Shown here: in pieces, positions 1-55,255 of the stretch | How positions within the stretch are numbered: the first letter of the stretch is position 1 | Layout: the number at the start of each line of letters is the position of its first letter | Assembly (NCBI GenBank): GCA_041574955.1 | Contig: JBFGNS010000006.1 | Span: 1 to 55,255, forward strand | Source: Thermoanaerobaculia bacterium | Lineage (GTDB): Bacteria > Acidobacteriota > Thermoanaerobaculia > Multivoradales > JAHEKO01 | DNA: 55,255 nucleotides | Reading direction: 5' to 3' | The notes under the pieces: model-generated | What the model was told of the DNA's origin: nothing | What the model saw: the letters and a program-made list of their open reading frames with translations, nothing else | Databases searched by the model: none | Program-made: the position numbers and the translations under genes

Positions 1-303
1 TGGATGGCCGAGTACGGCGACCCCGACGACGCGGAGCAGTGGGCCTATATCCAGAAGTGGTCGCCGTACCAGAACCTGAAGGCCGGCGCCGACTACCCCG
101 AGGTGTTCTTCTACACCTCGACCCGCGACGACCGCGTCCACCCGGGCCACGCCCGCAAGATGGTGGCGCGGATGATCGAGCAGGGGCACCCGGTGATGTA
201 CTTCGAGAACACCGAGGGCGGCCACGGCGCCGGCGCCACCAACGCCCAGCGCGCCCGCATGTGGGCGCTCACCTACGCCTACCTGTGGGACGCGCTGCGC
301 TAG
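1..303 (+). CDS. Prolyl oligopeptidase (S9A), C-terminal part; 5'-truncated by window edge
   Basis: EYGDPD, DDRVHPGHARKM (catalytic Asp) and EGGHG (catalytic His) motifs typical of POP C-terminus. Confidence 0.9.
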   Translation, partial: WMAEYGDPDDAEQWAYIQKWSPYQNLKAGADYPEVFFYTSTRDDRVHPGHARKMVARMIEQGHPVMYFENTEGGHGAGATNAQRARMWALTYAYLWDALR

Positions 304-1022
304 CCGGACGGCCCCGGCGGCGGCCGGTTGCGCTCGACCACCAGGCGCTCGACCGACGGGTCGGGCCAGTCGATGACCATGCCGCGGCCCACCCCGCGGG
401 CGACCGTCTCGCCGTAGAGCAGCTCCACCAGGTACATCGCCACCTCGAAGCTGCGCGCCCCGCCCTGCGAGGTCAGCGCCTTGCCGTCGTGCACGAAGCT
501 CACACCGTCGCGCACGTCGAGCTCGGGGAAGCGCTCGCGGTAGCGCTCGAGGTCGCCCGGGAAGGTGGTGCTGGCGAGTCCGTCGAGCAGCCCGGCCGCG
601 GCCAGCACGAACGAGCCGTCGCACAGCGACACCAGATATTCGGCTCGGCCGCCGACTCGCCGCACCCACTCCATCATTGCCCGGTTCTCGAGGTCGCTGT
701 CCATCGAGTGCTCGGCGCTGGGAACCACCAGGACGTCGATCGGCGGCGCGTCGGCGAAGCCGTGGTGGGCGGCGATCTCGAGCCCCTCGAAGGTGGTGAC
801 CGGGCGGCCGTCGGGCGACACGGTGAACACCTCCATGCCGGGCTCGGTGTGGAAGACGGTGTGGTGGAAGATGTCGTAGGGAGCGGTGAGCTCGGTGTTG
901 TAGACGCCGTCGACGATCAGGAAGCCGACGCGCAGCGCCCGCGGCGCCTCGGCGCCACGCGCGTCCGCGCCGGCCAGCAGCAGGATCGCCACGAAAGGCA
1001 GGCTGACCACGGGACGACGCAT
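300..1022 (-). CDS. DJ-1/PfpI family protein with signal peptide
   Basis: Start re-assigned to ATG 1022 (MRRPVVSLPFVAILLL). TELTAPYDIF, SLCDGSFVLAAAGLLDG nucleophile-elbow Cys, TSQGG. Confidence 0.85.
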   Translation of the reverse strand: MRRPVVSLPFVAILLLAGADARGAEAPRALRVGFLIVDGVYNTELTAPYDIFHHTVFHTEPGMEVFTVSPDGRPVTTFEGLEIAAHHGFADAPPIDVLVVPSAEHSMDSDLENRAMMEWVRRVGGRAEYLVSLCDGSFVLAAAGLLDGLASTTFPGDLERYRERFPELDVRDGVSFVHDGKALTSQGGARSFEVAMYLVELLYGETVARGVGRGMVIDWPDPSVERLVVERNRPPPGPSG

Positions 1023-1066
1023 CGCCGGGATCGTACCCCGGCCGGCGGGCCCGCGAACGGAGGATC

Positions 1067-2371
1067 GTGCGCCTTCCGGCCGTGACGCTGGCGGCCGCCG
1101 TGCTGGCGGCGGCGCTGGCCGGCTCCTGGACCGGCGCGGCGGCGGTCGGGACACCGACGACCGATGCCGGCCGGAGCTCCGGCGCGGCCGGCGGCGCACC
1201 GCGGGGGGGCGACGCGCCCCTGCCCGGCGTCGAGCTGGCCAACACCCTGGCCCTGGCCACCGGTATCGCCATCTCGCCGCTGCTGGGGGTCAGCGCGGTC
1301 GGCGCGTGGCAGGTCTGGCGCACGCCGCCCGAGCTGCGGCCGTCGCTGCCGTGGTACGCCTCGGCGTGGTTCTGGATTCCCGGCCTGGCCGTGGGTCTGC
1401 TGCTGGCGCTCAAGGACCCGGTGCTGGGGATCGCGCCGGGGGCCAAGAAGCCGCTCGACGCTCTCGACGTGCTGGAGAACAAGGTGAGCGCGCTGCTGGC
1501 GGCGCCGGCGGTCGTCCCGATGTTCCTGTCAGCGGTGGCGGGCGTGCGCCGGGTCGGCGAGCTGGCGGCCGGCTCGAGCCCGGCGGTGGCGCTGGCCGGC
1601 GTGGCCGCGCTGCCCGGTTGGGTCGAAGAGCTGCCGCGGGCGTTGCTGGTGGGCCTCGGGCTGGCGCTCTTCCTGGCGGCGTTCTTCTGCGTCTGGCTGG
1701 CGTTCCACGCCATCAACGTGCTGATCCTGCTGAGCCCGTTCGGGCCGCTCGACACGCTGCTCCGGCTGGTCAAGCTGGCGGTGCTGGCGGTGCTCGGCGC
1801 GGCCACCCTGATCCACCCATACCTCGGCCTGCTGGTGGCGCTCGGCATCGTCGCGGTGTCGGTCCTGCTGGCCGGCTGGTCGTTCCGGCTGATGGTCTTC
1901 GGCGGGGTGCTGGCCGGCGATCTGGTGACCTGGCGCCACCGGCGGGTGAAGACCGACCCGTCGCGGCTGCGGGCTTTCGTGGTCGACGAGCTTGGCAGCG
2001 CCCCGGCACGCACCTACGGCCGGGTGTGGGTGGGCGACACCGGCTTGCGCTTCACCTACCGGCCGTGGCTGGTGCTGCGGCGGCGCACCCTCGAGCTGCC
2101 GGCCGGCGACTACCGCCTGGGGAGCGGGCTGGTCTGCCCGAGCGTCCGGCTGCTCGACGACGACGGCGACTCGATCGCGGTGCTCAGGCTGCCGCCGCGC
2201 TACCGCTACCACGAGCAGGAGCTGGTGGCGGCGCTCGGCCTCGGCGGCCTCGAGGAGCTACCGTTGCGCCGCGGTCTGCGGGCGGCGATCCGCTGGCTGC
2301 GCGAGATGGGGCGGCGCGGCGGCCGCGCGGCGGCGCGGCTGGCGGGCCGGGTGGGCGAAGAGCTGGGCTAG
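1067..2371 (+). CDS. Integral membrane protein, DUF4126-like N-terminal region plus soluble C-terminal domain
   Basis: GGAGG RBS before GTG; several hydrophobic helices; KPLDALDVLENK, LILLSPFGPLD. Confidence 0.65.
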   Translation: MRLPAVTLAAAVLAAALAGSWTGAAAVGTPTTDAGRSSGAAGGAPRGGDAPLPGVELANTLALATGIAISPLLGVSAVGAWQVWRTPPELRPSLPWYASAWFWIPGLAVGLLLALKDPVLGIAPGAKKPLDALDVLENKVSALLAAPAVVPMFLSAVAGVRRVGELAAGSSPAVALAGVAALPGWVEELPRALLVGLGLALFLAAFFCVWLAFHAINVLILLSPFGPLDTLLRLVKLAVLAVLGAATLIHPYLGLLVALGIVAVSVLLAGWSFRLMVFGGVLAGDLVTWRHRRVKTDPSRLRAFVVDELGSAPARTYGRVWVGDTGLRFTYRPWLVLRRRTLELPAGDYRLGSGLVCPSVRLLDDDGDSIAVLRLPPRYRYHEQELVAALGLGGLEELPLRRGLRAAIRWLREMGRRGGRAAARLAGRVGEELG

Positions 2372-2393
2372 CCTGGGTCTCCGGGAGCGCGCC

Positions 2394-2876
2394 TCAGGCG
2401 AGCCGCTCGAGCCGCTCGTCCTGCGGCCCCTCGACGCTCTGCACCCCGATGCCGTGCTCTTCGAGGTAGCCGACGCCGTTCTCGCCGGCGTAGCCGCCGC
2501 CCACCACGATCACCTTGGTGATGCCGGCGTGGTGGATGAGCTTGGCGCACAGCATGCACGGCTCGCCGGTGACCAGGATCCACGCCCCCTGGGTGGCCAC
2601 GCCGGCGGCGGCGCAGTTGCAGATCACGTTCATCTCGGCGTGGTGGCAGCCGATCTCCATGCGGTGGCCGGAGGGGATCTCGAGCGTGTCGCGCACACAG
2701 ACCTCGCCGCCGCACAGCTCGCCGCCGCCGCGCGGCCCGCCGTTGTAGCCGTCCATCAGCACCACGTTGCGCTCGGGGTCGAGCAGCAGCGCGCCGAACT
2801 TGCGCCGCGGGCAGTTGGAGGCCTTGGCCAGCGCCAGGCACTGCTCGATGCGGATGCGGATGTGCTTCTCTTTCAT
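2394..2876 (-). CDS. Deoxycytidylate (dCMP) deaminase, ComEB-like
   Basis: Start ATG 2876. SNCPRRKFGA, GYNG, HAEMN and PCMLC zinc motifs. Confidence 0.9.
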   Translation of the reverse strand: MKEKHIRIRIEQCLALAKASNCPRRKFGALLLDPERNVVLMDGYNGGPRGGGELCGGEVCVRDTLEIPSGHRMEIGCHHAEMNVICNCAAAGVATQGAWILVTGEPCMLCAKLIHHAGITKVIVVGGGYAGENGVGYLEEHGIGVQSVEGPQDERLERLA

Positions 2877-2896
2877 GGCCCGCCCGTTGGCACCGC

Positions 2897-3301
2897 TCAG
2901 CCCGCCGATCGCTCGGCGGCGGCCACGATGGCGATGCCGCCGCGCACGTTCTGGTGCACCTCGACCCTGACGCTGGCGGGTGACACCGCGTAGACCACGT
3001 CGTCGGCGATGCGCGCCGCCAGCGCCTCGCAGAACGCCCCCTGGTCGCGGTACGACCACAGGTAGACCTTGAGCGCCTTGGACTCGAGGCAGCGTTCGCG
3101 CGGCGTGTACTCGATGACCACCGAGCCGAAGTCGGGCTGGCCGGTGCGCGGGCAGATCGAGGTGAACTCGGTGGCGGTGAGCGTCACCCGCTGGACGTCG
3201 GGTGCCGGGAACGCCTCCGCCTTGAGAACCTCGCGCGCCTCCTCTGGGTCCCGGGGCCGGGGCAGCGGGCCGCGATCGGGCAGGGGCTCTGGGTCGGACA
3301 T
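2897..3301 (-). CDS. queF: NADPH-dependent 7-cyano-7-deazaguanine (preQ0) reductase, unimodular QueF
   Basis: Start ATG 3301. EFTSICPRTGQPDF (catalytic Cys/Asp), QueF motif ESKALKVY, RGGI. Confidence 0.9.
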   Translation of the reverse strand: MSDPEPLPDRGPLPRPRDPEEAREVLKAEAFPAPDVQRVTLTATEFTSICPRTGQPDFGSVVIEYTPRERCLESKALKVYLWSYRDQGAFCEALAARIADDVVYAVSPASVRVEVHQNVRGGIAIVAAAERSAG

Positions 3302-3432
3302 GGGCTGGGCTCCGGGGTCGGGGGGCGTCGGGCCGGCGGCCGGGCAGGAGCGCGGGCCGCGCCGCCGATGCCGGGCGGCCATTCTCGCATGGCGCGCCGC
3401 GTCGCCGAGCCGACTCTGACAAGATCCGGCGG

Positions 3433-4383
3433 ATGCGGGCCTGGGCGGTGGTGGCGTTGAGCGGGCTGGCGGTGGCGGCGTGCGCGGGCACCGGGCCGGC
3501 GCCGGCCGCTCCCGACGGGGTGACCTCCCTCCGGCCGGCCGAGCCGCGGCTGGAGCGGCTGTCCTATCCCGGCACCGCCTGCGGCGACCGCGACGCCCTG
3601 GTCTACCTGCCGGCGGGCTGGCGGGCCGACGGCGAGCGGCGCTGGCCGCTGCTGGTCTTCCTGCACGGCGACGGCGAGCGCGGCGACGGCCGGCAGGACC
3701 TCGACTGGGTGCTGGTCCACGGCCCGCTCTACGAAGCCTGGGTCCAGCGGCGCGAGCTGCCGTTCGTGATCGTGGCGCCGCAGCTGCCGCTGTTCGGCCG
3801 CGACCTGACGGTGGACTACATCCGCGACCGCGATCCGGCCTCCATCCCGCGACGGCTCGCCGCCGGCGTGCCGCCGCGGCCGGCGGCCTTCCCGACGCCC
3901 GAGCCGATGACCGGCGCGGTCGCCGCCGAAACTGTCCCGCTGCCGCCCGAGGGTCCCCCCGACGGCTGGCCACGCTGCGAGGCGGACCTGCTGACCCTCG
4001 TCGAGCTGGCCGGCGAGCGCTACCGAGCCGACCCGCGGCGGGTCTATTTGACCGGCCTCAGCTACGGCGGCTTTGGCAGCTGGCACCTGGCGGCGCGCCA
4101 CCCCGACCGGTTCGCGGCGATCGCTCCGGTGGCGGGTTGGGGCCACCCCGAGCTCGCGGTGCCGATCGCCGATCGCCGGCTGCCGGTCTGGGCGTTCGCC
4201 GGCGGCCGCGACCCGGCGGTGCCGGTCCGCTTCTTCTACCCCGGTCTCAACGAGCTCGAGCGGCGCGGACACCCCGACGTGCGGTTCACCACTCACGAGG
4301 ACAGCGGTCACGACGTCTGGAAGCGCGTCTACGCGGGCGAGGACCTCTACGCCTGGCTGCTGCAGCACCGGCTGCCCGACTGA
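3433..4383 (+). CDS. Alpha/beta hydrolase lipoprotein (predicted peptidase/esterase)
   Basis: Lipobox VAAC; PLLVFLHGDGE; GLSYGG nucleophile; DPAV; GHDVW. Confidence 0.85.
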   Translation: MRAWAVVALSGLAVAACAGTGPAPAAPDGVTSLRPAEPRLERLSYPGTACGDRDALVYLPAGWRADGERRWPLLVFLHGDGERGDGRQDLDWVLVHGPLYEAWVQRRELPFVIVAPQLPLFGRDLTVDYIRDRDPASIPRRLAAGVPPRPAAFPTPEPMTGAVAAETVPLPPEGPPDGWPRCEADLLTLVELAGERYRADPRRVYLTGLSYGGFGSWHLAARHPDRFAAIAPVAGWGHPELAVPIADRRLPVWAFAGGRDPAVPVRFFYPGLNELERRGHPDVRFTTHEDSGHDVWKRVYAGEDLYAWLLQHRLPD

Positions 4384-4401
4384 GGGCGGCTCGCCGGCGT
4401 C

Positions 4402-5784
4402 TTGCACCCGTCCCCGGTCTCCGGCGCCTCGCGTGAGCTGGCGCGCACCCTGCGGCTCGCCGGTCCGTTGGTGGGCGGCCAGCTCGCCGGCGTCGGGCTG
4501 AACTTCATCGACACGGTGATGGCCGGCAAGCTGAGCGCCGAGGCGCTTGCCGCCATCGCGCTCGGCGGCAGCATCTGGGCGTCGGTGATGCTGTTCACCT
4601 CCGGCGTCCTGATGGCGCTGCCGGCGATGGTGTCGCAGCTCGACGGCGCCGGGCGGCGGGCGGAGGCGGCGCCGCTGGCACGCCAGGCGCTGTGGATCGG
4701 CCAGGGGCTGGTGGCGGTGGCGGTGGTGGTCACCGCCGCGGCACCGTCGGTCCTCCGCTGGCTCGAGATCGAGGCGAGCCTCGCCGCGACGGTGGTGGGG
4801 TACATGAAGGCGCTGTGCTGGGGCATGCCGGGGTACGCGGCCTACCACTGCCTGCGCTTCCTGAGCGAGGGGCTGGGGGCGACCCGGCCGACGCTCTACT
4901 TCGGGGTAGTCGCGCTGCCGCTCAACGTGGTGGCCAACCTGGGCCTGATGTACGGCCGGTTCGGGCTGCCGGCACTCGGCGCGGTGGGCTGCGGTTGGGC
5001 CACTTCCGTGGTGTGGTCGCTACAGGCGGTGGGGCTGGCGGTCTGGGTCTGGCGCCACCCGGCCTACCGCGACCTGCGGCTGTTCTCGCGGCTCGACCCG
5101 CCACGGGCGCGACCGATCGCCGAGTTCCTCCGGTTGGGGCTGCCGATCGGCGCCACCTGGCTGGCCGAGGTCAGCCTGTTCACGGTGGCGGCGCTGCTCA
5201 TCGGGTCGCTCGGCATGCTGGAGGTGGCGGGCCACCAGGTGGCGATCAACTTCACCGCGCTGACCTACATGGTGCCGCTCGGGATCTCGATGGCGATCAC
5301 CGTGCGCGTCGGCAACGCGGTCGGGCGGCGGGACGCGGCGGGAGCGCTGCGGGCGGCGCGCACCGGGATGAGCCTGGCGGTGGCGGTGCAGGCGGTCTGG
5401 GCGACCATCATGCTGCTGGCGCCGCGCGCCGTCGCCGGCGTCTACACCGACGACGCGCGGGTCGTCGCGCGGGCCGCCGAGCTGCTGGTCTTGGCGGCGA
5501 TCTTCCAGTTTCCCGACGGCCTGCAGGTGTCGGCGGTCGGCGCGCTGCGCGGCTACAAGGACACCCGGGTGCCGCTCGCCATCACCCTGGTCGCCTACTG
5601 GCTGATCGGTCTGCCGCTGGGGCACGCCCTGGGTTTCCGGATCGGCCTGGGCGCGCGCGGCGTCTGGATCGGGCTGATCGCCGGCCTCGTCGCTGCCGCC
5701 GCCATGCTGCTGGCGCGCTACCGCCGGGTGTCGCGGCGGCCGCTGCCCGAGCTGCCGGCGCCGGCCGCCGGGCCGTCCGGCTGA
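4402..5784 (+). CDS. MATE family efflux transporter, NorM-like
   Basis: About 12 TM helices; FIDTVMAGK, LGLPIG, GHQVAINF, FQFPDG...GALRGYKDT. Confidence 0.92.
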   Translation: MHPSPVSGASRELARTLRLAGPLVGGQLAGVGLNFIDTVMAGKLSAEALAAIALGGSIWASVMLFTSGVLMALPAMVSQLDGAGRRAEAAPLARQALWIGQGLVAVAVVVTAAAPSVLRWLEIEASLAATVVGYMKALCWGMPGYAAYHCLRFLSEGLGATRPTLYFGVVALPLNVVANLGLMYGRFGLPALGAVGCGWATSVVWSLQAVGLAVWVWRHPAYRDLRLFSRLDPPRARPIAEFLRLGLPIGATWLAEVSLFTVAALLIGSLGMLEVAGHQVAINFTALTYMVPLGISMAITVRVGNAVGRRDAAGALRAARTGMSLAVAVQAVWATIMLLAPRAVAGVYTDDARVVARAAELLVLAAIFQFPDGLQVSAVGALRGYKDTRVPLAITLVAYWLIGLPLGHALGFRIGLGARGVWIGLIAGLVAAAAMLLARYRRVSRRPLPELPAPAAGPSG

Positions 5785-5810
5785 GCGCCGGCGCGCCCGC
5801 CCGGGAGCGG

Positions 5811-7106
5811 CTACAGCCCCAGGATGCCGGTCTGGCCGTGGTAGAAGGCGCCGGCCACCGCGCCGGTCAGCAGCGTAGCCAGGGTGGCGGCCGCCAGCGC
5901 CCTCGCCGCCAGCCCGGCCAGCTCCTCCATCCGCTCGGGCGCCAGCGCGCCGAAGCCGCCGACCGCGATCCCCATGCCGCCGACGTGGGCGAAGCCGCAC
6001 AGGGCGTACGACAGCACCAGCAGGGTGCGCGGCGCCAGCCCGCCCTCGCCGGCCAGCCGCCCGAGCTCCTGGTAGCTCACCACCTCGGTCAACACCAGCC
6101 GCTGGCCGAGCAGCCGCGCGGCGGTCGGCAGGTCGGCTCCCTCGAGGCCGAGCAGCCAGGCGAGCGGGTGGAACAGCCAGCCGAGCACCGCCGCCAGGGT
6201 CAGCGGCCGGCCGCCCACCGCCTCGGCGAGGCGCGCCAGCCCGAGGTCCGCCAGGCCGACCACGCCGAGCACCGCGATCAGGATGACGGTGATGCCGGCC
6301 GCCACCCTGAGACCGTCCCAGGCGCCGGCCGCGAGCGCCCCCATGGCGCTGGCGTGGCGCTCCTTGCGCGCCAGCGGCGGCACCGCGCCGGCGGTCTCGG
6401 GCCGGTCCGTCTCGGGCAGCATCAGCTTGGCGACCAGCACCGAGCAGGGGATCGAGATCACCGACGCCGACACCAGGTGGCCGGCGATCTGCGGGAACGA
6501 GTCGCGCAGGAAGAGGACGTAGATGGCGAGAGTGGTGGAGGCCACCGTCGACAGGTTGGAGGCCAGCACGGTGAGCAGCTCGGAGCGGGTCATCCGCTTC
6601 AGGTAGGGTCGCACTGCGGCGGCGGTCTCGACGCCGAAGAAGATGTGGACCGAGCCTGCCAGCGCTTCGGCCCCCGACAGCCGTAGCAGCCGGTGGAAGA
6701 CGCGGCCGAACAGCCGCACCACCGGCTCGATCAGCCCCAGGTGATGGAACACCGCCATCAGGGCGGCGAAGAAGACCACCGCGGGTAGCACCTGGGCGGC
6801 CAGCACGAAGCCGATCGACGGCTCGCCGGCGGCCGTCGCCTGGCCCGGGCTGAGCGCCAGCGGGCCGAGCAGGAACTCGGCGCCCACCATGCTGCTCGAC
6901 AGCGCCGCCAGGATGACCTCGTTGACCACCACCAGCAGACGCCGGCTGGCCGGCAGCAGGAAGACCACCGCTCCCAGGCCGAAGGTCAGGCCGGTGCCCC
7001 CCAGCACCGTGCGCCAGGGCACCGGCCGCCGGCAGCCGCCGGTCGCCCAGGCGACGGCGCACAGCGCGGCCCAGCCGAGCAGCGAGATCAGGTTGAGGTG
7101 GCTCAT
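5811..7106 (-). CDS. Concentrative nucleoside transporter (CNT/NupC family)
   Basis: Start ATG 7106. QVLPAVVFFAAL, SGAE, SYALCGFAH motifs. Confidence 0.9.
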   Translation of the reverse strand: MSHLNLISLLGWAALCAVAWATGGCRRPVPWRTVLGGTGLTFGLGAVVFLLPASRRLLVVVNEVILAALSSSMVGAEFLLGPLALSPGQATAAGEPSIGFVLAAQVLPAVVFFAALMAVFHHLGLIEPVVRLFGRVFHRLLRLSGAEALAGSVHIFFGVETAAAVRPYLKRMTRSELLTVLASNLSTVASTTLAIYVLFLRDSFPQIAGHLVSASVISIPCSVLVAKLMLPETDRPETAGAVPPLARKERHASAMGALAAGAWDGLRVAAGITVILIAVLGVVGLADLGLARLAEAVGGRPLTLAAVLGWLFHPLAWLLGLEGADLPTAARLLGQRLVLTEVVSYQELGRLAGEGGLAPRTLLVLSYALCGFAHVGGMGIAVGGFGALAPERMEELAGLAARALAAATLATLLTGAVAGAFYHGQTGILGL

Positions 7107-7208
7107 CCGGGGGCGGCGTCTTTCCAGTGAGGGTGGCGGGGATTCTAGCCCCTCCGGAGAGACGCGACTGCCCGTGCGCTGCGCGCTGCGCGTGCCGTGG
7201 CTTGCGCC

Positions 7209-7291
7209 GAGATCCTCCGCTCCGCTCAAGATGACGGTTGGTTGGCGGCACTGCCATCCCACCGTCGTCCCGAGCGTCAGCGAGGGACCTC
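7209..7291. repeat. Imperfect ~83-nt intergenic inverted repeat (REP-like hairpin)
   Basis: gagatcctccgctccgctcaagatgacggt pairs with accgtcgtcccgagcgtcagcgagggacctc; inner tggcgg/ctgcca stem. Confidence 0.7.
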
Positions 7292-7524
7292 AGCGCTGGC
7301 GGCGAGGAAAGGCATACGGAGCCGATCACGAGAGTTGATGGCCCCGACGCCGGAGGGAGTGCCTTGCGCACCCCGCGCCGGAGCACGAGACGCTTGTGCG
7401 AACCGGTGATGCATGCCGGGTTCGATGTTGGGATCCCTTGCTGCGCTCGGGACAGGGCAGTGGCACCTTTCATATCGCCAGGCCCCCCGACCTGCCACCA
7501 TGGTTCCCGACGAGGTGGCCCGCC

Positions 7525-8415
7525 ATGCGCCTGCTCACACGATGCGATCTCGACGGCCTGGCCTGCTCCGTGCTCATCGGCCTGCACGAGGAGATCGACG
7601 AGATCTTGCTCACCCACCCGCAGGAGATCGCCGACGGCAAGGTGGCGGTGGGCGGCAACGACGTCCTGGCCAACCTGCCGTTCCGCTCCGGCTGCGGCCT
7701 GTGGTTCGATCACCACATGTACACCACGGTGGCGGCGCCGAGCGAGCCCTACATGGGAGTGTTCGGGCGCGCGCCGTCGGCCGCCCGGCTGGTGTTCGAG
7801 TACTACGGCGGGCGCCGGGCGATGGACGAGTTCACCGACCTGGTGAGCGAGACCGACCGGTTCGACTCCGCCAGCCTCGACCTCGACGACATCCTGGACC
7901 CGCAGGGCTACATCCGGCTGGGCTTCACGCTCGACGCCCGGAGCGGGCTGGGCGACGCCTCCGAGTACTTCCTGGCGCTGCACGAGCTGCTGACCCACCG
8001 CACTCCGATCGACCAGCTGCTCGAGCACCCGGCGGTGGAGGCCCGCTGCCGGCGGCTCGAGGAGGAGGACACCGCGCTCCACGCCGCGCTCGAGGCGAAC
8101 AGCCGGGTGGAGGGCAACGTGCTGGTGACCGACCTGAGGAGCCTCGAGCGGTTGCCCGCCGGCAACAGGTTCCTGGTCTTCGCCCTGTTCCCGCAGGTCA
8201 ACGTCGCGGTCCGCCTGCAGCGCGACGCCGGCGGCCGGGTCACCAGGCTGACCCTCGGCCACAGCGTCCTCAACCGGACCTGCCGCACCAACTTGGGCCA
8301 GCTGGCGGCGCTTTACGGCGGCGGCGGCCACCGCGGTGCGGCCTCGATCCCGCTCAACGGCGACGCCGACAGCCGGCTGGCGGAGATCGTCGGGGCGCTC
8401 AAGAGCGGCGGCTGA
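7525..8415 (+). CDS. DHH-superfamily phosphoesterase (exopolyphosphatase/nanoRNase-like)
   Basis: Start ATG 7525. RCDLDG, FDHH and C-terminal GGGGHRGA (DHHA1). Confidence 0.85.
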   Translation: MRLLTRCDLDGLACSVLIGLHEEIDEILLTHPQEIADGKVAVGGNDVLANLPFRSGCGLWFDHHMYTTVAAPSEPYMGVFGRAPSAARLVFEYYGGRRAMDEFTDLVSETDRFDSASLDLDDILDPQGYIRLGFTLDARSGLGDASEYFLALHELLTHRTPIDQLLEHPAVEARCRRLEEEDTALHAALEANSRVEGNVLVTDLRSLERLPAGNRFLVFALFPQVNVAVRLQRDAGGRVTRLTLGHSVLNRTCRTNLGQLAALYGGGGHRGAASIPLNGDADSRLAEIVGALKSGG

Positions 8416-8430
8416 GCCGCCGCCGGCCGG

Positions 8431-9522
8431 CTACCGCGCCAGCAGCGCGTCGAGCGCGGCGAAGTCCAGCCCGGACTTGATCGCCTCGTGCAGGGCGACG
8501 GAGTAGGCGTACTCCGGCTGGTAGCGCCAGAAGACGGTGATGAAGCGCGGCTGGTACGGATCGTTGCCGTCCGCCCAACGCACCGCGCGGCGGGCGACGA
8601 GGTGGCCGCTCTCGGCGTCGGCGAACGGCTGCGGGTTCGCCAGCTCGCTCTCGCTCCAGCTGGCTCCCCGGATGTGCGCCGGCTCGTCCAGGCGCGAGGC
8701 GAACCGCTGCCGCAGGCCGGGGATGCGCTCCAGCAGCTCGCGGTAGCTCTCCATGCCGCCCCACTGCTCGTTCTCCCGGACGTAGGCGGCCAGGCGCCGC
8801 TCGTTGAGGTCCAGAAACTCGCCGACGGTCACCGGCTCGTACGGCGGCCGCCGGTCGGGCGTCAGGAACACCACCACCGACACCTCGCGCCGGTTGTACG
8901 AGTAGGGCGTCGAGTCGTACTGGCCCTCCTGGATGAAGCTCGGGTAGGCGGCGAGCCCGGCCGGCAGCGAGGCGTCGATCCGGCGCCGGTCGCGGTCGGC
9001 CGGCGACGGCGTGCGCAGCACGCGGGCGGGGGCCAGCGCGTAGATCCCCTGATGGTCCTCGGAGGACAGGAAGTACTGCGGCGTCTCGAACTTCGAGCTG
9101 CCGGACCAGAACGAGTTGACCTGCAGGTAGAGCCAGCTGCCGGTCTCGGACTGCAGCGAGACGACGCCGGCCGGGTCGCGCGACCGGTCGCAGCTGTAGC
9201 CCTTGACGTTCGCCACCAGCTCGTAGGTCGCCAGGCCGTCGCCGGCGAACGGCTCGAGCCCGTAGTTGCGGTAGACCTTCCCCTGGCTGCCCACCGGCTC
9301 GGGGTAAGCCCGCCTGACGAGCTCGGCCAGCGTGTCGAGGATGGGCGTGATCTGGGCCCGGTGACGGGAGGTCACGGGGCTGCCCTTGCCGCCGGCGTCG
9401 TCACCCCGGATCCAGCCGCCGCCGCGGCTGGCGGCCTGTTCATCGCAGCTCTGGGCGGCGGCGGGAACGGGAGCGGTCAGCAGGGCGAGGGCGAGGGCGA
9501 GGCAGCGGATTTCGCGCTGCAT
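8431..9522 (-). CDS. Secreted hypothetical protein
   Basis: Start ATG 9522 after GGAGA; signal peptide ending AAA-Q; normal globular composition; no recognised motif. Confidence 0.7.
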   Translation of the reverse strand: MQREIRCLALALALLTAPVPAAAQSCDEQAASRGGGWIRGDDAGGKGSPVTSRHRAQITPILDTLAELVRRAYPEPVGSQGKVYRNYGLEPFAGDGLATYELVANVKGYSCDRSRDPAGVVSLQSETGSWLYLQVNSFWSGSSKFETPQYFLSSEDHQGIYALAPARVLRTPSPADRDRRRIDASLPAGLAAYPSFIQEGQYDSTPYSYNRREVSVVVFLTPDRRPPYEPVTVGEFLDLNERRLAAYVRENEQWGGMESYRELLERIPGLRQRFASRLDEPAHIRGASWSESELANPQPFADAESGHLVARRAVRWADGNDPYQPRFITVFWRYQPEYAYSVALHEAIKSGLDFAALDALLAR

Positions 9523-9648
9523 CGGGCTTCTCCGTCGATCTCGCGGTGGCGTGGAGCGCACCGCGGCGGCGAATTCTAGGGCCAGCCGGCGCCATGTCAA
9601 GAGGCGGCCTGGCGCGCACCGCGGCGCGCGCGGCAGGGAGATACGGTC

Positions 9649-11331
9649 TCAGCCGGTGTCGCCGGCTTCGCGGAAGGCCACGAACCGCCCCCAGCAGGAG
9701 GCCAGTTCGACGCCGCGCTGGACAAAGGCGGCGACGTAGTAGCGGCCGGTGTCGGCGCCGGCGATGGCGTTGCCCAGGTTCTCGGCGTGCACGATGCCCT
9801 TGGGGAAGAGGTTCAGATGCATGTCCTGGTAGTACTTCTCCTGCGGATAGACCTCGTCCCAGCTCTTGCCGTACTGCTGGCGGATCTTGGCGTCGGCGAC
9901 GGCGAAGGTGCCCGGGTGCCACAGCCGTTGGATGGTGTTCATCGGGTGCTCCATGGCGACGCAGTCGATGCCCAGCCATTTGATCCGGCGCGCGATGCAC
10001 CAGTCGGCGAAGTCGGGCGACGGCCCGGGGTGCTGGATCATGTAACGGAACTCGTCGGAGTCGGGGCTGTTCCAGCCGAACCGGTGCCAGCCGGTCTTGA
10101 TCAGCAGGATGTCGCCGTCGCGCAGATCGACGCGCTGCTCGATCATCTCGGGCGTGTAGACGCTCGAGTTCGAGACCTCGTCCGAGATGTCGACGATCAC
10201 CCCCGGGCCGTGCCAGTAGTCGAGCGGTACCTGGCCGATGGTGCGGCCGGCGGCCCAGAAGTGCTTCTCGCCGTCCATGTGGGTGGCGATGTGGAAGCTG
10301 GCCTTGCAGTGGGCGTTGTTGCGGCCCAGCCCCAGATCCTGGCCGCCCACCCGCTTGGTGTACTTGAGGCACAGCGGCTCGTAGTTGGCCCACTGCGGGG
10401 TCTGCACCGAGAACGGCAGGGTGAGGTCGAGCATCTCGGTGGCGGCCATTGCGTCCAGAAAGTCGCGCTCGTCGACCCCGTCGGGCGCGGTCAGCGCCGC
10501 CACCCGGCACCACGCCGACTCGACCTCCATGAACGGCACCGGCTGGATCAGGAACCAGGCGCGCCGGTCGAGCAGCTCGCCGACGTCGCCGCCCAGCGCC
10601 TCGGCCAGCAGTAGCCCGGCCTTGGGGATCACGCGGTGGGTGAGGTGGTAGTAGTCGGCTGGTGGAAACAGCTCGTCCCAGCTCTTGCCGGTCGCGGCGC
10701 GCGCCCGGGCCTCGGCTTTGGCGAACTCGGCGGCGTGCATCCGCCGGATGTTGGTGTTCATCGGGTGCTCGGCGCAGCCGCAGTCGACGCCCACCAGCTT
10801 GAGCTCCATGTCGAGCGCCCACTCGTAGAACTCCGGCGACGGGCCGGGGTGGCGGACGTAGTAGCCGAACTCCTTGTTCTCGACCCCGCCCTGGGCGCGC
10901 GGGTTGGCGACGTCGGGCTGGTCCCAGGCGTAGCGGCGGTAGCCGGTGTGGACCACCAGGATGTCGCCCTCCCGGACCTCCACCCGGTCGGTGATCATCT
11001 CCGGGGTGTAGAAGCCGTAATCCGAGACCTCGCCCGAGACGTCGGCCACCACCCCCTCGCCGCACAGGTCGGTGAGCGGGATGTCGGCGATGGCGCGCGC
11101 CCCCGAGTGGAACGCGCGCGGCCCCACCAGGTGGGTGCCGGTGTTGTTGCTCCACTCGATGTACTGGCCGTTGGCCCCCTGGCCGCCGCCCCAGCTGCCG
11201 GTGAGGCGTTTGAAGAAGTGCACCTGGAGCGGCATCTCGCCGGGGAACGGCGGTGTGAAGATGCTGAGTGGCTGGGTCAGGTCGTGCCAGCGCGCGCCGG
11301 CGAGGTTGGCGATGGCTTGCTCGCGGTTCAT
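9649..11331 (-). CDS. Cyclase / kynurenine-formamidase-like metallohydrolase with two tandem domains
   Basis: Two homologous halves (YTPEMI..RV..R.GDIL, HPGPSP.F, EHPMNT twice); metal motif NNTGTHLVG in domain 1 and HIATHMDGEKH in domain 2. Confidence 0.85.
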   Translation of the reverse strand: MNREQAIANLAGARWHDLTQPLSIFTPPFPGEMPLQVHFFKRLTGSWGGGQGANGQYIEWSNNTGTHLVGPRAFHSGARAIADIPLTDLCGEGVVADVSGEVSDYGFYTPEMITDRVEVREGDILVVHTGYRRYAWDQPDVANPRAQGGVENKEFGYYVRHPGPSPEFYEWALDMELKLVGVDCGCAEHPMNTNIRRMHAAEFAKAEARARAATGKSWDELFPPADYYHLTHRVIPKAGLLLAEALGGDVGELLDRRAWFLIQPVPFMEVESAWCRVAALTAPDGVDERDFLDAMAATEMLDLTLPFSVQTPQWANYEPLCLKYTKRVGGQDLGLGRNNAHCKASFHIATHMDGEKHFWAAGRTIGQVPLDYWHGPGVIVDISDEVSNSSVYTPEMIEQRVDLRDGDILLIKTGWHRFGWNSPDSDEFRYMIQHPGPSPDFADWCIARRIKWLGIDCVAMEHPMNTIQRLWHPGTFAVADAKIRQQYGKSWDEVYPQEKYYQDMHLNLFPKGIVHAENLGNAIAGADTGRYYVAAFVQRGVELASCWGRFVAFREAGDTG

Positions 11332-11344
11332 CGATCGAGCCCCC

Positions 11345-12124
11345 TCAGGCGGCCCGCTGCTTGCGGGCGAACAGCAGGTCGTGATCGGTCGACTGCCGCG
11401 GCTTGTAGCGGTAGCCGTCGAGCGCGAACTCGCGGAGCCCGGCCGGCTCCTCGATGCGGTTCTCGATGATGAAGCGCGCCATCAGGCCGCGCGCCTTCTT
11501 GGCCGAGAAGCCGATCGTCTTGAGCTTGCCGTCGCGCAGCTCCTGAAAGCGCACTTCGATCATCGGCGCCGCCAGCCGCTCGGCGGGCACCGCCTTGACG
11601 TACTCGTTGGAGGCCAGGTTGATCACCGCCGGCGCCGGCCGCTCGCGCAGCTCCGAGTTCAGCAGCCCGACCAGCCGGTCGCCCCAGAACTCGTACAGGT
11701 TGCGGCCCCGCGAGGTCTCGAGCCGGCTGCCCATCTCCAGCCGGTACGGCTGGATCGAGTCGAGCGGCCGCAGGACCCCGTACAGGCCCGACAGGATCCG
11801 CAGGTGGTCCTGCGCCCAGTCGAGGTCGTCGGCCGATAGGCTGCCCGCGTCGAGGCGCCGGTAGACGTCGCCCTGGAAGGCGAGCAGCGCGGGCTTCGAG
11901 TTGTCGCGCTTCGGCCGCGGGGTCATCTGCTGGAACCGCTCGTGGTTGAGCCGGGCCAGCGAGTCGCTCAGCTTCATCAGCCGGCCGAGCTCGGCCGGGC
12001 CGAGCTGCTTGCAGCGCTCGACCAGCGCGGCGGTGTCCTTCGACAGCCGGGGGCGGGTAGGGCGCACGCCGGCGGGTGGCGGCGAGAAGTCGAGGGTCTT
12101 GGCGGGGGACAGCAGGATCAGCAC
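11345..12124 (-). CDS. yaaA: Peroxide stress protein YaaA (DUF328)
   Basis: GTG 12124 after GGAGG. LSPAKTL, LSGLYG.LRPLD.IQPYRLEMG, NLASNEY, AKKARG. Confidence 0.93.
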   Translation of the reverse strand: MLILLSPAKTLDFSPPPAGVRPTRPRLSKDTAALVERCKQLGPAELGRLMKLSDSLARLNHERFQQMTPRPKRDNSKPALLAFQGDVYRRLDAGSLSADDLDWAQDHLRILSGLYGVLRPLDSIQPYRLEMGSRLETSRGRNLYEFWGDRLVGLLNSELRERPAPAVINLASNEYVKAVPAERLAAPMIEVRFQELRDGKLKTIGFSAKKARGLMARFIIENRIEEPAGLREFALDGYRYKPRQSTDHDLLFARKQRAA

Positions 12125-12278
12125 GGTGCCTCCTTGGAGCCGCCGGCCGTCGGCCGGCACGAGATGGGCGGGGCCGGGGCGCGCCCGGCCGTCTCAGACC
12201 ACCAGATCGTAGTCGACGGCTGGCGACGGGTAAACCGGCAGCGCCTGCCGATCCCGGGCGAGCGGCATCGGCTACTCT

Positions 12279-12515
12279 ATGCAGCCTGTTATGGCATCCG
12301 ACCGTGACGCTGGCGGCAAGGGGTTCTTCCCCCTGGGGCGGGGGGCGGCGGCGGCGCTCGTCTTCCTGGTGGCGTTCTCGGCGGTTTCCTTCCTGCCGGT
12401 GTGGCGGACCGTCGAGCTGGCCGGGATGGCGGTCTTCGGCTGGCTGATGGCGGCGCTGATGCTGCTCTCACCGGCGCTCACCCTGTGGGTCTTCCGGCGC
12501 GGGCGACGGCGGTAG
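12279..12515 (+). CDS. Small two-TM membrane protein, probable accessory partner of the downstream SSS transporter
   Basis: Two hydrophobic segments, ends 10 nt before SSS start; start may be 12291. Confidence 0.65.
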   Translation: MQPVMASDRDAGGKGFFPLGRGAAAALVFLVAFSAVSFLPVWRTVELAGMAVFGWLMAALMLLSPALTLWVFRRGRRR

Positions 12516-12525
12516 GAGGCGGACG

Positions 12526-13974
12526 GTGGTCGTCGAGCGGGTGCTGGTGGTCGTCTACCTGGCGGCCTGCATCGGTATCGGCGTGCTGGCGTCGCGCCGG
12601 GTGTTCCGCTCGGGCGACGAGTACTGGGTGGCGGGCCGGCGGATCGGCACGGCGGTCAACGCCATGGCGATCATGGCCAGCCTGGCCAGCGGCGGCTCGA
12701 TCATCGGGGTGATGGGGCTGGCCTACTCGGGCGGCATCCCGGCGACACTGGCGCTGTTTGCCGGCGCGGTGATCGGCTTCCCGCTGGCCTCGATCCTGGT
12801 TGCCCGCCAGCTGCGCAACTTCGGCCGCTACACCATCACCGACTTCCTGGCCTGGCGGTTCCCCAGCCCGGTGGTGCGGCTGGTGGTGCCGCTGTCGATC
12901 GTGGTGGCGTTCACCGTCTACATCGTGGCGCAGCTCAAGGCGGCGGGGATCACCGCCCAGGCGCTGCTCGGCATCCCCTACTCGACGGCGCTGGTGATCG
13001 CCACCGCGGTGTTCATCCTGTACGTCTCGATCGGCGGCATGATCGCCATCACCTGGACCGACGTCATCCAGGGTCTGCTGATGCTGGTGGTGGTGGTGGG
13101 GACGGCGGTGGCGGTGATGTGGCGCTTCGGCTCGCCGTTCGAGCTGATGCGCCAGGCGACCGCGGTGGCGCCCGAGCTGGGGCAGCTGGCCGGCCAGGAG
13201 CTGTCGAGCTACCTGGGTTTCTTCGTCATCTGGGCGACCGCCATCCCGGTCATCCCACACATCGTGATGCGGGTGTTCACGGCGCGCGACGCGCGCGGCG
13301 CGCGGCTGTCGCTCAACCTGGCGATGCTGGCCTACAGCGTGATGATCCTGGCCGCTGTGCTGGCGGTGGTGCCGCTCGGCAAGATGAGCTTCCCCGGGCT
13401 GGCCGACGCCGACCAGGTGTTCCTCAAGGTGATGGAGAGCGAGTTCCCGGCGGTGGTGCGCGGGGTGGCGGTGGCGGCGGTGCTGGCGGCGGTCATGTCG
13501 ACCACCGACGCTCTGCTGCTGGCGACCAGCTCGGCGATCACCCACGACCTGCTGGGCGGCTTCTTCGGCCTGCGTACCGGCGAGCGGGCGCAGGCGGCGA
13601 TCCGCATCGGCTCGACCTGGCTGATCGGTGCCCTGGCGCTCTACTGGGCGCTGTCACCGCCCGAGCTGATCAGCCGCTTCTACACCGCCGGCGTCGGCCT
13701 GCTGAGCGCCGGCCTGTTCGTGCCGACCGTCGCCGGGCTGTGGTGGAAGCGGGCCAACCTCGCCGGCGGCGTCGGCGCGCTGGTCGCCGGCGCGGGGAGC
13801 TACGCGCTGATGCTGGCCGGGGTGTTCGAGCCGCCGGTGGCGCCGATCGTGGTGGCGCTTCTGGCGAGCGCCGTGGCGATGACCGCCGGCGGCCTGCTGG
13901 GGCGGCCGGAGTCGGCGTCGAGGATCGCCGAGGTGGCCCGGCTGCACGCCGGCGACGCCCCGCCGCCGCCCTGA
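12526..13974 (+). CDS. Sodium:solute symporter family transporter
   Basis: YWVAGR, YTITDFLAWRF, AQLKAAG, GGMIAITWTD.IQG, AAVMSTTD; about 13 TM. Confidence 0.92.
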   Translation: MVVERVLVVVYLAACIGIGVLASRRVFRSGDEYWVAGRRIGTAVNAMAIMASLASGGSIIGVMGLAYSGGIPATLALFAGAVIGFPLASILVARQLRNFGRYTITDFLAWRFPSPVVRLVVPLSIVVAFTVYIVAQLKAAGITAQALLGIPYSTALVIATAVFILYVSIGGMIAITWTDVIQGLLMLVVVVGTAVAVMWRFGSPFELMRQATAVAPELGQLAGQELSSYLGFFVIWATAIPVIPHIVMRVFTARDARGARLSLNLAMLAYSVMILAAVLAVVPLGKMSFPGLADADQVFLKVMESEFPAVVRGVAVAAVLAAVMSTTDALLLATSSAITHDLLGGFFGLRTGERAQAAIRIGSTWLIGALALYWALSPPELISRFYTAGVGLLSAGLFVPTVAGLWWKRANLAGGVGALVAGAGSYALMLAGVFEPPVAPIVVALLASAVAMTAGGLLGRPESASRIAEVARLHAGDAPPPP

Positions 13975-14084
13975 GCCCGCCAGCCCGAGGCCGGCCGCCG
14001 GAGGCTGCTTGCGGTACAGTCCGGGAATCGTCTTGAGCAGCTTTGTCCGGCGCCCGCGCGGCGCGTGAAGAGAGGAGTCGAACC

Positions 14085-15053
14085 GTGGCCAAGATCATGC
14101 TGTCGAGCGCCAACAGCCCCACCGCCCGGGGCCTCAACACCGTCCAGGCGTTCCTCCGCCTGGTGATCTGGGTGGTGTCGCTGGGCGTGTTCATGGGGAT
14201 CACCGTGCTGCTGGCCGGCGCGCTGGGGGCGGTGAGCGAGTTCCTGGGCGGCGCGACGCTGGCGGTGGGCGGCATCGTGTCGCTGGTGCTGTCGATCATG
14301 ATGGCGCGCACCCTGTACGTCATCCCCGAGTACCAGCGGGTGGTGCTCTTGCGGCTCGGCAAGTTCGTCGGCGTCAAGGGCCCCGGGCTTTTCTGGGTGA
14401 TCCCCTACCCGCCGTTCTTCCGCTCGGTGGCGGCGATCCTCGACATCCGGGTGCAGACGCGGGTGATCAAGGCGGCCGAGACGCTCACCTCGGACAACGT
14501 GCCGGTGGGCTGCGAGGCGGTGATCTTCATGCGCGTCGAGGACCCCGAGCGCGCCGCGCTGCACGTCGAGAACTACAGCGAGGCGGTGTTCCAGGCCTCC
14601 AACAGCGCGCTCAAGGACACCGTCGGCACGCTCGACCTGACCGAGCTGCTGAGCGAGCGCGAGAAGGTCTCCGAGAGGCTGGCGGCGATCATCGATTCGG
14701 CGGCCAAGCGGTTCGGCATCGACGTCTCGTCGGTCGAGATCACCGACGTGCGGGTGCCGCCGGATCTGATCCAGGAGCTCAGCGTCATCGCCCAGTCACG
14801 CCGCTCGGCGCAGGCCAAGATCGCCGAGGCCGAGGCCGAGAAGCAGATCGCCCAGCGCCTGCAGGAGGCCGCCGAGTCGCTCGGCGACCGCGCGCTGGAG
14901 ATGTACCGCCTGAACGTCCTCGAGCGGCTGGGCCGCGAGGAGGGCAGCCAGATCGTGGTCTACGGCATGGGCGGATCGAACCCGGCCATGGAGACCGCCA
15001 TCAGCGGCTCCACCGCCGGCTCGATGGCGGGGCAGCAGAAGAGCTCGGGCTGA
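14085..15053 (+). CDS. SPFH/band-7 (stomatin-like) protein
   Basis: GTG 14085 after AGAGGAG. VIPEYQRVVLLRLGKF..KGPGL, LTSDNV. Confidence 0.88.
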   Translation: MAKIMLSSANSPTARGLNTVQAFLRLVIWVVSLGVFMGITVLLAGALGAVSEFLGGATLAVGGIVSLVLSIMMARTLYVIPEYQRVVLLRLGKFVGVKGPGLFWVIPYPPFFRSVAAILDIRVQTRVIKAAETLTSDNVPVGCEAVIFMRVEDPERAALHVENYSEAVFQASNSALKDTVGTLDLTELLSEREKVSERLAAIIDSAAKRFGIDVSSVEITDVRVPPDLIQELSVIAQSRRSAQAKIAEAEAEKQIAQRLQEAAESLGDRALEMYRLNVLERLGREEGSQIVVYGMGGSNPAMETAISGSTAGSMAGQQKSSG

Positions 15054-15069
15054 GGCCGGAAGCGACCGG

Positions 15070-17616
15070 CTAGGGCTCGGGCGTCTCGCCGCTGAGCTCG
15101 GCGGCGCGGCGGCTGGCGTCGTCGGCCTTGGCGCGCAGGCGGGCGGCGCGGCGGCGGGTCTGCTCGGCCTCTTCCTCGGCGCGCTCGAGCGCCTCGGCCA
15201 GCTCGGCGGTGGCCGGGGAATCGGGGGAGCGCTTGCTGGCCTTGGCCAGCTTGCGCCGCGCCGTCTCGGCGTCCTCGGCGGCAGCCTTGGCGGCGCCGGC
15301 GGCCTCGGCCGCCAGCTTCTCGGCCTTGGCCGCCGCGTCGACCGCGCCGGCCACCTCGGCGTGGCTGCCGCCCTCGGGCTCGCTGTCGAGCAGGATCTCC
15401 TGGCGGGCGCAAACCAGCGCGGTGGTGCCCAGCTCGCGCACCACCTCCTCGAGCTCGCCGCCGTAGACGTTCTCGAGCGCACCGCCGGCGAGGTGGAACG
15501 GTTGGAAGACCACCGAGCTGCCGCGCGACTGCTCGATCACCGTCCCGGGACCGGGGTTGGCGACGATCTCGGGGGTCGCCTCGATGCGCGCCTCCTCGAG
15601 CATCGCGGCCAGCCGCGTGGTGGCCTGGGCCAGGGTCTCGCTGCCCTCGGCGGCGGCGAACAGGCGGATCTCGGCCTGCGCGAACGGGTCGCTGCGGGTG
15701 AGCAGGTAGGCCAGCAGCAGCATCAGCCGGCCCTCGTCGTCGTCCCGGTACCAGACGTCGATCCGGCGCTTCTTGGGCGGCGTGGCCTCGATGGCGGCGA
15801 AGTCCTCTTTGCGCGCCGCCAGCAGCACCACGTTGCAGTCGAATCTGAGCGCCAGCAGAACGTGCTCCATGTAGGCGGCGAGGCCGGGCGTCTCCTGGGT
15901 GTCGTCGCGGTCGTAGAAGTTGAGCAGCACGGTGTTGGCCCGCACCCGGCCGAGGCCGTAGGACTGCAGCAGCACCGACAGCGCGCGCTCGACGTCGTCG
16001 CTGGCGATCACCCGGGCGAAGGCGTCCAGACCCTGCCGCTTGATCTCGGCCTCGAGCTCGCGCTCGCTCCTCTCGCGCAGCCGGCGCGCCATGGCGCCGG
16101 TGGCCCGCTCGATCCGCACCACGGTGGTGAAGCCGGCGCCGCCCTCGAGCCAGGAAGCGAACCGGATCAGCCGCTCGCGACGCTTGGGGTTGTCGGAGAA
16201 GGCGAGCAGCACCGGCCGCCAGTCGCGCGGGTGCTCGAGGTCGCCGCGGATGGCGTGCAAGTCGTCGCGCACCCGCTGCAGGCGGTGCGAGCGGGCGCTG
16301 TCGGCCCAGCGCTCGACGCGCACGCTGCGCGACACGTACTGGTAGAGCACGAACAGCACCACCACCGCCAGCGCGCCGGCGGTGGGGCTGATCGCCAGCA
16401 TCGCGGCCAGGCAGCCGAGCGCCCCGGCCAGGCTGAGGGTCGAGTTGAAGAAGCGGAAGCGGGGGCGGAACGACGGGCTGTTGGCGCGCGCCTCGAAGTA
16501 GGTGGCGTAGTTGAGCAGGCCGTAGGAGATCAGGAAGAACATCGACACCACCGAGGCGATGGCGTTCAAGTTCCCCAGGCCGATGGTGGCGAAGGCGATG
16601 ACGGTGGCCAGCAGTACGCCGCGCCGCGGGTTGCCGGTGGGCCCGTGGCCGGCGGCGAACGGGTTGAGCGGCGGGAAGACCTTGTCGGCGGCCAGCGACT
16701 GGAGGATCCTCGGCGCGCCGAGAAACGACGCCATCGCCGACGACAGGGTGGCCGCTATGACGCCGGCGTCGATCAGCCAGGAGACCGCCGCCACCCGCCG
16801 CATCGCCGTGTAGTCGGCGGCCAGCTCGCCGCCCGGCAGCGCGCCGGCGAACACCACCGCCGCCCCGATGTAGACGGCGAACGACAGAAAGACCGCCGCG
16901 AAGGTGCCGAGCGGCAGGCTGCGCCCCGGGTCCCGCAGGTCGCCCGACATGCTGACGCCCTGGGTGAAGCCGGTGACCGCCGGGAAGAAGATGGCGAACA
17001 GCAGCCAGAACGAGCCGTCGACGCCCTCCGCCACCGCCGGCGCCAGGTTGGCCTCGAGCTGCTCGCCCGAGAAGGTGCCGGCGCCGCCCACGAAGAACGC
17101 CACCAGCGCGGTCAACAGCACCGTCATCACCACGTACTGGAAGCGGGTGGCGACGTCGGCGCCCTTCCAGGCCAGCACGAACAGCGCCGCCACCGCCGCG
17201 CCGGCGATCCCCTTGATCGCCTGGGGGTGCTCGAGCCCGGCGAGGCTGGCGACCGCTTCCGAGAAGCCGATGGCGTAGAAGGCGATCGACACCGCCTGGG
17301 CCAGGAACAGCACCAGCCCGAGGGCGCCGCCGTACTCGACGCCCAGGGTGCGCGAGATCAGGTAGTAGTCGCCGCCGCCCTTGACCCTCAGGTTGGTGGC
17401 GATCGCCGACAGCGAGATCGAGGTCAGGATCGAGATGGCGTTGGCCATCAGGATGATGAGCAGCGCCCGGCTCAGCCCGCCGGCGCCGACCACGAAGCCG
17501 ACGCGCAGGAACAGGATGATGCCGAGGATCGTGAGGATGCTCGGCGTGAAGACGCCGGCGAAGGTGCCGAGCGAGCCCCCCTGCGGGGCTGCTTGCTGGT
17601 TCTGCGGCGCCGTCAC
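15070..17616 (-). CDS. Cation-chloride cotransporter (SLC12/CCC family amino acid permease)
   Basis: LGTFAGVFTP, GGGDYYLISRTLG, FFPAVTGF..G.SMSGDL, PSFRPRF, WRP; large cytoplasmic C-domain. Confidence 0.9.
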   Translation of the reverse strand: MTAPQNQQAAPQGGSLGTFAGVFTPSILTILGIILFLRVGFVVGAGGLSRALLIILMANAISILTSISLSAIATNLRVKGGGDYYLISRTLGVEYGGALGLVLFLAQAVSIAFYAIGFSEAVASLAGLEHPQAIKGIAGAAVAALFVLAWKGADVATRFQYVVMTVLLTALVAFFVGGAGTFSGEQLEANLAPAVAEGVDGSFWLLFAIFFPAVTGFTQGVSMSGDLRDPGRSLPLGTFAAVFLSFAVYIGAAVVFAGALPGGELAADYTAMRRVAAVSWLIDAGVIAATLSSAMASFLGAPRILQSLAADKVFPPLNPFAAGHGPTGNPRRGVLLATVIAFATIGLGNLNAIASVVSMFFLISYGLLNYATYFEARANSPSFRPRFRFFNSTLSLAGALGCLAAMLAISPTAGALAVVVLFVLYQYVSRSVRVERWADSARSHRLQRVRDDLHAIRGDLEHPRDWRPVLLAFSDNPKRRERLIRFASWLEGGAGFTTVVRIERATGAMARRLRERSERELEAEIKRQGLDAFARVIASDDVERALSVLLQSYGLGRVRANTVLLNFYDRDDTQETPGLAAYMEHVLLALRFDCNVVLLAARKEDFAAIEATPPKKRRIDVWYRDDDEGRLMLLLAYLLTRSDPFAQAEIRLFAAAEGSETLAQATTRLAAMLEEARIEATPEIVANPGPGTVIEQSRGSSVVFQPFHLAGGALENVYGGELEEVVRELGTTALVCARQEILLDSEPEGGSHAEVAGAVDAAAKAEKLAAEAAGAAKAAAEDAETARRKLAKASKRSPDSPATAELAEALERAEEEAEQTRRRAARLRAKADDASRRAAELSGETPEP

Positions 17617-17790
17617 GCAGCGGATCCTATGTCAAGCCGCGCCCGAGCCGAGCACCCGCAGCCGGCGCGGCCGGCCGCACGAGCCGTGGCAGGTGCCGAC
17701 GGCGGGGCTTCTCGTGCGACCCGGTTTCTGCTAGCTTCCGCGGCCATTTCGCCGCCGAGCGCGGCGGCTTGCGACAAGGAGGAGGCCGTG

Positions 17791-19113
17791 ATGGGCAACC
17801 GATGGCAGTGGCAGGTGAGGTGGCAGGTGAGGTGGCAGGTGGTCATGGTGATACTCGCCGTGATGGCGAGCGCCGCCGTGGCCGACGACTTCGAGGTCTG
17901 GCTGGTGGACCAATCGAACTCGTTTGGCAAGAGCTACGGCGGCACGATCTACATCTACGACGGACACGATCTGATGGGGCAGGCCGCGTCCAAGGCGCGG
18001 CCGACGGCGGTCGTCGATCTGGGCGGCGAGGTGGCGCAGCTCTGCTTCGACACCACCGGCGCCCGCCCGGTGCGGCCCCACATGGTGGTCTTCAACTCGA
18101 CAGACTCCCACGCCACGCTGGCGTTCGTAGCCTCGGGGCACGTCGTCTTCTTCGACGCCCGCACCCTCGCTCCGCTCGCCTGCCTCCGCATGCAGGCGGG
18201 CGCCGGCGGCGCGCGTCAGGCGCACGCCGTTTGGCCCACCAGCGACGACCGGTTCATGCTGGTGGCCAACCAGAACGGCAAGCTGTTCGAGCGCATCCGC
18301 ACTGACTACGCGACCAACAGCTTCGTCTACGAGCCGGCAGCGGCGCTCGACCTGGCGAACTGCCTGACGCCCAACGGCCAGCCGTGCCAGGCGGCCGGGG
18401 TGCGGCCCGACAACGCGCCGATCTGCCCGTTCGTCAGCTCGGCCGGCAGCCCGGCCTACGTCACCCTGCGTGGCGGCGGCCTGCTGGCGGTCAACCCGAC
18501 GGCAACGCCGATGAGCATCGTCGCCGAGTACGACCGGTCGGCGATCGGCGGCAACGGCTGCGGCCTGATCGAGGCCCGCGGCTGGGTCTACCTCAACGCC
18601 GGCGGCGGCACCGCCAGCAACCTCGAGCGGTTCGCCGTCTACCGCCTGCCGGTCGGCGGCTACTCGCCGCTCAATCCGCCCAACTCGCCCGCCGCGCAGC
18701 TGCTCTACGAGGACAACCACGGACGCGACGCGCACGGCGTCGCCGTCAGCCGGGACGGCCGGTGGGTCTGGATGTACGACCGGCTGGGCAACCGGGCCGA
18801 AGTGTTCGACGCCGAGTCGGGCGTCCACGCCGGCACGGTGAGCCTCGAGGGTCCGCTGAGCGCGGACCCGTCACCCGACCTGGTGGCGCCTTCGCCGTCC
18901 GGCAACCGGCACTTCGTCTCGCTGCGCGGCCCCAACCCGCTGTCCGGTGATCCCCACGCCTCGAGCGGGGCGACACCCGGGCTGGGGGTGGTGCAGATCA
19001 CCGAGGGAGGCAGAGACGGCTACCTGAAGGCGATCGTGCGGATCTCCAACGTGGACGGCGCCGGCGTCGAGCGCGCCGACGCGCACGGCATCCGCCTGCG
19101 CCGCAAGCGGTAG
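17791..19113 (+). CDS. Secreted beta-propeller-like protein (YVTN/YncE-like)
   Basis: AAGGAGGAGG RBS; signal peptide ending AVA-D; blade-like repeats (PHMVVFN, AHAVWPT, AHGVAVSRDGRW, PDLVAPSPSG). Confidence 0.7.
   Translation: MGNRWQWQVRWQVRWQVVMVILAVMASAAVADDFEVWLVDQSNSFGKSYGGTIYIYDGHDLMGQAASKARPTAVVDLGGEVAQLCFDTTGARPVRPHMVVFNSTDSHATLAFVASGHVVFFDARTLAPLACLRMQAGAGGARQAHAVWPTSDDRFMLVANQNGKLFERIRTDYATNSFVYEPAAALDLANCLTPNGQPCQAAGVRPDNAPICPFVSSAGSPAYVTLRGGGLLAVNPTATPMSIVAEYDRSAIGGNGCGLIEARGWVYLNAGGGTASNLERFAVYRLPVGGYSPLNPPNSPAAQLLYEDNHGRDAHGVAVSRDGRWVWMYDRLGNRAEVFDAESGVHAGTVSLEGPLSADPSPDLVAPSPSGNRHFVSLRGPNPLSGDPHASSGATPGLGVVQITEGGRDGYLKAIVRISNVDGAGVERADAHGIRLRRKR
17809..17841 (+). repeat. 12-bp tandem repeat (tggcaggtgagg) x2.75 encoding WQVR repeats in a signal peptide
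   Basis: Directly visible in sequence. Confidence 0.85.
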
Positions 19114-19186
19114 GACCGGTGAGAGGGCCGGCTGCCCCGGAGCCGGCCCTCCCCACCTGCCCCGGGGAACGGGGCCGCGGCGCTCC

Positions 19187-20536
19187 TCAGGCCAGACGGC
19201 CGAGCATCAGCGAGGCCAGGCTGAGCGCCAGGAAGAAGCCGCACATGTCGGTCACCGTGGTCAGGATGGGGCCCGAGGCGAGCGCCGGGTCCATGCCGCG
19301 GCGGCGCAGCAGCAGCGGCACGCTGCCGCCGATCAGCACCGCCACCACGGTGTTGACCGCCAGCGCCGCGCCCACCACCAGCCCGAGCACCGCGTTGCCG
19401 GTGTAGAGCCAGCCGGCGGCGGCGATCAGCAGGCCGAGCACCAAGCCGTTGATCAGACCCACCACCGCCTCCTTGGCGACGACGTGCAGCACCTCGAACG
19501 GCTTGACAACGCCCAGCGACAGCTCGCGCAGGCTCACCGCCACCGCCTGGTTGCCGGAGCAGCCGCTCATGTCCGAGATGATCGGTAGGAAGACGGCCAG
19601 CGCGATGACCTGCGACAGCGTCTCCTGGTAGAGCGCGATGACGCTGGCGGCGATGATGTTGAGCAGGATGTTGACGCTCAGCCACGACAGCCGGCGGCGC
19701 GAGCGCTCGAGGGTCGGCATGCTCCTGAGCTCCTCGCCGCCGACGATGCCGACCGCCTTCAGGTGGTCCTCCACCTCGCGCTCGCCCACCGCCTCGCGCA
19801 CGTCGGAGCGTTTGACCACGCCGACCAGCCGGCCGTCGTCCAGCACCGGCACGCCGAAGAAGGCGTGTTCGCGGAAGAAGCCGGCGAGCTCGTCGAGCGG
19901 CGTGTCCACCGCCACCGACAGCGGGCGGGGGAGCATCACGTCGCGCACGCCGCGCCGCCCCCTGGCCAGCACCAGGTCACGCAGCCGCAGCACCCCCACC
20001 AGCTCGCCGGCGCGGCTGGTGATGTAGGCGTACTGCACGTCGTAGTCCGAGTAGAGCTCGGCGTTGGTGCGCAGCTCGTCGAGCACCTCATCGAGGGTGC
20101 GGTCCTCGGCAAACGCCAGGTACTCGGTGACCATGACGCCGCCGGCGACATCCGGCGGGTACTGCGTCAGCAGGCGGACGTCGCGCGCCTCCTCCGGGTC
20201 CATCGCCGCCAGCACCGCTTCGGCCGCCGGCGCCGGCAGCTCGGCGATCAGGTCCGCCTGCTCGTCGCTCGGCAGGGCGTTGAGGATGGCGGCCGCGGCG
20301 TCGGTCTCGAGGCACTCGATGAGCTCGCTCGACTGGACGTCGGGCACCTCTTCGATCAGCTCGGCGGCGGCGCCGGCGGGCAGCGCCGCCAGCAGCTTGC
20401 GACGCTCGTCGTCGTCCAGGCGCTCGACCGCCCACGCGGTATCAGCCGGCGACAGCGACTCGATGTACTGCTCGAGCTCGACGGCCTCGCCGGCGTCGGC
20501 GAGCTCGTTGATCTTCTCCCAAGGACGTTCGCTCAT
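19187..20536 (-). CDS. mgtE: Magnesium transporter MgtE
   Basis: N-domain, CBS pair, RRRLSWL, GCSGNQA, DPALASGP.LTT.TD. Confidence 0.95.
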   Translation of the reverse strand: MSERPWEKINELADAGEAVELEQYIESLSPADTAWAVERLDDDERRKLLAALPAGAAAELIEEVPDVQSSELIECLETDAAAAILNALPSDEQADLIAELPAPAAEAVLAAMDPEEARDVRLLTQYPPDVAGGVMVTEYLAFAEDRTLDEVLDELRTNAELYSDYDVQYAYITSRAGELVGVLRLRDLVLARGRRGVRDVMLPRPLSVAVDTPLDELAGFFREHAFFGVPVLDDGRLVGVVKRSDVREAVGEREVEDHLKAVGIVGGEELRSMPTLERSRRRLSWLSVNILLNIIAASVIALYQETLSQVIALAVFLPIISDMSGCSGNQAVAVSLRELSLGVVKPFEVLHVVAKEAVVGLINGLVLGLLIAAAGWLYTGNAVLGLVVGAALAVNTVVAVLIGGSVPLLLRRRGMDPALASGPILTTVTDMCGFFLALSLASLMLGRLA

Positions 20537-20705
20537 GGCGTGCTCCCGGTCGGGTGGCTGGGAGCGGTTCGGTGGGGGCGCTCCCGCCGGCGCGAAGCGG
20601 CATCTTAGAGCCGCCGGAGGGGCCGGACAACCGCCCGCGGCCGCCGAGCGCTGTGTGGCGTATTCAATATCGCCGTGCCGGGCGGTTTCCTATGCTGCCG
20701 GCGAG

Positions 20706-23414
20706 ATGATCAAGCAGCGCCGCAAGCATCCCCGGCTCCGCGTCACGCTGGCGGCCGAGTACCGTCTGGCGGGCGAGCGCGGCTGGCACTCCGGCACGGT
20801 GCGCACGCTCGGCGCTGGCGGCGCGGCATTCGAGTGCGCGTCGCCGCTGGTCGAGGGTAGCGCGATCGAGCGCCTGCGCTTCACCGTCGCCGCCGAAGGC
20901 GAGCGGCCCGAGATCCGGATCGACACCGCCGCCGAGGTGGTGAGCCTGGCGAGTTGCGAGGGGGGCGGCTTCGTCCACGGCCTCCGCTTCGACGGCCTCG
21001 ACGAGCCGGTGTTCGACCAGGTCCGGCAGTTCGTCTGCCTCAGCCTGGTGTCTGGCGAGACCCCCGCCGAGCCGCGCGCCGCCAACGCCGCGGTGGCCGA
21101 GGCCTCGGAAGAGGGGACCTTCACGCTGCGCTATCAACGGTTCGACGAGTTCGTGGCGGAGGCCTCCCAGAGCCTGTCGGAGAGCGGCATGTTCATCCGC
21201 GCCGAAGAGCCGCTGCCGGTTGGGAGCGAGCTCGCCTTCCGCTGCGAGCTGGGTGACGGTTTCGCCCTGTTCCAGGGCCAGGCCGAGGTGGTGTCGGTCC
21301 GGCAGGGCGACGACGACGGGCAGCCGGCGGGCATGACGGTGCGCTTTCTTGACCTCGATGCCACCAGCGAGAGGCTGCGCGACCGGCTGCTCGCACAGCG
21401 CGACGACGGCGACACGACCGCCTCCGAAGCCGAGCCTCCCGACAGCGCCGGCGGCGAGCCGGAGACGGACGCGGGCGGCGAGCCACAGGAGGCCGCCTCC
21501 CGCCGGCTGGCCGCCGCCGCCCGTCGCGGTGCCAAGCTGCGCCGCCGCGTGCGCCGGCTCGAGGAGCAGCTCGGGGAGTCGAGCGAGCAGATCGCCCGTC
21601 TCGAGCGCAAGCTGGCGGCGGCGACGCGCGAGGCCGCCGCCCAGGGCACCTGTCTGACCGAGCTCGAGTCGGAGCGCGACCAGGCGGTGGCCGAGGCCGA
21701 GCAGGCGCGCCGCGAGCTGGCGCGGGCGGCCGACGCCGCCGAGCTCGAAGAGCAGCTGGCCGAGGCGCGCGACCGCCTGGCCCGGCTCGAGGGCGATCTC
21801 CAGCAGGCCGAGGAGTCCGCCGAGCGCGAGCGCGAGCGCCGGGAGACGCGCGAGTCCGAGCTCCAGGCCGAGCTCGAGCAGCACACCGCGGCTCACGCGG
21901 AGCTCGACCGTGAGATCGAGCGGCTACGAACCAGCGAGAGCTCGGCCCGCGAGGAGAGTGCGGCCGCCGCCGAGGCCCGCGCGGAGCTGGAGCGCGAAGT
22001 CGAGCGGCTGGAGGCCAGCCAGAAGGCGGCGCGGGAGGAGAGCGCTGCTGGCGCCGAGGCCCGGGCGGAGCTGGAGCGCGAAGTCGAGCGGCTGGAGGCC
22101 GGCCAGAAGGCGGCGCGGGAGGAGAGCGCTGCTGGCGCCGAGGCCCGGGTGGAGCTCGAGCGGCGGTTGGCCGAGGCCGAGAGCCGGCTGGACCAGGCCG
22201 AGAGCCGGGGCCGGGAGCTCGAGCGGAAGCTCGAGCGGGCTGCCGAGCGCCAGGCCGAGCTCGAGGAGCGCGCGGCCGAGCTCGAGGGGTCGCTCGAGGG
22301 GGCGGACGAGGAGCGGCTGACCGCTGAGCGGCGACTGGCGGCGGCGGCGGCCGAGACCGGCGAGCTGCGCGTCGTCGTCGAGCGCCTGCGCGGTGAGCGG
22401 CGGGCCCTGCGGGAGTCGCTGCAGCGCGCCGGCGACACCGTGCAGCGGTTCCGCCGGGAAGCGGAGGAGGTCGAGGCGGTGCTTCAGCGAGACCTGAGCG
22501 GCGGACCGGCCACCGCTCGGGCGGACCGCCGGCCGGAGGAGGCGCTGCCCGCGCTGGCGCTCGACGACGAAGTGATCCTCCTCGGCGACCCGCCTGCTGC
22601 CGAGGCGGCGGCCGGGCAGCCGGCCGATCCCGAGCCCCGGGCCGGGGGTCCGGTGCTGGCGGTGCCGCCGGAGGCAGTGGAGGCCGCGGCCGCGGAGCCA
22701 GTGTCAGACGAGCCAGTGTCCGCGGAGCCAGTGTCCGCGGAGCCTGCAGCCCCCCAGCCCGCAGCGCCGGAGTACCGGGACGAGGAGCCCGCGGCCTCGC
22801 CGCCGTCCGCCGCGAAGCTCGAAGCCGTCCTCGCCGCGGCCGAGCCGCCGTCCGCCGAGCCCCCATCCGCCGAGCCCCCATCCGCCGAGCGCTCCACCGG
22901 GCTGTTCGGGCGGGCCCGACGGCTGCTCTCACGGTTCGGGCGGGGCGAGGAGCCCGAGGGCGGCGAGGTCGAGGACGAAGCCGCCGCCCCGCCCGCCCTG
23001 GCGGTGGTGGAAGCCGTCGCCGGCCCCGGCGCGGACAGCGGGCCCGACGCCGCGGCGATCGAGGCGACGGTGCGCGCCTGGGGTGCCGCCTGGTCCGAAC
23101 AGCGCGTGGAGGACTACCTTCAGTTCTACTCGAGCAGCTTCGAGGCGCCGGCCGCGGGCGACAACGGCAAGGCCAGCGGCTGGCTGCCGCCGGCCGCCGG
23201 CAGCCGGCTGGAGATCGGTCCGATCAGCCAGACGGTGCTCTCGCCGGACCGGGTGAGTGTCGAGTTCGACCAGCGGGTCGACACCAGCTCGTTCAGCCGC
23301 AGCGCCAGCCGCGCGCTCGAGCTGGTGCTCGAAGAGGGCTCGTGGAAGATCGCCGCCGAGTCGTTCGGCGACGCGGCGCCGAACGAGCAGCCGCTCCAGG
23401 CGCAGGCCAGCTGA
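20706..23414 (+). CDS. PilZ + TIGR02266-type PilZ + long coiled coil + low-complexity linker + NTF2-like (Csd6-C-like) domain protein
   Basis: Start ATG 20706. QRRKHPR (RxxxR); SLSESGMFIR...PVGS; ~350 aa E/A/R heptads; VRAWGAAWSEQRVEDYLQFYS. Confidence 0.75.
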   Translation: MIKQRRKHPRLRVTLAAEYRLAGERGWHSGTVRTLGAGGAAFECASPLVEGSAIERLRFTVAAEGERPEIRIDTAAEVVSLASCEGGGFVHGLRFDGLDEPVFDQVRQFVCLSLVSGETPAEPRAANAAVAEASEEGTFTLRYQRFDEFVAEASQSLSESGMFIRAEEPLPVGSELAFRCELGDGFALFQGQAEVVSVRQGDDDGQPAGMTVRFLDLDATSERLRDRLLAQRDDGDTTASEAEPPDSAGGEPETDAGGEPQEAASRRLAAAARRGAKLRRRVRRLEEQLGESSEQIARLERKLAAATREAAAQGTCLTELESERDQAVAEAEQARRELARAADAAELEEQLAEARDRLARLEGDLQQAEESAERERERRETRESELQAELEQHTAAHAELDREIERLRTSESSAREESAAAAEARAELEREVERLEASQKAAREESAAGAEARAELEREVERLEAGQKAAREESAAGAEARVELERRLAEAESRLDQAESRGRELERKLERAAERQAELEERAAELEGSLEGADEERLTAERRLAAAAAETGELRVVVERLRGERRALRESLQRAGDTVQRFRREAEEVEAVLQRDLSGGPATARADRRPEEALPALALDDEVILLGDPPAAEAAAGQPADPEPRAGGPVLAVPPEAVEAAAAEPVSDEPVSAEPVSAEPAAPQPAAPEYRDEEPAASPPSAAKLEAVLAAAEPPSAEPPSAEPPSAERSTGLFGRARRLLSRFGRGEEPEGGEVEDEAAAPPALAVVEAVAGPGADSGPDAAAIEATVRAWGAAWSEQRVEDYLQFYSSSFEAPAAGDNGKASGWLPPAAGSRLEIGPISQTVLSPDRVSVEFDQRVDTSSFSRSASRALELVLEEGSWKIAAESFGDAAPNEQPLQAQAS
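21951..22163 (+). repeat. 84-bp (28-aa) tandem repeat x2.5 in the coiled coil
   Basis: Units start at 21951, 22035, 22119: EESAA(A/G)AEARAELEREVERLEA(S/G)QKAAR. Confidence 0.9.
22695..22889 (+). repeat. Two clusters of 15-bp tandem repeats (EPVS(D/A) x3; EPPSA x3)
   Basis: gagccagtgtccgcg units from 22695; gagcc(g/c)cc(g/a)tccgcc units from 22842. Confidence 0.85.
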
Positions 23415-23528
23415 GCCCACCACGAGCGGCCGCGCCGTCGCTGCCGCTAGACTCGGGCTGTCGTGGACTGCCAGGACGCCGGTGGCATGGCCAGTCGCCG
23501 GTGCCCGGGCCGGGAGATCACCGCAGGC

Positions 23529-24464
23529 ATGTCGAGAGCCACCGGCTGGGGTCTCGCGCTCGTCGCCCTCGCGCTGCCGCTGGCGCTCGCCTACCGCGGC
23601 GAGCTCGAGCCGGCGCCGCTCGAAGCGCTCTACGCCGGCCCCGAGTCGCGTTTCGTCGAGGTCGGCGGGGTGCGACTGCACTACCGCGACCAGGGCGACG
23701 GGCCGCCGGTGCTGCTGCTCCACGGCACCGCCGCGTCGCTCCACACCTGGGACGGCTGGGTGAGCGAGCTGCGCGGCGACCTGCGTCTGGTGCGGCTCGA
23801 CCTGCCGGGTTTCGGGCTCACCGGGCCCGACCCTGAAGGCGACTACTCGACGCCCAGGCGGGTGGAGGTGCTGACGGCGTTTCTCGACCGGCTGGCGATC
23901 GAGCGCTGCGCCGTGGCGGGCAGCTCGCTGGGCGGCTACCTGGCGCTCGAGCTGGCGATCCGTCACCCGCGGCGGGTGGAGCGGCTGGTGCTGGTCGACC
24001 CCGCCGGCTACCCGCAGCGGCGTGGCGGCGGCGCCACCGTGCTCGACCTCGGCCGGCTGCCGTACCTGCGCCACCTGTTCAGCCGCCTGACGCCGCGCTT
24101 GGTGGTGGCGGCCGGCGTGCGGCAGGCGTACGGCGATCCGGCGCGTGCCGGCTCCGAGCTGGTCGACCGCTACTACCGCCTGCTGCGCCGGCGGGGCAAC
24201 CGTCAGGCGCTGCTCGAGGCTCTGTCCGGCGAGCGGGCGCTCGAGCCGGCGGCGCTGCGCTCGCTGAAGCAACCGGTGCTGCTGCTGTGGGGAAGCGAGG
24301 ATCGGCTGATCGACGTCCGGCAGGCCGAGCTGTTCCAGCGCGACCTGCCGGACTCGCGGCTGGTGGTCTACGACGGCGTCGGCCACGTGCCGATGGAGGA
24401 GATCCCGCGGCGCTCGGCGCGCGACGCGCGCGCCTTCCTCAGCGCCCGGCCAGCCGGCGGCTGA
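23529..24464 (+). CDS. Alpha/beta fold hydrolase with N-terminal membrane anchor
   Basis: LLHG, DLPGFG, GSSLGG, WGSED, GHVPMEE. Start 23529 or GTG 23463. Confidence 0.88.
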   Translation: MSRATGWGLALVALALPLALAYRGELEPAPLEALYAGPESRFVEVGGVRLHYRDQGDGPPVLLLHGTAASLHTWDGWVSELRGDLRLVRLDLPGFGLTGPDPEGDYSTPRRVEVLTAFLDRLAIERCAVAGSSLGGYLALELAIRHPRRVERLVLVDPAGYPQRRGGGATVLDLGRLPYLRHLFSRLTPRLVVAAGVRQAYGDPARAGSELVDRYYRLLRRRGNRQALLEALSGERALEPAALRSLKQPVLLLWGSEDRLIDVRQAELFQRDLPDSRLVVYDGVGHVPMEEIPRRSARDARAFLSARPAGG

Positions 24465-26319
24465 GCTCGGCGACCGAGGTGGGGCGTCCGAGGTAGTACC
24501 CCTGCGCCTCGTCGCAGCCGTGGCGGTGCAGGAACTCGAGCTGGCCTTCGCGCTCGACCCCCTCGGCCAGCACCTTGAGACCCAGCTTGTTGCCCAGAGC
24601 GATCACCGCCGTGACGATGGCGGCGTCGCTCGGATCCTCCTCCACCTGCTGCAGGAACGAGCGGTCGATCTTCAGCCGGTGGACCCACGAGTGGCGCAGG
24701 TAGTTCATCGACGAGTAGCCGGTGCCGAAGTCGTCGATGGCGAACCGGATGCCGTTCGAGTGCAGCTGCTCGAGGTTGGCCTTGAGCTGCGCGGTCGGCT
24801 GCATCAGCAGGCTCTCGGTCATCTCCAGCTCGAGCGCCTGGGGTGGCACGCCGGTGGACTCGAGGATGCCGAGCACCGTGCCGGCGAACTGCGGCACCCG
24901 TACCTGGACGGCCGACAGGTTGACCGCCAGCTTGAGCTCGCCGCCGCCGGCCGCCTTGCGCAGCCGCTGGAAGCCCTCGCAGGCGGCGCGCAGCACCCAG
25001 TCGCCCAGCGGCACGATGAAGCCGTTGTTCTCTGCGATCGGGATAAAGCGGCCGGGAGAGACCAGCCCGTACTCGGGGTGGCGCCAGCGCAGCAGCGCCT
25101 CGACGCCGGCCACCCGGCCGCTGACCAGCTCGATCTGTGGCTGGAACTCGACGAACAGCTCGTCGTTGTCGATCGCCAGGCGCAGGTCGCGGCTGAGCGT
25201 CAGCCGCTCACGGATCTCCTGGTCCATCTCCTCGCCGTAGAAGCGGAAGGTGCCGCGCCCGCGCTGCTTGGCGCGGTAGAGCGCCATGTCGGCCTGCCGT
25301 ATGAGCTGGCGCGGGTCGATCTCGCCCGCCTTGCCGATCGCCACCCCGACGCTGGCCGAGGAGGTGATGGTGTAGCCCTCGACCTCGAACGGCTGCTCGA
25401 GAATCGAGATCAGTCGCTGCGCCAGGCTGGCGGTGGACTCGGGCTGGCCGGCCTCGGTCTGCAGCACCGCGAACTCGTCGCCGCCCAGCCGCGCCACCGT
25501 GTCGAGGCTGCGCAGGCCGTGGCTGAGCCGCTCGGCCACCTTGACCAGGAAGGCGTCGCCGACCGGATGGCCGAACAGGTCGTTGACGTCCTTGAAGTGG
25601 TCGATGTCGAGCATCAGCACGGCGACCGACTGATCGCGGCGCGCGGCACGGATGGCTTCGCGCTCGAGACGGTCGTCGAAGGTGTAGCGGTTGGGCAGCC
25701 CGGTGAGGGTGTCGAGCTGGGCCAGCTTGGACAGCTCGGCCTGGGTGCGCTTGAGCTCGGTGATGTCGGTCAGCGACACGAACACCTTGGACCAGCTCTG
25801 CTCGTGGCCCGGAGCCAGGGTCAGACGCACCCGCACCTCGATCTTCTTGCCGCGGAAGGTGTGGTTGACGACATCCTTCTCGAACACCGTCTTGCCCTCG
25901 GCGAGCGCCAGCAGCTCCTCGAGGAAGATGTCGTACGACGCCTTGCGGAAGATGATCGGCAGCCGGCCGAGCAGCCGCTCCTTGGAATCGCACTCGAGCA
26001 GCTCGAGGGTGGCGGCGTTGACGTCCACCACCACCACCAGCGAGGCACAGCGCTGCACCTCGTCCGGGTTCTCCCGCAGATAGCCGCGCAGATCGTCGAT
26101 CCCCGAGCGCGTCAGCTCGTCGAGGTAGGTCTTGCACTCCGAGAAGTCCTCCTCCCAGAGCGAGATGGGCGAGTTTTCGAACAGGCCGCGGTAGCGGTCG
26201 GCGGCGGGCGGCAGGCTGGGCTCGGGCACGGCCTGGAGCCCGCTCTCGCCGCGCGTGCGGCGCTCGCTGTGCCAGCGGCGGCGGTTGGCGAACCGTGGCG
26301 ACGGCAACGGCTTGCTCAA
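24439..26319 (-). CDS. PAS-GGDEF-EAL diguanylate cyclase/phosphodiesterase
   Basis: DTLTGLPNR, RLGGDEF, EALLRW, DDFGTGYSS, AEGVE, QGY. Confidence 0.95.
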   Translation of the reverse strand: MSKPLPSPRFANRRRWHSERRTRGESGLQAVPEPSLPPAADRYRGLFENSPISLWEEDFSECKTYLDELTRSGIDDLRGYLRENPDEVQRCASLVVVVDVNAATLELLECDSKERLLGRLPIIFRKASYDIFLEELLALAEGKTVFEKDVVNHTFRGKKIEVRVRLTLAPGHEQSWSKVFVSLTDITELKRTQAELSKLAQLDTLTGLPNRYTFDDRLEREAIRAARRDQSVAVLMLDIDHFKDVNDLFGHPVGDAFLVKVAERLSHGLRSLDTVARLGGDEFAVLQTEAGQPESTASLAQRLISILEQPFEVEGYTITSSASVGVAIGKAGEIDPRQLIRQADMALYRAKQRGRGTFRFYGEEMDQEIRERLTLSRDLRLAIDNDELFVEFQPQIELVSGRVAGVEALLRWRHPEYGLVSPGRFIPIAENNGFIVPLGDWVLRAACEGFQRLRKAAGGGELKLAVNLSAVQVRVPQFAGTVLGILESTGVPPQALELEMTESLLMQPTAQLKANLEQLHSNGIRFAIDDFGTGYSSMNYLRHSWVHRLKIDRSFLQQVEEDPSDAAIVTAVIALGNKLGLKVLAEGVEREGQLEFLHRHGCDEAQGYYLGRPTSVAELSRRLAGR

Positions 26320-26409
26320 CTCGGCCCTCCGGCAAACGGCGTACCCATCCCTTGATATAGGGTGCGCGGCCGGCCGCTTTGATATACCCGCGCCGCGGGC
26401 GCGGGCGCG

Positions 26410-27282
26410 CTAGCCGCCCAGCGCGGGTGGGTAGTGACCGGCGGCCACCAGCCGGCGCAGCTGTTCGGCGACCCGCGGCCGGTCGTCGAGGTGGGTCAGC
26501 CCGAGCCACGGCCCGCGCGCCGGCAGCACGGTCACCCGCGCCCGCCCGCCCGCTACCAGCTCGCCGACCGCGCCCGGCAGGCCGAACTCGGTGCGGCGCC
26601 CCCGGCCTGGCCGGCTCACGAACGCCTCGAAGCGCCCCTCGAGCGCGGCGAAGACATCCGGCGTGAACCCCCACAGGTTCATCGACACGGTCTCGGCGCC
26701 GGTCAGCGGGTGGACGGAGCCGTCGTCGCCGATCCACGCCGCTCCGCCGTCTCGCCGCCTGATGCGCGGCAGCTCCCGGATGCTGGTCAATCGGCCGTCG
26801 GCGTCGTGCTCGCACAGCGCGCGCGACACGTGGCCGTGGGGCGACAGGGTGTCGGCCAGCTGGTAGCCGGCGAGCGCCCAGCGGTCGGTCTCGCCGCCGA
26901 GGAAGCGACCGACCGCGGCGAGCGCGTCGGCGCCGTAGAAGTCGTCGGCGTTGACCACCGCGAACGGACCGCCCACCGCCGAGCGCGCGGCCAGCACGGC
27001 GTGGCCGGTGCCCCACGAGCGCGGCGCGGCGCCGGCCGCCGCCTCCTGGCGCACGTAGCTCAGCTCGGCGCGGGTCCGCCACCGGCGGCCGATCGATCGC
27101 CGGACCCGCTCTTCGATCTCGCCGCGCACCACGAAAACCAGCCGACCGAAGCCGGCGCGCAGCGCGTCGTAGAGGGTGTAGTCGACCAGCGCCTCGCCGC
27201 TCGGCCCGACCGGCTCGACCTGTTTGGCGCCGCCGTAACGCCGGCCGAGGCCGGCGGCCAGGACCACCAGCTGCGGCTTCAT
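26410..27282 (-). CDS. Sugar-phosphate nucleotidyltransferase family protein
   Basis: Start ATG 27282. LAAGLGRRYGG.KQ, WGTGHAV, NADDFYG, SMNLWGF. Confidence 0.88.
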   Translation of the reverse strand: MKPQLVVLAAGLGRRYGGAKQVEPVGPSGEALVDYTLYDALRAGFGRLVFVVRGEIEERVRRSIGRRWRTRAELSYVRQEAAAGAAPRSWGTGHAVLAARSAVGGPFAVVNADDFYGADALAAVGRFLGGETDRWALAGYQLADTLSPHGHVSRALCEHDADGRLTSIRELPRIRRRDGGAAWIGDDGSVHPLTGAETVSMNLWGFTPDVFAALEGRFEAFVSRPGRGRRTEFGLPGAVGELVAGGRARVTVLPARGPWLGLTHLDDRPRVAEQLRRLVAAGHYPPALGG

Positions 27283-27301
27283 GGCGGGCGCCTGCCGGCG
27301 C

Positions 27302-27910
27302 CTACTCCGGCGGCGCCGGCGGCCGCGGCTGGACGACCATGATGTGGGCCGACGCGGTGCCGGGCCGCATGATCCAGGGCGCGCCGGGCGCCTGCGGCGT
27401 GGTCGGCAGGCCGGTGGTCTGCTCGGTGGCGTACGGGATGTAGATCGACCAGACCCAGCTGCCGCCGGCCAGCTCACCGGTGGCCGGATCGAAGCCGTCG
27501 GCCGGCCCGCCCAGGTTGTAGAGCGTGGCGGGCTGCGGGGGCAGCTCGAGCTTGCCGGCGTCGGCCTCCTCGTGACGGATGCGCAGCGACTCGGTCGACT
27601 CGACGCCCTCGGCCTTGAGCTGACGGCCGCGGCTCAGGTACGGCTCGAGCGAGCGGTGGTAGCAGACGGCGTGGAAGCGGTCGTCGCCGGGGGTGTCGGC
27701 GACGCACACCAGCTCGTTGGTGCCCGGCCGCAGGGTGGTCAGCTCGCCGCTCGGCGAGTAGCCCAGGACCGCCGCGCCATCGCGCCGGTCGGCGGGCGCC
27801 GCCGCCAGGGCGCCGGCAATCTGGGCGGCGGGTCCGGGTGGCGAGGCAGTGCACGGCACGCTGGCCAGCAGCCCGGCGGCGAGGATCGGTAGCGGGAATC
27901 TCGGTCGCAT
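27302..27910 (-). CDS. Secreted hypothetical protein
   Basis: Signal peptide; CVAD...CYH and PWIM.PGT..AHIM motifs; no function recognised. Confidence 0.7.
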   Translation of the reverse strand: MRPRFPLPILAAGLLASVPCTASPPGPAAQIAGALAAAPADRRDGAAVLGYSPSGELTTLRPGTNELVCVADTPGDDRFHAVCYHRSLEPYLSRGRQLKAEGVESTESLRIRHEEADAGKLELPPQPATLYNLGGPADGFDPATGELAGGSWVWSIYIPYATEQTTGLPTTPQAPGAPWIMRPGTASAHIMVVQPRPPAPPE

Positions 27911-28100
27911 CGGAAGCCCCTCCAGGGAGGTCTGCGCGGTCTCTGGACTCTACCTCAGGCGCCCCGGTGTGGGCCGCGCCGTGGTCGCCCGAGCGCCGCG
28001 CCAGAGGGCGCGAGAATAGCCGGCCTTCGGCGTGTGTTTTCTATTTGATCAGGGCAGCTCCGCACGGGGCGGAGTGCCCGTCCGAGAGGAGACCCTCCCC

Positions 28101-28859
28101 ATGTCCAATCGTTTCGTTCCGTGGTCCGTCGCCGCGCTGGCCGGCCTTGTGCTGGCCGGCTGCGGCGCCCAGACTCCAGAGCGGTCCACTGGCGGTGCCG
28201 GTCAGGTAGTGCTCGCCTCGCACGAGGGCGGCGCCGACGTTGCGGCGCCGGCTGCGCCGCAGCTGCCGCCCCTGGTGCTGGGAACGGCGCCCCCCAACCC
28301 CTACTCTGCGAAGCAGATCGAGCGCGGCCGCCAGCTGGTCGAGTTCGGTGGCTGCAACGACTGCCACACGCCGTGGGTGTTCGACGCCGAGCTCGGCATG
28401 CCGGTGCCCGACATGAGCCGCGAGCTGTCCGGTCATCCCAGGGGGATGGCGACCGCTTTCGGCACCCTGGCGCCCGGCGACTCGGCGGTGGTCGGCCCGA
28501 CCTTCACCAGCTTCGTGCTGCCGATCGGCTCGGTCTACACCGCCAACCTGACCCCCGACATCGACACCGGTACCGGCAGCTGGACCGAGCAGATGTTTCT
28601 CGACATCTTCCGCACCGGCCGCCACCTGGGCGGCTCGGGCCGGCCGGTGCTGCCGCCGATGCCCTGGCCGAACGTCGCCTCGCTGCCCGACCAGGAGCTG
28701 GTGGCGATCTTCGCCTACCTGCGGTCGATCCAGCCGATCCGCAACCTGGTCCCCAGCCCCGACGTGCCCGAGGAGGTGATGTGGGCGATGCGGGACAGCT
28801 ACGACAAGCTGCTGGGTATCGACTCGCGAGGCGAGCGGGACGTGCTCGCTTCCAACTGA
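28101..28859 (+). CDS. c-type cytochrome lipoprotein (one CxxCH)
   Basis: GAGGAG RBS; lipobox LAGC; GGCNDCHTP; NLTPD..TG.G.W; PPMPW; IFAYLRS. Confidence 0.88.
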   Translation: MSNRFVPWSVAALAGLVLAGCGAQTPERSTGGAGQVVLASHEGGADVAAPAAPQLPPLVLGTAPPNPYSAKQIERGRQLVEFGGCNDCHTPWVFDAELGMPVPDMSRELSGHPRGMATAFGTLAPGDSAVVGPTFTSFVLPIGSVYTANLTPDIDTGTGSWTEQMFLDIFRTGRHLGGSGRPVLPPMPWPNVASLPDQELVAIFAYLRSIQPIRNLVPSPDVPEEVMWAMRDSYDKLLGIDSRGERDVLASN

Positions 28860-28884
28860 CGATCCGCTCTCGTCGAGAGCGCTC

Positions 28885-28922
28885 ACGGCGCCCCGGCCGC
28901 GTGCGGCCGGGGCGCCGTTTTT
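28885..28922 (+). terminator. Intrinsic terminator after cytochrome c gene
   Basis: acggcgccccggccgc / gcggccggggcgccgt perfect stem followed by T-run. Confidence 0.8.
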
Positions 28923-29897
28923 CTAGCGCAGGGTGACGTCGCCGTCGTGGGTGCGGATCCGGATCGTCCCGGCGCCGTCGCCCAGCCGGCCGCTCACCCG
29001 GTGGCGCGAGCGGGAGGTGACCCGCTCCTCGGGCGAGACGCGGACGGCGCCGTCGTCGGTCTCGACGGTGAAGCTCGCCGAGATCTCGGGCGACAGCCGC
29101 AGGTCGACGTCGCCGTCGTCGAGCTCGATCTCGAGGTCGAGCTCGCTCGCCGACACGAGCTCCAGGCCGACGTCGCCGTCCTCGCCGCGGATGCGGAAGC
29201 GCGAGCCGGAGATCCTGGTGAGCTCGACGTCGCCGTCGTCGACCGTGATCTCCATGCTGCCGTCGCAGCGGTCGACCGCCAGGTTGCCGTCCTGCGCCCG
29301 AATGCGCAGTCGCGGGCTGCGGCAGTCGGTGATCCTCACGTCGCCGTCGTCGAGCTCGGCGGCCAGCTCGCCCTCGAGGCCCGCGATCACCACGTCACCG
29401 TCCTCGAGCTCGAGGCGCACGTCGCCGCGCACGTCCGCGATCTCGACGTCGCCGTCATCCAGCTCGATGTCCACCGCCGCGCGCCAGCCGGTCAGCTCGA
29501 CGTCGCCGTCGTCGCCGTCGAGCTCGAGCACCACCCAGGCCGGGGCGCGCACGGTGTAGCGGTGCTCGCGGTTCCTGCTGGTGAACCAGCCGAAGCCGCG
29601 GCGCCCGGTCTCGCGGCCGACGACGCGCACGGTGCCGCCACGCTGGCTGAAGTCGACCTGGAAGTCGGGCTTGGTGGCGGCGCCGATGCTCTTGAGCTCG
29701 GCGCGGTAGACGACGTGTACGTCGATCACGTCCCGCTCCCAGGGCGTGATCTCGACGCCACCGTCACCGTGCACCAGCTCGAGGCGGGCGCCGCGCGCCA
29801 CCTCGAAGCTCTCGTGGAACTCGCGGTCGATCCGTTCGGCCGAGGCCGCCGCCGCAAGTCCCAGCGACAGCGCGGCCGCAATCAAAGCAGCTCTCAT
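28923..29897 (-). CDS. DUF4097 / putative adhesin beta-strand repeat protein, secreted
   Basis: AGGAGG RBS; signal peptide; more than 10 (D/E)DG(D/N)V repeats. Confidence 0.85.
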   Translation of the reverse strand: MRAALIAAALSLGLAAAASAERIDREFHESFEVARGARLELVHGDGGVEITPWERDVIDVHVVYRAELKSIGAATKPDFQVDFSQRGGTVRVVGRETGRRGFGWFTSRNREHRYTVRAPAWVVLELDGDDGDVELTGWRAAVDIELDDGDVEIADVRGDVRLELEDGDVVIAGLEGELAAELDDGDVRITDCRSPRLRIRAQDGNLAVDRCDGSMEITVDDGDVELTRISGSRFRIRGEDGDVGLELVSASELDLEIELDDGDVDLRLSPEISASFTVETDDGAVRVSPEERVTSRSRHRVSGRLGDGAGTIRIRTHDGDVTLR

Positions 29898-29918
29898 CGA
29901 AACACCTCCTGAGGCTCC

Positions 29919-30689
29919 CTACGCGCCGCCGGCGCCCAGGGTTCCGCCCGCGGCCGCGTCGGACCGCTCGGCCGGATCGTCACCGCCGGCGGGGCGGCGC
30001 AGATGCGGCCGCTCGCCGGACACCACCGCGTCGTTCGGGATGCGGGCGTAGTGCGGCGACAGCGTGAGGCCCGGCAGGGTGCGCACCCGGTCGCCGATCT
30101 GGATGATGCCCATGCCGGTGCCGGCCCCGATGGTGCAGTTCCGGCCGATCTCCACCAGGCCGTAACGGAACCGGCCGGCTCCCTCGTAGGTGTGCACCGT
30201 CAGGCGGCTGTAGGCGCCGATCAGGGTGCCGTCGCCGACGAAGATCAGCTCCGGCCGGAAGTGGTCGAGCCAGGCGAGCTGCATGATCTCGACGCCGCTG
30301 CCGATGTGCGCACCCATCCACCGGTACAGCCGGTTCTTGGCCGGCGAGCCCTTCATCACCAGCGAGACGGCGACCTGCAGCTGGAGCAGCGCACGCCGCC
30401 AGAAAGGCAGGTTCAGCTTGCGCCAGTTGATCGCGCCGGGTTCGTCGGCGGCGCCCAGCCCGAGCACCGTGTACTGGCGCTTGACCGGGGTCAGGAACTC
30501 GTCGAGCCGGCGGCGACCCTCGGCGGTGCCCGGGTCGAGGCTGGCGACGTCGACCCCCTGGCCCTTCGACGTCTTGCTGATGCGCACGGTGCGCCCGTGC
30601 TTGCGTGCGAGCCGCGTGCCTCGCCGCACGATCTCGATCGTCACCGCCCGCATTGCCTCTGACGGCTCCATTGCGCTGTTGCTTCCCAC
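29919..30689 (-). CDS. Hexapeptide-repeat (left-handed beta-helix) acyltransferase, YvoF-like, with extra N-terminal segment
   Basis: KNRLYRWMGAHIG, PELIFVGDGTLIG, VEIGRNCTIGA. Start uncertain (30689 or 30671). Confidence 0.75.
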   Translation of the reverse strand: MGSNSAMEPSEAMRAVTIEIVRRGTRLARKHGRTVRISKTSKGQGVDVASLDPGTAEGRRRLDEFLTPVKRQYTVLGLGAADEPGAINWRKLNLPFWRRALLQLQVAVSLVMKGSPAKNRLYRWMGAHIGSGVEIMQLAWLDHFRPELIFVGDGTLIGAYSRLTVHTYEGAGRFRYGLVEIGRNCTIGAGTGMGIIQIGDRVRTLPGLTLSPHYARIPNDAVVSGERPHLRRPAGGDDPAERSDAAAGGTLGAGGA

Positions 30690-30802
30690 CGTGTTTCTGC
30701 TCCCCGCGGCGCGCCGATCCTACTGTCCCGGATCGTTCCGCCCGGATCTGCCGGCCGGCCGCTCGCTCGCTCGCCGTCTCCCGCCTCGCGCGGCCCGCGA
30801 CC

Positions 30803-32335
30803 TCAGCCGCAAGTCGGGATCTTGAGCCGCTGGCCGGCGCGGATGGTGTAGCGCGGCGGGCGGACGCCGTTGACCGCCGCCAGCTCGCGCACCGAAACGC
30901 AGGGGAAGCGCGCGGCGATGCGGCCGAGGCTGTCGCCCTGGCGCACCGTGTACGGGATCATCTCCGGCTCCTCCGGGTAGTTGGCGTCGTGCAGCAGCCG
31001 CGCCTCGGCCAGCAGCGGCCCCTCCACGCAGCGCTCCTCGTACGCCGGCACCAGCACCGCCGGCAGGCGGACCTCGGTGCCCACCTCCAGCCGGTCGCCA
31101 GGGCCGAGCCGCGGGTTCAGGTTGCGCAGCGTGCGGAACCAGCCGTCGGGGTTGCCGGCATCGCCGACGCACACCGCCAGCTCGTTGAGGGCGATCTCGC
31201 TGGACAGCGCCAGGGTGGTGGTCGAGGTGTCGATGGCGGGCAGCTCGAGGCCGTACCGCTCGGGGTGGAGAAACAGCCAGGCGGCGGCCAGCACCCGCGG
31301 CACGTACTCGCGGGTCTCGCGTGGAAACTGGTAGTAGACCCGCCGATCCCAGAAGCTGGCCGCGCCGTAGCCGCGCTGGATGCGCTGCATCCGGCCCTCG
31401 CCGCCGTTGTAGGCCGCGAGCACCTTCTCCAGGCTGTCGTTGAACGCCGCCAGGTACTCGTTGATGTAGGCGACGTTGGCGCGGGTGGCGGCCTCCGGGT
31501 CGAAGCGCAGGTCGAAGCCGTCGCGCTCGACCAGGCCGTAGCGCCGGCCGGTGGCGCGGATGAACTGCAGCGGGCCGGCGGCGCCGGCGCGCGACATGGC
31601 GTGCACCTTGCCTCCGCTCTCGGCCGCCAGGATGCCGAACAGCAGCGCCTCGGGCAGCCCCGCCTGCTCGTAGACCGGCGCCATCTCGGGTCGCAGGAAC
31701 TGGTAGTTGTACCAGGCGGTGCGCAGGTTGGGCCGCATCCAGGTGAGCCAGTCGTCGAGCGCCGCGCGCACCGGACCGTTGAGCTCGATCAGCTCGCTCA
31801 GGTCGGTGCCCTTGAGCAGGTTCAAGGAGCGGTCGAGCTCCGGCATCTCGCCGTGGAACGGCTCGGTCCCGGGCTCGCGCTCGGCCTCCCCGTCCGCCGG
31901 CTCCACGGCCTCGGCCAGACGGACGGCGCGCAGCGCCGTGGCCTGCTCTTCGAGCAGGTAGTCGTAGGCGCCGACGAACAGGTCGATGTCGCAGCCGGCG
32001 GTGCGCGAGCAGTCGGCGGCGCCCTGGCGCAGGCGCGCCGAGGCCGCCGCGAGCTGCGCCGAGCCGATCTCGTCGCGTCCCTCCTGCAACAGGCGGATGC
32101 CGGCCTCGAACGCCTCGATCTGCGACTGCAGGTCGGTGTAGAGCGCCTGCAGCGCCGCCGGGTCGGGAGCCGGAGCGGCGGCCTGCTGTGTGGGGCGCTC
32201 GGCTTGCGGCGGCGGTGCGGCCGGCGGTGGCGCGGGCGCCGAGGCGCAGGCGATGGCGACCAGCGCCACCGGCGCCAGCGCGGCCGGTCGCGGCGGCCAC
32301 CGGCGGGTCGGGGAGATTCGGGCTCGGGCGGACAT
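30803..32335 (-). CDS. Lytic transglycosylase lipoprotein with LysM (MltD-like)
   Basis: AES catalytic Glu, AAGPLQF, AAYNGG, ETREYVPR; C-terminal YTVRQGDSL LysM. Confidence 0.9.
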   Translation of the reverse strand: MSARARISPTRRWPPRPAALAPVALVAIACASAPAPPPAAPPPQAERPTQQAAAPAPDPAALQALYTDLQSQIEAFEAGIRLLQEGRDEIGSAQLAAASARLRQGAADCSRTAGCDIDLFVGAYDYLLEEQATALRAVRLAEAVEPADGEAEREPGTEPFHGEMPELDRSLNLLKGTDLSELIELNGPVRAALDDWLTWMRPNLRTAWYNYQFLRPEMAPVYEQAGLPEALLFGILAAESGGKVHAMSRAGAAGPLQFIRATGRRYGLVERDGFDLRFDPEAATRANVAYINEYLAAFNDSLEKVLAAYNGGEGRMQRIQRGYGAASFWDRRVYYQFPRETREYVPRVLAAAWLFLHPERYGLELPAIDTSTTTLALSSEIALNELAVCVGDAGNPDGWFRTLRNLNPRLGPGDRLEVGTEVRLPAVLVPAYEERCVEGPLLAEARLLHDANYPEEPEMIPYTVRQGDSLGRIAARFPCVSVRELAAVNGVRPPRYTIRAGQRLKIPTCG

Positions 32336-32445
32336 CGGGTTCGGTTGTGCCGGACGCGGGCCGGCACCGGCGGATTATGCCAGGGAGGCGGCGCGGCGCC
32401 CAGCGCGCTAGACTCGGAGCTCCCCCCGGGGTGCGGGAGCTGTCG

Positions 32446-32859
32446 ATGCAAGCGGCGAGCGCGGAGAAGGTCCTCAAGTGGCTGCTGGTGGTGTTGGGAG
32501 CCATGGCGGCCTCGGCTGTCTTCACGGCGGTGATGCCGACCGCCTGGATGGAGGCGTGCAGCCGCTGGCTCGGCGTCGAGCCGCTGCCGCGCACACCGCT
32601 GGCGCAGTACCTGACCCGCTCGCTGTCGCTGGTCTACGCCCACCTCGGCGTGCTGGTGCTGTATCTGGCGCGCGACGTACGGCGCCACCGGCGGTTGATC
32701 GGCTTCGTCGGCTGGCTGACCGGTCTGCTGGGGGTGGCGCTGACGGTGCTCGACTTCGCCATCGGCATGCCGGCGAGCTGGAGCTGGGGAGAGGGCCCGC
32801 CCACCGTGCTGTGCGCCTGGGCCATCGTCTGGCTGGCACGGCGGGTGCGGCCGGCTTGA
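32446..32859 (+). CDS. Small four-TM membrane protein
   Basis: Start ATG 32446 after GGGAG; four hydrophobic segments; QYLTRSLS. Confidence 0.7.
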   Translation: MQAASAEKVLKWLLVVLGAMAASAVFTAVMPTAWMEACSRWLGVEPLPRTPLAQYLTRSLSLVYAHLGVLVLYLARDVRRHRRLIGFVGWLTGLLGVALTVLDFAIGMPASWSWGEGPPTVLCAWAIVWLARRVRPA

Positions 32860-32981
32860 GGCCGCGCGGCGTCCGCGCGACAACCCGCGCGGGGGGTCGG
32901 CCGTATATTGGGCAACCAGCCGCCATCCCGGCCGGCGGGCAGAGCCCGCGGGGGCCGCAACCGCCGAGGAGGAGAAAGCCG

Positions 32982-34121
32982 ATGACGAGGACCCTGGCCA
33001 TCTCGCTGCTGACCCTGATCTGTGCCGCCGGGCCGGCAGCGGCCGCGGCGGCCGAGGCGGAGCCCGCCCCGGCGCCGATCCAGTCGATGAGCGCGCTCGC
33101 GTTCGGACCCGGCGGCGTGCTGTTCATCGGCGACAGCAAGGGCGGCGCGGTGTACGCCGTCGAGCTCCCCGAGCGGCAGCCGACGGAGTGGGCGGAGTGG
33201 TTCACGCTCTCTGACGTCGAGGGCAAGATCGCCGCGCTGCTCGGCACCACGGCCGACGAGGTGATGATCCACGACCTGGCCGCGGACCCACGCACGCGCC
33301 ACGTCTACCTGGCGGTGTCGCGCGGCCGGGGCAGCTGGGGCTCGAACTGGATGCTGCCCAACGAAGCCGCCGACGCCACCCTGCTGCTGGTAATCGACGG
33401 CAGCGGCGCCATCAGCGAGCTCGTGCTGGAGCCGGCCGCCATGCGCCGGGTCGCCCTGCCCAACCCGGTCGACGCGGCGAAAAAGCACCCCTGGAAGGAC
33501 ACCTCGCTGCGCGCCGAGACGATCACCGACATGGGCTACGACGGCGGCGTTCTCTACGTGGCCGGGCTGTCGAACGAGGAGTTCGCCTCGACCCTCTGGA
33601 AGGTGCCGTATCCGTTCGGCCCGGGGGTCGGCGCGACGACGCTCGAGATCTACCACGGGGCGCACGGCGCGTTCGAGACCCACGCCCCCATCCGCACCTT
33701 CGTGCCCTACCGGCTGCGCGGCGAGCCGCACCTGCTGGCCGCCTACCTGTGCACGCCGTTCGTCACCTTCCGCACCTCGGAGCTGGCCGACGGCGAGCAC
33801 GTGCGCGGCCGCACACTCGGCGAGTTCGGCGCCGGCAACTACCCGCTCGACATGGTCGTGTACCGGAAGGACGGCAAGGACCGTCTGCTGATCGCCAACA
33901 GCAACCTGCCGCTGATGATCGTCAAGCCCGAGGACATCGAGAGCTTCGAGGGCGAGATCCTCGAGAAGCCGGACACGTATCTGGCCGGCCTGGCGTACGA
34001 GCCGCGCTCGGGAACCGGCATCCTGCAGCTCGACGCGCTCGGCGCCGACAGCGTGGTGGCGCTCAAGCGGATGCCCAACGGCGGCCTGAATCTGCTCACC
34101 GTGCCGGTGGGCTGGTTCTGA
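32982..34121 (+). CDS. Secreted protein of unknown function (probable beta-propeller)
   Basis: GAGGAGGAG RBS; signal peptide; LAFGPGGVLFIGD, YVAGLSNEEFASTL, IYHGAHGAFETHAPI, AYLCTP. Confidence 0.8.
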   Translation: MTRTLAISLLTLICAAGPAAAAAAEAEPAPAPIQSMSALAFGPGGVLFIGDSKGGAVYAVELPERQPTEWAEWFTLSDVEGKIAALLGTTADEVMIHDLAADPRTRHVYLAVSRGRGSWGSNWMLPNEAADATLLLVIDGSGAISELVLEPAAMRRVALPNPVDAAKKHPWKDTSLRAETITDMGYDGGVLYVAGLSNEEFASTLWKVPYPFGPGVGATTLEIYHGAHGAFETHAPIRTFVPYRLRGEPHLLAAYLCTPFVTFRTSELADGEHVRGRTLGEFGAGNYPLDMVVYRKDGKDRLLIANSNLPLMIVKPEDIESFEGEILEKPDTYLAGLAYEPRSGTGILQLDALGADSVVALKRMPNGGLNLLTVPVGWF

Positions 34122-34122
34122 G

Positions 34123-35349
34123 GTGTCCCCGCCAGGCGCGCTGCGCCGCTCGCGCCTGGCGCCGGCGCTGATCGCGGCCGCCCTGGTCGCCGCGGCACCC
34201 TCGCTGGGCGCCGCGCCGCCCGCGCCGTCGCTCCAGTTCGAGAGCTCTCCCGCTGCGCCGGGCTTCGGCACCGTCGCGGTCGCGGGCCTCGATCCCGCGG
34301 CGCTGGCGAGGCTCGCCGCCAGCACCCCGACGGTCGCCGAGTGGCAGGAGGTGCTGGCGGTGCGGGTGGCCGCCGGAGAGGAGGTGCCGCCGGTGCTGGG
34401 CCGTTACCAGGTCACGGACGACGTCGTGCGTTTCGTGCCGCGCTTTCCGCTTGCGGCCGGGATCGAGCTCGACTGCCGGTTCGACGGAGCGGCCTTCGAC
34501 CGCCTCGCCGGGCCGCCGGCCGCCGGTACTCCGACGCTCGCCGGCTCGTTCGTCATGCCCGAGCCGCCGCCGCCGGCCGCCCCCACGGTGGTCGCGGTCT
34601 ACCCCTCGGCCGAGCGTGTGCCGCAGAACCTGCTGCGGCTCTACGTCCACTTCTCGCAGCCGATGCGCCGGTGGGACGTGGCGGAGCGGGTGCGGCTGCT
34701 CGACCGGGCCGGCGCGTCGGTGCCGCTGCCGTTCGTCGAGATCGAGGGCGGTCTGTGGGATCCGCTGGGTCGCCGGCTGACGCTGTTCTTCCACCCCGGG
34801 CGGGTCAAGCGGGGAGTCGGCCCGCACCGCGAGCTCGGCCCGCCGCTGCGCCAGGGTGAGCGCTACCGGCTAGTGATCGCCGCCGGCCTGCGCTCGGCCG
34901 GCGGCGGCGTGCTCGAAGAGCCGTTCATCCGTGAGCTCTTGGTCGGCCCGCCCGACCGGCAGTCGCCCGACCCGCTGCGCTGGCGGATCGTGCCGCCGGC
35001 CGGCGCCACGGGCAGCCTGGCGGTGGAGCTGGGCGAGCCGCTCGACCACGGCCAGCTGCTGCGGCTGATCGAGGTGGTGGGCGACGGCGGCGCGGCGGTG
35101 GCGGGCGAGGTGACGGTGACCGGCGGCGAGACCCGGTGGTGGTTCACGCCCGACCGCCCGTGGCTCCCCGGGCGCTATCAGCTGCGGGTCGACCCGCGTC
35201 TCGAGGACCTCGCCGGCAACTCCGTCGGTCGGCGCTTCGAAGAGCCGCCGGGCAGCGCCGCCGAGCCGCCAGCGGCGGTTGTGGTGCCGTTCGAGGTGGG
35301 CGAGCCGGCGGCCGTGCGCAGAGTAGAATCCCCGGGCGGAGTCCGGTGA
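34123..35349 (+). CDS. Secreted protein with tandem Ig-like (Big_5-like) domains
   Basis: Starts 1 nt after upstream stop; signal peptide; YPS...PQNLLRLYVHFSQPM, FTPDRPW, LEDLAGN. Confidence 0.75.
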   Translation: MSPPGALRRSRLAPALIAAALVAAAPSLGAAPPAPSLQFESSPAAPGFGTVAVAGLDPAALARLAASTPTVAEWQEVLAVRVAAGEEVPPVLGRYQVTDDVVRFVPRFPLAAGIELDCRFDGAAFDRLAGPPAAGTPTLAGSFVMPEPPPPAAPTVVAVYPSAERVPQNLLRLYVHFSQPMRRWDVAERVRLLDRAGASVPLPFVEIEGGLWDPLGRRLTLFFHPGRVKRGVGPHRELGPPLRQGERYRLVIAAGLRSAGGGVLEEPFIRELLVGPPDRQSPDPLRWRIVPPAGATGSLAVELGEPLDHGQLLRLIEVVGDGGAAVAGEVTVTGGETRWWFTPDRPWLPGRYQLRVDPRLEDLAGNSVGRRFEEPPGSAAEPPAAVVVPFEVGEPAAVRRVESPGGVR

Positions 35350-35786
35350 GCACCCTGAGCAACGCCCTGGCCAAGCTGGCTCGCGCCTCGTGGCGCGACC
35401 GCGGGCTGCTGGTCGAGGCGGCGGCGTGGCTGGCGGTGGCCCGGTTGGCGATCCTGGCGTTGCCGTTCCGCCGCATCGCACCCCGGCTCGGCCGGGCGAT
35501 GAACGAGTCGCCGGCCAGCGAGCCGCGACTGGAGCTCGGCCGGCGGGTGGGCTGGGCGATCAGCGTGGCCAGCCGCTACGCCCCGTGGCGCACCCGCTGC
35601 CTGGAGCAGGCGGTCGCCGCCAAGGCGATGCTGCGGCGCCGCGGCGTCGCCAGCACCCTCTACCTGGGCCTGGCACGGCGCGACGCCGGCGGCGAGGCCC
35701 ACGCCTGGCTGCGCTGCGGCGAGACCATCCTCACCGGCGGCGCCGAGGTGTCGGGCTACGCGGTGGTGGCCAAGTTCGCCGAGTAG
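35346..35786 (+). CDS. Lasso peptide biosynthesis B2 protein (transglutaminase-like leader peptidase)
   Basis: GTG overlapping upstream TGA; RCLEQA...MLRRRG...LYLG...AHAWL. Confidence 0.85.
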   Translation: MSTLSNALAKLARASWRDRGLLVEAAAWLAVARLAILALPFRRIAPRLGRAMNESPASEPRLELGRRVGWAISVASRYAPWRTRCLEQAVAAKAMLRRRGVASTLYLGLARRDAGGEAHAWLRCGETILTGGAEVSGYAVVAKFAE

Positions 35787-35804
35787 CCCGCTGCCGGCCG
35801 CCGG

Positions 35805-36551
35805 TCACTCCCAGCGGAAGATGCGCGCCGACAGCGCGACGCAGATCACCATGTCGACGACCAGCGCGCCGGCCGGCAGCGCCGCCGCCGCCAGCGGCTC
35901 GCCGGCCCACACCCCGGCGAGCAGCTGGTAGGCGTGGGTCACCGGCGACAGCTGGGCCGCCGTCCGCCACACCGGTGGTAGGGCGGCGATCGGGAACGCC
36001 GCGCCCGACACGAACAGCAGGCTGTAGAGCAGGGCGCTGGCCACCGGCTGTGCGAAGCGGGCGGTGGGCACCGCGCTGGCGACGACGAAGCCGACCGCCA
36101 GCAGAGCGAGGGTCGCCAGCACCAGCGCCAGCGCGAACGCAGCCAGGTCGACCTCGATCGGCACCGGGTAGAACCGCCTGCCGGCCACCACCAGCAGGCC
36201 CAGGGTTGCCACCGTCAGCCCGAGCTTGAGCACCACGTGCGCCGACAGGATGGTGACCGGCGACAGCGGCGTCGCCTTGAGCCGCCGCAGGATGCCGCCC
36301 TCGCGGTAGATCGAGATGATCGCCACCAGCGAGGTGGCGGCGCTCAGGCTGATCAGCAGGCAGGCGAAGACCGGCAGCCCGGTGGCGGCGAACTCGGCGG
36401 CCCGCGGCGACTGCGCCAGCCGCGGGGCGAGCGAGCGGCCCAGCACCAGGAACGCCGCCAGCGGAATGCCGACGGTCGCCAGCACGCCGAGCGGCTCGCG
36501 CAGGAAGATCCGGAACTCGGTCCAGGTCAGTCGCCAGAAGCCACGCACCAC
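35805..36551 (-). CDS. ABC-2 type exporter permease
   Basis: REGGILRRLKATP, SGAAFP, SPVTH, C-terminal FRWE. Confidence 0.9.
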   Translation of the reverse strand: MVRGFWRLTWTEFRIFLREPLGVLATVGIPLAAFLVLGRSLAPRLAQSPRAAEFAATGLPVFACLLISLSAATSLVAIISIYREGGILRRLKATPLSPVTILSAHVVLKLGLTVATLGLLVVAGRRFYPVPIEVDLAAFALALVLATLALLAVGFVVASAVPTARFAQPVASALLYSLLFVSGAAFPIAALPPVWRTAAQLSPVTHAYQLLAGVWAGEPLAAAALPAGALVVDMVICVALSARIFRWE

Positions 36552-36615
36552 CGTGCTCCTTGCCCGGCGCTCCGGCGCCGGTAACCGTTCAGCCCCACGC
36601 TCACGCCCCTCGGCT

Positions 36616-37530
36616 TCAATCCCGGATCCCGTGTCCGGTGAGGGTCAGGAAGACGTCCTCGAGGTTCGGCTGCTCGGTGCGAAAGTCGCGGATCCGCACC
36701 CCCTGGTCGGCCAGGAAGCGCAAGACCTCGGTGACGAAGTCGGCGCCGCTGCCGGTCAGGGTGAAGCTGTCGCCGTCGTGCTCCGCCACGCTGCAGCCGG
36801 CGATCGCGCGCAGGCTGTCGAGCTCGCCCGCCCAGTCGCTGGCGAACACCACCGTGCGCTGCGGGCAGTGGCGGCGGACCAGGCCGGCAGGGCTGTCGAC
36901 GTCGATGATCCGGCCGTGCTCGAGGATCGCGACGCGGTCGCACAAACGCTCGGCCTCCTCCATCAGGTGGGTGGTGAGGAACACCGTCGCGCCGCCGTCG
37001 CGGATGCCGGTGACCAGCGACCAGATGGCGCGCCGCGCCTGCGGGTCGAGACCGGTGGTCAGCTCGTCGAGAAACACCAGCTCGGGGTCGTTGATCAGCG
37101 CCAGGGCGATGAACAGCCGCTGCTTCTGGCCGCCCGACAGGTTCATGAACCAGTCGTCCTGCTTGGCGGCGAGCCCCAGGCGGTCGAGCAGCGCCGCGCC
37201 GTCGACCGTGCGGGGGTAGAGCGAGGCCCACAGCGCAACCGCCTCGCGCACTGTGATCCTCTTCTGCAGCTGCGCCTGCTGGAGCTGCACCCCGATCCGG
37301 TCCTCGAGCTTGGCGGCGTCGCGGTGCGGGTCGAGCGACAGCACCCGGAGCGAGCCGCCATCGGGCCGGCGCAGGCCCTCGACGCACTCCATGGTGGTGG
37401 TCTTGCCGGCTCCGTTGGGGCCGATCAGGCCGAAGATCTCGCCCTGCCGGACGGTGAACGAGACGTCGTCCACCGCTACCGTGCGGCCGTAGCTCTTGCG
37501 CAGGCCCGCGACCTCGACCACCGCCGTCAT
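36616..37530 (-). CDS. ABC exporter ATP-binding protein
   Basis: Start ATG 37530. GPNGAGKT, LSGGQ, FLDELT, TTH. Confidence 0.95.
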   Translation of the reverse strand: MTAVVEVAGLRKSYGRTVAVDDVSFTVRQGEIFGLIGPNGAGKTTTMECVEGLRRPDGGSLRVLSLDPHRDAAKLEDRIGVQLQQAQLQKRITVREAVALWASLYPRTVDGAALLDRLGLAAKQDDWFMNLSGGQKQRLFIALALINDPELVFLDELTTGLDPQARRAIWSLVTGIRDGGATVFLTTHLMEEAERLCDRVAILEHGRIIDVDSPAGLVRRHCPQRTVVFASDWAGELDSLRAIAGCSVAEHDGDSFTLTGSGADFVTEVLRFLADQGVRIRDFRTEQPNLEDVFLTLTGHGIRD

Positions 37531-37556
37531 CGCACTCAGTATAGGGGGGCGCCGCG

Positions 37557-39998
37557 TCAGGCTTCCGGCCGCGAGCCCGGCCGCCTGCGCCGCCGCCAGT
37601 GCTGCCAGATCCCCCAGGGGATCAGCGCCCACCACATCAGCAGCGACCCCCAGAGCCCGATCGAGGCGCGGTGCGCCAGCGTCTGCATCACGTTGTCGCC
37701 GAACCCGGGGTCGTCGATCATGTAGGTCCAGGTGGCGGCCGGCCCGACCAGCCCGGCCGCCTGCCAGTCGACGCCGTCGGCGCCCACCTCGAGCGCCTCG
37801 AACAGCTCGCCGGCGGCGCCTTCGATGCGGACGGTGAGCTGGTCGAAGGCGGCGATCGCGGTGCGGTAGAACTCGGCCAGCGGCTGGCGGCCGTCGAGCG
37901 CCGCCAGGTGCGACTCGTCGCGCAGCGCCTGCATCTCGGTCAGGTGCTCGCTCCAGCAGCGGTCGATGGCCACCAGCGTCACCCGCCGCTCGATCTCGGC
38001 CAGCGCCGCCTCGCCCAGCCGTGCCGCCAGCCGGCGGCGCGGCTCGGCGCAGCGCGCGGTCGGCAGCTCGTCTTCGGCCTCGCCGTCGAGCACCGCCTGG
38101 CGCCACTGCCGGATGAACAGCCGCTGCTCCTCCAGGATCTCCGAGTAGTCGTTGAGCCGCCGGCGCAGGTCGGCAGCCTCGCCCTCCGCGATGCGCTGGA
38201 CGCGCGCCATCTCGCGCTCGACGATGCGCGAGTCGATCGGCGCCGGCGGCGCCGCGGCCAGCTCCCGCCGCAGGCGGCGGGGCAGCAGCCGGTCGATGCC
38301 GTAGCGTGCGGGCAGCTCGTCCGCGAGTGACAGGAAGAAGCGCGAGCTGCCGGGGTCGCCCTGCCGGCCTGCTCGGCCGCGCAGCTGGCGGTCGATGCGG
38401 CGGCTGGGGTGGAGGCAGGTGCCGATGACGTACAGGCCGCCGAGCGCGGCGACAAGCTCGCGGTCGCGCTCGTCGGCGCCGCCGAGCCGGATGTCGGTGC
38501 CGCGCCCCGCCATGTTGGTGGAGATGGTGAGGGCGCCCGGTGCTCCCGCCTGCGCCACGATCACCGCCTCCTGGGCGTCGTGCCGTGCGTTGAGCACCCG
38601 GCAGCCGAGACCGTGCCGGCCGAGCGTCGCCGCCAGCTGCTCGGACGCGGCGACGCTGGCGGTGCCGACCAGCACCGGGCGTCCGCGCCGGTGGGCGGCT
38701 GCGATCTCTTCGACCACCGCGCGATCGCGCGTCTCGGCGCGCGGGTAGACGAGCGGCGGATGGTCGACGCGTACCGAGCGCCGGTGGGGCGGGATCGGCG
38801 CCACCGCGAGGCCGTAGGCGTCGGCGAGCTCGGCCGCCGACGATGTGGCGGTGGCGGTCATGCCGCACAGCCGCGGGTAGAGGCGCAGCAGCTGGCGCAC
38901 CGTGATCGAGGCCAGCAGCCTGCCGTCGGCTCCCAGCCGCAGCCCCTCCTTGGCCTCGACCGCCGCCTGCAGCCCGTCGGGCCACTGGCGCTTGTCGGCC
39001 ACCCGGCCGGTGTGCTCGTCCACCAGCTCGACGGCGCCGCCGCGCACGATGTAGTCGACGTCTCGGCGCAGCAGGTGCTCGGCGTGCAGCGCCTGGCGCA
39101 CCGCCGCCGCCAGAGCGGCGTTGGCCGGATCGACCAGGCTGCCGCAGCCCAGTCGCCGCTCCACCTCGTCCTCGCCGCCGGCGGTCAGGAAGACGTTGCG
39201 GCCGCTGTCGTCGGTGGTGAAGTGGGTGCCGGCGTCGAGCCCGCGCACCAGCTCGGCGAGCCGTCCGCGGCCGGGCGCGGTGGCGGCGACCGCCCCGGCC
39301 ACCACCAGCGGGATGCGGGCCTCGTCGATCAGGATCGAGTCGGCCTCGTCGACCAGGGCGAAGCGGAACGGCCGCTGCACCTGGCGGCCCGGCTCCAGGC
39401 ACAGCCCGTCGCGCAGGTAGTCGAAGCCGGCCTCCTTGACCGTCAGGTAGGTGACGTCGCGGCGGTAGGCGCGCTGGCGCTCGGCGACCGTCATGCCCTC
39501 CGCCACCCAGCCGACGCTGGCGCCCAGCAGCTCGTAGACCGGCCCCATCCAGCGCGCGTCGCGCTCGGCCAGGTAGTCGTTGAAGGTCAGGACGTGCGCC
39601 CCCCGGCCGGTCAGGGCGTGCGCCAGCACCGGCGCCACCGCCGCCAGCGTCTTGCCCTCGCCGGTGTCCATCTCGGCGATCCGTCCGTCCGCCAGCGCGA
39701 ACCCGCACGCCAGCTGGACGTCGTGCGGGCGCAGCCCGAGGGCGCGCCGGGAGGCCTCGCGCACCAGGGCGCAGGCCTCGACGATCAGCTCGCCGGGGTC
39801 GGTGTGCGGCGCGCGGGCGCGGCGCGCCAGCCACGCGGCTCGCTCCGCCAGGCCGGCGTCGGCGAGCTCGGCGAGCGCCGGCTCGAGCGCCGTCGCGGCG
39901 GTGATCCGGTCGCGGTACGGCCCGAGAGGGTCGCCGGCCGCCGCCCGGCGGCGGGCACCGCCGCGGCGGGGATCGGCAGCACCGCCGGCGTGCCGCAC
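37557..39998 (-). CDS. secA2: Accessory Sec translocase ATPase, SecA2-like
   Basis: MDTGEGKT, NDYLAERD, DEADSILIDEAR.PL, STNMAGRGTDI, QLRGRAGRQGDPG; short, no C-terminal Cys/His zinc motif. Confidence 0.88.
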   Translation of the reverse strand: MRHAGGAADPRRGGARRRAAAGDPLGPYRDRITAATALEPALAELADAGLAERAAWLARRARAPHTDPGELIVEACALVREASRRALGLRPHDVQLACGFALADGRIAEMDTGEGKTLAAVAPVLAHALTGRGAHVLTFNDYLAERDARWMGPVYELLGASVGWVAEGMTVAERQRAYRRDVTYLTVKEAGFDYLRDGLCLEPGRQVQRPFRFALVDEADSILIDEARIPLVVAGAVAATAPGRGRLAELVRGLDAGTHFTTDDSGRNVFLTAGGEDEVERRLGCGSLVDPANAALAAAVRQALHAEHLLRRDVDYIVRGGAVELVDEHTGRVADKRQWPDGLQAAVEAKEGLRLGADGRLLASITVRQLLRLYPRLCGMTATATSSAAELADAYGLAVAPIPPHRRSVRVDHPPLVYPRAETRDRAVVEEIAAAHRRGRPVLVGTASVAASEQLAATLGRHGLGCRVLNARHDAQEAVIVAQAGAPGALTISTNMAGRGTDIRLGGADERDRELVAALGGLYVIGTCLHPSRRIDRQLRGRAGRQGDPGSSRFFLSLADELPARYGIDRLLPRRLRRELAAAPPAPIDSRIVEREMARVQRIAEGEAADLRRRLNDYSEILEEQRLFIRQWRQAVLDGEAEDELPTARCAEPRRRLAARLGEAALAEIERRVTLVAIDRCWSEHLTEMQALRDESHLAALDGRQPLAEFYRTAIAAFDQLTVRIEGAAGELFEALEVGADGVDWQAAGLVGPAATWTYMIDDPGFGDNVMQTLAHRASIGLWGSLLMWWALIPWGIWQHWRRRRRPGSRPEA

Positions 39999-40005
39999 CG
40001 CGCGC

Positions 40006-41121
40006 TCACACCTTGATGAAGATGCGGCGCCAGTAGAGCAGCGCCATCACCAGCCACCAGAAGACGACGTAGGCGAGCCCCATCGCCAGCGAAGCGTTCA
40101 CCGGCTCGAGCCAGCTCAGGAAGAGGTTGTCGTAGATCCAGCCCCACAGCCGCTGGTCCTCGCCCACCCGGATGCGGATCAGCAGGATGGTGACCAGACC
40201 CGACAGGAAGTAGACCGCCAGCGCGTTGAGGCCGTAGACGATAGCCGGGAAGGCCCAGCGCCGGTAGCCGCGCACGTCGATCAGCCAGTAGCAGACCGCC
40301 AGGGCTTCGAGTGCCGCGCCGGCGGTGAACAGAACGTAGGAGCTGGTCCACAGGCTCTTGTTGAGCGGCAGCCAGAGGCTCCAGGCGAGCCCGCCGAGGA
40401 TCGCCAGCCAGCCGGCCGTGAACATGCCGGCGGCGATCTCCGAGCGGTCGCGGCCGGAGCGCAGCCACCGCCCGGTGAGCACCCCGGCCAGCGTCGTCGC
40501 CACCGCCGGCACGGTGCTCAGCAGGCCCTCCGGATCCCAGGTGGTCTGCCACAACCGGCCGGGCAGCAGCTGGCGGTCGAGCCATGCCGCGAGGTTGCCG
40601 TCCGGCGACAGGTCGCCGGCGAACGATCCCGGTGCCGGCACCAGCGCCAGCAGCGCGTGGTAGCCGGCCAGGATGCCGGCGGCGCTCCAGATGATGCCCC
40701 GGCGGCCGGTGTTGAGCACGATCAGCGACGCCACCAGGTAGACCACCGCGATCCGCGGCAGCACTCCGGCCACCCGCAGGCGCGACAGGTCGAAGTCCGG
40801 GAAGGCGCTGAGCAGCAGGCCGAGGGCGAAGATGATCGCCGCCCGTCGCGCCACCTTGAGATACAGGCTGCGGCGGTCGCCGCCGGCCAGCCGGCGAGCG
40901 AAGGCGAACGCCATCGCCACGCCGACGATGAACAGGAAGAACGGGAAGACCAGGTCGGTCGGCGTCCAGCCGTGCCACTCCGCGTGCAGCAGGGGCGGAT
41001 AGACGTGGGCCCAGCTGCCGGGGTTGTTGACCAGGATCATCCCGGCTATCGTCAGACCTCGGAAGGCGTCGAGCGACAGCAGGCGATCGCCGGGTAGCGG
41101 ACCGCGGGGGTTCTGGGTCAT
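40006..41121 (-). CDS. Heparan-alpha-glucosaminide N-acetyltransferase-like membrane protein (NagX/DUF5009)
   Basis: Start ATG 41121. SLDAFRG...MILVN, HAEWHGWTPTDLVFPFF, DPEGLLST, NKSLWTSS. Confidence 0.9.
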   Translation of the reverse strand: MTQNPRGPLPGDRLLSLDAFRGLTIAGMILVNNPGSWAHVYPPLLHAEWHGWTPTDLVFPFFLFIVGVAMAFAFARRLAGGDRRSLYLKVARRAAIIFALGLLLSAFPDFDLSRLRVAGVLPRIAVVYLVASLIVLNTGRRGIIWSAAGILAGYHALLALVPAPGSFAGDLSPDGNLAAWLDRQLLPGRLWQTTWDPEGLLSTVPAVATTLAGVLTGRWLRSGRDRSEIAAGMFTAGWLAILGGLAWSLWLPLNKSLWTSSYVLFTAGAALEALAVCYWLIDVRGYRRWAFPAIVYGLNALAVYFLSGLVTILLIRIRVGEDQRLWGWIYDNLFLSWLEPVNASLAMGLAYVVFWWLVMALLYWRRIFIKV

Positions 41122-41143
41122 GGTCGATAGCGTTCTATCAGAG

Positions 41144-43735
41144 GTGAGGGTCAAAGCCGTACCTTCGGTCGCCGTGCTGCTCGCCGCGGCCGTGCTGGTG
41201 GGAGGGTGCGGCGAGCCGCCGCCGGCGACGCCGGCCGCCCCCGAGCTGGCGGCGCGTTTCGAGCTGCTGGCCAACGAGGACGCGCAGTTCCACGCCCGGT
41301 TGACCCTGATCAACCGCGGACCGGCCGAGCTGGGGACCGCCGGCTGGGCGCTGTACTTCAACCTGGCGCGTCAGCTGGTGGCGCTGCCCGAGGAGGCCGG
41401 CCTCGCCGCCGAGCACCTCGACGGCGACCTGTGGCGTCTGGTACCCCGGCCGTCTTTCGAGCCGCTGTCACCGGGCGGCGAGCGCCAGATCTTGTTGAGC
41501 GGCGGCGGTCACCTGGTGCGGCGCTCCGACGCGCCCCGCGGCCTCTATCTGGTCTGGCGAGCGGGCGGGGTCGAGACGGCGCGCGAGCTCGGCGAGGTGT
41601 CGGTAGCGCCGTTCGACCAGCCGCAGCAGACTCGGCGCGGATCGCAGGACCAGATGCCGGTGCCCACCCCGGCATCGCGCTACCGCGACAACCGGTCGCT
41701 CGGCCTGCTGCCGGCCGGCGAGCTGACGCCGCTGGTACCGACGCCGCGCGAGCTCCGGCGAGGCGCCGGCCAGGTGGTGGTCGACGGCTCCTGGACGATC
41801 ACCCACGACTCCGGGTTCGAGGCCGAGGCCGCGGCGCTGGCGGTGGAGCTGGGGCGGTTGGTGGGAGGCGAGCTGAGCGTGGGGCAGGGCAGCGGCGCAG
41901 GAGCCGGCACGATCCGGCTCGCCCGTCGAGCCGCGCCGCCCGAGCACTACCGGCTGAGCGTCGACCCCGCCGGTGGCATCGAGCTGGCGGCGGCCGACGC
42001 TGCGGGGATCTTCTACGCCGGCCGCAGCCTGCTGGGTTTGACGCCGCCGGCCGCCTGGGCGGCCGAGCCCGGCCCGTTGACCCTGCCCGCGGTGAACATC
42101 GACGACGGTCCGCGCTTCGCCTACCGCGGGCTGCATCTCGACGTGGCGCGCAACTTCCAGACGCCGGAGACGGTGCGGCGGCTGATCGACCTGGCCGCCT
42201 TCTACAAGCTCAACCGGCTCCACCTGCACCTGGCGGACGACGAGGGCTGGCGGCTGGAGGTGCCGGCGCTGCCCGAGCTGACCGCCGTCGGCGGGCGGCG
42301 CGGGCACACGCTCGACGAGGCCGACCGGCTGCTGCCGTCGCTCGGCTCGGGGCCGACCGCGGACCACCTGCCCGGCAGCGGCTTCTACACCGGCGAGCAG
42401 TTCGTCGAGATCCTGCGGCACGCCCGCGCTCGTCACGTCCAGGTGGTGACGGAGATCGACCTGCCGGGACACGCGCGCGCCGCGATCAAGGCGATGGAGG
42501 CGCGCGCCGCGCGGCTGCGCGACACCGACCCGGAGGCGGCCGACCGCTACCGCCTGCTCGACCCCGGCGACAGCTCGACCTACCGCTCGGTGCAGGGCTG
42601 GACCGGCAACGTGGTCGACGTCTGCCTGCCCTCGACCTACCGCTTCATCGAGGTCGTGGTGGACGAGATCGTGGCGCTCTACCAGCGCGCCGGCGCGCCG
42701 CTCGAGATGGTCCACATCGGCGGCGACGAGGTGCCGCACGGCGCCTGGGAGGGCTCGCCCGCCTGCGCCCGCCGGATCGCCGAGCTGCCCGAGCTCGGAG
42801 GGGTGGAGGACCTGCCGGGCCACTTCGTGCGGCGGGTCGAGCGGCTGCTGGCCGAGCGGGGCCTGGCGACCGCCGGCTGGGAGGAGGTCGCGCTGCGCGC
42901 CGCGCCGGGTGCGGGCGAGAGCTCCAAGCTGCCGGATCCGGAGCTCGCCGAGCGCGAAGTGGTGCCGTACGTCTGGAACAGCGTCTGGGGCTGGGGCTCG
43001 GAGGACCTGGCCTACCGGCTGGCCAACGCCGGCTTCGAGGTGGTGCTGTGCAACGCCTCGAACCTCTACTTCGACCTGGCCTACGAGAAGCACCCCGAGG
43101 AGCCGGGGCTCGACTGGGCCGGGTTCGTCGACACCCGCACCGCCTGGGAGCTGGTGCCGTTCGATCTCTACCGCAGCGCCCGCGTCGACCGCCTGGGCAG
43201 ACCGGTCCGTGCCGAGCAGCTGGCTGCTTCCGCGCGGCTCGAGCCGGCGGCGCGGCGCCGCGTGCTCGGTCTGCAGGGCCAGCTTTGGGGCGAGAACCTC
43301 ACCTCGCCCCAGCGGCTCGACTTCATGGCCTTCCCCAAGCTGCTCGGACTCGCCGAGCGCGCGTGGGCACCGGCGCCGCGCTGGGCGGGGGTCGACGCGC
43401 CGGCGGCGCGCGACCGGCAGCGCGCCGACGCCTGGAACGAGTTCGCCAACCGCCTCGGCCAGCGCGAGCTGGCGCGGCTGGACTTCGCCTACGGTGGCGT
43501 CGACTACCGGTTGCCGCCGCCGGGCGCGGTGATCGAAGCGGGGCGGCTGCTCGCCAACTCGGCGTTTCCGGGCCTCGAGATCCGCTGGGTCGCCGGCTCC
43601 GGCGAGGTGCCGCCCGACGCTCGGCCGTACACCGGGCCGGTGGCGGTGGAGGGTCCCGTCAGCGTAGCGGTCTTCGACCGTCGCGGCCGGACGAGCCGGC
43701 CGAGCGTGGTGGGCGCCGCGCCCGCCGTCGACTGA
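41144..43735 (+). CDS. GH20 beta-N-acetylhexosaminidase (chitobiase-type) lipoprotein
   Basis: Lipobox VGGC; PRFAYRGLHLDVARNF, HLHLADDEGWR, EIDLPGH, HIGGDE, GQLWGE. Start 41144 or 41120. Confidence 0.93.
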   Translation: MRVKAVPSVAVLLAAAVLVGGCGEPPPATPAAPELAARFELLANEDAQFHARLTLINRGPAELGTAGWALYFNLARQLVALPEEAGLAAEHLDGDLWRLVPRPSFEPLSPGGERQILLSGGGHLVRRSDAPRGLYLVWRAGGVETARELGEVSVAPFDQPQQTRRGSQDQMPVPTPASRYRDNRSLGLLPAGELTPLVPTPRELRRGAGQVVVDGSWTITHDSGFEAEAAALAVELGRLVGGELSVGQGSGAGAGTIRLARRAAPPEHYRLSVDPAGGIELAAADAAGIFYAGRSLLGLTPPAAWAAEPGPLTLPAVNIDDGPRFAYRGLHLDVARNFQTPETVRRLIDLAAFYKLNRLHLHLADDEGWRLEVPALPELTAVGGRRGHTLDEADRLLPSLGSGPTADHLPGSGFYTGEQFVEILRHARARHVQVVTEIDLPGHARAAIKAMEARAARLRDTDPEAADRYRLLDPGDSSTYRSVQGWTGNVVDVCLPSTYRFIEVVVDEIVALYQRAGAPLEMVHIGGDEVPHGAWEGSPACARRIAELPELGGVEDLPGHFVRRVERLLAERGLATAGWEEVALRAAPGAGESSKLPDPELAEREVVPYVWNSVWGWGSEDLAYRLANAGFEVVLCNASNLYFDLAYEKHPEEPGLDWAGFVDTRTAWELVPFDLYRSARVDRLGRPVRAEQLAASARLEPAARRRVLGLQGQLWGENLTSPQRLDFMAFPKLLGLAERAWAPAPRWAGVDAPAARDRQRADAWNEFANRLGQRELARLDFAYGGVDYRLPPPGAVIEAGRLLANSAFPGLEIRWVAGSGEVPPDARPYTGPVAVEGPVSVAVFDRRGRTSRPSVVGAAPAVD

Positions 43736-43825
43736 CGGACAGGCCACAGCGACCACCCACCCGGCGTTACCGCCGGCGGTCCTACCACGCGGCGCCCGCC
43801 TGGCCGGCGGTGGCCGTCCCGGCGG

Positions 43826-44284
43826 TCAGTCGCCCCAGTCCACCTGCGGGTCGACCGAGCACAGCAGGTCGCCCTGGTGGTTGTCGTCGCAGGCGTAGAC
43901 CGCCACGTTGTACGGCCAGGAGGAGCCCTGCTTGCGGTTACCCGGCACCGTGCTCCTGACGGTCGACTCGCCGCAGCGGATCCTGAAGTTCTGGCCGAAA
44001 TGGTCACGGCGGCCCGGATGGTCGGAGTCGGCCGCCTTCCAGTCGATCGTCCAGTAGTGGCCTGCACCGTCGGCCGCAACCCACTCGACCCGGCGCGGCG
44101 CCTTGTCCCAGAAGATCTCGACCGGATCGGGCGCGACGGCGATCGAGCACGGCGAGCCGGCGGTGTAGCTCAGCTCGACCGTGGCGTACTCCGGCTGCGC
44201 GGTCACGCCGCTGACGCCGATGACCAGCAGCAGCAAGCCGAAAGCGACAGCGGTGGTCGTGCGTACCCAAGCTCTTGCCCACAT
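43826..44284 (-). CDS. Small secreted beta-rich protein with four Cys and C-terminal DP motif
   Basis: ATG 44284 after GGGAGG; signal peptide; YNVAVY...VDPQV. Confidence 0.7.
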   Translation of the reverse strand: MWARAWVRTTTAVAFGLLLLVIGVSGVTAQPEYATVELSYTAGSPCSIAVAPDPVEIFWDKAPRRVEWVAADGAGHYWTIDWKAADSDHPGRRDHFGQNFRIRCGESTVRSTVPGNRKQGSSWPYNVAVYACDDNHQGDLLCSVDPQVDWGD

Positions 44285-44359
44285 GAGTTCCTCCCTCTGG
44301 CCGGGTTGTCCGACTGAGGTTAATCTTATCTGTAATAGTGCCGGAGCTGTCAACCGCGC

Positions 44360-46621
44360 TCAGCGCGGCGACAGGTCGGCTAGCAGCAGGGCCGAAAACT
44401 CGGCGTCGCCGGCGTAGGCCGCGAACTCCGGCGCTTGCCGGAACTCCTCGCGCGGATAGCCGGCGCGGATGGCCTGTTCGACCAGCCGCAGCAGGCCCGG
44501 CTTGTCGCCGGCCACGGCGTGGATCTGCGCCGCGTTGTAGAGCAGCTCCGGGTCCTCGGGGCTCTCCGCGACCCGCGCGTCGATGGCCGCCGTGGCCTCG
44601 CGGTGGCGCCCCACCTTGGCGACGCTCAGCAGCCTCAGCGAGACCAACCCCGGCTGCGCCCCGGCCGCCGCAATGCGGCGATCGCAGCTGTCGATCGCCG
44701 CCAGGTACCAGCGGCGCGACTCGGCCTGGTCGCCCAGGCTGGCGTACGCGTCACCCAGGTTGTGCTGGGTCATCGGGTGCTCCGGGTCCATCCGGTAGGC
44801 GTTGAGATAGGCGTCGACCGCTTCGGCCGGCCGGTCGAGATAGAAGTAGACGGTGCCCAGGTTGTTGGCCGCGGGCCGGTAGTCCGGCTGCAGCTCGAGA
44901 ACGCGCTGGAACAGCGGTGCCGCCTCCAGGTAGCGGCCGCTGCGCATGTAGACGATCGCCAGGTTGTTGAGCGCCCCGGCGTGATCCGGAGCGAAGCGAA
45001 TCACCTCGCGGTACTCGAGCGCCGCCTCCTCGAGCCGGCCCAGCCTCGCCAGGGCGGTGGCCAGGGCGTGCCGGGTGTTGACCTGGTCGGCGCCGAGCTC
45101 GACCGCGCGTTCCAGCTCGGCGAGCCCTTCCTCGTGCTGCCCGCGGGCGATCAGCGATTCGCCCAGCAGGATCGGGGCGCGGCTGTCCGCCGGCTCCAAG
45201 CGGTGCGCTTGGCGCGCGGCGTCGACGGCGGTTTCGAAATCGCCGGCGGCACGGGCCAGCTCGGCACGCGCCAGCCACGGGCCGACCACCGGCTCGTCTC
45301 CGCCCTCGGCCTGCTCGACCAGTGCCAGCACCTCCTGCTCCCGGCCGTCCTCGGGGTCGATGCGCTGGCGGGCGGCGAGCAGAGCGGCCAGCTCACCGGC
45401 GAGAAACGCGTTGTTCGGCTCGAGCTCGAGCGCGCGCCGCCAGGTCTGCTCGGCGAGCCGCAGGTTGGTGCGCGTCAACCCGCGTCGCCAGTAGCGCTCG
45501 CCCTGGGTGAACAGCAGACGGGCGTCGGTGTTGGCGATCCGCCCGGCGGCGCGGCGGGCCTCGTTCTCCGCGGAGGCGGACTCGGTCTCGCCGGTGCGCT
45601 CGGGCCACTGGCGCACCACCAGCACCGCCGCCGCGGTCAGCCCGAGGGCGATGACGGCGGCCACCGCCGGCCGGCGCCAGCGCCGCCGTGGCGGCCGACC
45701 GGTGACCACGGAGGTCAGCGGCACGGTGCCTGTGCCCTCGATCTCGCGCCGCAGGTGCATCAGCTCGTTGCGCACGTCCTGCGCCGACTGGTACCGCTGC
45801 TCGGGGCTCTTCTCCAGGCAGTGGCTGATGACCCGCGCCAGGTGGTTCGGCAGGTCGGCCCGCCGGGTGTCGATTTCGCGTGGCGCGTCCTTGAGGATCG
45901 ACGACATCACGGCGAGCGAGCTCGGCCCGCCGAACGGCCGCTGGCCGGTGGCCATCTCGTACAGGATGGTGCCGAGCGAGAAGATGTCCGAGCGGGGATC
46001 GGGCTCGCGTCCCTCGAGCTGCTCGGGCGACATGTACGGCACGGTGCCGACGATCTGGCCGACGGTGGTCAGCGGCTCGGTGAGCAGCTCGGTGGCGTCG
46101 TCGCTGCTGACCGCGGCCTGCAGCTTGGCGAGCCCGAAGTCGAGCACCTTGACGGGGCCGCTCGCCGGCACCACCACGTTGCCCGGCTTGAGGTCGCGGT
46201 GCACGATGCCTTTGGCGTGGGCCGCCGCCAGCGCCTCGGCGAGCGGGATTCCGATGCCGAAGATCCGGCGCAGCGGCATGCCGTCGCGCGGGATGAGCTT
46301 CGACAGCGGTTCTCCATCCACCAGCTCCATGGTCAGAAAGTGGAAGCCGTCGACGTGCTCGACCGAGTGGATCGTCACGATGTTGGGGTGACTGAGGGCT
46401 GCCAGGGAACGTGCCTCGCGCTCGAAGCGGCCCAGCCGCTCGGGGTCGCGGGCGAACTCGGCGGGGAGCACCTTGATCGCGACCTGCCGCCCCAGCCGCG
46501 TGTCCTCGGCCCGGTAGACGACGCCCATGCCGCCGGCGCCGATCTGCTCGAGGACGCGGTAAGCGCCCAGACGCTGGCCGACCAGCTGGGGGTCCTGGGT
46601 GGTGGATCCTTCAGAGGCCAT
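44360..46621 (-). CDS. Hanks-type Ser/Thr protein kinase with TM helix and TPR domain
   Basis: Start ATG 46621. GAGGMG, VAIK, HRDLKPGN, DFG, GTVPYMSPE; TM; TPR repeats (ALNNLA, AANNLG). Confidence 0.95.
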   Translation of the reverse strand: MASEGSTTQDPQLVGQRLGAYRVLEQIGAGGMGVVYRAEDTRLGRQVAIKVLPAEFARDPERLGRFEREARSLAALSHPNIVTIHSVEHVDGFHFLTMELVDGEPLSKLIPRDGMPLRRIFGIGIPLAEALAAAHAKGIVHRDLKPGNVVVPASGPVKVLDFGLAKLQAAVSSDDATELLTEPLTTVGQIVGTVPYMSPEQLEGREPDPRSDIFSLGTILYEMATGQRPFGGPSSLAVMSSILKDAPREIDTRRADLPNHLARVISHCLEKSPEQRYQSAQDVRNELMHLRREIEGTGTVPLTSVVTGRPPRRRWRRPAVAAVIALGLTAAAVLVVRQWPERTGETESASAENEARRAAGRIANTDARLLFTQGERYWRRGLTRTNLRLAEQTWRRALELEPNNAFLAGELAALLAARQRIDPEDGREQEVLALVEQAEGGDEPVVGPWLARAELARAAGDFETAVDAARQAHRLEPADSRAPILLGESLIARGQHEEGLAELERAVELGADQVNTRHALATALARLGRLEEAALEYREVIRFAPDHAGALNNLAIVYMRSGRYLEAAPLFQRVLELQPDYRPAANNLGTVYFYLDRPAEAVDAYLNAYRMDPEHPMTQHNLGDAYASLGDQAESRRWYLAAIDSCDRRIAAAGAQPGLVSLRLLSVAKVGRHREATAAIDARVAESPEDPELLYNAAQIHAVAGDKPGLLRLVEQAIRAGYPREEFRQAPEFAAYAGDAEFSALLLADLSPR

Positions 46622-46873
46622 CAACGACCTCGAGCCCGGCGGTGGCGACTGCCGGGGGTGAAGCTGGAGCCTGGCAGAGGTCTGTCGACCCTGGCCGCTG
46701 TCTGTCGGGCTCGACCCGTTTGCATGCCGACCGGAGCTCCCAGCGGCGGACGCTATCAAAACGAGGCGCGGGCCGCACCGCTCCCGTGCTACGCTCGCCG
46801 TTCGTACGCCCGCAGTGCGATCCGGAGGCTGCCCGCCCCCGGCGAGCCGCAGGGATAGCACAAGGAGACAGCC

Positions 46874-47248
46874 ATCACAGCCAAGATCTTCGTCGGCAAT
46901 CTGAGCTACGACGTCACCCGCGACCGCCTGTCCCAGCTGATGGGCGAGGTGGGTAGCGTTCGCGACATCTACCTTCCCGTCGATCGTGCCACCGGCCGCC
47001 CGCGCGGCTTCGCCTTTGTCGAGTTCTCGCAGTCGGAAGAGGCCGAGCAGGCCATCGAGAAGTTCAACGACTTCGAGCTCGAAGGCCGCCGGCTGCGCGT
47101 CGACGTGGCGGAGGAGCGCCGCCGGCCGCGCCCCGCGGCGCCCTCGATGGACTTCGATGCGCCGGCGGGAGGGCCACGGTTCACCGCCAAGCCGTCTCGC
47201 CCGAAGGGCAGCCGCCGGGGCCTGCGCGGCAAGAAGCGCAGCCTGTAA
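46874..47248 (+). CDS. RRM (RNP-1) RNA-binding protein with probable ATC start codon
   Basis: RNP2 KIFVGNL and RNP1 RGFAFVEF; AAGGAG 6 nt before ATC 46874; in-frame TAG at 46856. Confidence 0.9.
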   Translation: MTAKIFVGNLSYDVTRDRLSQLMGEVGSVRDIYLPVDRATGRPRGFAFVEFSQSEEAEQAIEKFNDFELEGRRLRVDVAEERRRPRPAAPSMDFDAPAGGPRFTAKPSRPKGSRRGLRGKKRSL

Positions 47249-47315
47249 CCGCGCCTCCGCCCACGGATCCAGCGGGCGCCGGTCCCGATCGTTTAGCCGG
47301 CGAGGGTCGTCTCGG

Positions 47316-47332
47316 GTGACAGGTTTTGTCAC
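47316..47332. promoter_or_regulatory. Palindrome GTGACA-N5-TGTCAC, candidate enhancer (UAS) for a sigma-54 activator
   Basis: Dyad about 75-90 nt upstream of the -24 element. Confidence 0.5.
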
Positions 47333-47405
47333 TCCAACGGCCGATAGAGGCCTTTCGATCAGTCCTAAACCCCTGATCGAAAAGGGTTTGGGCGCATTGC
47401 GCCAG

Positions 47406-47421
47406 TGGCACCCGTCTTGCT
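47406..47421 (+). promoter_or_regulatory. Sigma-54 (-24/-12) promoter
   Basis: TGGCAC-ccgtc-TTGCT matches TGGCAC-N5-TTGCW, 28 nt before ATG 47450. Confidence 0.8.
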
Positions 47422-47449
47422 CGCATGGAGTTTGCGTTTGGAGGCGACC

Positions 47450-48034
47450 ATGCGAAACCGAATCGACATTCGATACCGCCGCGAGCGGTCGCGCAGGCTG
47501 TCCGTGGCGGCCGAGGCTCTCGGGCGCGGCGCGCCGGCGCGACAGGCCCTGCTGGCGACCGCCTTGCTGACGGCCCTGGCGCTGGCCTTGGCGGCTCCGG
47601 CAGGCGCCGCTTCCGGCGTCACCACCGCCAACTCGGTGGCCTGGGCGGTCAGCCAGGTCAACGCCTCGACGACCAGTCAGGTCTGGCAGGGCGTGCCCGA
47701 GATGACCGTCAACGTGACCCTCAAGAAGACCGCCGACCTGATCATCGACTACTGTTCCGAGGCCATCACCGATCCCGGCGAGATCCAGCTGGTGAGGGTC
47801 GCGGTCGGTGCCGGCAGCTTCGCCTCACCGGACGGTGCCGGCGGCGGCGGCGTGATCTACGCCTACGACAACTCGAGCTACCTCAACGACGTCCAGTGCA
47901 TGACCTGGGTCTATCAGGGCCTCGCCCCGGGCACTCACCCGGTGTCGGTCGAGTGGCGGTCGTGGAACGGCGCCCGGGTCTACACCGCCTGGCGGTCGAT
48001 GAAAGTGCTGTTCGACAGCAACGCCAAGCCGTAG
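47450..48034 (+). CDS. Secreted hypothetical protein (beta-rich, two Cys)
   Basis: GGAGG RBS before ATG 47450; long basic n-region then hydrophobic h-region ending AGA-A. Confidence 0.7.
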   Translation: MRNRIDIRYRRERSRRLSVAAEALGRGAPARQALLATALLTALALALAAPAGAASGVTTANSVAWAVSQVNASTTSQVWQGVPEMTVNVTLKKTADLIIDYCSEAITDPGEIQLVRVAVGAGSFASPDGAGGGGVIYAYDNSSYLNDVQCMTWVYQGLAPGTHPVSVEWRSWNGARVYTAWRSMKVLFDSNAKP

Positions 48035-48098
48035 CGCCGGGCGGCAGCGCGCGCCGGAGCGCGGCATCTGAGACACTAGACGTCCGGAGGCCGCCGCC

Positions 48099-48470
48099 AT
48101 GCCCGACCCGCTCTCGACCCTGCCTTTCGATCTGTTCTGGGGCTGGCTGCTGCGCCACCCCAACTGCATCCTGCGCGCCGGCACTCCCGAGGCGGTGCTG
48201 TACGACGACGAGGACCTGCACTGGCACTTCGCCGTCGACGGCGCGGTCTACTTCGTCCAGGTCATCCGCGGCAAGCGGCTGATGGGCGAGATCGCGCTGG
48301 AGACCGAGCGCATTGCCTACGTGCAGGCGCTGGGAGAGGAGCAGGAGGGCGAGTTCCTGTTCGAGCTGGTCAGCGAAAGCGAGACCGAGCGGGTGGCGGC
48401 TTTCTTCTTCGTCCTGTCGCACGCCTACGACGAGGGTGAGTCGAGCGGCCCGGAGCACGCCGTCCACTAG
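48099..48470 (+). CDS. Hypothetical acidic cytoplasmic protein
   Basis: GGAGG RBS; FW.WL..HPNCILRAGTP motif. Confidence 0.7.
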   Translation: MPDPLSTLPFDLFWGWLLRHPNCILRAGTPEAVLYDDEDLHWHFAVDGAVYFVQVIRGKRLMGEIALETERIAYVQALGEEQEGEFLFELVSESETERVAAFFFVLSHAYDEGESSGPEHAVH

Positions 48471-48497
48471 CCGTGGCGCGGCGCCTCGTGCCGCCGG

Positions 48498-48537
48498 AAA
48501 GAAAAAGTCCCGTGCCGGGGAGGGAACCGGCACGGGA
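48498..48537 (-). terminator. Intrinsic terminator on minus strand
   Basis: tcccgtgccgg/ccggcacggga stem (48508-48537) followed on minus strand by CTTTTTCTTT. Confidence 0.75.
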
Positions 48538-48612
48538 GGAGGAGAGGGAGCTTAAGGAGACAGCGGGGTGGTAGCCCCGATGGCGGGTCAGCTCCCGGTG
48601 CCCGCCTCAGAG
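48498..48612 (-). ncRNA. Candidate small regulatory RNA (~115 nt) with CU-rich anti-SD tracts
   Basis: Two hairpins, single-stranded CUCCUU/CUCCCUCUCCUCC tract, terminal 11-bp stem plus U-run; ECF-like promoter upstream. Confidence 0.55.
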
Positions 48613-48618
48613 GTTAAT

Positions 48619-48645
48619 AACGTTGCGGACAGCCTTGCGGATTCC
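48619..48645 (-). promoter_or_regulatory. ECF-sigma-like promoter GGAAT-N18-CGTT
   Basis: Reverse complement reads GGAAT ccgcaaggctgtccgcaa CGTT, pointing into the candidate sRNA. Confidence 0.45.
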
Positions 48646-48686
48646 CGGTCGGGGAAAAAAGGTCCCCGGCCTGTAGCATCGGGCGC

Positions 48687-49661
48687 GTGAGGGTCTTCGT
48701 CACCGGCGGCACCGGCTACATCGGTCTCGCCCTGTGCCGCGCGCTCGCCGCGCGTGGCGACGAAGTGGCGGCGCTGGTGCGGCCGACCAGCCGAACCGCC
48801 CCCCTCGCCGAGCTGGGGGCGGGGCTTTTTGTCGGCGACATCACCGACCGCTACTCGATGCGCGAGGCGATGTCCGGCGCCGACTGGGTGGTGCACGCCG
48901 CCGCCGAGCTCGACTTCGGTGCGCCGACCGGCCGGATCCGGGCGGCCAACGTGGACGGCTCCCGCAACGTCGCCTCGCTGGCCTGGAAGCTGGGAGTGGG
49001 CCGGGTGCTGGCGGTGTCTTCGATCGCCCGCTTCGGCGGCAGCCCGGCGGACGGCCGGCCGGGCGACGAGGAGTCGCCGCTGCTGCCGCCGCCGAGCCGC
49101 TACTCGGCCACCAAGCGCGCCGGCGAGCTGGCGATGCGCGAGGTGGCCGAGCGCGAGGGGCTGAAGCTGAACGTGGTCTACCCGAGCCTGGTGTACGGCG
49201 CTCCCGGCAGGAAGGGCGGCGCCAACCTGATCCTGAGGGCGGTGCTCGAACGCCGCTGGCCGGCGGTGGTGGGAGCCCGCCGGCGTATGAGCTGGATCCA
49301 CCTGGACGACCTGGTGACGGCGATGCTCGCCATCCTCGATGGCGCGCCGCCGGCTCGCGATTACCTACTGGCGGGAGACGCCGCCCCGCTGGGCGAGGTG
49401 CTCGAGCAGGTGGCGCGGCTCGGCGGCGTGGCGCCGCCGCGGCTGCGGCTGCCGCTGCCCGTCGGCCTCGCCCTGGCCGCGGTCACCTCTCCCTTCTACC
49501 GCCGCCGCGGCCGGCGGCCGCCGCTCAACGCCGACCAGCTCCGCAGCCTGGCCCGCAGCTGGGAGTTCGACGATGCGCGGGCGCGGCGCGAGCTGGATTG
49601 GAAGCCGCGTACCCTCGCCGAAGGGCTGCCGCCCACCGTCGACTACCTGCGCCGCTCGTGA
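48687..49661 (+). CDS. NAD-dependent epimerase/dehydratase (extended SDR, HpnA-like)
   Basis: TGGTGYIG, HAAA, YSATK catalytic motif. Confidence 0.9.
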   Translation: MRVFVTGGTGYIGLALCRALAARGDEVAALVRPTSRTAPLAELGAGLFVGDITDRYSMREAMSGADWVVHAAAELDFGAPTGRIRAANVDGSRNVASLAWKLGVGRVLAVSSIARFGGSPADGRPGDEESPLLPPPSRYSATKRAGELAMREVAEREGLKLNVVYPSLVYGAPGRKGGANLILRAVLERRWPAVVGARRRMSWIHLDDLVTAMLAILDGAPPARDYLLAGDAAPLGEVLEQVARLGGVAPPRLRLPLPVGLALAAVTSPFYRRRGRRPPLNADQLRSLARSWEFDDARARRELDWKPRTLAEGLPPTVDYLRRS

Positions 49662-49823
49662 GGCCGCCGGCCGCTCGCCGGCCCGCCGCCGGTGGCCCGG
49701 TTCGATTGCGTGGCTCGAAGCGCGGGGGTTAAGATGAACCCCGGTTCGAGTTCGCCCCGGCGAAGTTCACAAGTACGATCGGAGGCACATCTTGGGCGCG
49801 TCCGGCGCGTCGCGGAGGGAGTC

Positions 49824-51098
<1,275 letters not shown>

Positions 51099-51146
51099 CC
51101 TGGCTTCTCGCCAGGGGGTCGAGATCAGGCTGGAGCCGGTGGGAGC

Positions 51147-51485
51147 CTAGGGGTGGCGCGACAGCTTGTCGCGCAGCCATTCGCGGAAGCTCTCGAGCCG
51201 CTGCCAGACGCCGGGCCAGCGGTGTAGCAGACGGCGCAGCAGGCGGTAGACCGTCTCGCTGGCGACCGACAGGATGGCGGCCCCGACCAGGATCGTCAGG
51301 ATCCCCTGGATGCCGGGCAGCGCCAGCCCGGCGACGCCCACCAGCAGCACCACCCAGCCGGCCGCCAGCAGCAACAGCCGGATCAGCAGCGACGGCGGCC
51401 GCCGGCGCCGGGGTCCGGTGCCCGCGTTCGAACCGGCCGCGGCCCGGCTCTCGACTTCCGGCTCGGTTGGTGGCGGGGTAGCCAT
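51147..51485 (-). CDS. Small membrane protein, PGPGW-domain-like
   Basis: GWVVLLVGVAGLALPGIQGILTILVG hairpin. Confidence 0.7.
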   Translation of the reverse strand: MATPPPTEPEVESRAAAGSNAGTGPRRRRPPSLLIRLLLLAAGWVVLLVGVAGLALPGIQGILTILVGAAILSVASETVYRLLRRLLHRWPGVWQRLESFREWLRDKLSRHP

Positions 51486-51575
51486 GCGCTGGGGCCGGGG
51501 CGGAACGGTATCACAGGCGCTCCGGCGCGAGGCTGCCGGGCGGCCGCGGCGGTTTCGACCCACCCCAAAGGGTTG

Positions 51576-51605
51576 TTGACATATAGGACCGGAGCGGTCC
51601 AGAAT
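51576..51605 (+). promoter_or_regulatory. Sigma-70-like promoter of fur operon
   Basis: TTGACA-N18-CAGAAT in an AT-rich patch. Confidence 0.5.
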
Positions 51606-51615
51606 AGTTCTTCCT

Positions 51616-51636
51616 TATTGAGACATTGTCTCAATA
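51616..51636. promoter_or_regulatory. Fur-box-like operator, perfect 10-1-10 palindrome
   Basis: TATTGAGACA-T-TGTCTCAATA, 6 nt upstream of fur ATG. Confidence 0.85.
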
Positions 51637-51642
51637 GCCTTC

Positions 51643-52125
51643 ATGACGACCCCGGAGCTCGAGATCTTTCGCGCCTTCCTGAAGGCCAGCGGCCGCCGGA
51701 TTACCGGCGAGCGGCTGGCGGTCTTCGAGGAGATCTTCGCCCAGCACGGGCACCTGGATGCCGAGACGCTCTACCGCTCGATGCGGGCGCGGGGGCTGGG
51801 CATCGGCCGCGCCACGGTCTACCGCAACCTCGAGCTGCTGGTCGAGTGTGGGCTTGTGCGCAAGTACCGGCTGGGGCGTCGCCGCTACCTGTACGAGCAC
51901 CTGCATCCGGGTCAGCAGCACGACCACCTGGTGTGCACGGCCTGCGGCCGGGTGGCCGAGTTCATCAGCCCGGGCATCCGCGCGCTGCAGCGCGAGATCT
52001 GCAAGGCCCACGGGTTCGTCGCCGACGAGCACACCCTGCAGATCTCGGGGCTGTGCCGCGACTGCGCGCCGCACAGGCCGCCGGCGCCGGCGGCCGAGGC
52101 GGGGGAGGCGGCCGGTGCGGCGTAG
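51643..52125 (+). CDS. fur: Fur family transcriptional regulator
   Basis: RITGER, ATVYRNL, HDHLVCTACG, C-terminal CRDC; heads iron-uptake genes. Confidence 0.9.
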   Translation: MTTPELEIFRAFLKASGRRITGERLAVFEEIFAQHGHLDAETLYRSMRARGLGIGRATVYRNLELLVECGLVRKYRLGRRRYLYEHLHPGQQHDHLVCTACGRVAEFISPGIRALQREICKAHGFVADEHTLQISGLCRDCAPHRPPAPAAEAGEAAGAA

Positions 52126-54349
52126 CGCAGCCGTTGCGGTCGCCGCCCTGCTGGCGGCCGGCCCGCTGTGGGCCGCGACGGCGCCGGCCGACGGCGCCGA
52201 GAGCGACGCGGCGCCGGCCGACGGCGCCGGCGCGCAGCCGGCGCGGGTTTTCGACCGCGTGCTGGTGACCGGCGGCCCCGAACGCGTCGCCGACACGCCG
52301 GGCTCGGCGCACTACCTGACGGCCGAGCGGCTGGAAGAGCAGCAGTACAGCGACATCCACCGCCTGCTGCGCGAGATTCCGGGCATCAACGTGCAGGAAG
52401 AGGAAGGCTACGGCCTGCGCCCGAACATCGGCATGCGCGGCTCCGGCGTCGATCGCAGCAGCAAGATCACCCTGCTCGAGGACGGCGTGCTCATCGCTCC
52501 CGCGCCCTACGCCGCTCCCGCCGCTTACTACTTCCCGACCACCGGGCGGATGGAGGCGGTCGAGGTGCGCAAGGGGTCGAGCGCCGTGCGCCAGGGTCCG
52601 TTCACCCTCGGGGGAGTGCTCAACCTGGTGTCGACGGCGATCCCCGCCGGCCGCGCCGGCCGTCTCAGCCTGTCGCTCGGCGACGACGGCAGCGGCCGGC
52701 TGCACGCCAACGCCGGTGGGTCGGGCGAGCGTTTTGGCTGGCTGCTCGAGACCTACCAGCTCGAAGGCGACGGCTTCAAGCGGCTCGACGGCGGCGGTGC
52801 TACCGGCGTCGAGCTGGCCGACTACCTGGCCAAGCTGCGCTGGAGCGGGGCGTCCGGCGGCCGTTGGCAGCAGACCGCGGAGCTCAAGCTGGGCCACACC
52901 GATCAGCTGGCCAACGAGACCTACCTCGGCCTCACCCTGGACGACTTCCGGCGCACGCCGCTGCGGCGCTACGCCGCCTCGGCCGCCGACTACCTGGACA
53001 GCGAGCACGATCAGCTCCAGCTGCGCTACCTGGTGCAGGCCAGCCGCCGGGTGGACGTGACGGCGACCCTCTACCGCAACCGGTTCGCGCGCAACTGGCA
53101 CAAGCTGCAGTCGGTGGAGGGCGTCGGGCTGAGCTCGGTGCTGGCCGAGCCCGGGCGGTTCCCCGACGAGCTGGCGGCGCTGCGCGGCGAGCGCGACCTC
53201 GCCGGCGGCGGGCTGGCGGTGCGCAACAACCGGCGCGACTACCTGTCGCGCGGTTTCGAGGCGGTGGTCGGCTTCGCCGCCGGCGACCGCATCGCGCACC
53301 GCCTGGAGCTCGGCCTGCGGCTGCACGAGGACGAGGAGGACCGCTTCCAGGAAGAGGACCAGTGGAACATCACCGGCGGGCGGATGAGCCTGCTCGAGCC
53401 GGGACGTCCGGGCAGCCAGGCCAACCGGGTGACCGGCGCCCGCGTGCGGGCGGTGTATCTGCAGGACGAGATCCGAGCCGGCCGCTGGAGCCTCGCGCCG
53501 GGCGTGCGCTACGAGCGCATCGAGTTCGAGCGCCTGGACTTCGCCGCCTCCGATCCCGACCGCCGGAGCCAGCCACGTGCGGTGCGCAACTCGGTCGACG
53601 TGCTCATACCGGGAGTCGGCCTGACCTACCGGCTGGGCCGGGGGTGGCAGCTGCTGGCCGGCGCCTACAAGGGCTTCGCGCCGCCCGGCGCCGGCCGCGA
53701 CGGCGCGACGCGCGCCGAGGAGAGCTTCAACCTCGAAGCCGGTTTCCGTTACCGCGGTCGGCAGCTGCGCGCCGAGCTGGTGGCGTTCCACAACGACTAC
53801 GACAACCTGCTCGGGCGCGACACCCTGTCGGCGGGCGGCAGCGGCTCGGGCGAGCTGTTCAACGGTGGCGCGGTCCTGGTGCAGGGGCTCGAGGCGTCGC
53901 TCGAGCGCACCTGGCGCGTCGGCCAGGCGGTGGTGCCGGTTCGGCTCACCTACACGCAGACCGAGGGCGAGTTCCTGACCTCGTTCAGCTCGCAGTTCGC
54001 CGACTGGGGTCCGCGGGTGACCGCCGGCGATCGGCTGCCCTACCTGCCCGCGCACCAGCTGCTGCTGTCCGGCGGCCTGAGCCGGGGAGCGTGGGGTGCT
54101 CATCTGAGCCTGAGCTACGCCAGCGCGATGCGCACCGAGCCCGGCCGAGGACCGCTGGTGGAAGCCAGCTCGACCGGCGAGCACGCGCTGGTCGACCTGT
54201 CGCTCGAGCGACGGCTTGGCGCCGACTGGCGGCTGTTCGCGCGCGTGCGCAACCTGGCCGACGAGACCTATGTGGTCGCGCTGCGGCCGGCGGGCGCCCG
54301 CCCGGGCCTGCCGCGAACCGTGATGGTGGGGGCGACGTGGCGTTTCTGA
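52115..54349 (+). CDS. TonB-dependent receptor, FecA-like
   Basis: GTG 52115 after GGAGG; signal peptide; EEEGYGLRPNIG.RG, EDGVLIAPAPY, VEVRKG, C-terminal Phe. Confidence 0.92.
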   Translation: MRRSAAVAVAALLAAGPLWAATAPADGAESDAAPADGAGAQPARVFDRVLVTGGPERVADTPGSAHYLTAERLEEQQYSDIHRLLREIPGINVQEEEGYGLRPNIGMRGSGVDRSSKITLLEDGVLIAPAPYAAPAAYYFPTTGRMEAVEVRKGSSAVRQGPFTLGGVLNLVSTAIPAGRAGRLSLSLGDDGSGRLHANAGGSGERFGWLLETYQLEGDGFKRLDGGGATGVELADYLAKLRWSGASGGRWQQTAELKLGHTDQLANETYLGLTLDDFRRTPLRRYAASAADYLDSEHDQLQLRYLVQASRRVDVTATLYRNRFARNWHKLQSVEGVGLSSVLAEPGRFPDELAALRGERDLAGGGLAVRNNRRDYLSRGFEAVVGFAAGDRIAHRLELGLRLHEDEEDRFQEEDQWNITGGRMSLLEPGRPGSQANRVTGARVRAVYLQDEIRAGRWSLAPGVRYERIEFERLDFAASDPDRRSQPRAVRNSVDVLIPGVGLTYRLGRGWQLLAGAYKGFAPPGAGRDGATRAEESFNLEAGFRYRGRQLRAELVAFHNDYDNLLGRDTLSAGGSGSGELFNGGAVLVQGLEASLERTWRVGQAVVPVRLTYTQTEGEFLTSFSSQFADWGPRVTAGDRLPYLPAHQLLLSGGLSRGAWGAHLSLSYASAMRTEPGRGPLVEASSTGEHALVDLSLERRLGADWRLFARVRNLADETYVVALRPAGARPGLPRTVMVGATWRF

Positions 54350-55255
54350 GCCGATCGGCGGCGGTCGCTCTGGCGCTGGTCGCGCTGGCCGGCTGCGGCG
54401 ACGGGGCGGGCGCGCCGCCGGCGGCCGACGCGCCAGCGGAGGCGTCGCGCCTGGTGGTCTACTCGGGCCGCAACGAGTCGCTCGTCGGGCCGCTGTTCGA
54501 GCGGCTCGAGCAGCGGCTCGGCATCGAGATCCGGGTGCGCTACGGCGGCACCGCCGAGCTGGCGGCGACGCTGATGGAGGAGGGTGAGGCGACCCCGGCC
54601 GATCTGTTCCTGTCGCAGGATGCGGGCGCTCTCGGGGCGCTGTCGGAGGCCGGGATGCTGGCGCCGCTGCCGGCCGAGCTGCTGGCTCGCGTGCCGCCCG
54701 AGCTCCGCTCGCCGGCCGGCGACTGGATCGGCCTGTCGGGACGGGTGCGTTGCGTGGTCTACAACACCACGGCGGTGCGCCCGGCCGATCTGCCGCAGGC
54801 GCTCGAGGAGGTCACCGCGCCGCGCTACCGCGGCCGCTTCGGCATCGCGCCCACCAACGCCTCGTTCCAGGCCCACATGGCGGTCCACCGGGCGGTGGCC
54901 GGTGCGGCGGCCAACGACCGACTGCTGGCCGGGCTGGCGGCCAACGAGCCGGCCCGCTACCCCAAGAACAGCGCCATCGTCGAGGCGGTGATCGCCGGCG
55001 AGATCGACTGGGGTCTGGTCATCCCCTACGATCTGCAGCGCGCCCTGAGCGAGGTGCCCGACGCGCCGGCGGCCAACTTCTTCATGCCGAGCGGCGAGGT
55101 GTCGAGCTTCGTCACCCTGGCGGGCGTCGCGGTGGTGTCGCCGTCGCCGGCCGCCACCGCGCTGGTCGGCGAGCTGCTGAGCGAGGCATCGCAGGCCTAC
55201 TTCGCCGAAGAGACCTTCGAGTACCCGCTGGTGGCCGGCGTGCCGGCGGCCGCCA
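54337..55255 (+). CDS. Fe(III) ABC transporter substrate-binding lipoprotein (FutA/AfuA-like); 3'-truncated by window edge
   Basis: Not in ORF track (no stop). Reads VAFLSR...LAGC, LVVYSGRNESLVGP, PADLFLSQDAG, APTNASFQ, TFEYP. Confidence 0.88.
   Translation, partial: MAFLSRSAAVALALVALAGCGDGAGAPPAADAPAEASRLVVYSGRNESLVGPLFERLEQRLGIEIRVRYGGTAELAATLMEEGEATPADLFLSQDAGALGALSEAGMLAPLPAELLARVPPELRSPAGDWIGLSGRVRCVVYNTTAVRPADLPQALEEVTAPRYRGRFGIAPTNASFQAHMAVHRAVAGAAANDRLLAGLAANEPARYPKNSAIVEAVIAGEIDWGLVIPYDLQRALSEVPDAPAANFFMPSGEVSSFVTLAGVAVVSPSPAATALVGELLSEASQAYFAEETFEYPLVAGVPAAA

Follow-up and report, generated by a model that had tools for sequence, protein, structure and literature searches.

A predicted ATC start codon in an RRM-protein gene of Acidobacteriota and the ATT/ATC codons of its relatives

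A gene for a single-RRM protein in the window (the whole stretch of 55,255 nucleotides analysed here, from a Thermoanaerobaculia bacterium) is predicted to begin translation at the ATC codon at position 46874 and, as judged from the comparisons reported below, this start with its weak codon is genuine and stands above a chance pattern. The explanation that we favor, and hold to be fairly probable, is that the gene encodes a 124-residue single-RRM protein with an ATC start, that the weak codon is old and has been kept by selection, and that synthesis of the protein would be limited by IF3. What is new is the gene family, the depth of its conservation over a large part of the phylum and the gene-specific R-Y-C context in front of the start; no report of an ATT/ATC start in an RRM protein, or of such a start in Acidobacteria, was found in the literature searched, which lay mostly outside the subscription journals. 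The window is one contig (C6) of a 4.49-Mb assembly in 290 contigs that is 89% complete and has a G+C content of 72.5%. Its DNA occurs in marine and sediment metagenome runs, with no RNA run among those listed for the stretch, the bacterium is uncultured, and the nearest named relatives of the protein come from MAGs labelled Acidobacteriota and Thermoanaerobaculia.

The ATC start and its reading frame

The initial annotation had described an RRM gene that starts at ATC behind a good Shine-Dalgarno (SD) sequence, and the positions it gave for the AAGGAG, the 6-nt spacer, the ATC, the TAG at 46856 and the ATG at 46940 were all correct (Table 1). The proposed start is borne out by this anatomy and by the ATT or ATC codons of 34 of the 48 subfamily loci presented in the next section. 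The frame is translated from 46859 to 47248 as HKETAITAKIFVGNL...KGSRRGLRGKKRSL*, with the C-terminal end RPKGSRRGLRGKKRSL and a TAA stop. When starts were restricted to ATG, GTG and TTG, the listing of open reading frames gave 46940..47248 (102 aa), and with the start set of translation table 11 it gave 46874..47248 (124 aa), starting at ATC. The first canonical codon downstream of the ATC is the ATG at 46940, at +22 codons, and none occurs between the TAG and that position.

Table 1. Positions of the features at the start site, in the RRM protein and downstream of the gene, in window coordinates
Feature	Position	Strand	Remarks
In-frame TAG upstream of the start	46856-46858	+	closes the frame in the window's genome; 6 codons 5' of the ATC
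Shine-Dalgarno AAGGAG	46862-46867	+	6 nt 5' of the start codon; anti-SD duplex energy -8.0 kcal/mol
Spacer ACAGCC, 6 nt	between AAGGAG and ATC	+	read from the sequence
GCC, the R-Y-C context just 5' of the start codon	46871-46873	+	constrained among the ATT/ATC loci
ATC, predicted initiation codon	46874-46876	+	followed by ACA GCC AAG ATC TTC GTC GGC AAT CTG
Predicted coding sequence of the RRM protein	46874..47248	+	124 aa and TAA stop (47246-47248)
RRM_1 domain (PF00076)	46886-47098	+	82.4 bits (cut-off 20.7); full model matched, positions 1-70 of 70
RNP2 IFVGNL	46886-46903	+	columns 80-99% conserved in 48 relatives
First in-frame ATG	46940-46942	+	where the public gene call begins; 102 aa, RNP2 missing
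RNP1 RGFAFVEF	47003-47026	+	columns 80-99% conserved in 48 relatives
Basic C-terminal tail RPKGSRRGLRGKKRSL	47198..47245	+	most columns 60-99% conserved in 48 sequences; subfamily signature
Terminator-like hairpin and T-run	47306..47330	+	58 nt past the TAA; matched by pattern only; hairpin also given as 47306-47320

The window's own gene call in the protein collection (P0002, 102 aa, 82% query coverage) begins at the ATG at 46940. If this call were correct, the product would be a 102-residue protein that lacks RNP2, and the similarity encoded upstream would be a relic; the reading has on its side that this ATG is the only opening of the frame with ATG, GTG or TTG and that it is what the gene caller itself produced. 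We consider it very improbable, as the 22 upstream codons that it discards show the strongest conservation in the family (the columns of KVFVGNL are 80-99% conserved in 48 sequences) and are required for the full RRM_1 match. With RNP2 located 5' of 46940 and the RRM_1 match beginning at 46886, a start at 46940 would delete RNP2. Reading of the sequence before the ATG at 46940 revealed no SD-like run, and the Met at this position is unconserved, the family consensus being Phe in the 48-sequence alignment. Elsewhere, the first downstream canonical codon is scattered from +4 to +138 among the ATT/ATC loci, so that there is no conserved internal start.

A base-call error had been raised as a possible origin of the ATC, and the check was made on contigs from three runs. 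The contig from run X1, possibly the source sample, covers 46700-47233 with 0 differences, and that from run X5, which belongs to a different study, spans all 601 nt with 1 difference. The contig from run X6 covers 46700-46953 (254 nt) with 6 differences and belongs to a variant strain. No difference is listed at 46874-46876 in any of the three; the ATC is thus retained in contigs of three runs from two studies and is no error. One of the differences in the X6 contig is a T>C change at 46856 that converts the TAG to CAG, indicating that the upstream stop is unconserved within the species, whereas the ATC is kept. The chance that the ATC stems from faulty sequencing or assembly, or that a recent mutation inactivated an ATG and left a pseudogene, appears close to negligible: apart from the rarity of such codons nothing speaks for it, and it has to contend with the agreement of these contigs, the variant strain among them, with ATT or ATC at 33 further loci in other genomes, and with an intact frame in which both the domain and the tail are conserved.

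Start codons across the subfamily and the phylum

The RRM loci came from four sets: 40 relatives, with a match in 38 of 41 genomes including the window's genome (G000); named genome records, which gave 6 loci; 301 genomes sampled evenly over the phylum, 48 of which had a match at E <= 1e-20; and 47 stretches retrieved for the matches in the phylum sample. Each locus was anchored on RNP2 and the codons 5' of RNP2 were read. Three loci were dropped before the count, one a duplicate (L001, of L003), one on a contig that starts within the gene (L021) and one in which a regular expression located no RNP2 (L064), and 82 loci were analysed. Membership of the subfamily was decided by the conserved tail at the C-terminus (KPKGSRRGLRGKKRSL) and not by the start codon, yielding 48 tail-bearing loci, the window included, and 34 tail-less loci, although in 18 of the latter the stretch ends before the stop and the tail is unseen; their N-termini are of a different type. 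One locus with the tail in another frame (L015, starting at ATG) was scored as tail-less.

At the homologous codon the tail-bearing loci have ATT in 22 cases, ATC in 12, ATG in 11, TTG in 2, GTG in 1 and any other codon in 0. The orthologue comparison proposed in the initial annotation, for a conserved ATH codon, therefore returned ATT or ATC in 34 of 48 loci and a canonical codon (ATG, TTG or GTG) in the remaining 14. The 34 include a locus (L033) from a genome flagged as unpublished (G334), without which the count is 33 of 47, and two loci (L017 and L026) in which the codon sits one codon further upstream. The tail-less RRM paralogues of the phylum gave a different result, with 26 ATG, 2 TTG and 3 GTG starts (31 of 34), one ATT (L051), one ATC (L031) and one other codon. 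Since canonical codons occupy the same aligned position in the 14 orthologues and in nearly all paralogues, the codon at this position is best read as the initiation codon.

The surroundings of the codon were compared among the 34 loci with ATT or ATC. In 17 of them an in-frame stop precedes the codon with no intervening ATG, GTG or TTG; in 3 no upstream stop was reached within the retrieved stretch, and in the others canonical codons do occur upstream, but at distances that are scattered and not homologous. Three loci (L027, L067 and L073) have an ATG 2-4 codons upstream that might be the real start. All 34 possess an SD, with energies from -4.6 to -12.4 kcal/mol (mean -8.5) and the last paired base a median of 5 nt from the codon. 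For the 14 canonical-start members the mean SD energy is -6.5 kcal/mol, two of them having almost no SD, and the difference gave p = 0.012 in a Mann-Whitney test, a value overstated by the relatedness of the sequences.

We also compared the start-position codons with the internal isoleucine codons of the same 34 genes. The ratio of ATT to ATC to ATA is 22 : 12 : 0 at the start and 18 : 71 : 6 inside the genes (Fisher p = 7.5e-6, again overstated by relatedness), and by these counts the start codon is unlike an ordinary isoleucine codon. Close sisters may differ between ATT and ATC, as L040 and L042 do. Together, the codon counts and such sister pairs suggest that the third base drifts between T and C and avoids G and A.

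At the protein level, 119 other best database hits were examined. An Ile lies at -4 or -5 from RNP2 in 62 of them, behind extensions of 2-77 residues (median 22) that are mutually dissimilar; 48 begin with M, V or L, 3-5 residues before RNP2; 5 are truncated and 4 are of other kinds. All except 1 of the 119 carry the C-terminal tail by pattern match. Among the members named by NCBI are two extended calls (P0049 and P0056) and a canonical call (P0029), and some of the JGI relatives bear the name 'cold-inducible RNA-binding protein'. As far as these sequences indicate, the family is large, about half of its members have Ile at the start codon, and gene callers err in both directions. Callers limited to ATG, GTG and TTG appear to mis-annotate the family systematically, with the call in the window 22 residues short and 62 of the 119 proteins spuriously extended, and the wrong N-termini mean that domain statistics and structure predictions begin from wrong sequences.

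To place the codon in the history of the family we used a quick maximum-likelihood tree of the 48 subfamily proteins and 5 paralogues. All 34 ATH rows fall into one clade of 43 rows (SH-aLRT 95), alongside 9 canonical rows, and five ATG rows fall outside it. The state of the start codon changes at least 6 times on this tree, compared with 12.3 times in shuffles, the tree being one of a short protein in which 19 of 50 inner branches are unsupported. Read from this tree, the weak codon appears old within the 43-row clade and appears to have been swapped for a canonical codon several times. The ATT/ATC clade spans several families and classes of the phylum sample. Three single-contig genomes that probably derive from isolates (G286, G147 and G111) also have an ATT/ATC-type copy. 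In conjunction with the explanation favored at the outset, and with the same degree of confidence, we judge that the ATT/ATC start has probably been maintained by selection in the Acidobacteriota subfamily and reflects neither mutation nor error. An ATT-type copy was also present in one MAG labelled Binatia (L033 above); a sample from the phylum of this MAG gave a match at E <= 1e-20 in only 2 of 101 genomes, and the range is asserted for Acidobacteriota alone. The 14 of 48 subfamily members without the weak codon indicate, in their own right, that it is dispensable.

The RRM protein and the setting of its gene

The RRM_1 model covers residues 5-75 of the 124-residue protein with 81.4 bits (cut-off 20.7) and begins 4 codons past the ATC. 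Sequence hits in the PDB included cS22 (5x8p_v, E 5.9e-24), PSRP2 (5mmj_v), 12RNP2 (2ki2_A, E 2.6e-12) and eukaryotic RRMs, and from these matches the protein very likely adopts the beta-alpha-beta-beta-alpha-beta RRM fold; searches of the ESM Atlas produced generic RRM clusters only. The best named model is Rbp_regulator (NCBIfam NF058537), which scored 84.5 bits, below its curated cut-off of 100, and two relatives likewise remained below the cut-off with 79.6 and 85.7 bits.

Between the RRM and the tail is a variable linker rich in Pro, Arg and Ala, and the length of the family members ranges from 118 to 157 aa. The consensus of the tail is K-P-K-G-S-R-R-G/N-x-R-x-K/R-K-R-S/G-L/F, and it had no match among the Pfam and NCBIfam models. 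In a six-frame regular-expression scan of the 4.49-Mb genome this gene was the only real occurrence of the tail; three other hits were rejected as Arg-rich frames of the DNA with 72.5% GC. The earlier remark that the basic tail is distinctive agrees with this result, the tail being a subfamily signature found once in the window's genome by the scan. From these features, the protein can reasonably be read as one that binds single-stranded RNA in general and has a basic tail as an auxiliary part. Cyanobacterial Rbp, the Rbp regulators of Bacteroides, Helicobacter 12RNP2 and the chloroplast ribosomal proteins cS22 and PSRP2 share with it the same single RRM_1 of about 80 residues with RNP2 and RNP1. 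Cyanobacterial Rbp genes start at ATG and are cold-induced, and a Gly-rich C-terminal region defines that family; in contrast, the C-terminal part of the window protein is rich in Pro, Arg and Ala, followed by the basic tail, and has no Gly-rich run.

The gene appears to stand alone. One neighbor, transcribed divergently from the minus strand, encodes a Ser/Thr kinase (Pkinase domain), and the downstream neighbor is a plus-strand frame that starts near 47450. An apparent 990-aa ORF on the minus strand over the RRM gene was dismissed as a stop-free frame of the kind common in high-GC DNA, extending upstream of the kinase gene. When 61 frames flanking 21 of the loci were scanned with Pfam, no neighbor recurred.

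An extended -10 element with a leader of about 70 nt had also been proposed. The string in question, TGCTACGCT, does occur at 46787-46795, but a consensus promoter scan of 46500-47500 found 0 sigma-70-like sites, and the leader offered nothing to sustain the proposal: over 46795-46900 (106 nt) its folding equalled that of shuffles (z = -0.01), and its single Rfam hit was a sub-threshold chance match to snaR-A (23.8 against 98 bits). Among the loci, an ungapped alifold of 32 start regions (-20 to +48) gave 0 consensus pairs, and a k-mer count in the leaders gave GC-rich repeats only.

Proposed control of initiation and comparison with known systems

We surveyed the start of infC in 29 related genomes, after first seeing the pattern in 5 genomes, by reading the frame upstream of the IF3_N domain. 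An SD is followed by ATC in 11 genomes, by ATT in 9 and by ATA in 4; 2 genomes have a tie between two ATH codons and 3 have no candidate. In the window's genome infC was not found with PF00707 or PF05198; at an assembly completeness of 89%, the missing gene is no evidence of absence. A search of the window's genome for other SD-ATH starts gave 172 raw candidates, of which 12 were Pfam-scanned. Only 1 of these convinced: the gene of a CDP-alcohol phosphatidyltransferase, which probably starts at ATC, in the context ACC ATC. The ATH start of this gene was not conserved in its relatives.

Because the SD-ATH design of infC occurs in 24 of the 29 related genomes, discrimination by IF3 is the likeliest mechanism that we infer, by analogy, for the weak RRM start. 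In such a mechanism, the initiator tRNA would read the ATC at 46874, positioned by the AAGGAG 6 nt upstream, and IF3 would discriminate against the non-canonical start, holding down the synthesis of the RRM protein. In that case, output of the protein would track the IF3-to-ribosome ratio, and with it the state of the translation apparatus; the output would be low and inversely coupled to free IF3. In vitro, mRNAs with AUU are reported to compete worse at low temperature and under ppGpp (PMC5499595), and if those data carry over, the RRM protein would be disfavored in the cold and in the stringent response. The initial annotation had suggested an RNA chaperone whose synthesis is tied to initiation fidelity or to a cold or stress state. 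For the cold or stress idea we found no evidence, and the in vitro AUU data (PMC5499595) would argue for less protein in the cold, not more.

The ATC start might instead merely fix a low, constant output of a protein that is harmful in excess, as proposed for pcnB. This reading has a small but real chance of being right. The weaker SDs of the canonical-start members (-6.5 against -8.5 kcal/mol, almost none in two) could provide a second route to the same low output, the tree requires at least 6 changes from an ATH to a canonical codon or back, which shows that the two states can replace each other, and the unconserved ATC start of the CDP-alcohol phosphatidyltransferase suggests that ATC starts arise without a special role. 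There are, however, many routes to low output, yet ATT/ATC has been kept across families and classes with free exchange between ATT and ATC, and ATT is enriched over ATC relative to the codon usage of the genes themselves. Moreover, any AUH start is expected to be IF3-sensitive, which is established for infC (PMC5499595), making full independence from IF3 unlikely. As a separate observation, the weaker SDs of the 14 canonical members accord equally well with a simple tuning of the expression level and with regulation.

Control by IF3, the reading that we prefer, has to be considered alongside the nucleotides that precede the start. Among the 34 tail-bearing ATT/ATC loci, C is found at -1 in 33, C or T at -2 in 32 and A or G at -3 in 30, and the trinucleotide before ATY is GTC, ACC, GCC or ATC; positions -4 to -6 vary freely. 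The proteins in the databases reflect the same pattern, the codon that precedes an Ile at -4 encoding V, A, I or T in 53 of 57. C at -1 is present in 5 of the 14 canonical-start subfamily members, in about 7 of 31 canonical-start paralogues and in 12 of 24 ATH starts of infC. On these counts the R-Y-C context seems to be tied to the ATY start of the RRM gene and not to ATH starts generally. The IF3 model leaves the C at -1 unexplained, and infC lacks it in half of its sites. The context could act on how AUY is decoded in the P site; alternatively, it could be a site bound by a protein, perhaps by the RRM protein itself.

It is conceivable that R-Y-C-AU-Y is a gene-specific operator, a candidate site of the RRM protein itself that serves autoregulation, with the AUY kept as part of it. 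The constraint on -1 to -3 next to freely varying -4 to -6, the agreement of the database relatives, the absence of the context from canonical-start members and its weaker form in infC all agree with such a site, and no RNA hairpin accounts for the context (the alifold gave 0 pairs). We nevertheless regard an operator as unlikely: the k-mer count showed no second copy of the motif in the leaders, the context may instead determine the decoding of AUY on the ribosome, and C at -1 is shared by half of the infC sites and by the ACC ATC of the phosphatidyltransferase candidate. The broader proposal, that R-Y-C is a functional element which either makes the use of AUY efficient or lets the RRM protein autoregulate at a start-codon operator on top of control by IF3, is offered as a tentative one, and we doubt it somewhat less. 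If true, it would describe a phylum-wide post-transcriptional circuit in Acidobacteriota that ties the RRM protein to the state of the initiation machinery.

Very little experimental genetics has been done in Acidobacteriota, and conserved AUH start codons outside infC are few, most of the reported ones being confined to a genus or family. Since its codon is kept over a large part of a phylum on an RNA-binding protein, the RRM gene is a strong candidate for another gene, besides infC, with wide conservation and sensitivity to IF3, and it offers a handle on post-transcriptional control in this phylum.

Among the closest known parallels is infC, whose AUU/AUC codon is the target of IF3 autoregulation (PMC5499595; PMC2830850). 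Like the RRM gene, infC combines a strong SD with an AUH start that is conserved over large evolutionary distances, as in the related genomes surveyed here. The two differ in three respects. The product of infC is the discriminating factor itself, whereas control of the RRM gene by IF3 would be in trans and not autoregulation; ATA serves as the start in 4 of 24 infC genes but in 0 of 34 RRM loci; and the C at -1 that is near-invariant in the RRM ATT/ATC loci (33 of 34) is found in 12 of 24 infC starts. Outside infC, Streptomyces sigR is reported to start at GTC and to be repressed by IF3 (PMC5472188), and PMC2830850 reports that the AUU start of E. coli pcnB and the ATC start of Deinococcus dnaA limit output through the non-canonical codon. 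These three genes resemble the RRM gene in being non-infC genes with a non-canonical start; in those sources they are reported within a genus or family, whereas the codon of the RRM gene is found in a clade drawn from many families of a phylum.

RRM genes in the window's genome and its relatives

Besides the RRM gene of the window, with its ATC start and basic C-terminal tail, we found only one other RRM gene in the same assembly (G000), namely L002. The product of L002 ends in a Gly/Arg stretch with RW as its last residues, an ending that recurs in other paralogues (L038, L080 and L082).

Four related genomes (G001, G002, G006 and G015) have a pair of RRM matches on one strand, separated by roughly 100-300 nt. 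The downstream member of the pair is the ATC-start, tail-bearing copy in G001, G002 and G006. We also noted an ATG-started member in another relative (L015, contig C31 of G022) with the N-terminus MSCK, whose C-terminal tail is readable in another frame only, apparently owing to a frameshift or an assembly indel near the 3' end.

Coordinates of the features discussed (genome:contig:positions, or window positions)
Feature	Location	Strand	Remark
Second RRM gene (L002)	G000:C1:80133-80390	minus	ATG start behind AAGGAG
RRM pair	G001:C10:2501-3235	both one strand	downstream copy L009
RRM pair	G002:C201:2274-3002	both one strand	downstream copy L010
RRM pair	G006:C123:5317-6100	both one strand	downstream copy L013
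RRM pair	G015:C1:1287151-1287968	both one strand	coordinates of the matches
CDP-alcohol phosphatidyltransferase gene (L126)	G000:C29:4104-4712	minus	candidate ATC start
Inverted repeat	window 47351-47385		between RRM gene and next plus-strand frame; read from sequence

Inverted repeat downstream of the RRM gene

In the inverted repeat, the 12-nt arm at 47351-47362 is complementary to 47373-47385 apart from one bulged A; the two enclose a loop of about 10 nt, and GTTTGGG follows.

Start codons of other genes

The genomes closest to that of the window, G001 and G002, belong to the same genus. In their infC loci (L115 and L118), no ATG/GTG/TTG or ATH candidate with a Shine-Dalgarno sequence and the correct frame was found upstream of the IF3_N domain.

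A second likely ATC start in G000 belongs to L126, in which GGAGG is followed by ACCACC and then by the apparent ATC start. Counted from this ATC, the Pfam domain of the product extends from residue 3 on, and the first canonical codon after it in the gene would be +15. The equivalent position in relatives is mostly ATG/GTG (at least 12 of the 20 loci in which the anchor was found), and from these sequences the ATC start of L126 looks lineage-specific.

Follow-up and report, generated by a model that had tools for sequence, protein, structure and literature searches.

A candidate small regulatory RNA family with anti-Shine-Dalgarno motifs in an order-level group of Thermoanaerobaculia

A probable small RNA gene on the minus strand

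The window, a whole stretch of 55,255 nucleotides from a Thermoanaerobaculia genome, very probably contains a real and previously undescribed small regulatory RNA gene. It had been proposed that an independent non-coding RNA gene is encoded on the minus strand at this locus, and the proposal is borne out by a promoter, hairpins, CU-rich tract, and terminator that are conserved with covariation in more than 100 species. The product is judged, with moderate confidence, to be a stress-induced, Hfq-type anti-Shine-Dalgarno sRNA of about 113 nt. Direct support extends to the conservation, the structure, the promoter motif, the occurrence of that motif at two other genes, the synteny, and the presence of Hfq. 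The sequencing runs listed for this DNA comprised 13 of DNA type and none of RNA.

The architecture described in the initial annotation (promoter motif, two hairpins, unpaired tract, and terminator) was read again on the minus strand. The promoter comprises a -35 element, GGGAAT (48641–48646, with GGAAT itself at 48645–48641), and a -10 element, CGTT, with a GTT core (48622–48619), located after an 18-nt spacer. The predicted transcript of about 113 nt occupies 48498–48612, its 5' end being placed by the promoter geometry and its 3' end by the U-run. Hairpin 1 (48582–48606) has a stem of 6–7 bp, in which GGCGGG (48606–48601) pairs with CCCGCC (48587–48582), and a 13-nt loop, CACCGGGAGCUGA, including the segment GGGAGCUG (48589–48596), an "anti-seed" that pairs with AGCUCCC (48552–48546). 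Hairpin 2 (48564–48579) consists of 5 bp, CGGGG (48579–48575) with CCCCG (48568–48564), and differs in length and sequence among species. Between hairpin 2 and the terminator lies the CU-rich unpaired tract CUGUCUCCUUAAGCUCCCUCUCCUCC of 26 nt (48538–48563), which carries anti-Shine-Dalgarno motifs. The intrinsic terminator (48508–48537) has an 11-bp stem (48537–48527 with 48518–48508), and its loop, UUCCCUCC (48526–48519), presents a further such motif. The stem is followed on the minus strand by CUUUUUCUUU, which reaches 48498 and includes the U-run UUUUUCUUU (48498–48506), a possible Hfq-binding tail. Because the plus-strand side of the hairpin is flanked by GGAGGAGG and not by a T-run, the terminator is assigned to the minus strand; it is the strongest of the six terminator-like sites found by the terminator scan in 46500–49500 (mean of shuffles, 1.0). 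For the 113-nt RNA, the folding energy is -51.9 kcal/mol (z = -4.22), a value equalled by none of the 200 shuffles.

The earlier view that the locus has no credible ORF holds across the family, since 64 of 100 members are devoid of any start-to-stop ORF within the RNA. The spacing between conserved blocks is spread over three phases (36/31/26), and thus no frame is preserved; the conserved ORF with a maintained frame that would characterise a small-protein gene or a dual-function sRNA was not found among the members. In the Rfam search of the whole window, no family reached its gathering score, and the eight sub-threshold matches around the locus all fell far beneath their thresholds.

Distribution and conservation of the family

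BLAST located the region in 30 of the 61 related genomes searched, and identity over the 3' half was 83–93%. A pattern scan over species-representative genomes returned at least 119 stretches; among the matches listed, 80 had titles, 78 of which were Thermoanaerobaculia or Acidobacteriota MAGs (two labelled Holophagales) and the other two false positives. At least 106 distinct sequences with the full architecture were collected, nearly all from MAGs of uncultured Thermoanaerobaculia or Acidobacteriota. Built from 106 members, the covariance model scores 104 bits at 48494–48619 (E 2e-24). The sRNA is present as a single copy in its own genome, where searches for a second copy or for the 3' module at another site found none. 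Covariance-model matches above 65 bits were confined to the same order, in 19 of 151 genomes of the class sample and 4 of 151 genomes of the phylum sample, and the RNA family therefore appears, as far as sampled, to be limited to one order-level group of Thermoanaerobaculia.

The core of the CU tract, CUCCCUCUCCU, is invariant in the family alignment, and its flanks are at least 90% conserved in more than 100 species. The invariance of the core arises partly by construction, as part of it was included in the search pattern; the same region is also 83–93% identical in the BLAST matches, which were made without the pattern. The terminator loop, YUCCCUCC, is conserved across the family as well. 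With its covariance model and more than 100 members, the RNA constitutes a well-supported family that is ready for Rfam. Acidobacteriota are among the most abundant bacteria in soils and sediments, and to our knowledge no riboregulator has been studied in this phylum; our literature searches on sRNAs of Acidobacteria and Thermoanaerobaculia found no paper on a Thermoanaerobaculia sRNA.

Structure, covariation, and the transcribed strand

All three hairpins are backed by compensatory changes, in agreement with the structure first proposed. In the MAFFT alignment, 93.5% of cells pair and 18 of 30 pairs have double changes; none of 500 shuffles reached any of the measures, and slid controls paired at 40–52%. 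The proportion of pairing cells rises to 96% in the model-fitted alignment, where compensatory changes occur in 7/7 pairs of hairpin 1, 5/5 pairs of hairpin 2, and 6/10 pairs of the terminator, whose stem is 99% paired across the family.

The same alignments bear on the strand. It had been suggested as an alternative that a GGA-rich RNA transcribed from the plus strand might sponge CsrA, and the plus strand, GGAGGAGGAGAGGGAGCUUAAGGAGACAG, does carry many GGA motifs. However, it is the minus strand that carries the U-run of the terminator and the conserved promoter, and G-U/U-G pairs far exceed A-C/C-A mismatches on the minus reading (109:31 in the nested helices and 65:2 in the long-range helix described below). 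CsrA (PF02599) was detected in only 1 of 41 genomes and was not found in the own genome (89% complete), with the control genomes positive. On the transcribed strand, GGGAG occurs in just one loop, unlike the pattern of a CsrB/RsmZ-type RNA. The sponge is thus rejected, the probability left to it being minimal.

A long-range helix is formed between GGGAGYUG of the hairpin-1 loop and CARCUCCC in the CU tract, and is 97–98% paired across the family, with the GGGAG of the loop invariant. Folding of the single sequence gives this helix as the centroid structure, and divergent variants retain a helix between the 5' part and the tract that is made of different sequence. Five of the eight pairs are invariant, so the covariation is thin; the variable pair is UG in 60 members, CG in 18, UA in 16, and other in 2, with no C-A, an absence whose naive P of 0.016 ignores relatedness. 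As these two segments pair, the RNA partly masks itself. The helix would fix or mask the middle of the CU tract, while the segments AAUCUCCUU and UCUCCUCC and the loop of the terminator, YUCCCUCC, would remain accessible. This conserved internal anti-seed helix provides a clear structural hypothesis.

Promoter and presumed sigma regulon

The initial annotation had considered the gene to be a candidate for control by an ECF sigma factor. The GGAAT-N18-CGTT motif underlying this claim is real and conserved, while for the identity of the sigma factor, as for the expression, targets, and direction of regulation of the RNA, we infer from sequence. The motif G[GA]AA[TAC]-N17/18-NGTT occupies the same position in 103 of the 106 members and was absent from the search pattern. 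In excerpts of PMC10012870, the SigH consensus is given as gGGAAta (-35) and t/cGTTgaa (-10), summarised as GGAAT-N18-19-GTT, the SigH/SigE-type consensus as GGAAT/C-N17-19-(c)GTT, and dnaJ2 as SigH/SigE-dependent; the tmRNA gene (ssrA) appears in the predicted SigR regulon in excerpts of PMC4921905. The sRNA promoter, with GGAA(T/C) and GTT 17–19 nt apart, conforms to the SigH/SigR/SigE type as these excerpts define it, that is, to an actinobacterial consensus.

The strict motif occurs 19 times in the own genome, compared with 33–41 times in shuffles, and the 19 sites include the sRNA, the tmRNA gene, and a DnaJ+DnaJ_C gene. GGAAT-N17-19-GTT is found upstream of the tmRNA gene in the own genome and in 23 of 30 relatives, and upstream of the DnaJ-type chaperone gene at 24 of 29 loci. 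The set thus has the content of a regulon for protein quality control, thiol stress, or translation stress, in which just these two further members are established. The ORFs 3' of other strict-motif sites (a 188-aa ORF on contig C74 and a glyoxalase-domain ORF on contig C7) offered nothing persuasive, and dnaK has coding sequence upstream, where the motif is absent. The own MAG (89% complete) contains 32 Sigma70_r2 and 11 zf-HC2 matches. ECF sigma factors are usually encoded together with an anti-sigma gene, and many control their own expression through the motif that they recognise. In the 450 nt preceding each of the 32 Sigma70_r2 matches, however, no convincing motif was found; the only candidates are two weak GGAAC sites, and one of these probably overlaps a start codon.

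Transcription of the sRNA would start at the GGAAT-N17-19-GTT promoter, a class that is read in Actinobacteria by the ECF factors SigH, SigR, and SigE. Since the sRNA, tmRNA, and DnaJ-type genes have this promoter class in common, the most likely place of the RNA is in a regulon for protein quality control or translation stress under an alternative sigma factor. tmRNA would be an odd member of a purely stress-induced regulon, and the motif could therefore belong to a non-ECF sigma factor. The sRNA, the tmRNA, and the DnaJ-type chaperone, marked by a simple motif, offer a first outline of a stress regulon under an alternative sigma factor in these bacteria.

Anti-Shine-Dalgarno motifs and possible targets

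The presentation of multiple anti-Shine-Dalgarno motifs, noticed from the start, is a property of the family, being found in the conserved CU tract and in the terminator loop. The exposed pyrimidine motifs mirror the Shine-Dalgarno sequences AAGGAG and GGAGG, and the RNA most likely pairs with the ribosome-binding sites (RBSs) of several mRNAs, probably with Hfq. Such pairing at the predicted sites would block initiation, and the RNA would form the repressing arm of an activator-only sigma regulon. Hfq is encoded in 40 of 41 genomes, including the own genome, and the sRNA has the Rho-independent terminator and U-tail UUUUUCUUU of Hfq-type sRNAs, from which binding itself is predicted. In genus g27, Hfq was found in 0/3 genomes and the sRNA in 0/21, and genera g40 and g41 have Hfq and no covariance-model match; these patterns give no clean correlation between the occurrence of Hfq and that of the sRNA.

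In the own genome, 22 of 2838 RBSs show perfect complementarity of at least 9 nt to the sRNA, a count that depends on crude starts, as the gene calls and start sites used in all target rankings were crude and home-made. The Pfam annotations of the 20 best-matching RBS genes displayed no functional theme. The best-matching genes include those for a porin, a TonB receptor plug, PagL, DnaK, isocitrate dehydrogenase (a 10-nt match), FtsW, and a Mur ligase. Anti-Shine-Dalgarno complementarity is generic. For gltA and the epimerase gene as conserved targets, the RBSs vary among relatives, and no conserved extended complementarity was found.

The masking helix admits a broader role, which we regard as unlikely, namely that of a self-masked Shine-Dalgarno/anti-Shine-Dalgarno device that, within a single sigma regulon, would work with tmRNA and a co-chaperone and act as a general brake on translation initiation. 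The pseudoknot between the Shine-Dalgarno mimic GGGAGYUG and the CU tract would keep the RNA in a closed form that stress, a helicase, Hfq, or a ligand could open, whereupon the RNA might titrate Shine-Dalgarno sites at large or compete for them with the 3' end of 16S rRNA. If this were true, ribosome rescue, protein folding, and initiation control would be coupled.

The RRM gene and the possible titration of a ligand

A regulatory circuit between the sRNA and a nearby RRM-protein gene (46862–47248, plus strand) had also been proposed. The RBS of this gene, AAGGAGACAG (46862–46871), lies 2 nt before an ATC start (46874), from which the product matches Pfam RRM_1 over positions 1–70 of 70; an in-frame TAG is located at 46856–46858, and no ATG, GTG, or TTG occurs between this TAG and the RRM domain. 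An ORF antisense to the RRM gene corresponds to a 5' extension of a Ser/Thr kinase-TPR gene (Pfam). The complementarity pointed out at first is real and in fact extends to 11 nt, AAGGAGACAGC (46862–46872) with GCUGUCUCCUU. Repression of this neighbour through pairing of CUGUCUCCUU(GC) with its RBS could thus be the main job of the sRNA: the perfect 11-nt complementarity covers the Shine-Dalgarno sequence and ends 1 nt before the ATC, the gene lies 1.3–1.7 kb away, and translation from a weak start such as its ATC would be readily impaired when the RBS is occluded. The 10-mer occurs at just four RBSs genome-wide, and the RRM RBS ranks 32nd of 2839 with RNAduplex, the 26-nt tract, and crude starts. 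However, the 10-mer at the remaining three RBSs, those of rpsE, a sheath-like gene, and a 61-aa ORF, simply reflects strong Shine-Dalgarno sequences, and the complementary sRNA segment (CUGU before CUCCUU) is unconserved, the family consensus being ACAAUCUCCUU. A genome of the same genus (G002) has neither the segment nor the match. RRM orthologues are present in 57 of the 61 genomes searched; in 0 of 29 relatives does an RRM gene lie within 1.5 kb of the sRNA, the orthologues being located on other contigs or, where a contig is common to both, 68–237 kb away. In 15 relatives, the longest complementarity between RRM RBS and sRNA averages 5.47 nt for own pairs, no better than the 5.63 nt of mismatched pairs. 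With both the match and the synteny unconserved in relatives, the RRM gene falls outside the conserved system, and the local circuit is not supported as the core function; that it is the main one seems quite improbable. As the 11-nt match is unusual in this genome, the RRM gene may be one lineage-specific target.

The degree of conservation also raises the question of a ligand other than mRNA. A run of 11 or more invariant nucleotides exceeds what a typical mRNA seed needs, so a protein or ribosome ligand would fit as well, and the RNA might use four CU-rich motifs in a fixed scaffold to sequester a pyrimidine-binding protein or the 30S subunit. Candidate binders are ribosomal protein S1, a KH, cold-shock, or RRM protein, or Hfq itself. 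The conservation of CUCCCUCUCCU and its flanks beyond that of usual mRNA seeds, the repetition of the motif in the linker and the terminator loop, the lack of a coherent target set among the best-matching RBSs, and the wide occurrence (57/61 genomes) of the RRM-protein gene, which has an arginine-rich tail, are consistent with titration. However, the invariance is in part a product of the search pattern, there is no synteny between the RRM gene and the RNA, and the motifs exactly mirror Shine-Dalgarno sequences, which is most simply explained by pairing with mRNAs. Known anti-Shine-Dalgarno sRNAs (alpha-r14/NfeR1) are likewise described with ultraconserved motifs in excerpts of PMC10746234. 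The probability of a titrating RNA is accordingly put low, and pairing with mRNAs is preferred.

The neighbouring epimerase and citrate synthase genes

The sRNA is divergent from an NAD-dependent epimerase gene (48674–49661, plus strand; GTG start at 48687; Pfam Epimerase, E 1e-32). This gene has no Shine-Dalgarno sequence, and a -10-like hexamer, TAGCAT (48674–48679), is located 7 nt before its start; in relatives, TACAAT- or TAGACT-like hexamers lie about 8 nt before the ATG, which suggests that the epimerase start is leaderless. The second gene of the syntenic block encodes citrate synthase (49825–51098, plus strand; ATG at 49825; Shine-Dalgarno sequence GGAGGGAG; Pfam Citrate_synt, E 1.5e-136). 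The epimerase gene adjoins the sRNA in 15 of 29 relatives, and the citrate synthase gene lies within 1.5 kb in 16 of 29.

This conserved neighbourhood could mean that the locus is mainly a cis-acting element, in which the firing of the sRNA promoter, or an antisense effect on plus-strand read-through, sets the expression of the epimerase and citrate synthase genes. Only about 40–80 nt separate the -35 element of the sRNA from the epimerase start, the -10-like hexamers stand 7–8 nt before start codons that lack a Shine-Dalgarno sequence, and no plus-strand terminator was found between the upstream gene (ending at 48470) and the sRNA region. However, the structure of the RNA itself and its CU tract are conserved, beyond what a promoter alone would call for. 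The arrangement also changes among relatives: the RNA is in tandem with the epimerase gene, not divergent from it, in a genome of the same genus (locus L015), and loci L012, L014, and L016 are without the epimerase gene, with citrate synthase adjoining. The synteny may simply be inherited, and we give little credence to a mainly cis-acting role in comparison with an RNA that pairs with mRNAs in trans.

Comparison with known systems

The closest likeness is to the alpha-r14/cuckoo RNAs (NfeR1 of Sinorhizobium meliloti and CcsR1-4 of Rhodobacter sphaeroides), which, in excerpts of PMC8034643 and PMC10746234, have several ultraconserved, unpaired CU-rich anti-Shine-Dalgarno motifs thought to target many mRNAs, and among which the CcsR RNAs have a stress promoter (RpoHI/RpoHII) and are induced by heat or oxidative stress. 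The RNA reported here is similarly a small RNA with several CU-rich anti-Shine-Dalgarno motifs in unpaired regions and a stress-type promoter. The alpha-r14 family (ar14, RF02344) was its best Rfam match, at a sub-threshold 17 bits against a gathering score of 58.8 (E 0.68), which does not amount to membership. Cuckoo RNAs are defined by 2–4 adjacent hairpins with CCUCCUCCC in each loop, in the wording excerpted from PMC4615179; by this wording the present RNA differs, as its hairpin-2 loop is variable and a CU motif stands only in the terminator loop (YUCCCUCC). The 9-mer CCUCCUCCC is present in the linker of this sRNA, but the family consensus there is CCUCCCCCC. Most of its motifs are located in a single-stranded linker, unlike those of cuckoo RNAs, and the hairpin-1 loop has the opposite sense (GGGAGYUG). 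It also belongs to another phylum and another promoter class, has one copy per genome, and has no DUF1127 neighbour.

Repressor sRNAs that depend on ECF sigma factors include the sigma-E-dependent MicA, RybB, and MicL of enterobacteria and the EcfG-dependent GsrN of Caulobacter. There, an activator-only alternative sigma factor drives an Hfq-type sRNA that serves as the repressing arm of the stress response, and the present RNA would follow the same logic, its sigma dependence being predicted from its promoter. However, the present RNA resembles none of these in sequence or structure, its promoter has the SigH/SigR/SigE-like GGAAT...GTT form, and the seeds of MicA, RybB, MicL, and GsrN are 5'-terminal or loop sequences directed against specific mRNAs and not generic anti-Shine-Dalgarno repeats. 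The promoter boxes, their spacing, and the regulon content (tmRNA and a DnaJ-type gene) resemble those of the actinobacterial SigH/SigR/SigE regulons, from which the present case differs in phylum and in that no cognate sigma/anti-sigma pair was identified in the own MAG. We know of no anti-Shine-Dalgarno sRNA that depends on SigH or SigR.

RsaE/RoxS of Firmicutes pairs with Shine-Dalgarno regions through C-rich unpaired motifs, is linked to redox stress, and has TCA-cycle mRNAs as targets. C-rich unpaired anti-Shine-Dalgarno motifs are shared with the present sRNA, which adjoins a citrate synthase gene, although its TCA link consists of this neighbourhood and one generic match at the isocitrate dehydrogenase RBS. 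No homology and no Rfam match connect the two, and the motif (CCCC), architecture, and regulators differ. If the anti-Shine-Dalgarno mechanism holds, the solution found in alpha-r14/cuckoo RNAs, RsaE, and csRNAs would have arisen independently in another phylum.

Locus architecture and structural conservation

The minus-strand locus at 48498–48612 is, on the weight of its sequence features, very probably a real, conserved and structured sRNA gene. The elements read in the initial annotation were all recovered on the minus strand, including a −35 box GGAAT (48645–48641), a −10 box CGTT after an 18-nt spacer (48622–48619), hairpin 1 (48606–48582; loop CACCGGGAGCUGA), hairpin 2 (48579–48564), an unpaired pyrimidine-rich (CU) tract CUGUCUCCUUAAGCUCCCUCUCCUCC (48563–48538), and an 11-bp terminator (48537–48508; loop UUCCCUCC, then CUUUUUCUUU). 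No ORF is conserved across the sRNA family, in keeping with the earlier view that the unit lacks a credible one. The predicted 113-nt RNA has a folding z of −4.22, and a terminator scan ranked its terminator strongest among six terminator-like sites in 3 kb (shuffles, mean 1.0); this terminator is predicted to be functional on the minus strand only.

Covariation among relatives supports both hairpins and the terminator. In the MAFFT alignment of the family, 93.5% of cells were paired, while slid registers gave 40–52% and none of 500 shuffles reached any measure; the model-fitted alignment of 100 sequences, biased towards the model by construction, gave 96%. Compensatory changes were detected in all seven pairs of hairpin 1 in both alignments, in four (MAFFT) or all (model-fitted) of the five pairs of hairpin 2, and in six of the ten terminator pairs in both. 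G-U versus A-C pairs stood at 109:31 in the minus-strand reading.

The sRNA gene is flanked by a plus-strand ORF without assignable annotation (ending at 48470) and a plus-strand NAD-dependent epimerase gene (starting at 48687), which is followed by a plus-strand citrate synthase gene. Transcription of the sRNA points away from the latter pair. Among 29 relatives, 15 have the epimerase next to the sRNA and 16 have citrate synthase no more than 1.5 kb from it; in one genome of the same genus (L015) the sRNA instead stands in tandem with the epimerase. No conserved neighbour was found on the terminator side among the relatives compared. The epimerase genes of the window and several relatives (L019, L020, L023 and others) have no SD and carry a −10-like hexamer 7–8 nt before the start (TAGCAT at 48674–48679, plus strand, within the region 48674–48689 of the window; TACAAT in L019 and L020), suggesting that the epimerase mRNA is probably leaderless, with a promoter back to back with that of the sRNA.

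Distribution of the sRNA family

By BLAST with 171 nt, the sRNA region is present in 30 of 61 related genomes, its 3′ half being 83–93% identical across several families. A pattern built on this conserved half matched at least 119 stretches in a scan of one genome per prokaryotic species. At least 106 distinct sequences with the full architecture remained after duplicate removal, and another 17 pattern sequences lacked the hairpin-1 motif or were cut by a contig end. Among the titled matches listed, 78 of 80 came from Thermoanaerobaculia/Acidobacteriota MAGs, two of them labelled Holophagales; the remaining two (Planctomycetales, Streptomyces) lacked the sRNA architecture and were rejected as members. 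This distribution marks the source organism as a Thermoanaerobaculia acidobacterium. In its own assembly, a MAG of 290 contigs and 89% completeness, the sRNA is single-copy. Covariance model matches above 65 bits were confined to the same order (19 of 151 genomes of the class sample), with only 30–36 bits elsewhere in that sample; the phylum sample yielded such strong matches in four of 151 genomes and one 32-bit match outside the class. The tallies for the BLAST distribution, tmRNA, RRM orthologues, CsrA, Hfq, and DnaJ-type loci take in one unpublished genome (G003), on which no claim rests.

Of six weak matches inspected, L213 (genome G186) has the look of a genuine distant relative, and L211 (G113) is possibly another. 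The other four, from family f16 (L210, L212, L214, and L215 in G118, G086, G126, and G180), are not this sRNA but a different CU-rich, terminator-ended RNA with the tract CCUCACCUCCUCCUUUCG, resembling the 16S 3′ end; this RNA, from another order of the same class, is classed as a separate candidate anti-SD sRNA family. In genus g27 (G043, G053, G087; family f8), which has many complete genomes, Hfq was found in none of three genomes searched and the sRNA in none of 21. Hfq does occur in the sister genera, g40 and g41, but the sRNA model found no match there.

Promoter motif and putative stress regulon

Although the promoter motif formed no part of the family search pattern, G[GA]AA[TAC]-N17/18-NGTT occurs 10–14 nt ahead of hairpin 1 in 103 of 106 family members. 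The strict form, GGAAT[CG]-N15-17-[CTG]GTT, was found 19 times in the own genome (72.5% G+C) versus 33–41 times in shuffles, and three of its sites are in promoter position, ahead of the sRNA, the tmRNA gene, and a DnaJ+DnaJ_C gene. The tmRNA gene (G000:C178:5417-5768, minus strand; locus L154:1560-2400) carries GGGAATCC-N17-ACGTT 30 nt ahead of the mature 5′ end, and the motif recurs within 90 nt upstream in 23 of 30 relatives (L157–L186); among the seven without it, L179 offered only 15 nt of upstream sequence. Most of these 30 also share a leader motif, GTTCTTT(G/C), placed 5–20 nt ahead of where the mature RNA begins. The DnaJ+DnaJ_C gene (G000:C33:28018-29019, plus strand; locus L152:915-2023; relatives L237–L265), classed as CbpA-like since it has no zinc-finger domain match, is a probable co-member of the regulon: 24 of 29 loci, its own included and L251 (unpublished genome) left out, carry GGAATGAA...GGTT/CGTT at 34–178 nt upstream of the gene, while one locus matches only within the gene and four lack the motif.

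In boxes and spacing this motif agrees with promoters read by ECF sigma factors of Actinobacteria (SigH/SigR/SigE type). SigH promoters are described as −35 gGGAAta and −10 t/cGTTgaa, summarised as GGAAT-N18-19-GTT, and SigH/SigE promoters as GGAAC-N17-18-cGTT, with dnaJ2 among the targets (PMC10012870); ssrA (tmRNA) is named in the predicted SigR regulon (PMC4921905). Given the motif at the tmRNA and DnaJ-type genes and its SigH-like boxes, the sRNA likely belongs with both to an alternative-sigma stress regulon. Such a regulon would respond to proteotoxic or translation stress through a sigma factor of SigH/SigR/SigE-like specificity. A search for this sigma factor did not find it: none of the MAG's 32 sigma genes is preceded by a convincing copy of the motif.

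Among L043, L048, L055, L058, L093, L099, and other loci, one subclade has the sRNA −35 box inside a palindrome, ATGGGAATCCCCCAT, and another carries GATTTTGAACC ahead of it; such additions may be regulator or UP-like elements.

Predicted internal helix of the sRNA

The GGGAG of the hairpin-1 loop is invariant in the family, and the octamer GGGAGYUG has its complement, CARCUCCC, midway along the CU tract. This anti-seed helix was picked unprompted by RNAalifold and is the centroid fold of the window's own sRNA. Its sole freely varying pair is U-G in 60 sequences, C-G in 18, U-A in 16, and C-A in none (naive P 0.016, uncorrected for relatedness), and at the neighbouring pair two related sequences have changed both bases, from U-A to C-G. 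Variants with another 5′ domain retain a 5′-to-tract helix in different letters: GUGAAGGU..GUCGUG with CACGAUGCCUUCAC in L116, GAAGAG with CUCUUC in L076, and GGGAGCUGGUC with GAUUGGCUCCC in L015. Covariation backs hairpin 1 as well, so both helices most likely form together, as a pseudoknot; AAUCUCCUU, UCUCCUCC, and the YUCCCUCC loop of the terminator would then stay exposed.

L076:375-497 (−) and L116:178-298 (+) share the CU core and terminator, but their 5′ domain is unrelated and the motif upstream of them, CAAATCCGAT...CCGGATAA, is a different one. The 3′ module apparently serves again here with another promoter.

Mode of action and candidate targets

Masking of ribosome-binding sites is slightly favoured as the mode of action. 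The alternative proposed earlier, a plus-strand CsrA sponge, is removed by the presence of CsrA in just one of 41 genomes; Hfq is present in 40 of 41. At 22 of 2838 crude starts the RBS is complementary to the sRNA over 9 nt or more, and no nameable regulon emerged among these functionally unrelated genes, which include those for a porin, a TonB-receptor plug protein, PagL, DnaK, and isocitrate dehydrogenase.

A local circuit with the RRM-protein gene (46862–47248, plus strand) had also been suggested. Its RBS is perfectly complementary to 11 nt of the sRNA and ranked 32nd of 2839 in a crude duplex ranking, and the 10-mer AAGGAGACAG occurs five times in the own genome, once within the sRNA gene itself and otherwise at the RBSs of the RRM gene, ribosomal protein S5, a sheath-like protein gene, and a 61-aa ORF; by these measures the match surpasses a generic SD match. 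Relatives do not share it, however: CUGU in the complementary segment is particular to the own genome, cognate sRNA/RRM-RBS matches average 5.47 nt in 15 relatives versus 5.63 nt for mismatched pairs, and the orthologues lie elsewhere in the genome, away from the sRNA. The RRM gene is possibly a lineage-specific target, or the match a coincidence, rather than the purpose of the family.

The RRM gene itself is judged real, and its start must be the ATC at 46874, 6 nt past an AAGGAG SD. Counted by eye in relatives (L187–L206), 16 of 20 orthologues have ATC/ATT at the start position and four have ATG; a conserved non-AUG start hints at start-codon-level (IF3-type) control of this RNA-binding protein. 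Divergent from it lies a Ser/Thr protein kinase gene with C-terminal TPR repeats (44360–~46700, minus strand), whose stop-to-stop frame spuriously extends through the RRM gene.

Comparison with known sRNAs

No description of such an sRNA was found in literature searches on Acidobacteria anti-Shine-Dalgarno small RNAs and Thermoanaerobaculia sRNAs. Its regulatory logic would resemble that of the sigma-E-dependent sRNAs of enterobacteria. No Rfam family reached threshold in the window; the best sub-threshold match, ar14 of the alpha-r14/cuckoo family, scored 17 bits against a required 58.8. The cuckoo definition also demands CCUCCUCCC in every hairpin loop (PMC4615179), which the sRNA does not have. 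Nevertheless, the alpha-r14/cuckoo RNAs NfeR1 and CcsR1-4 appear closest in action, having, like the sRNA, several ultraconserved anti-SD motifs, and CcsR is described as having a stress-sigma promoter (PMC8034643, PMC10746234).
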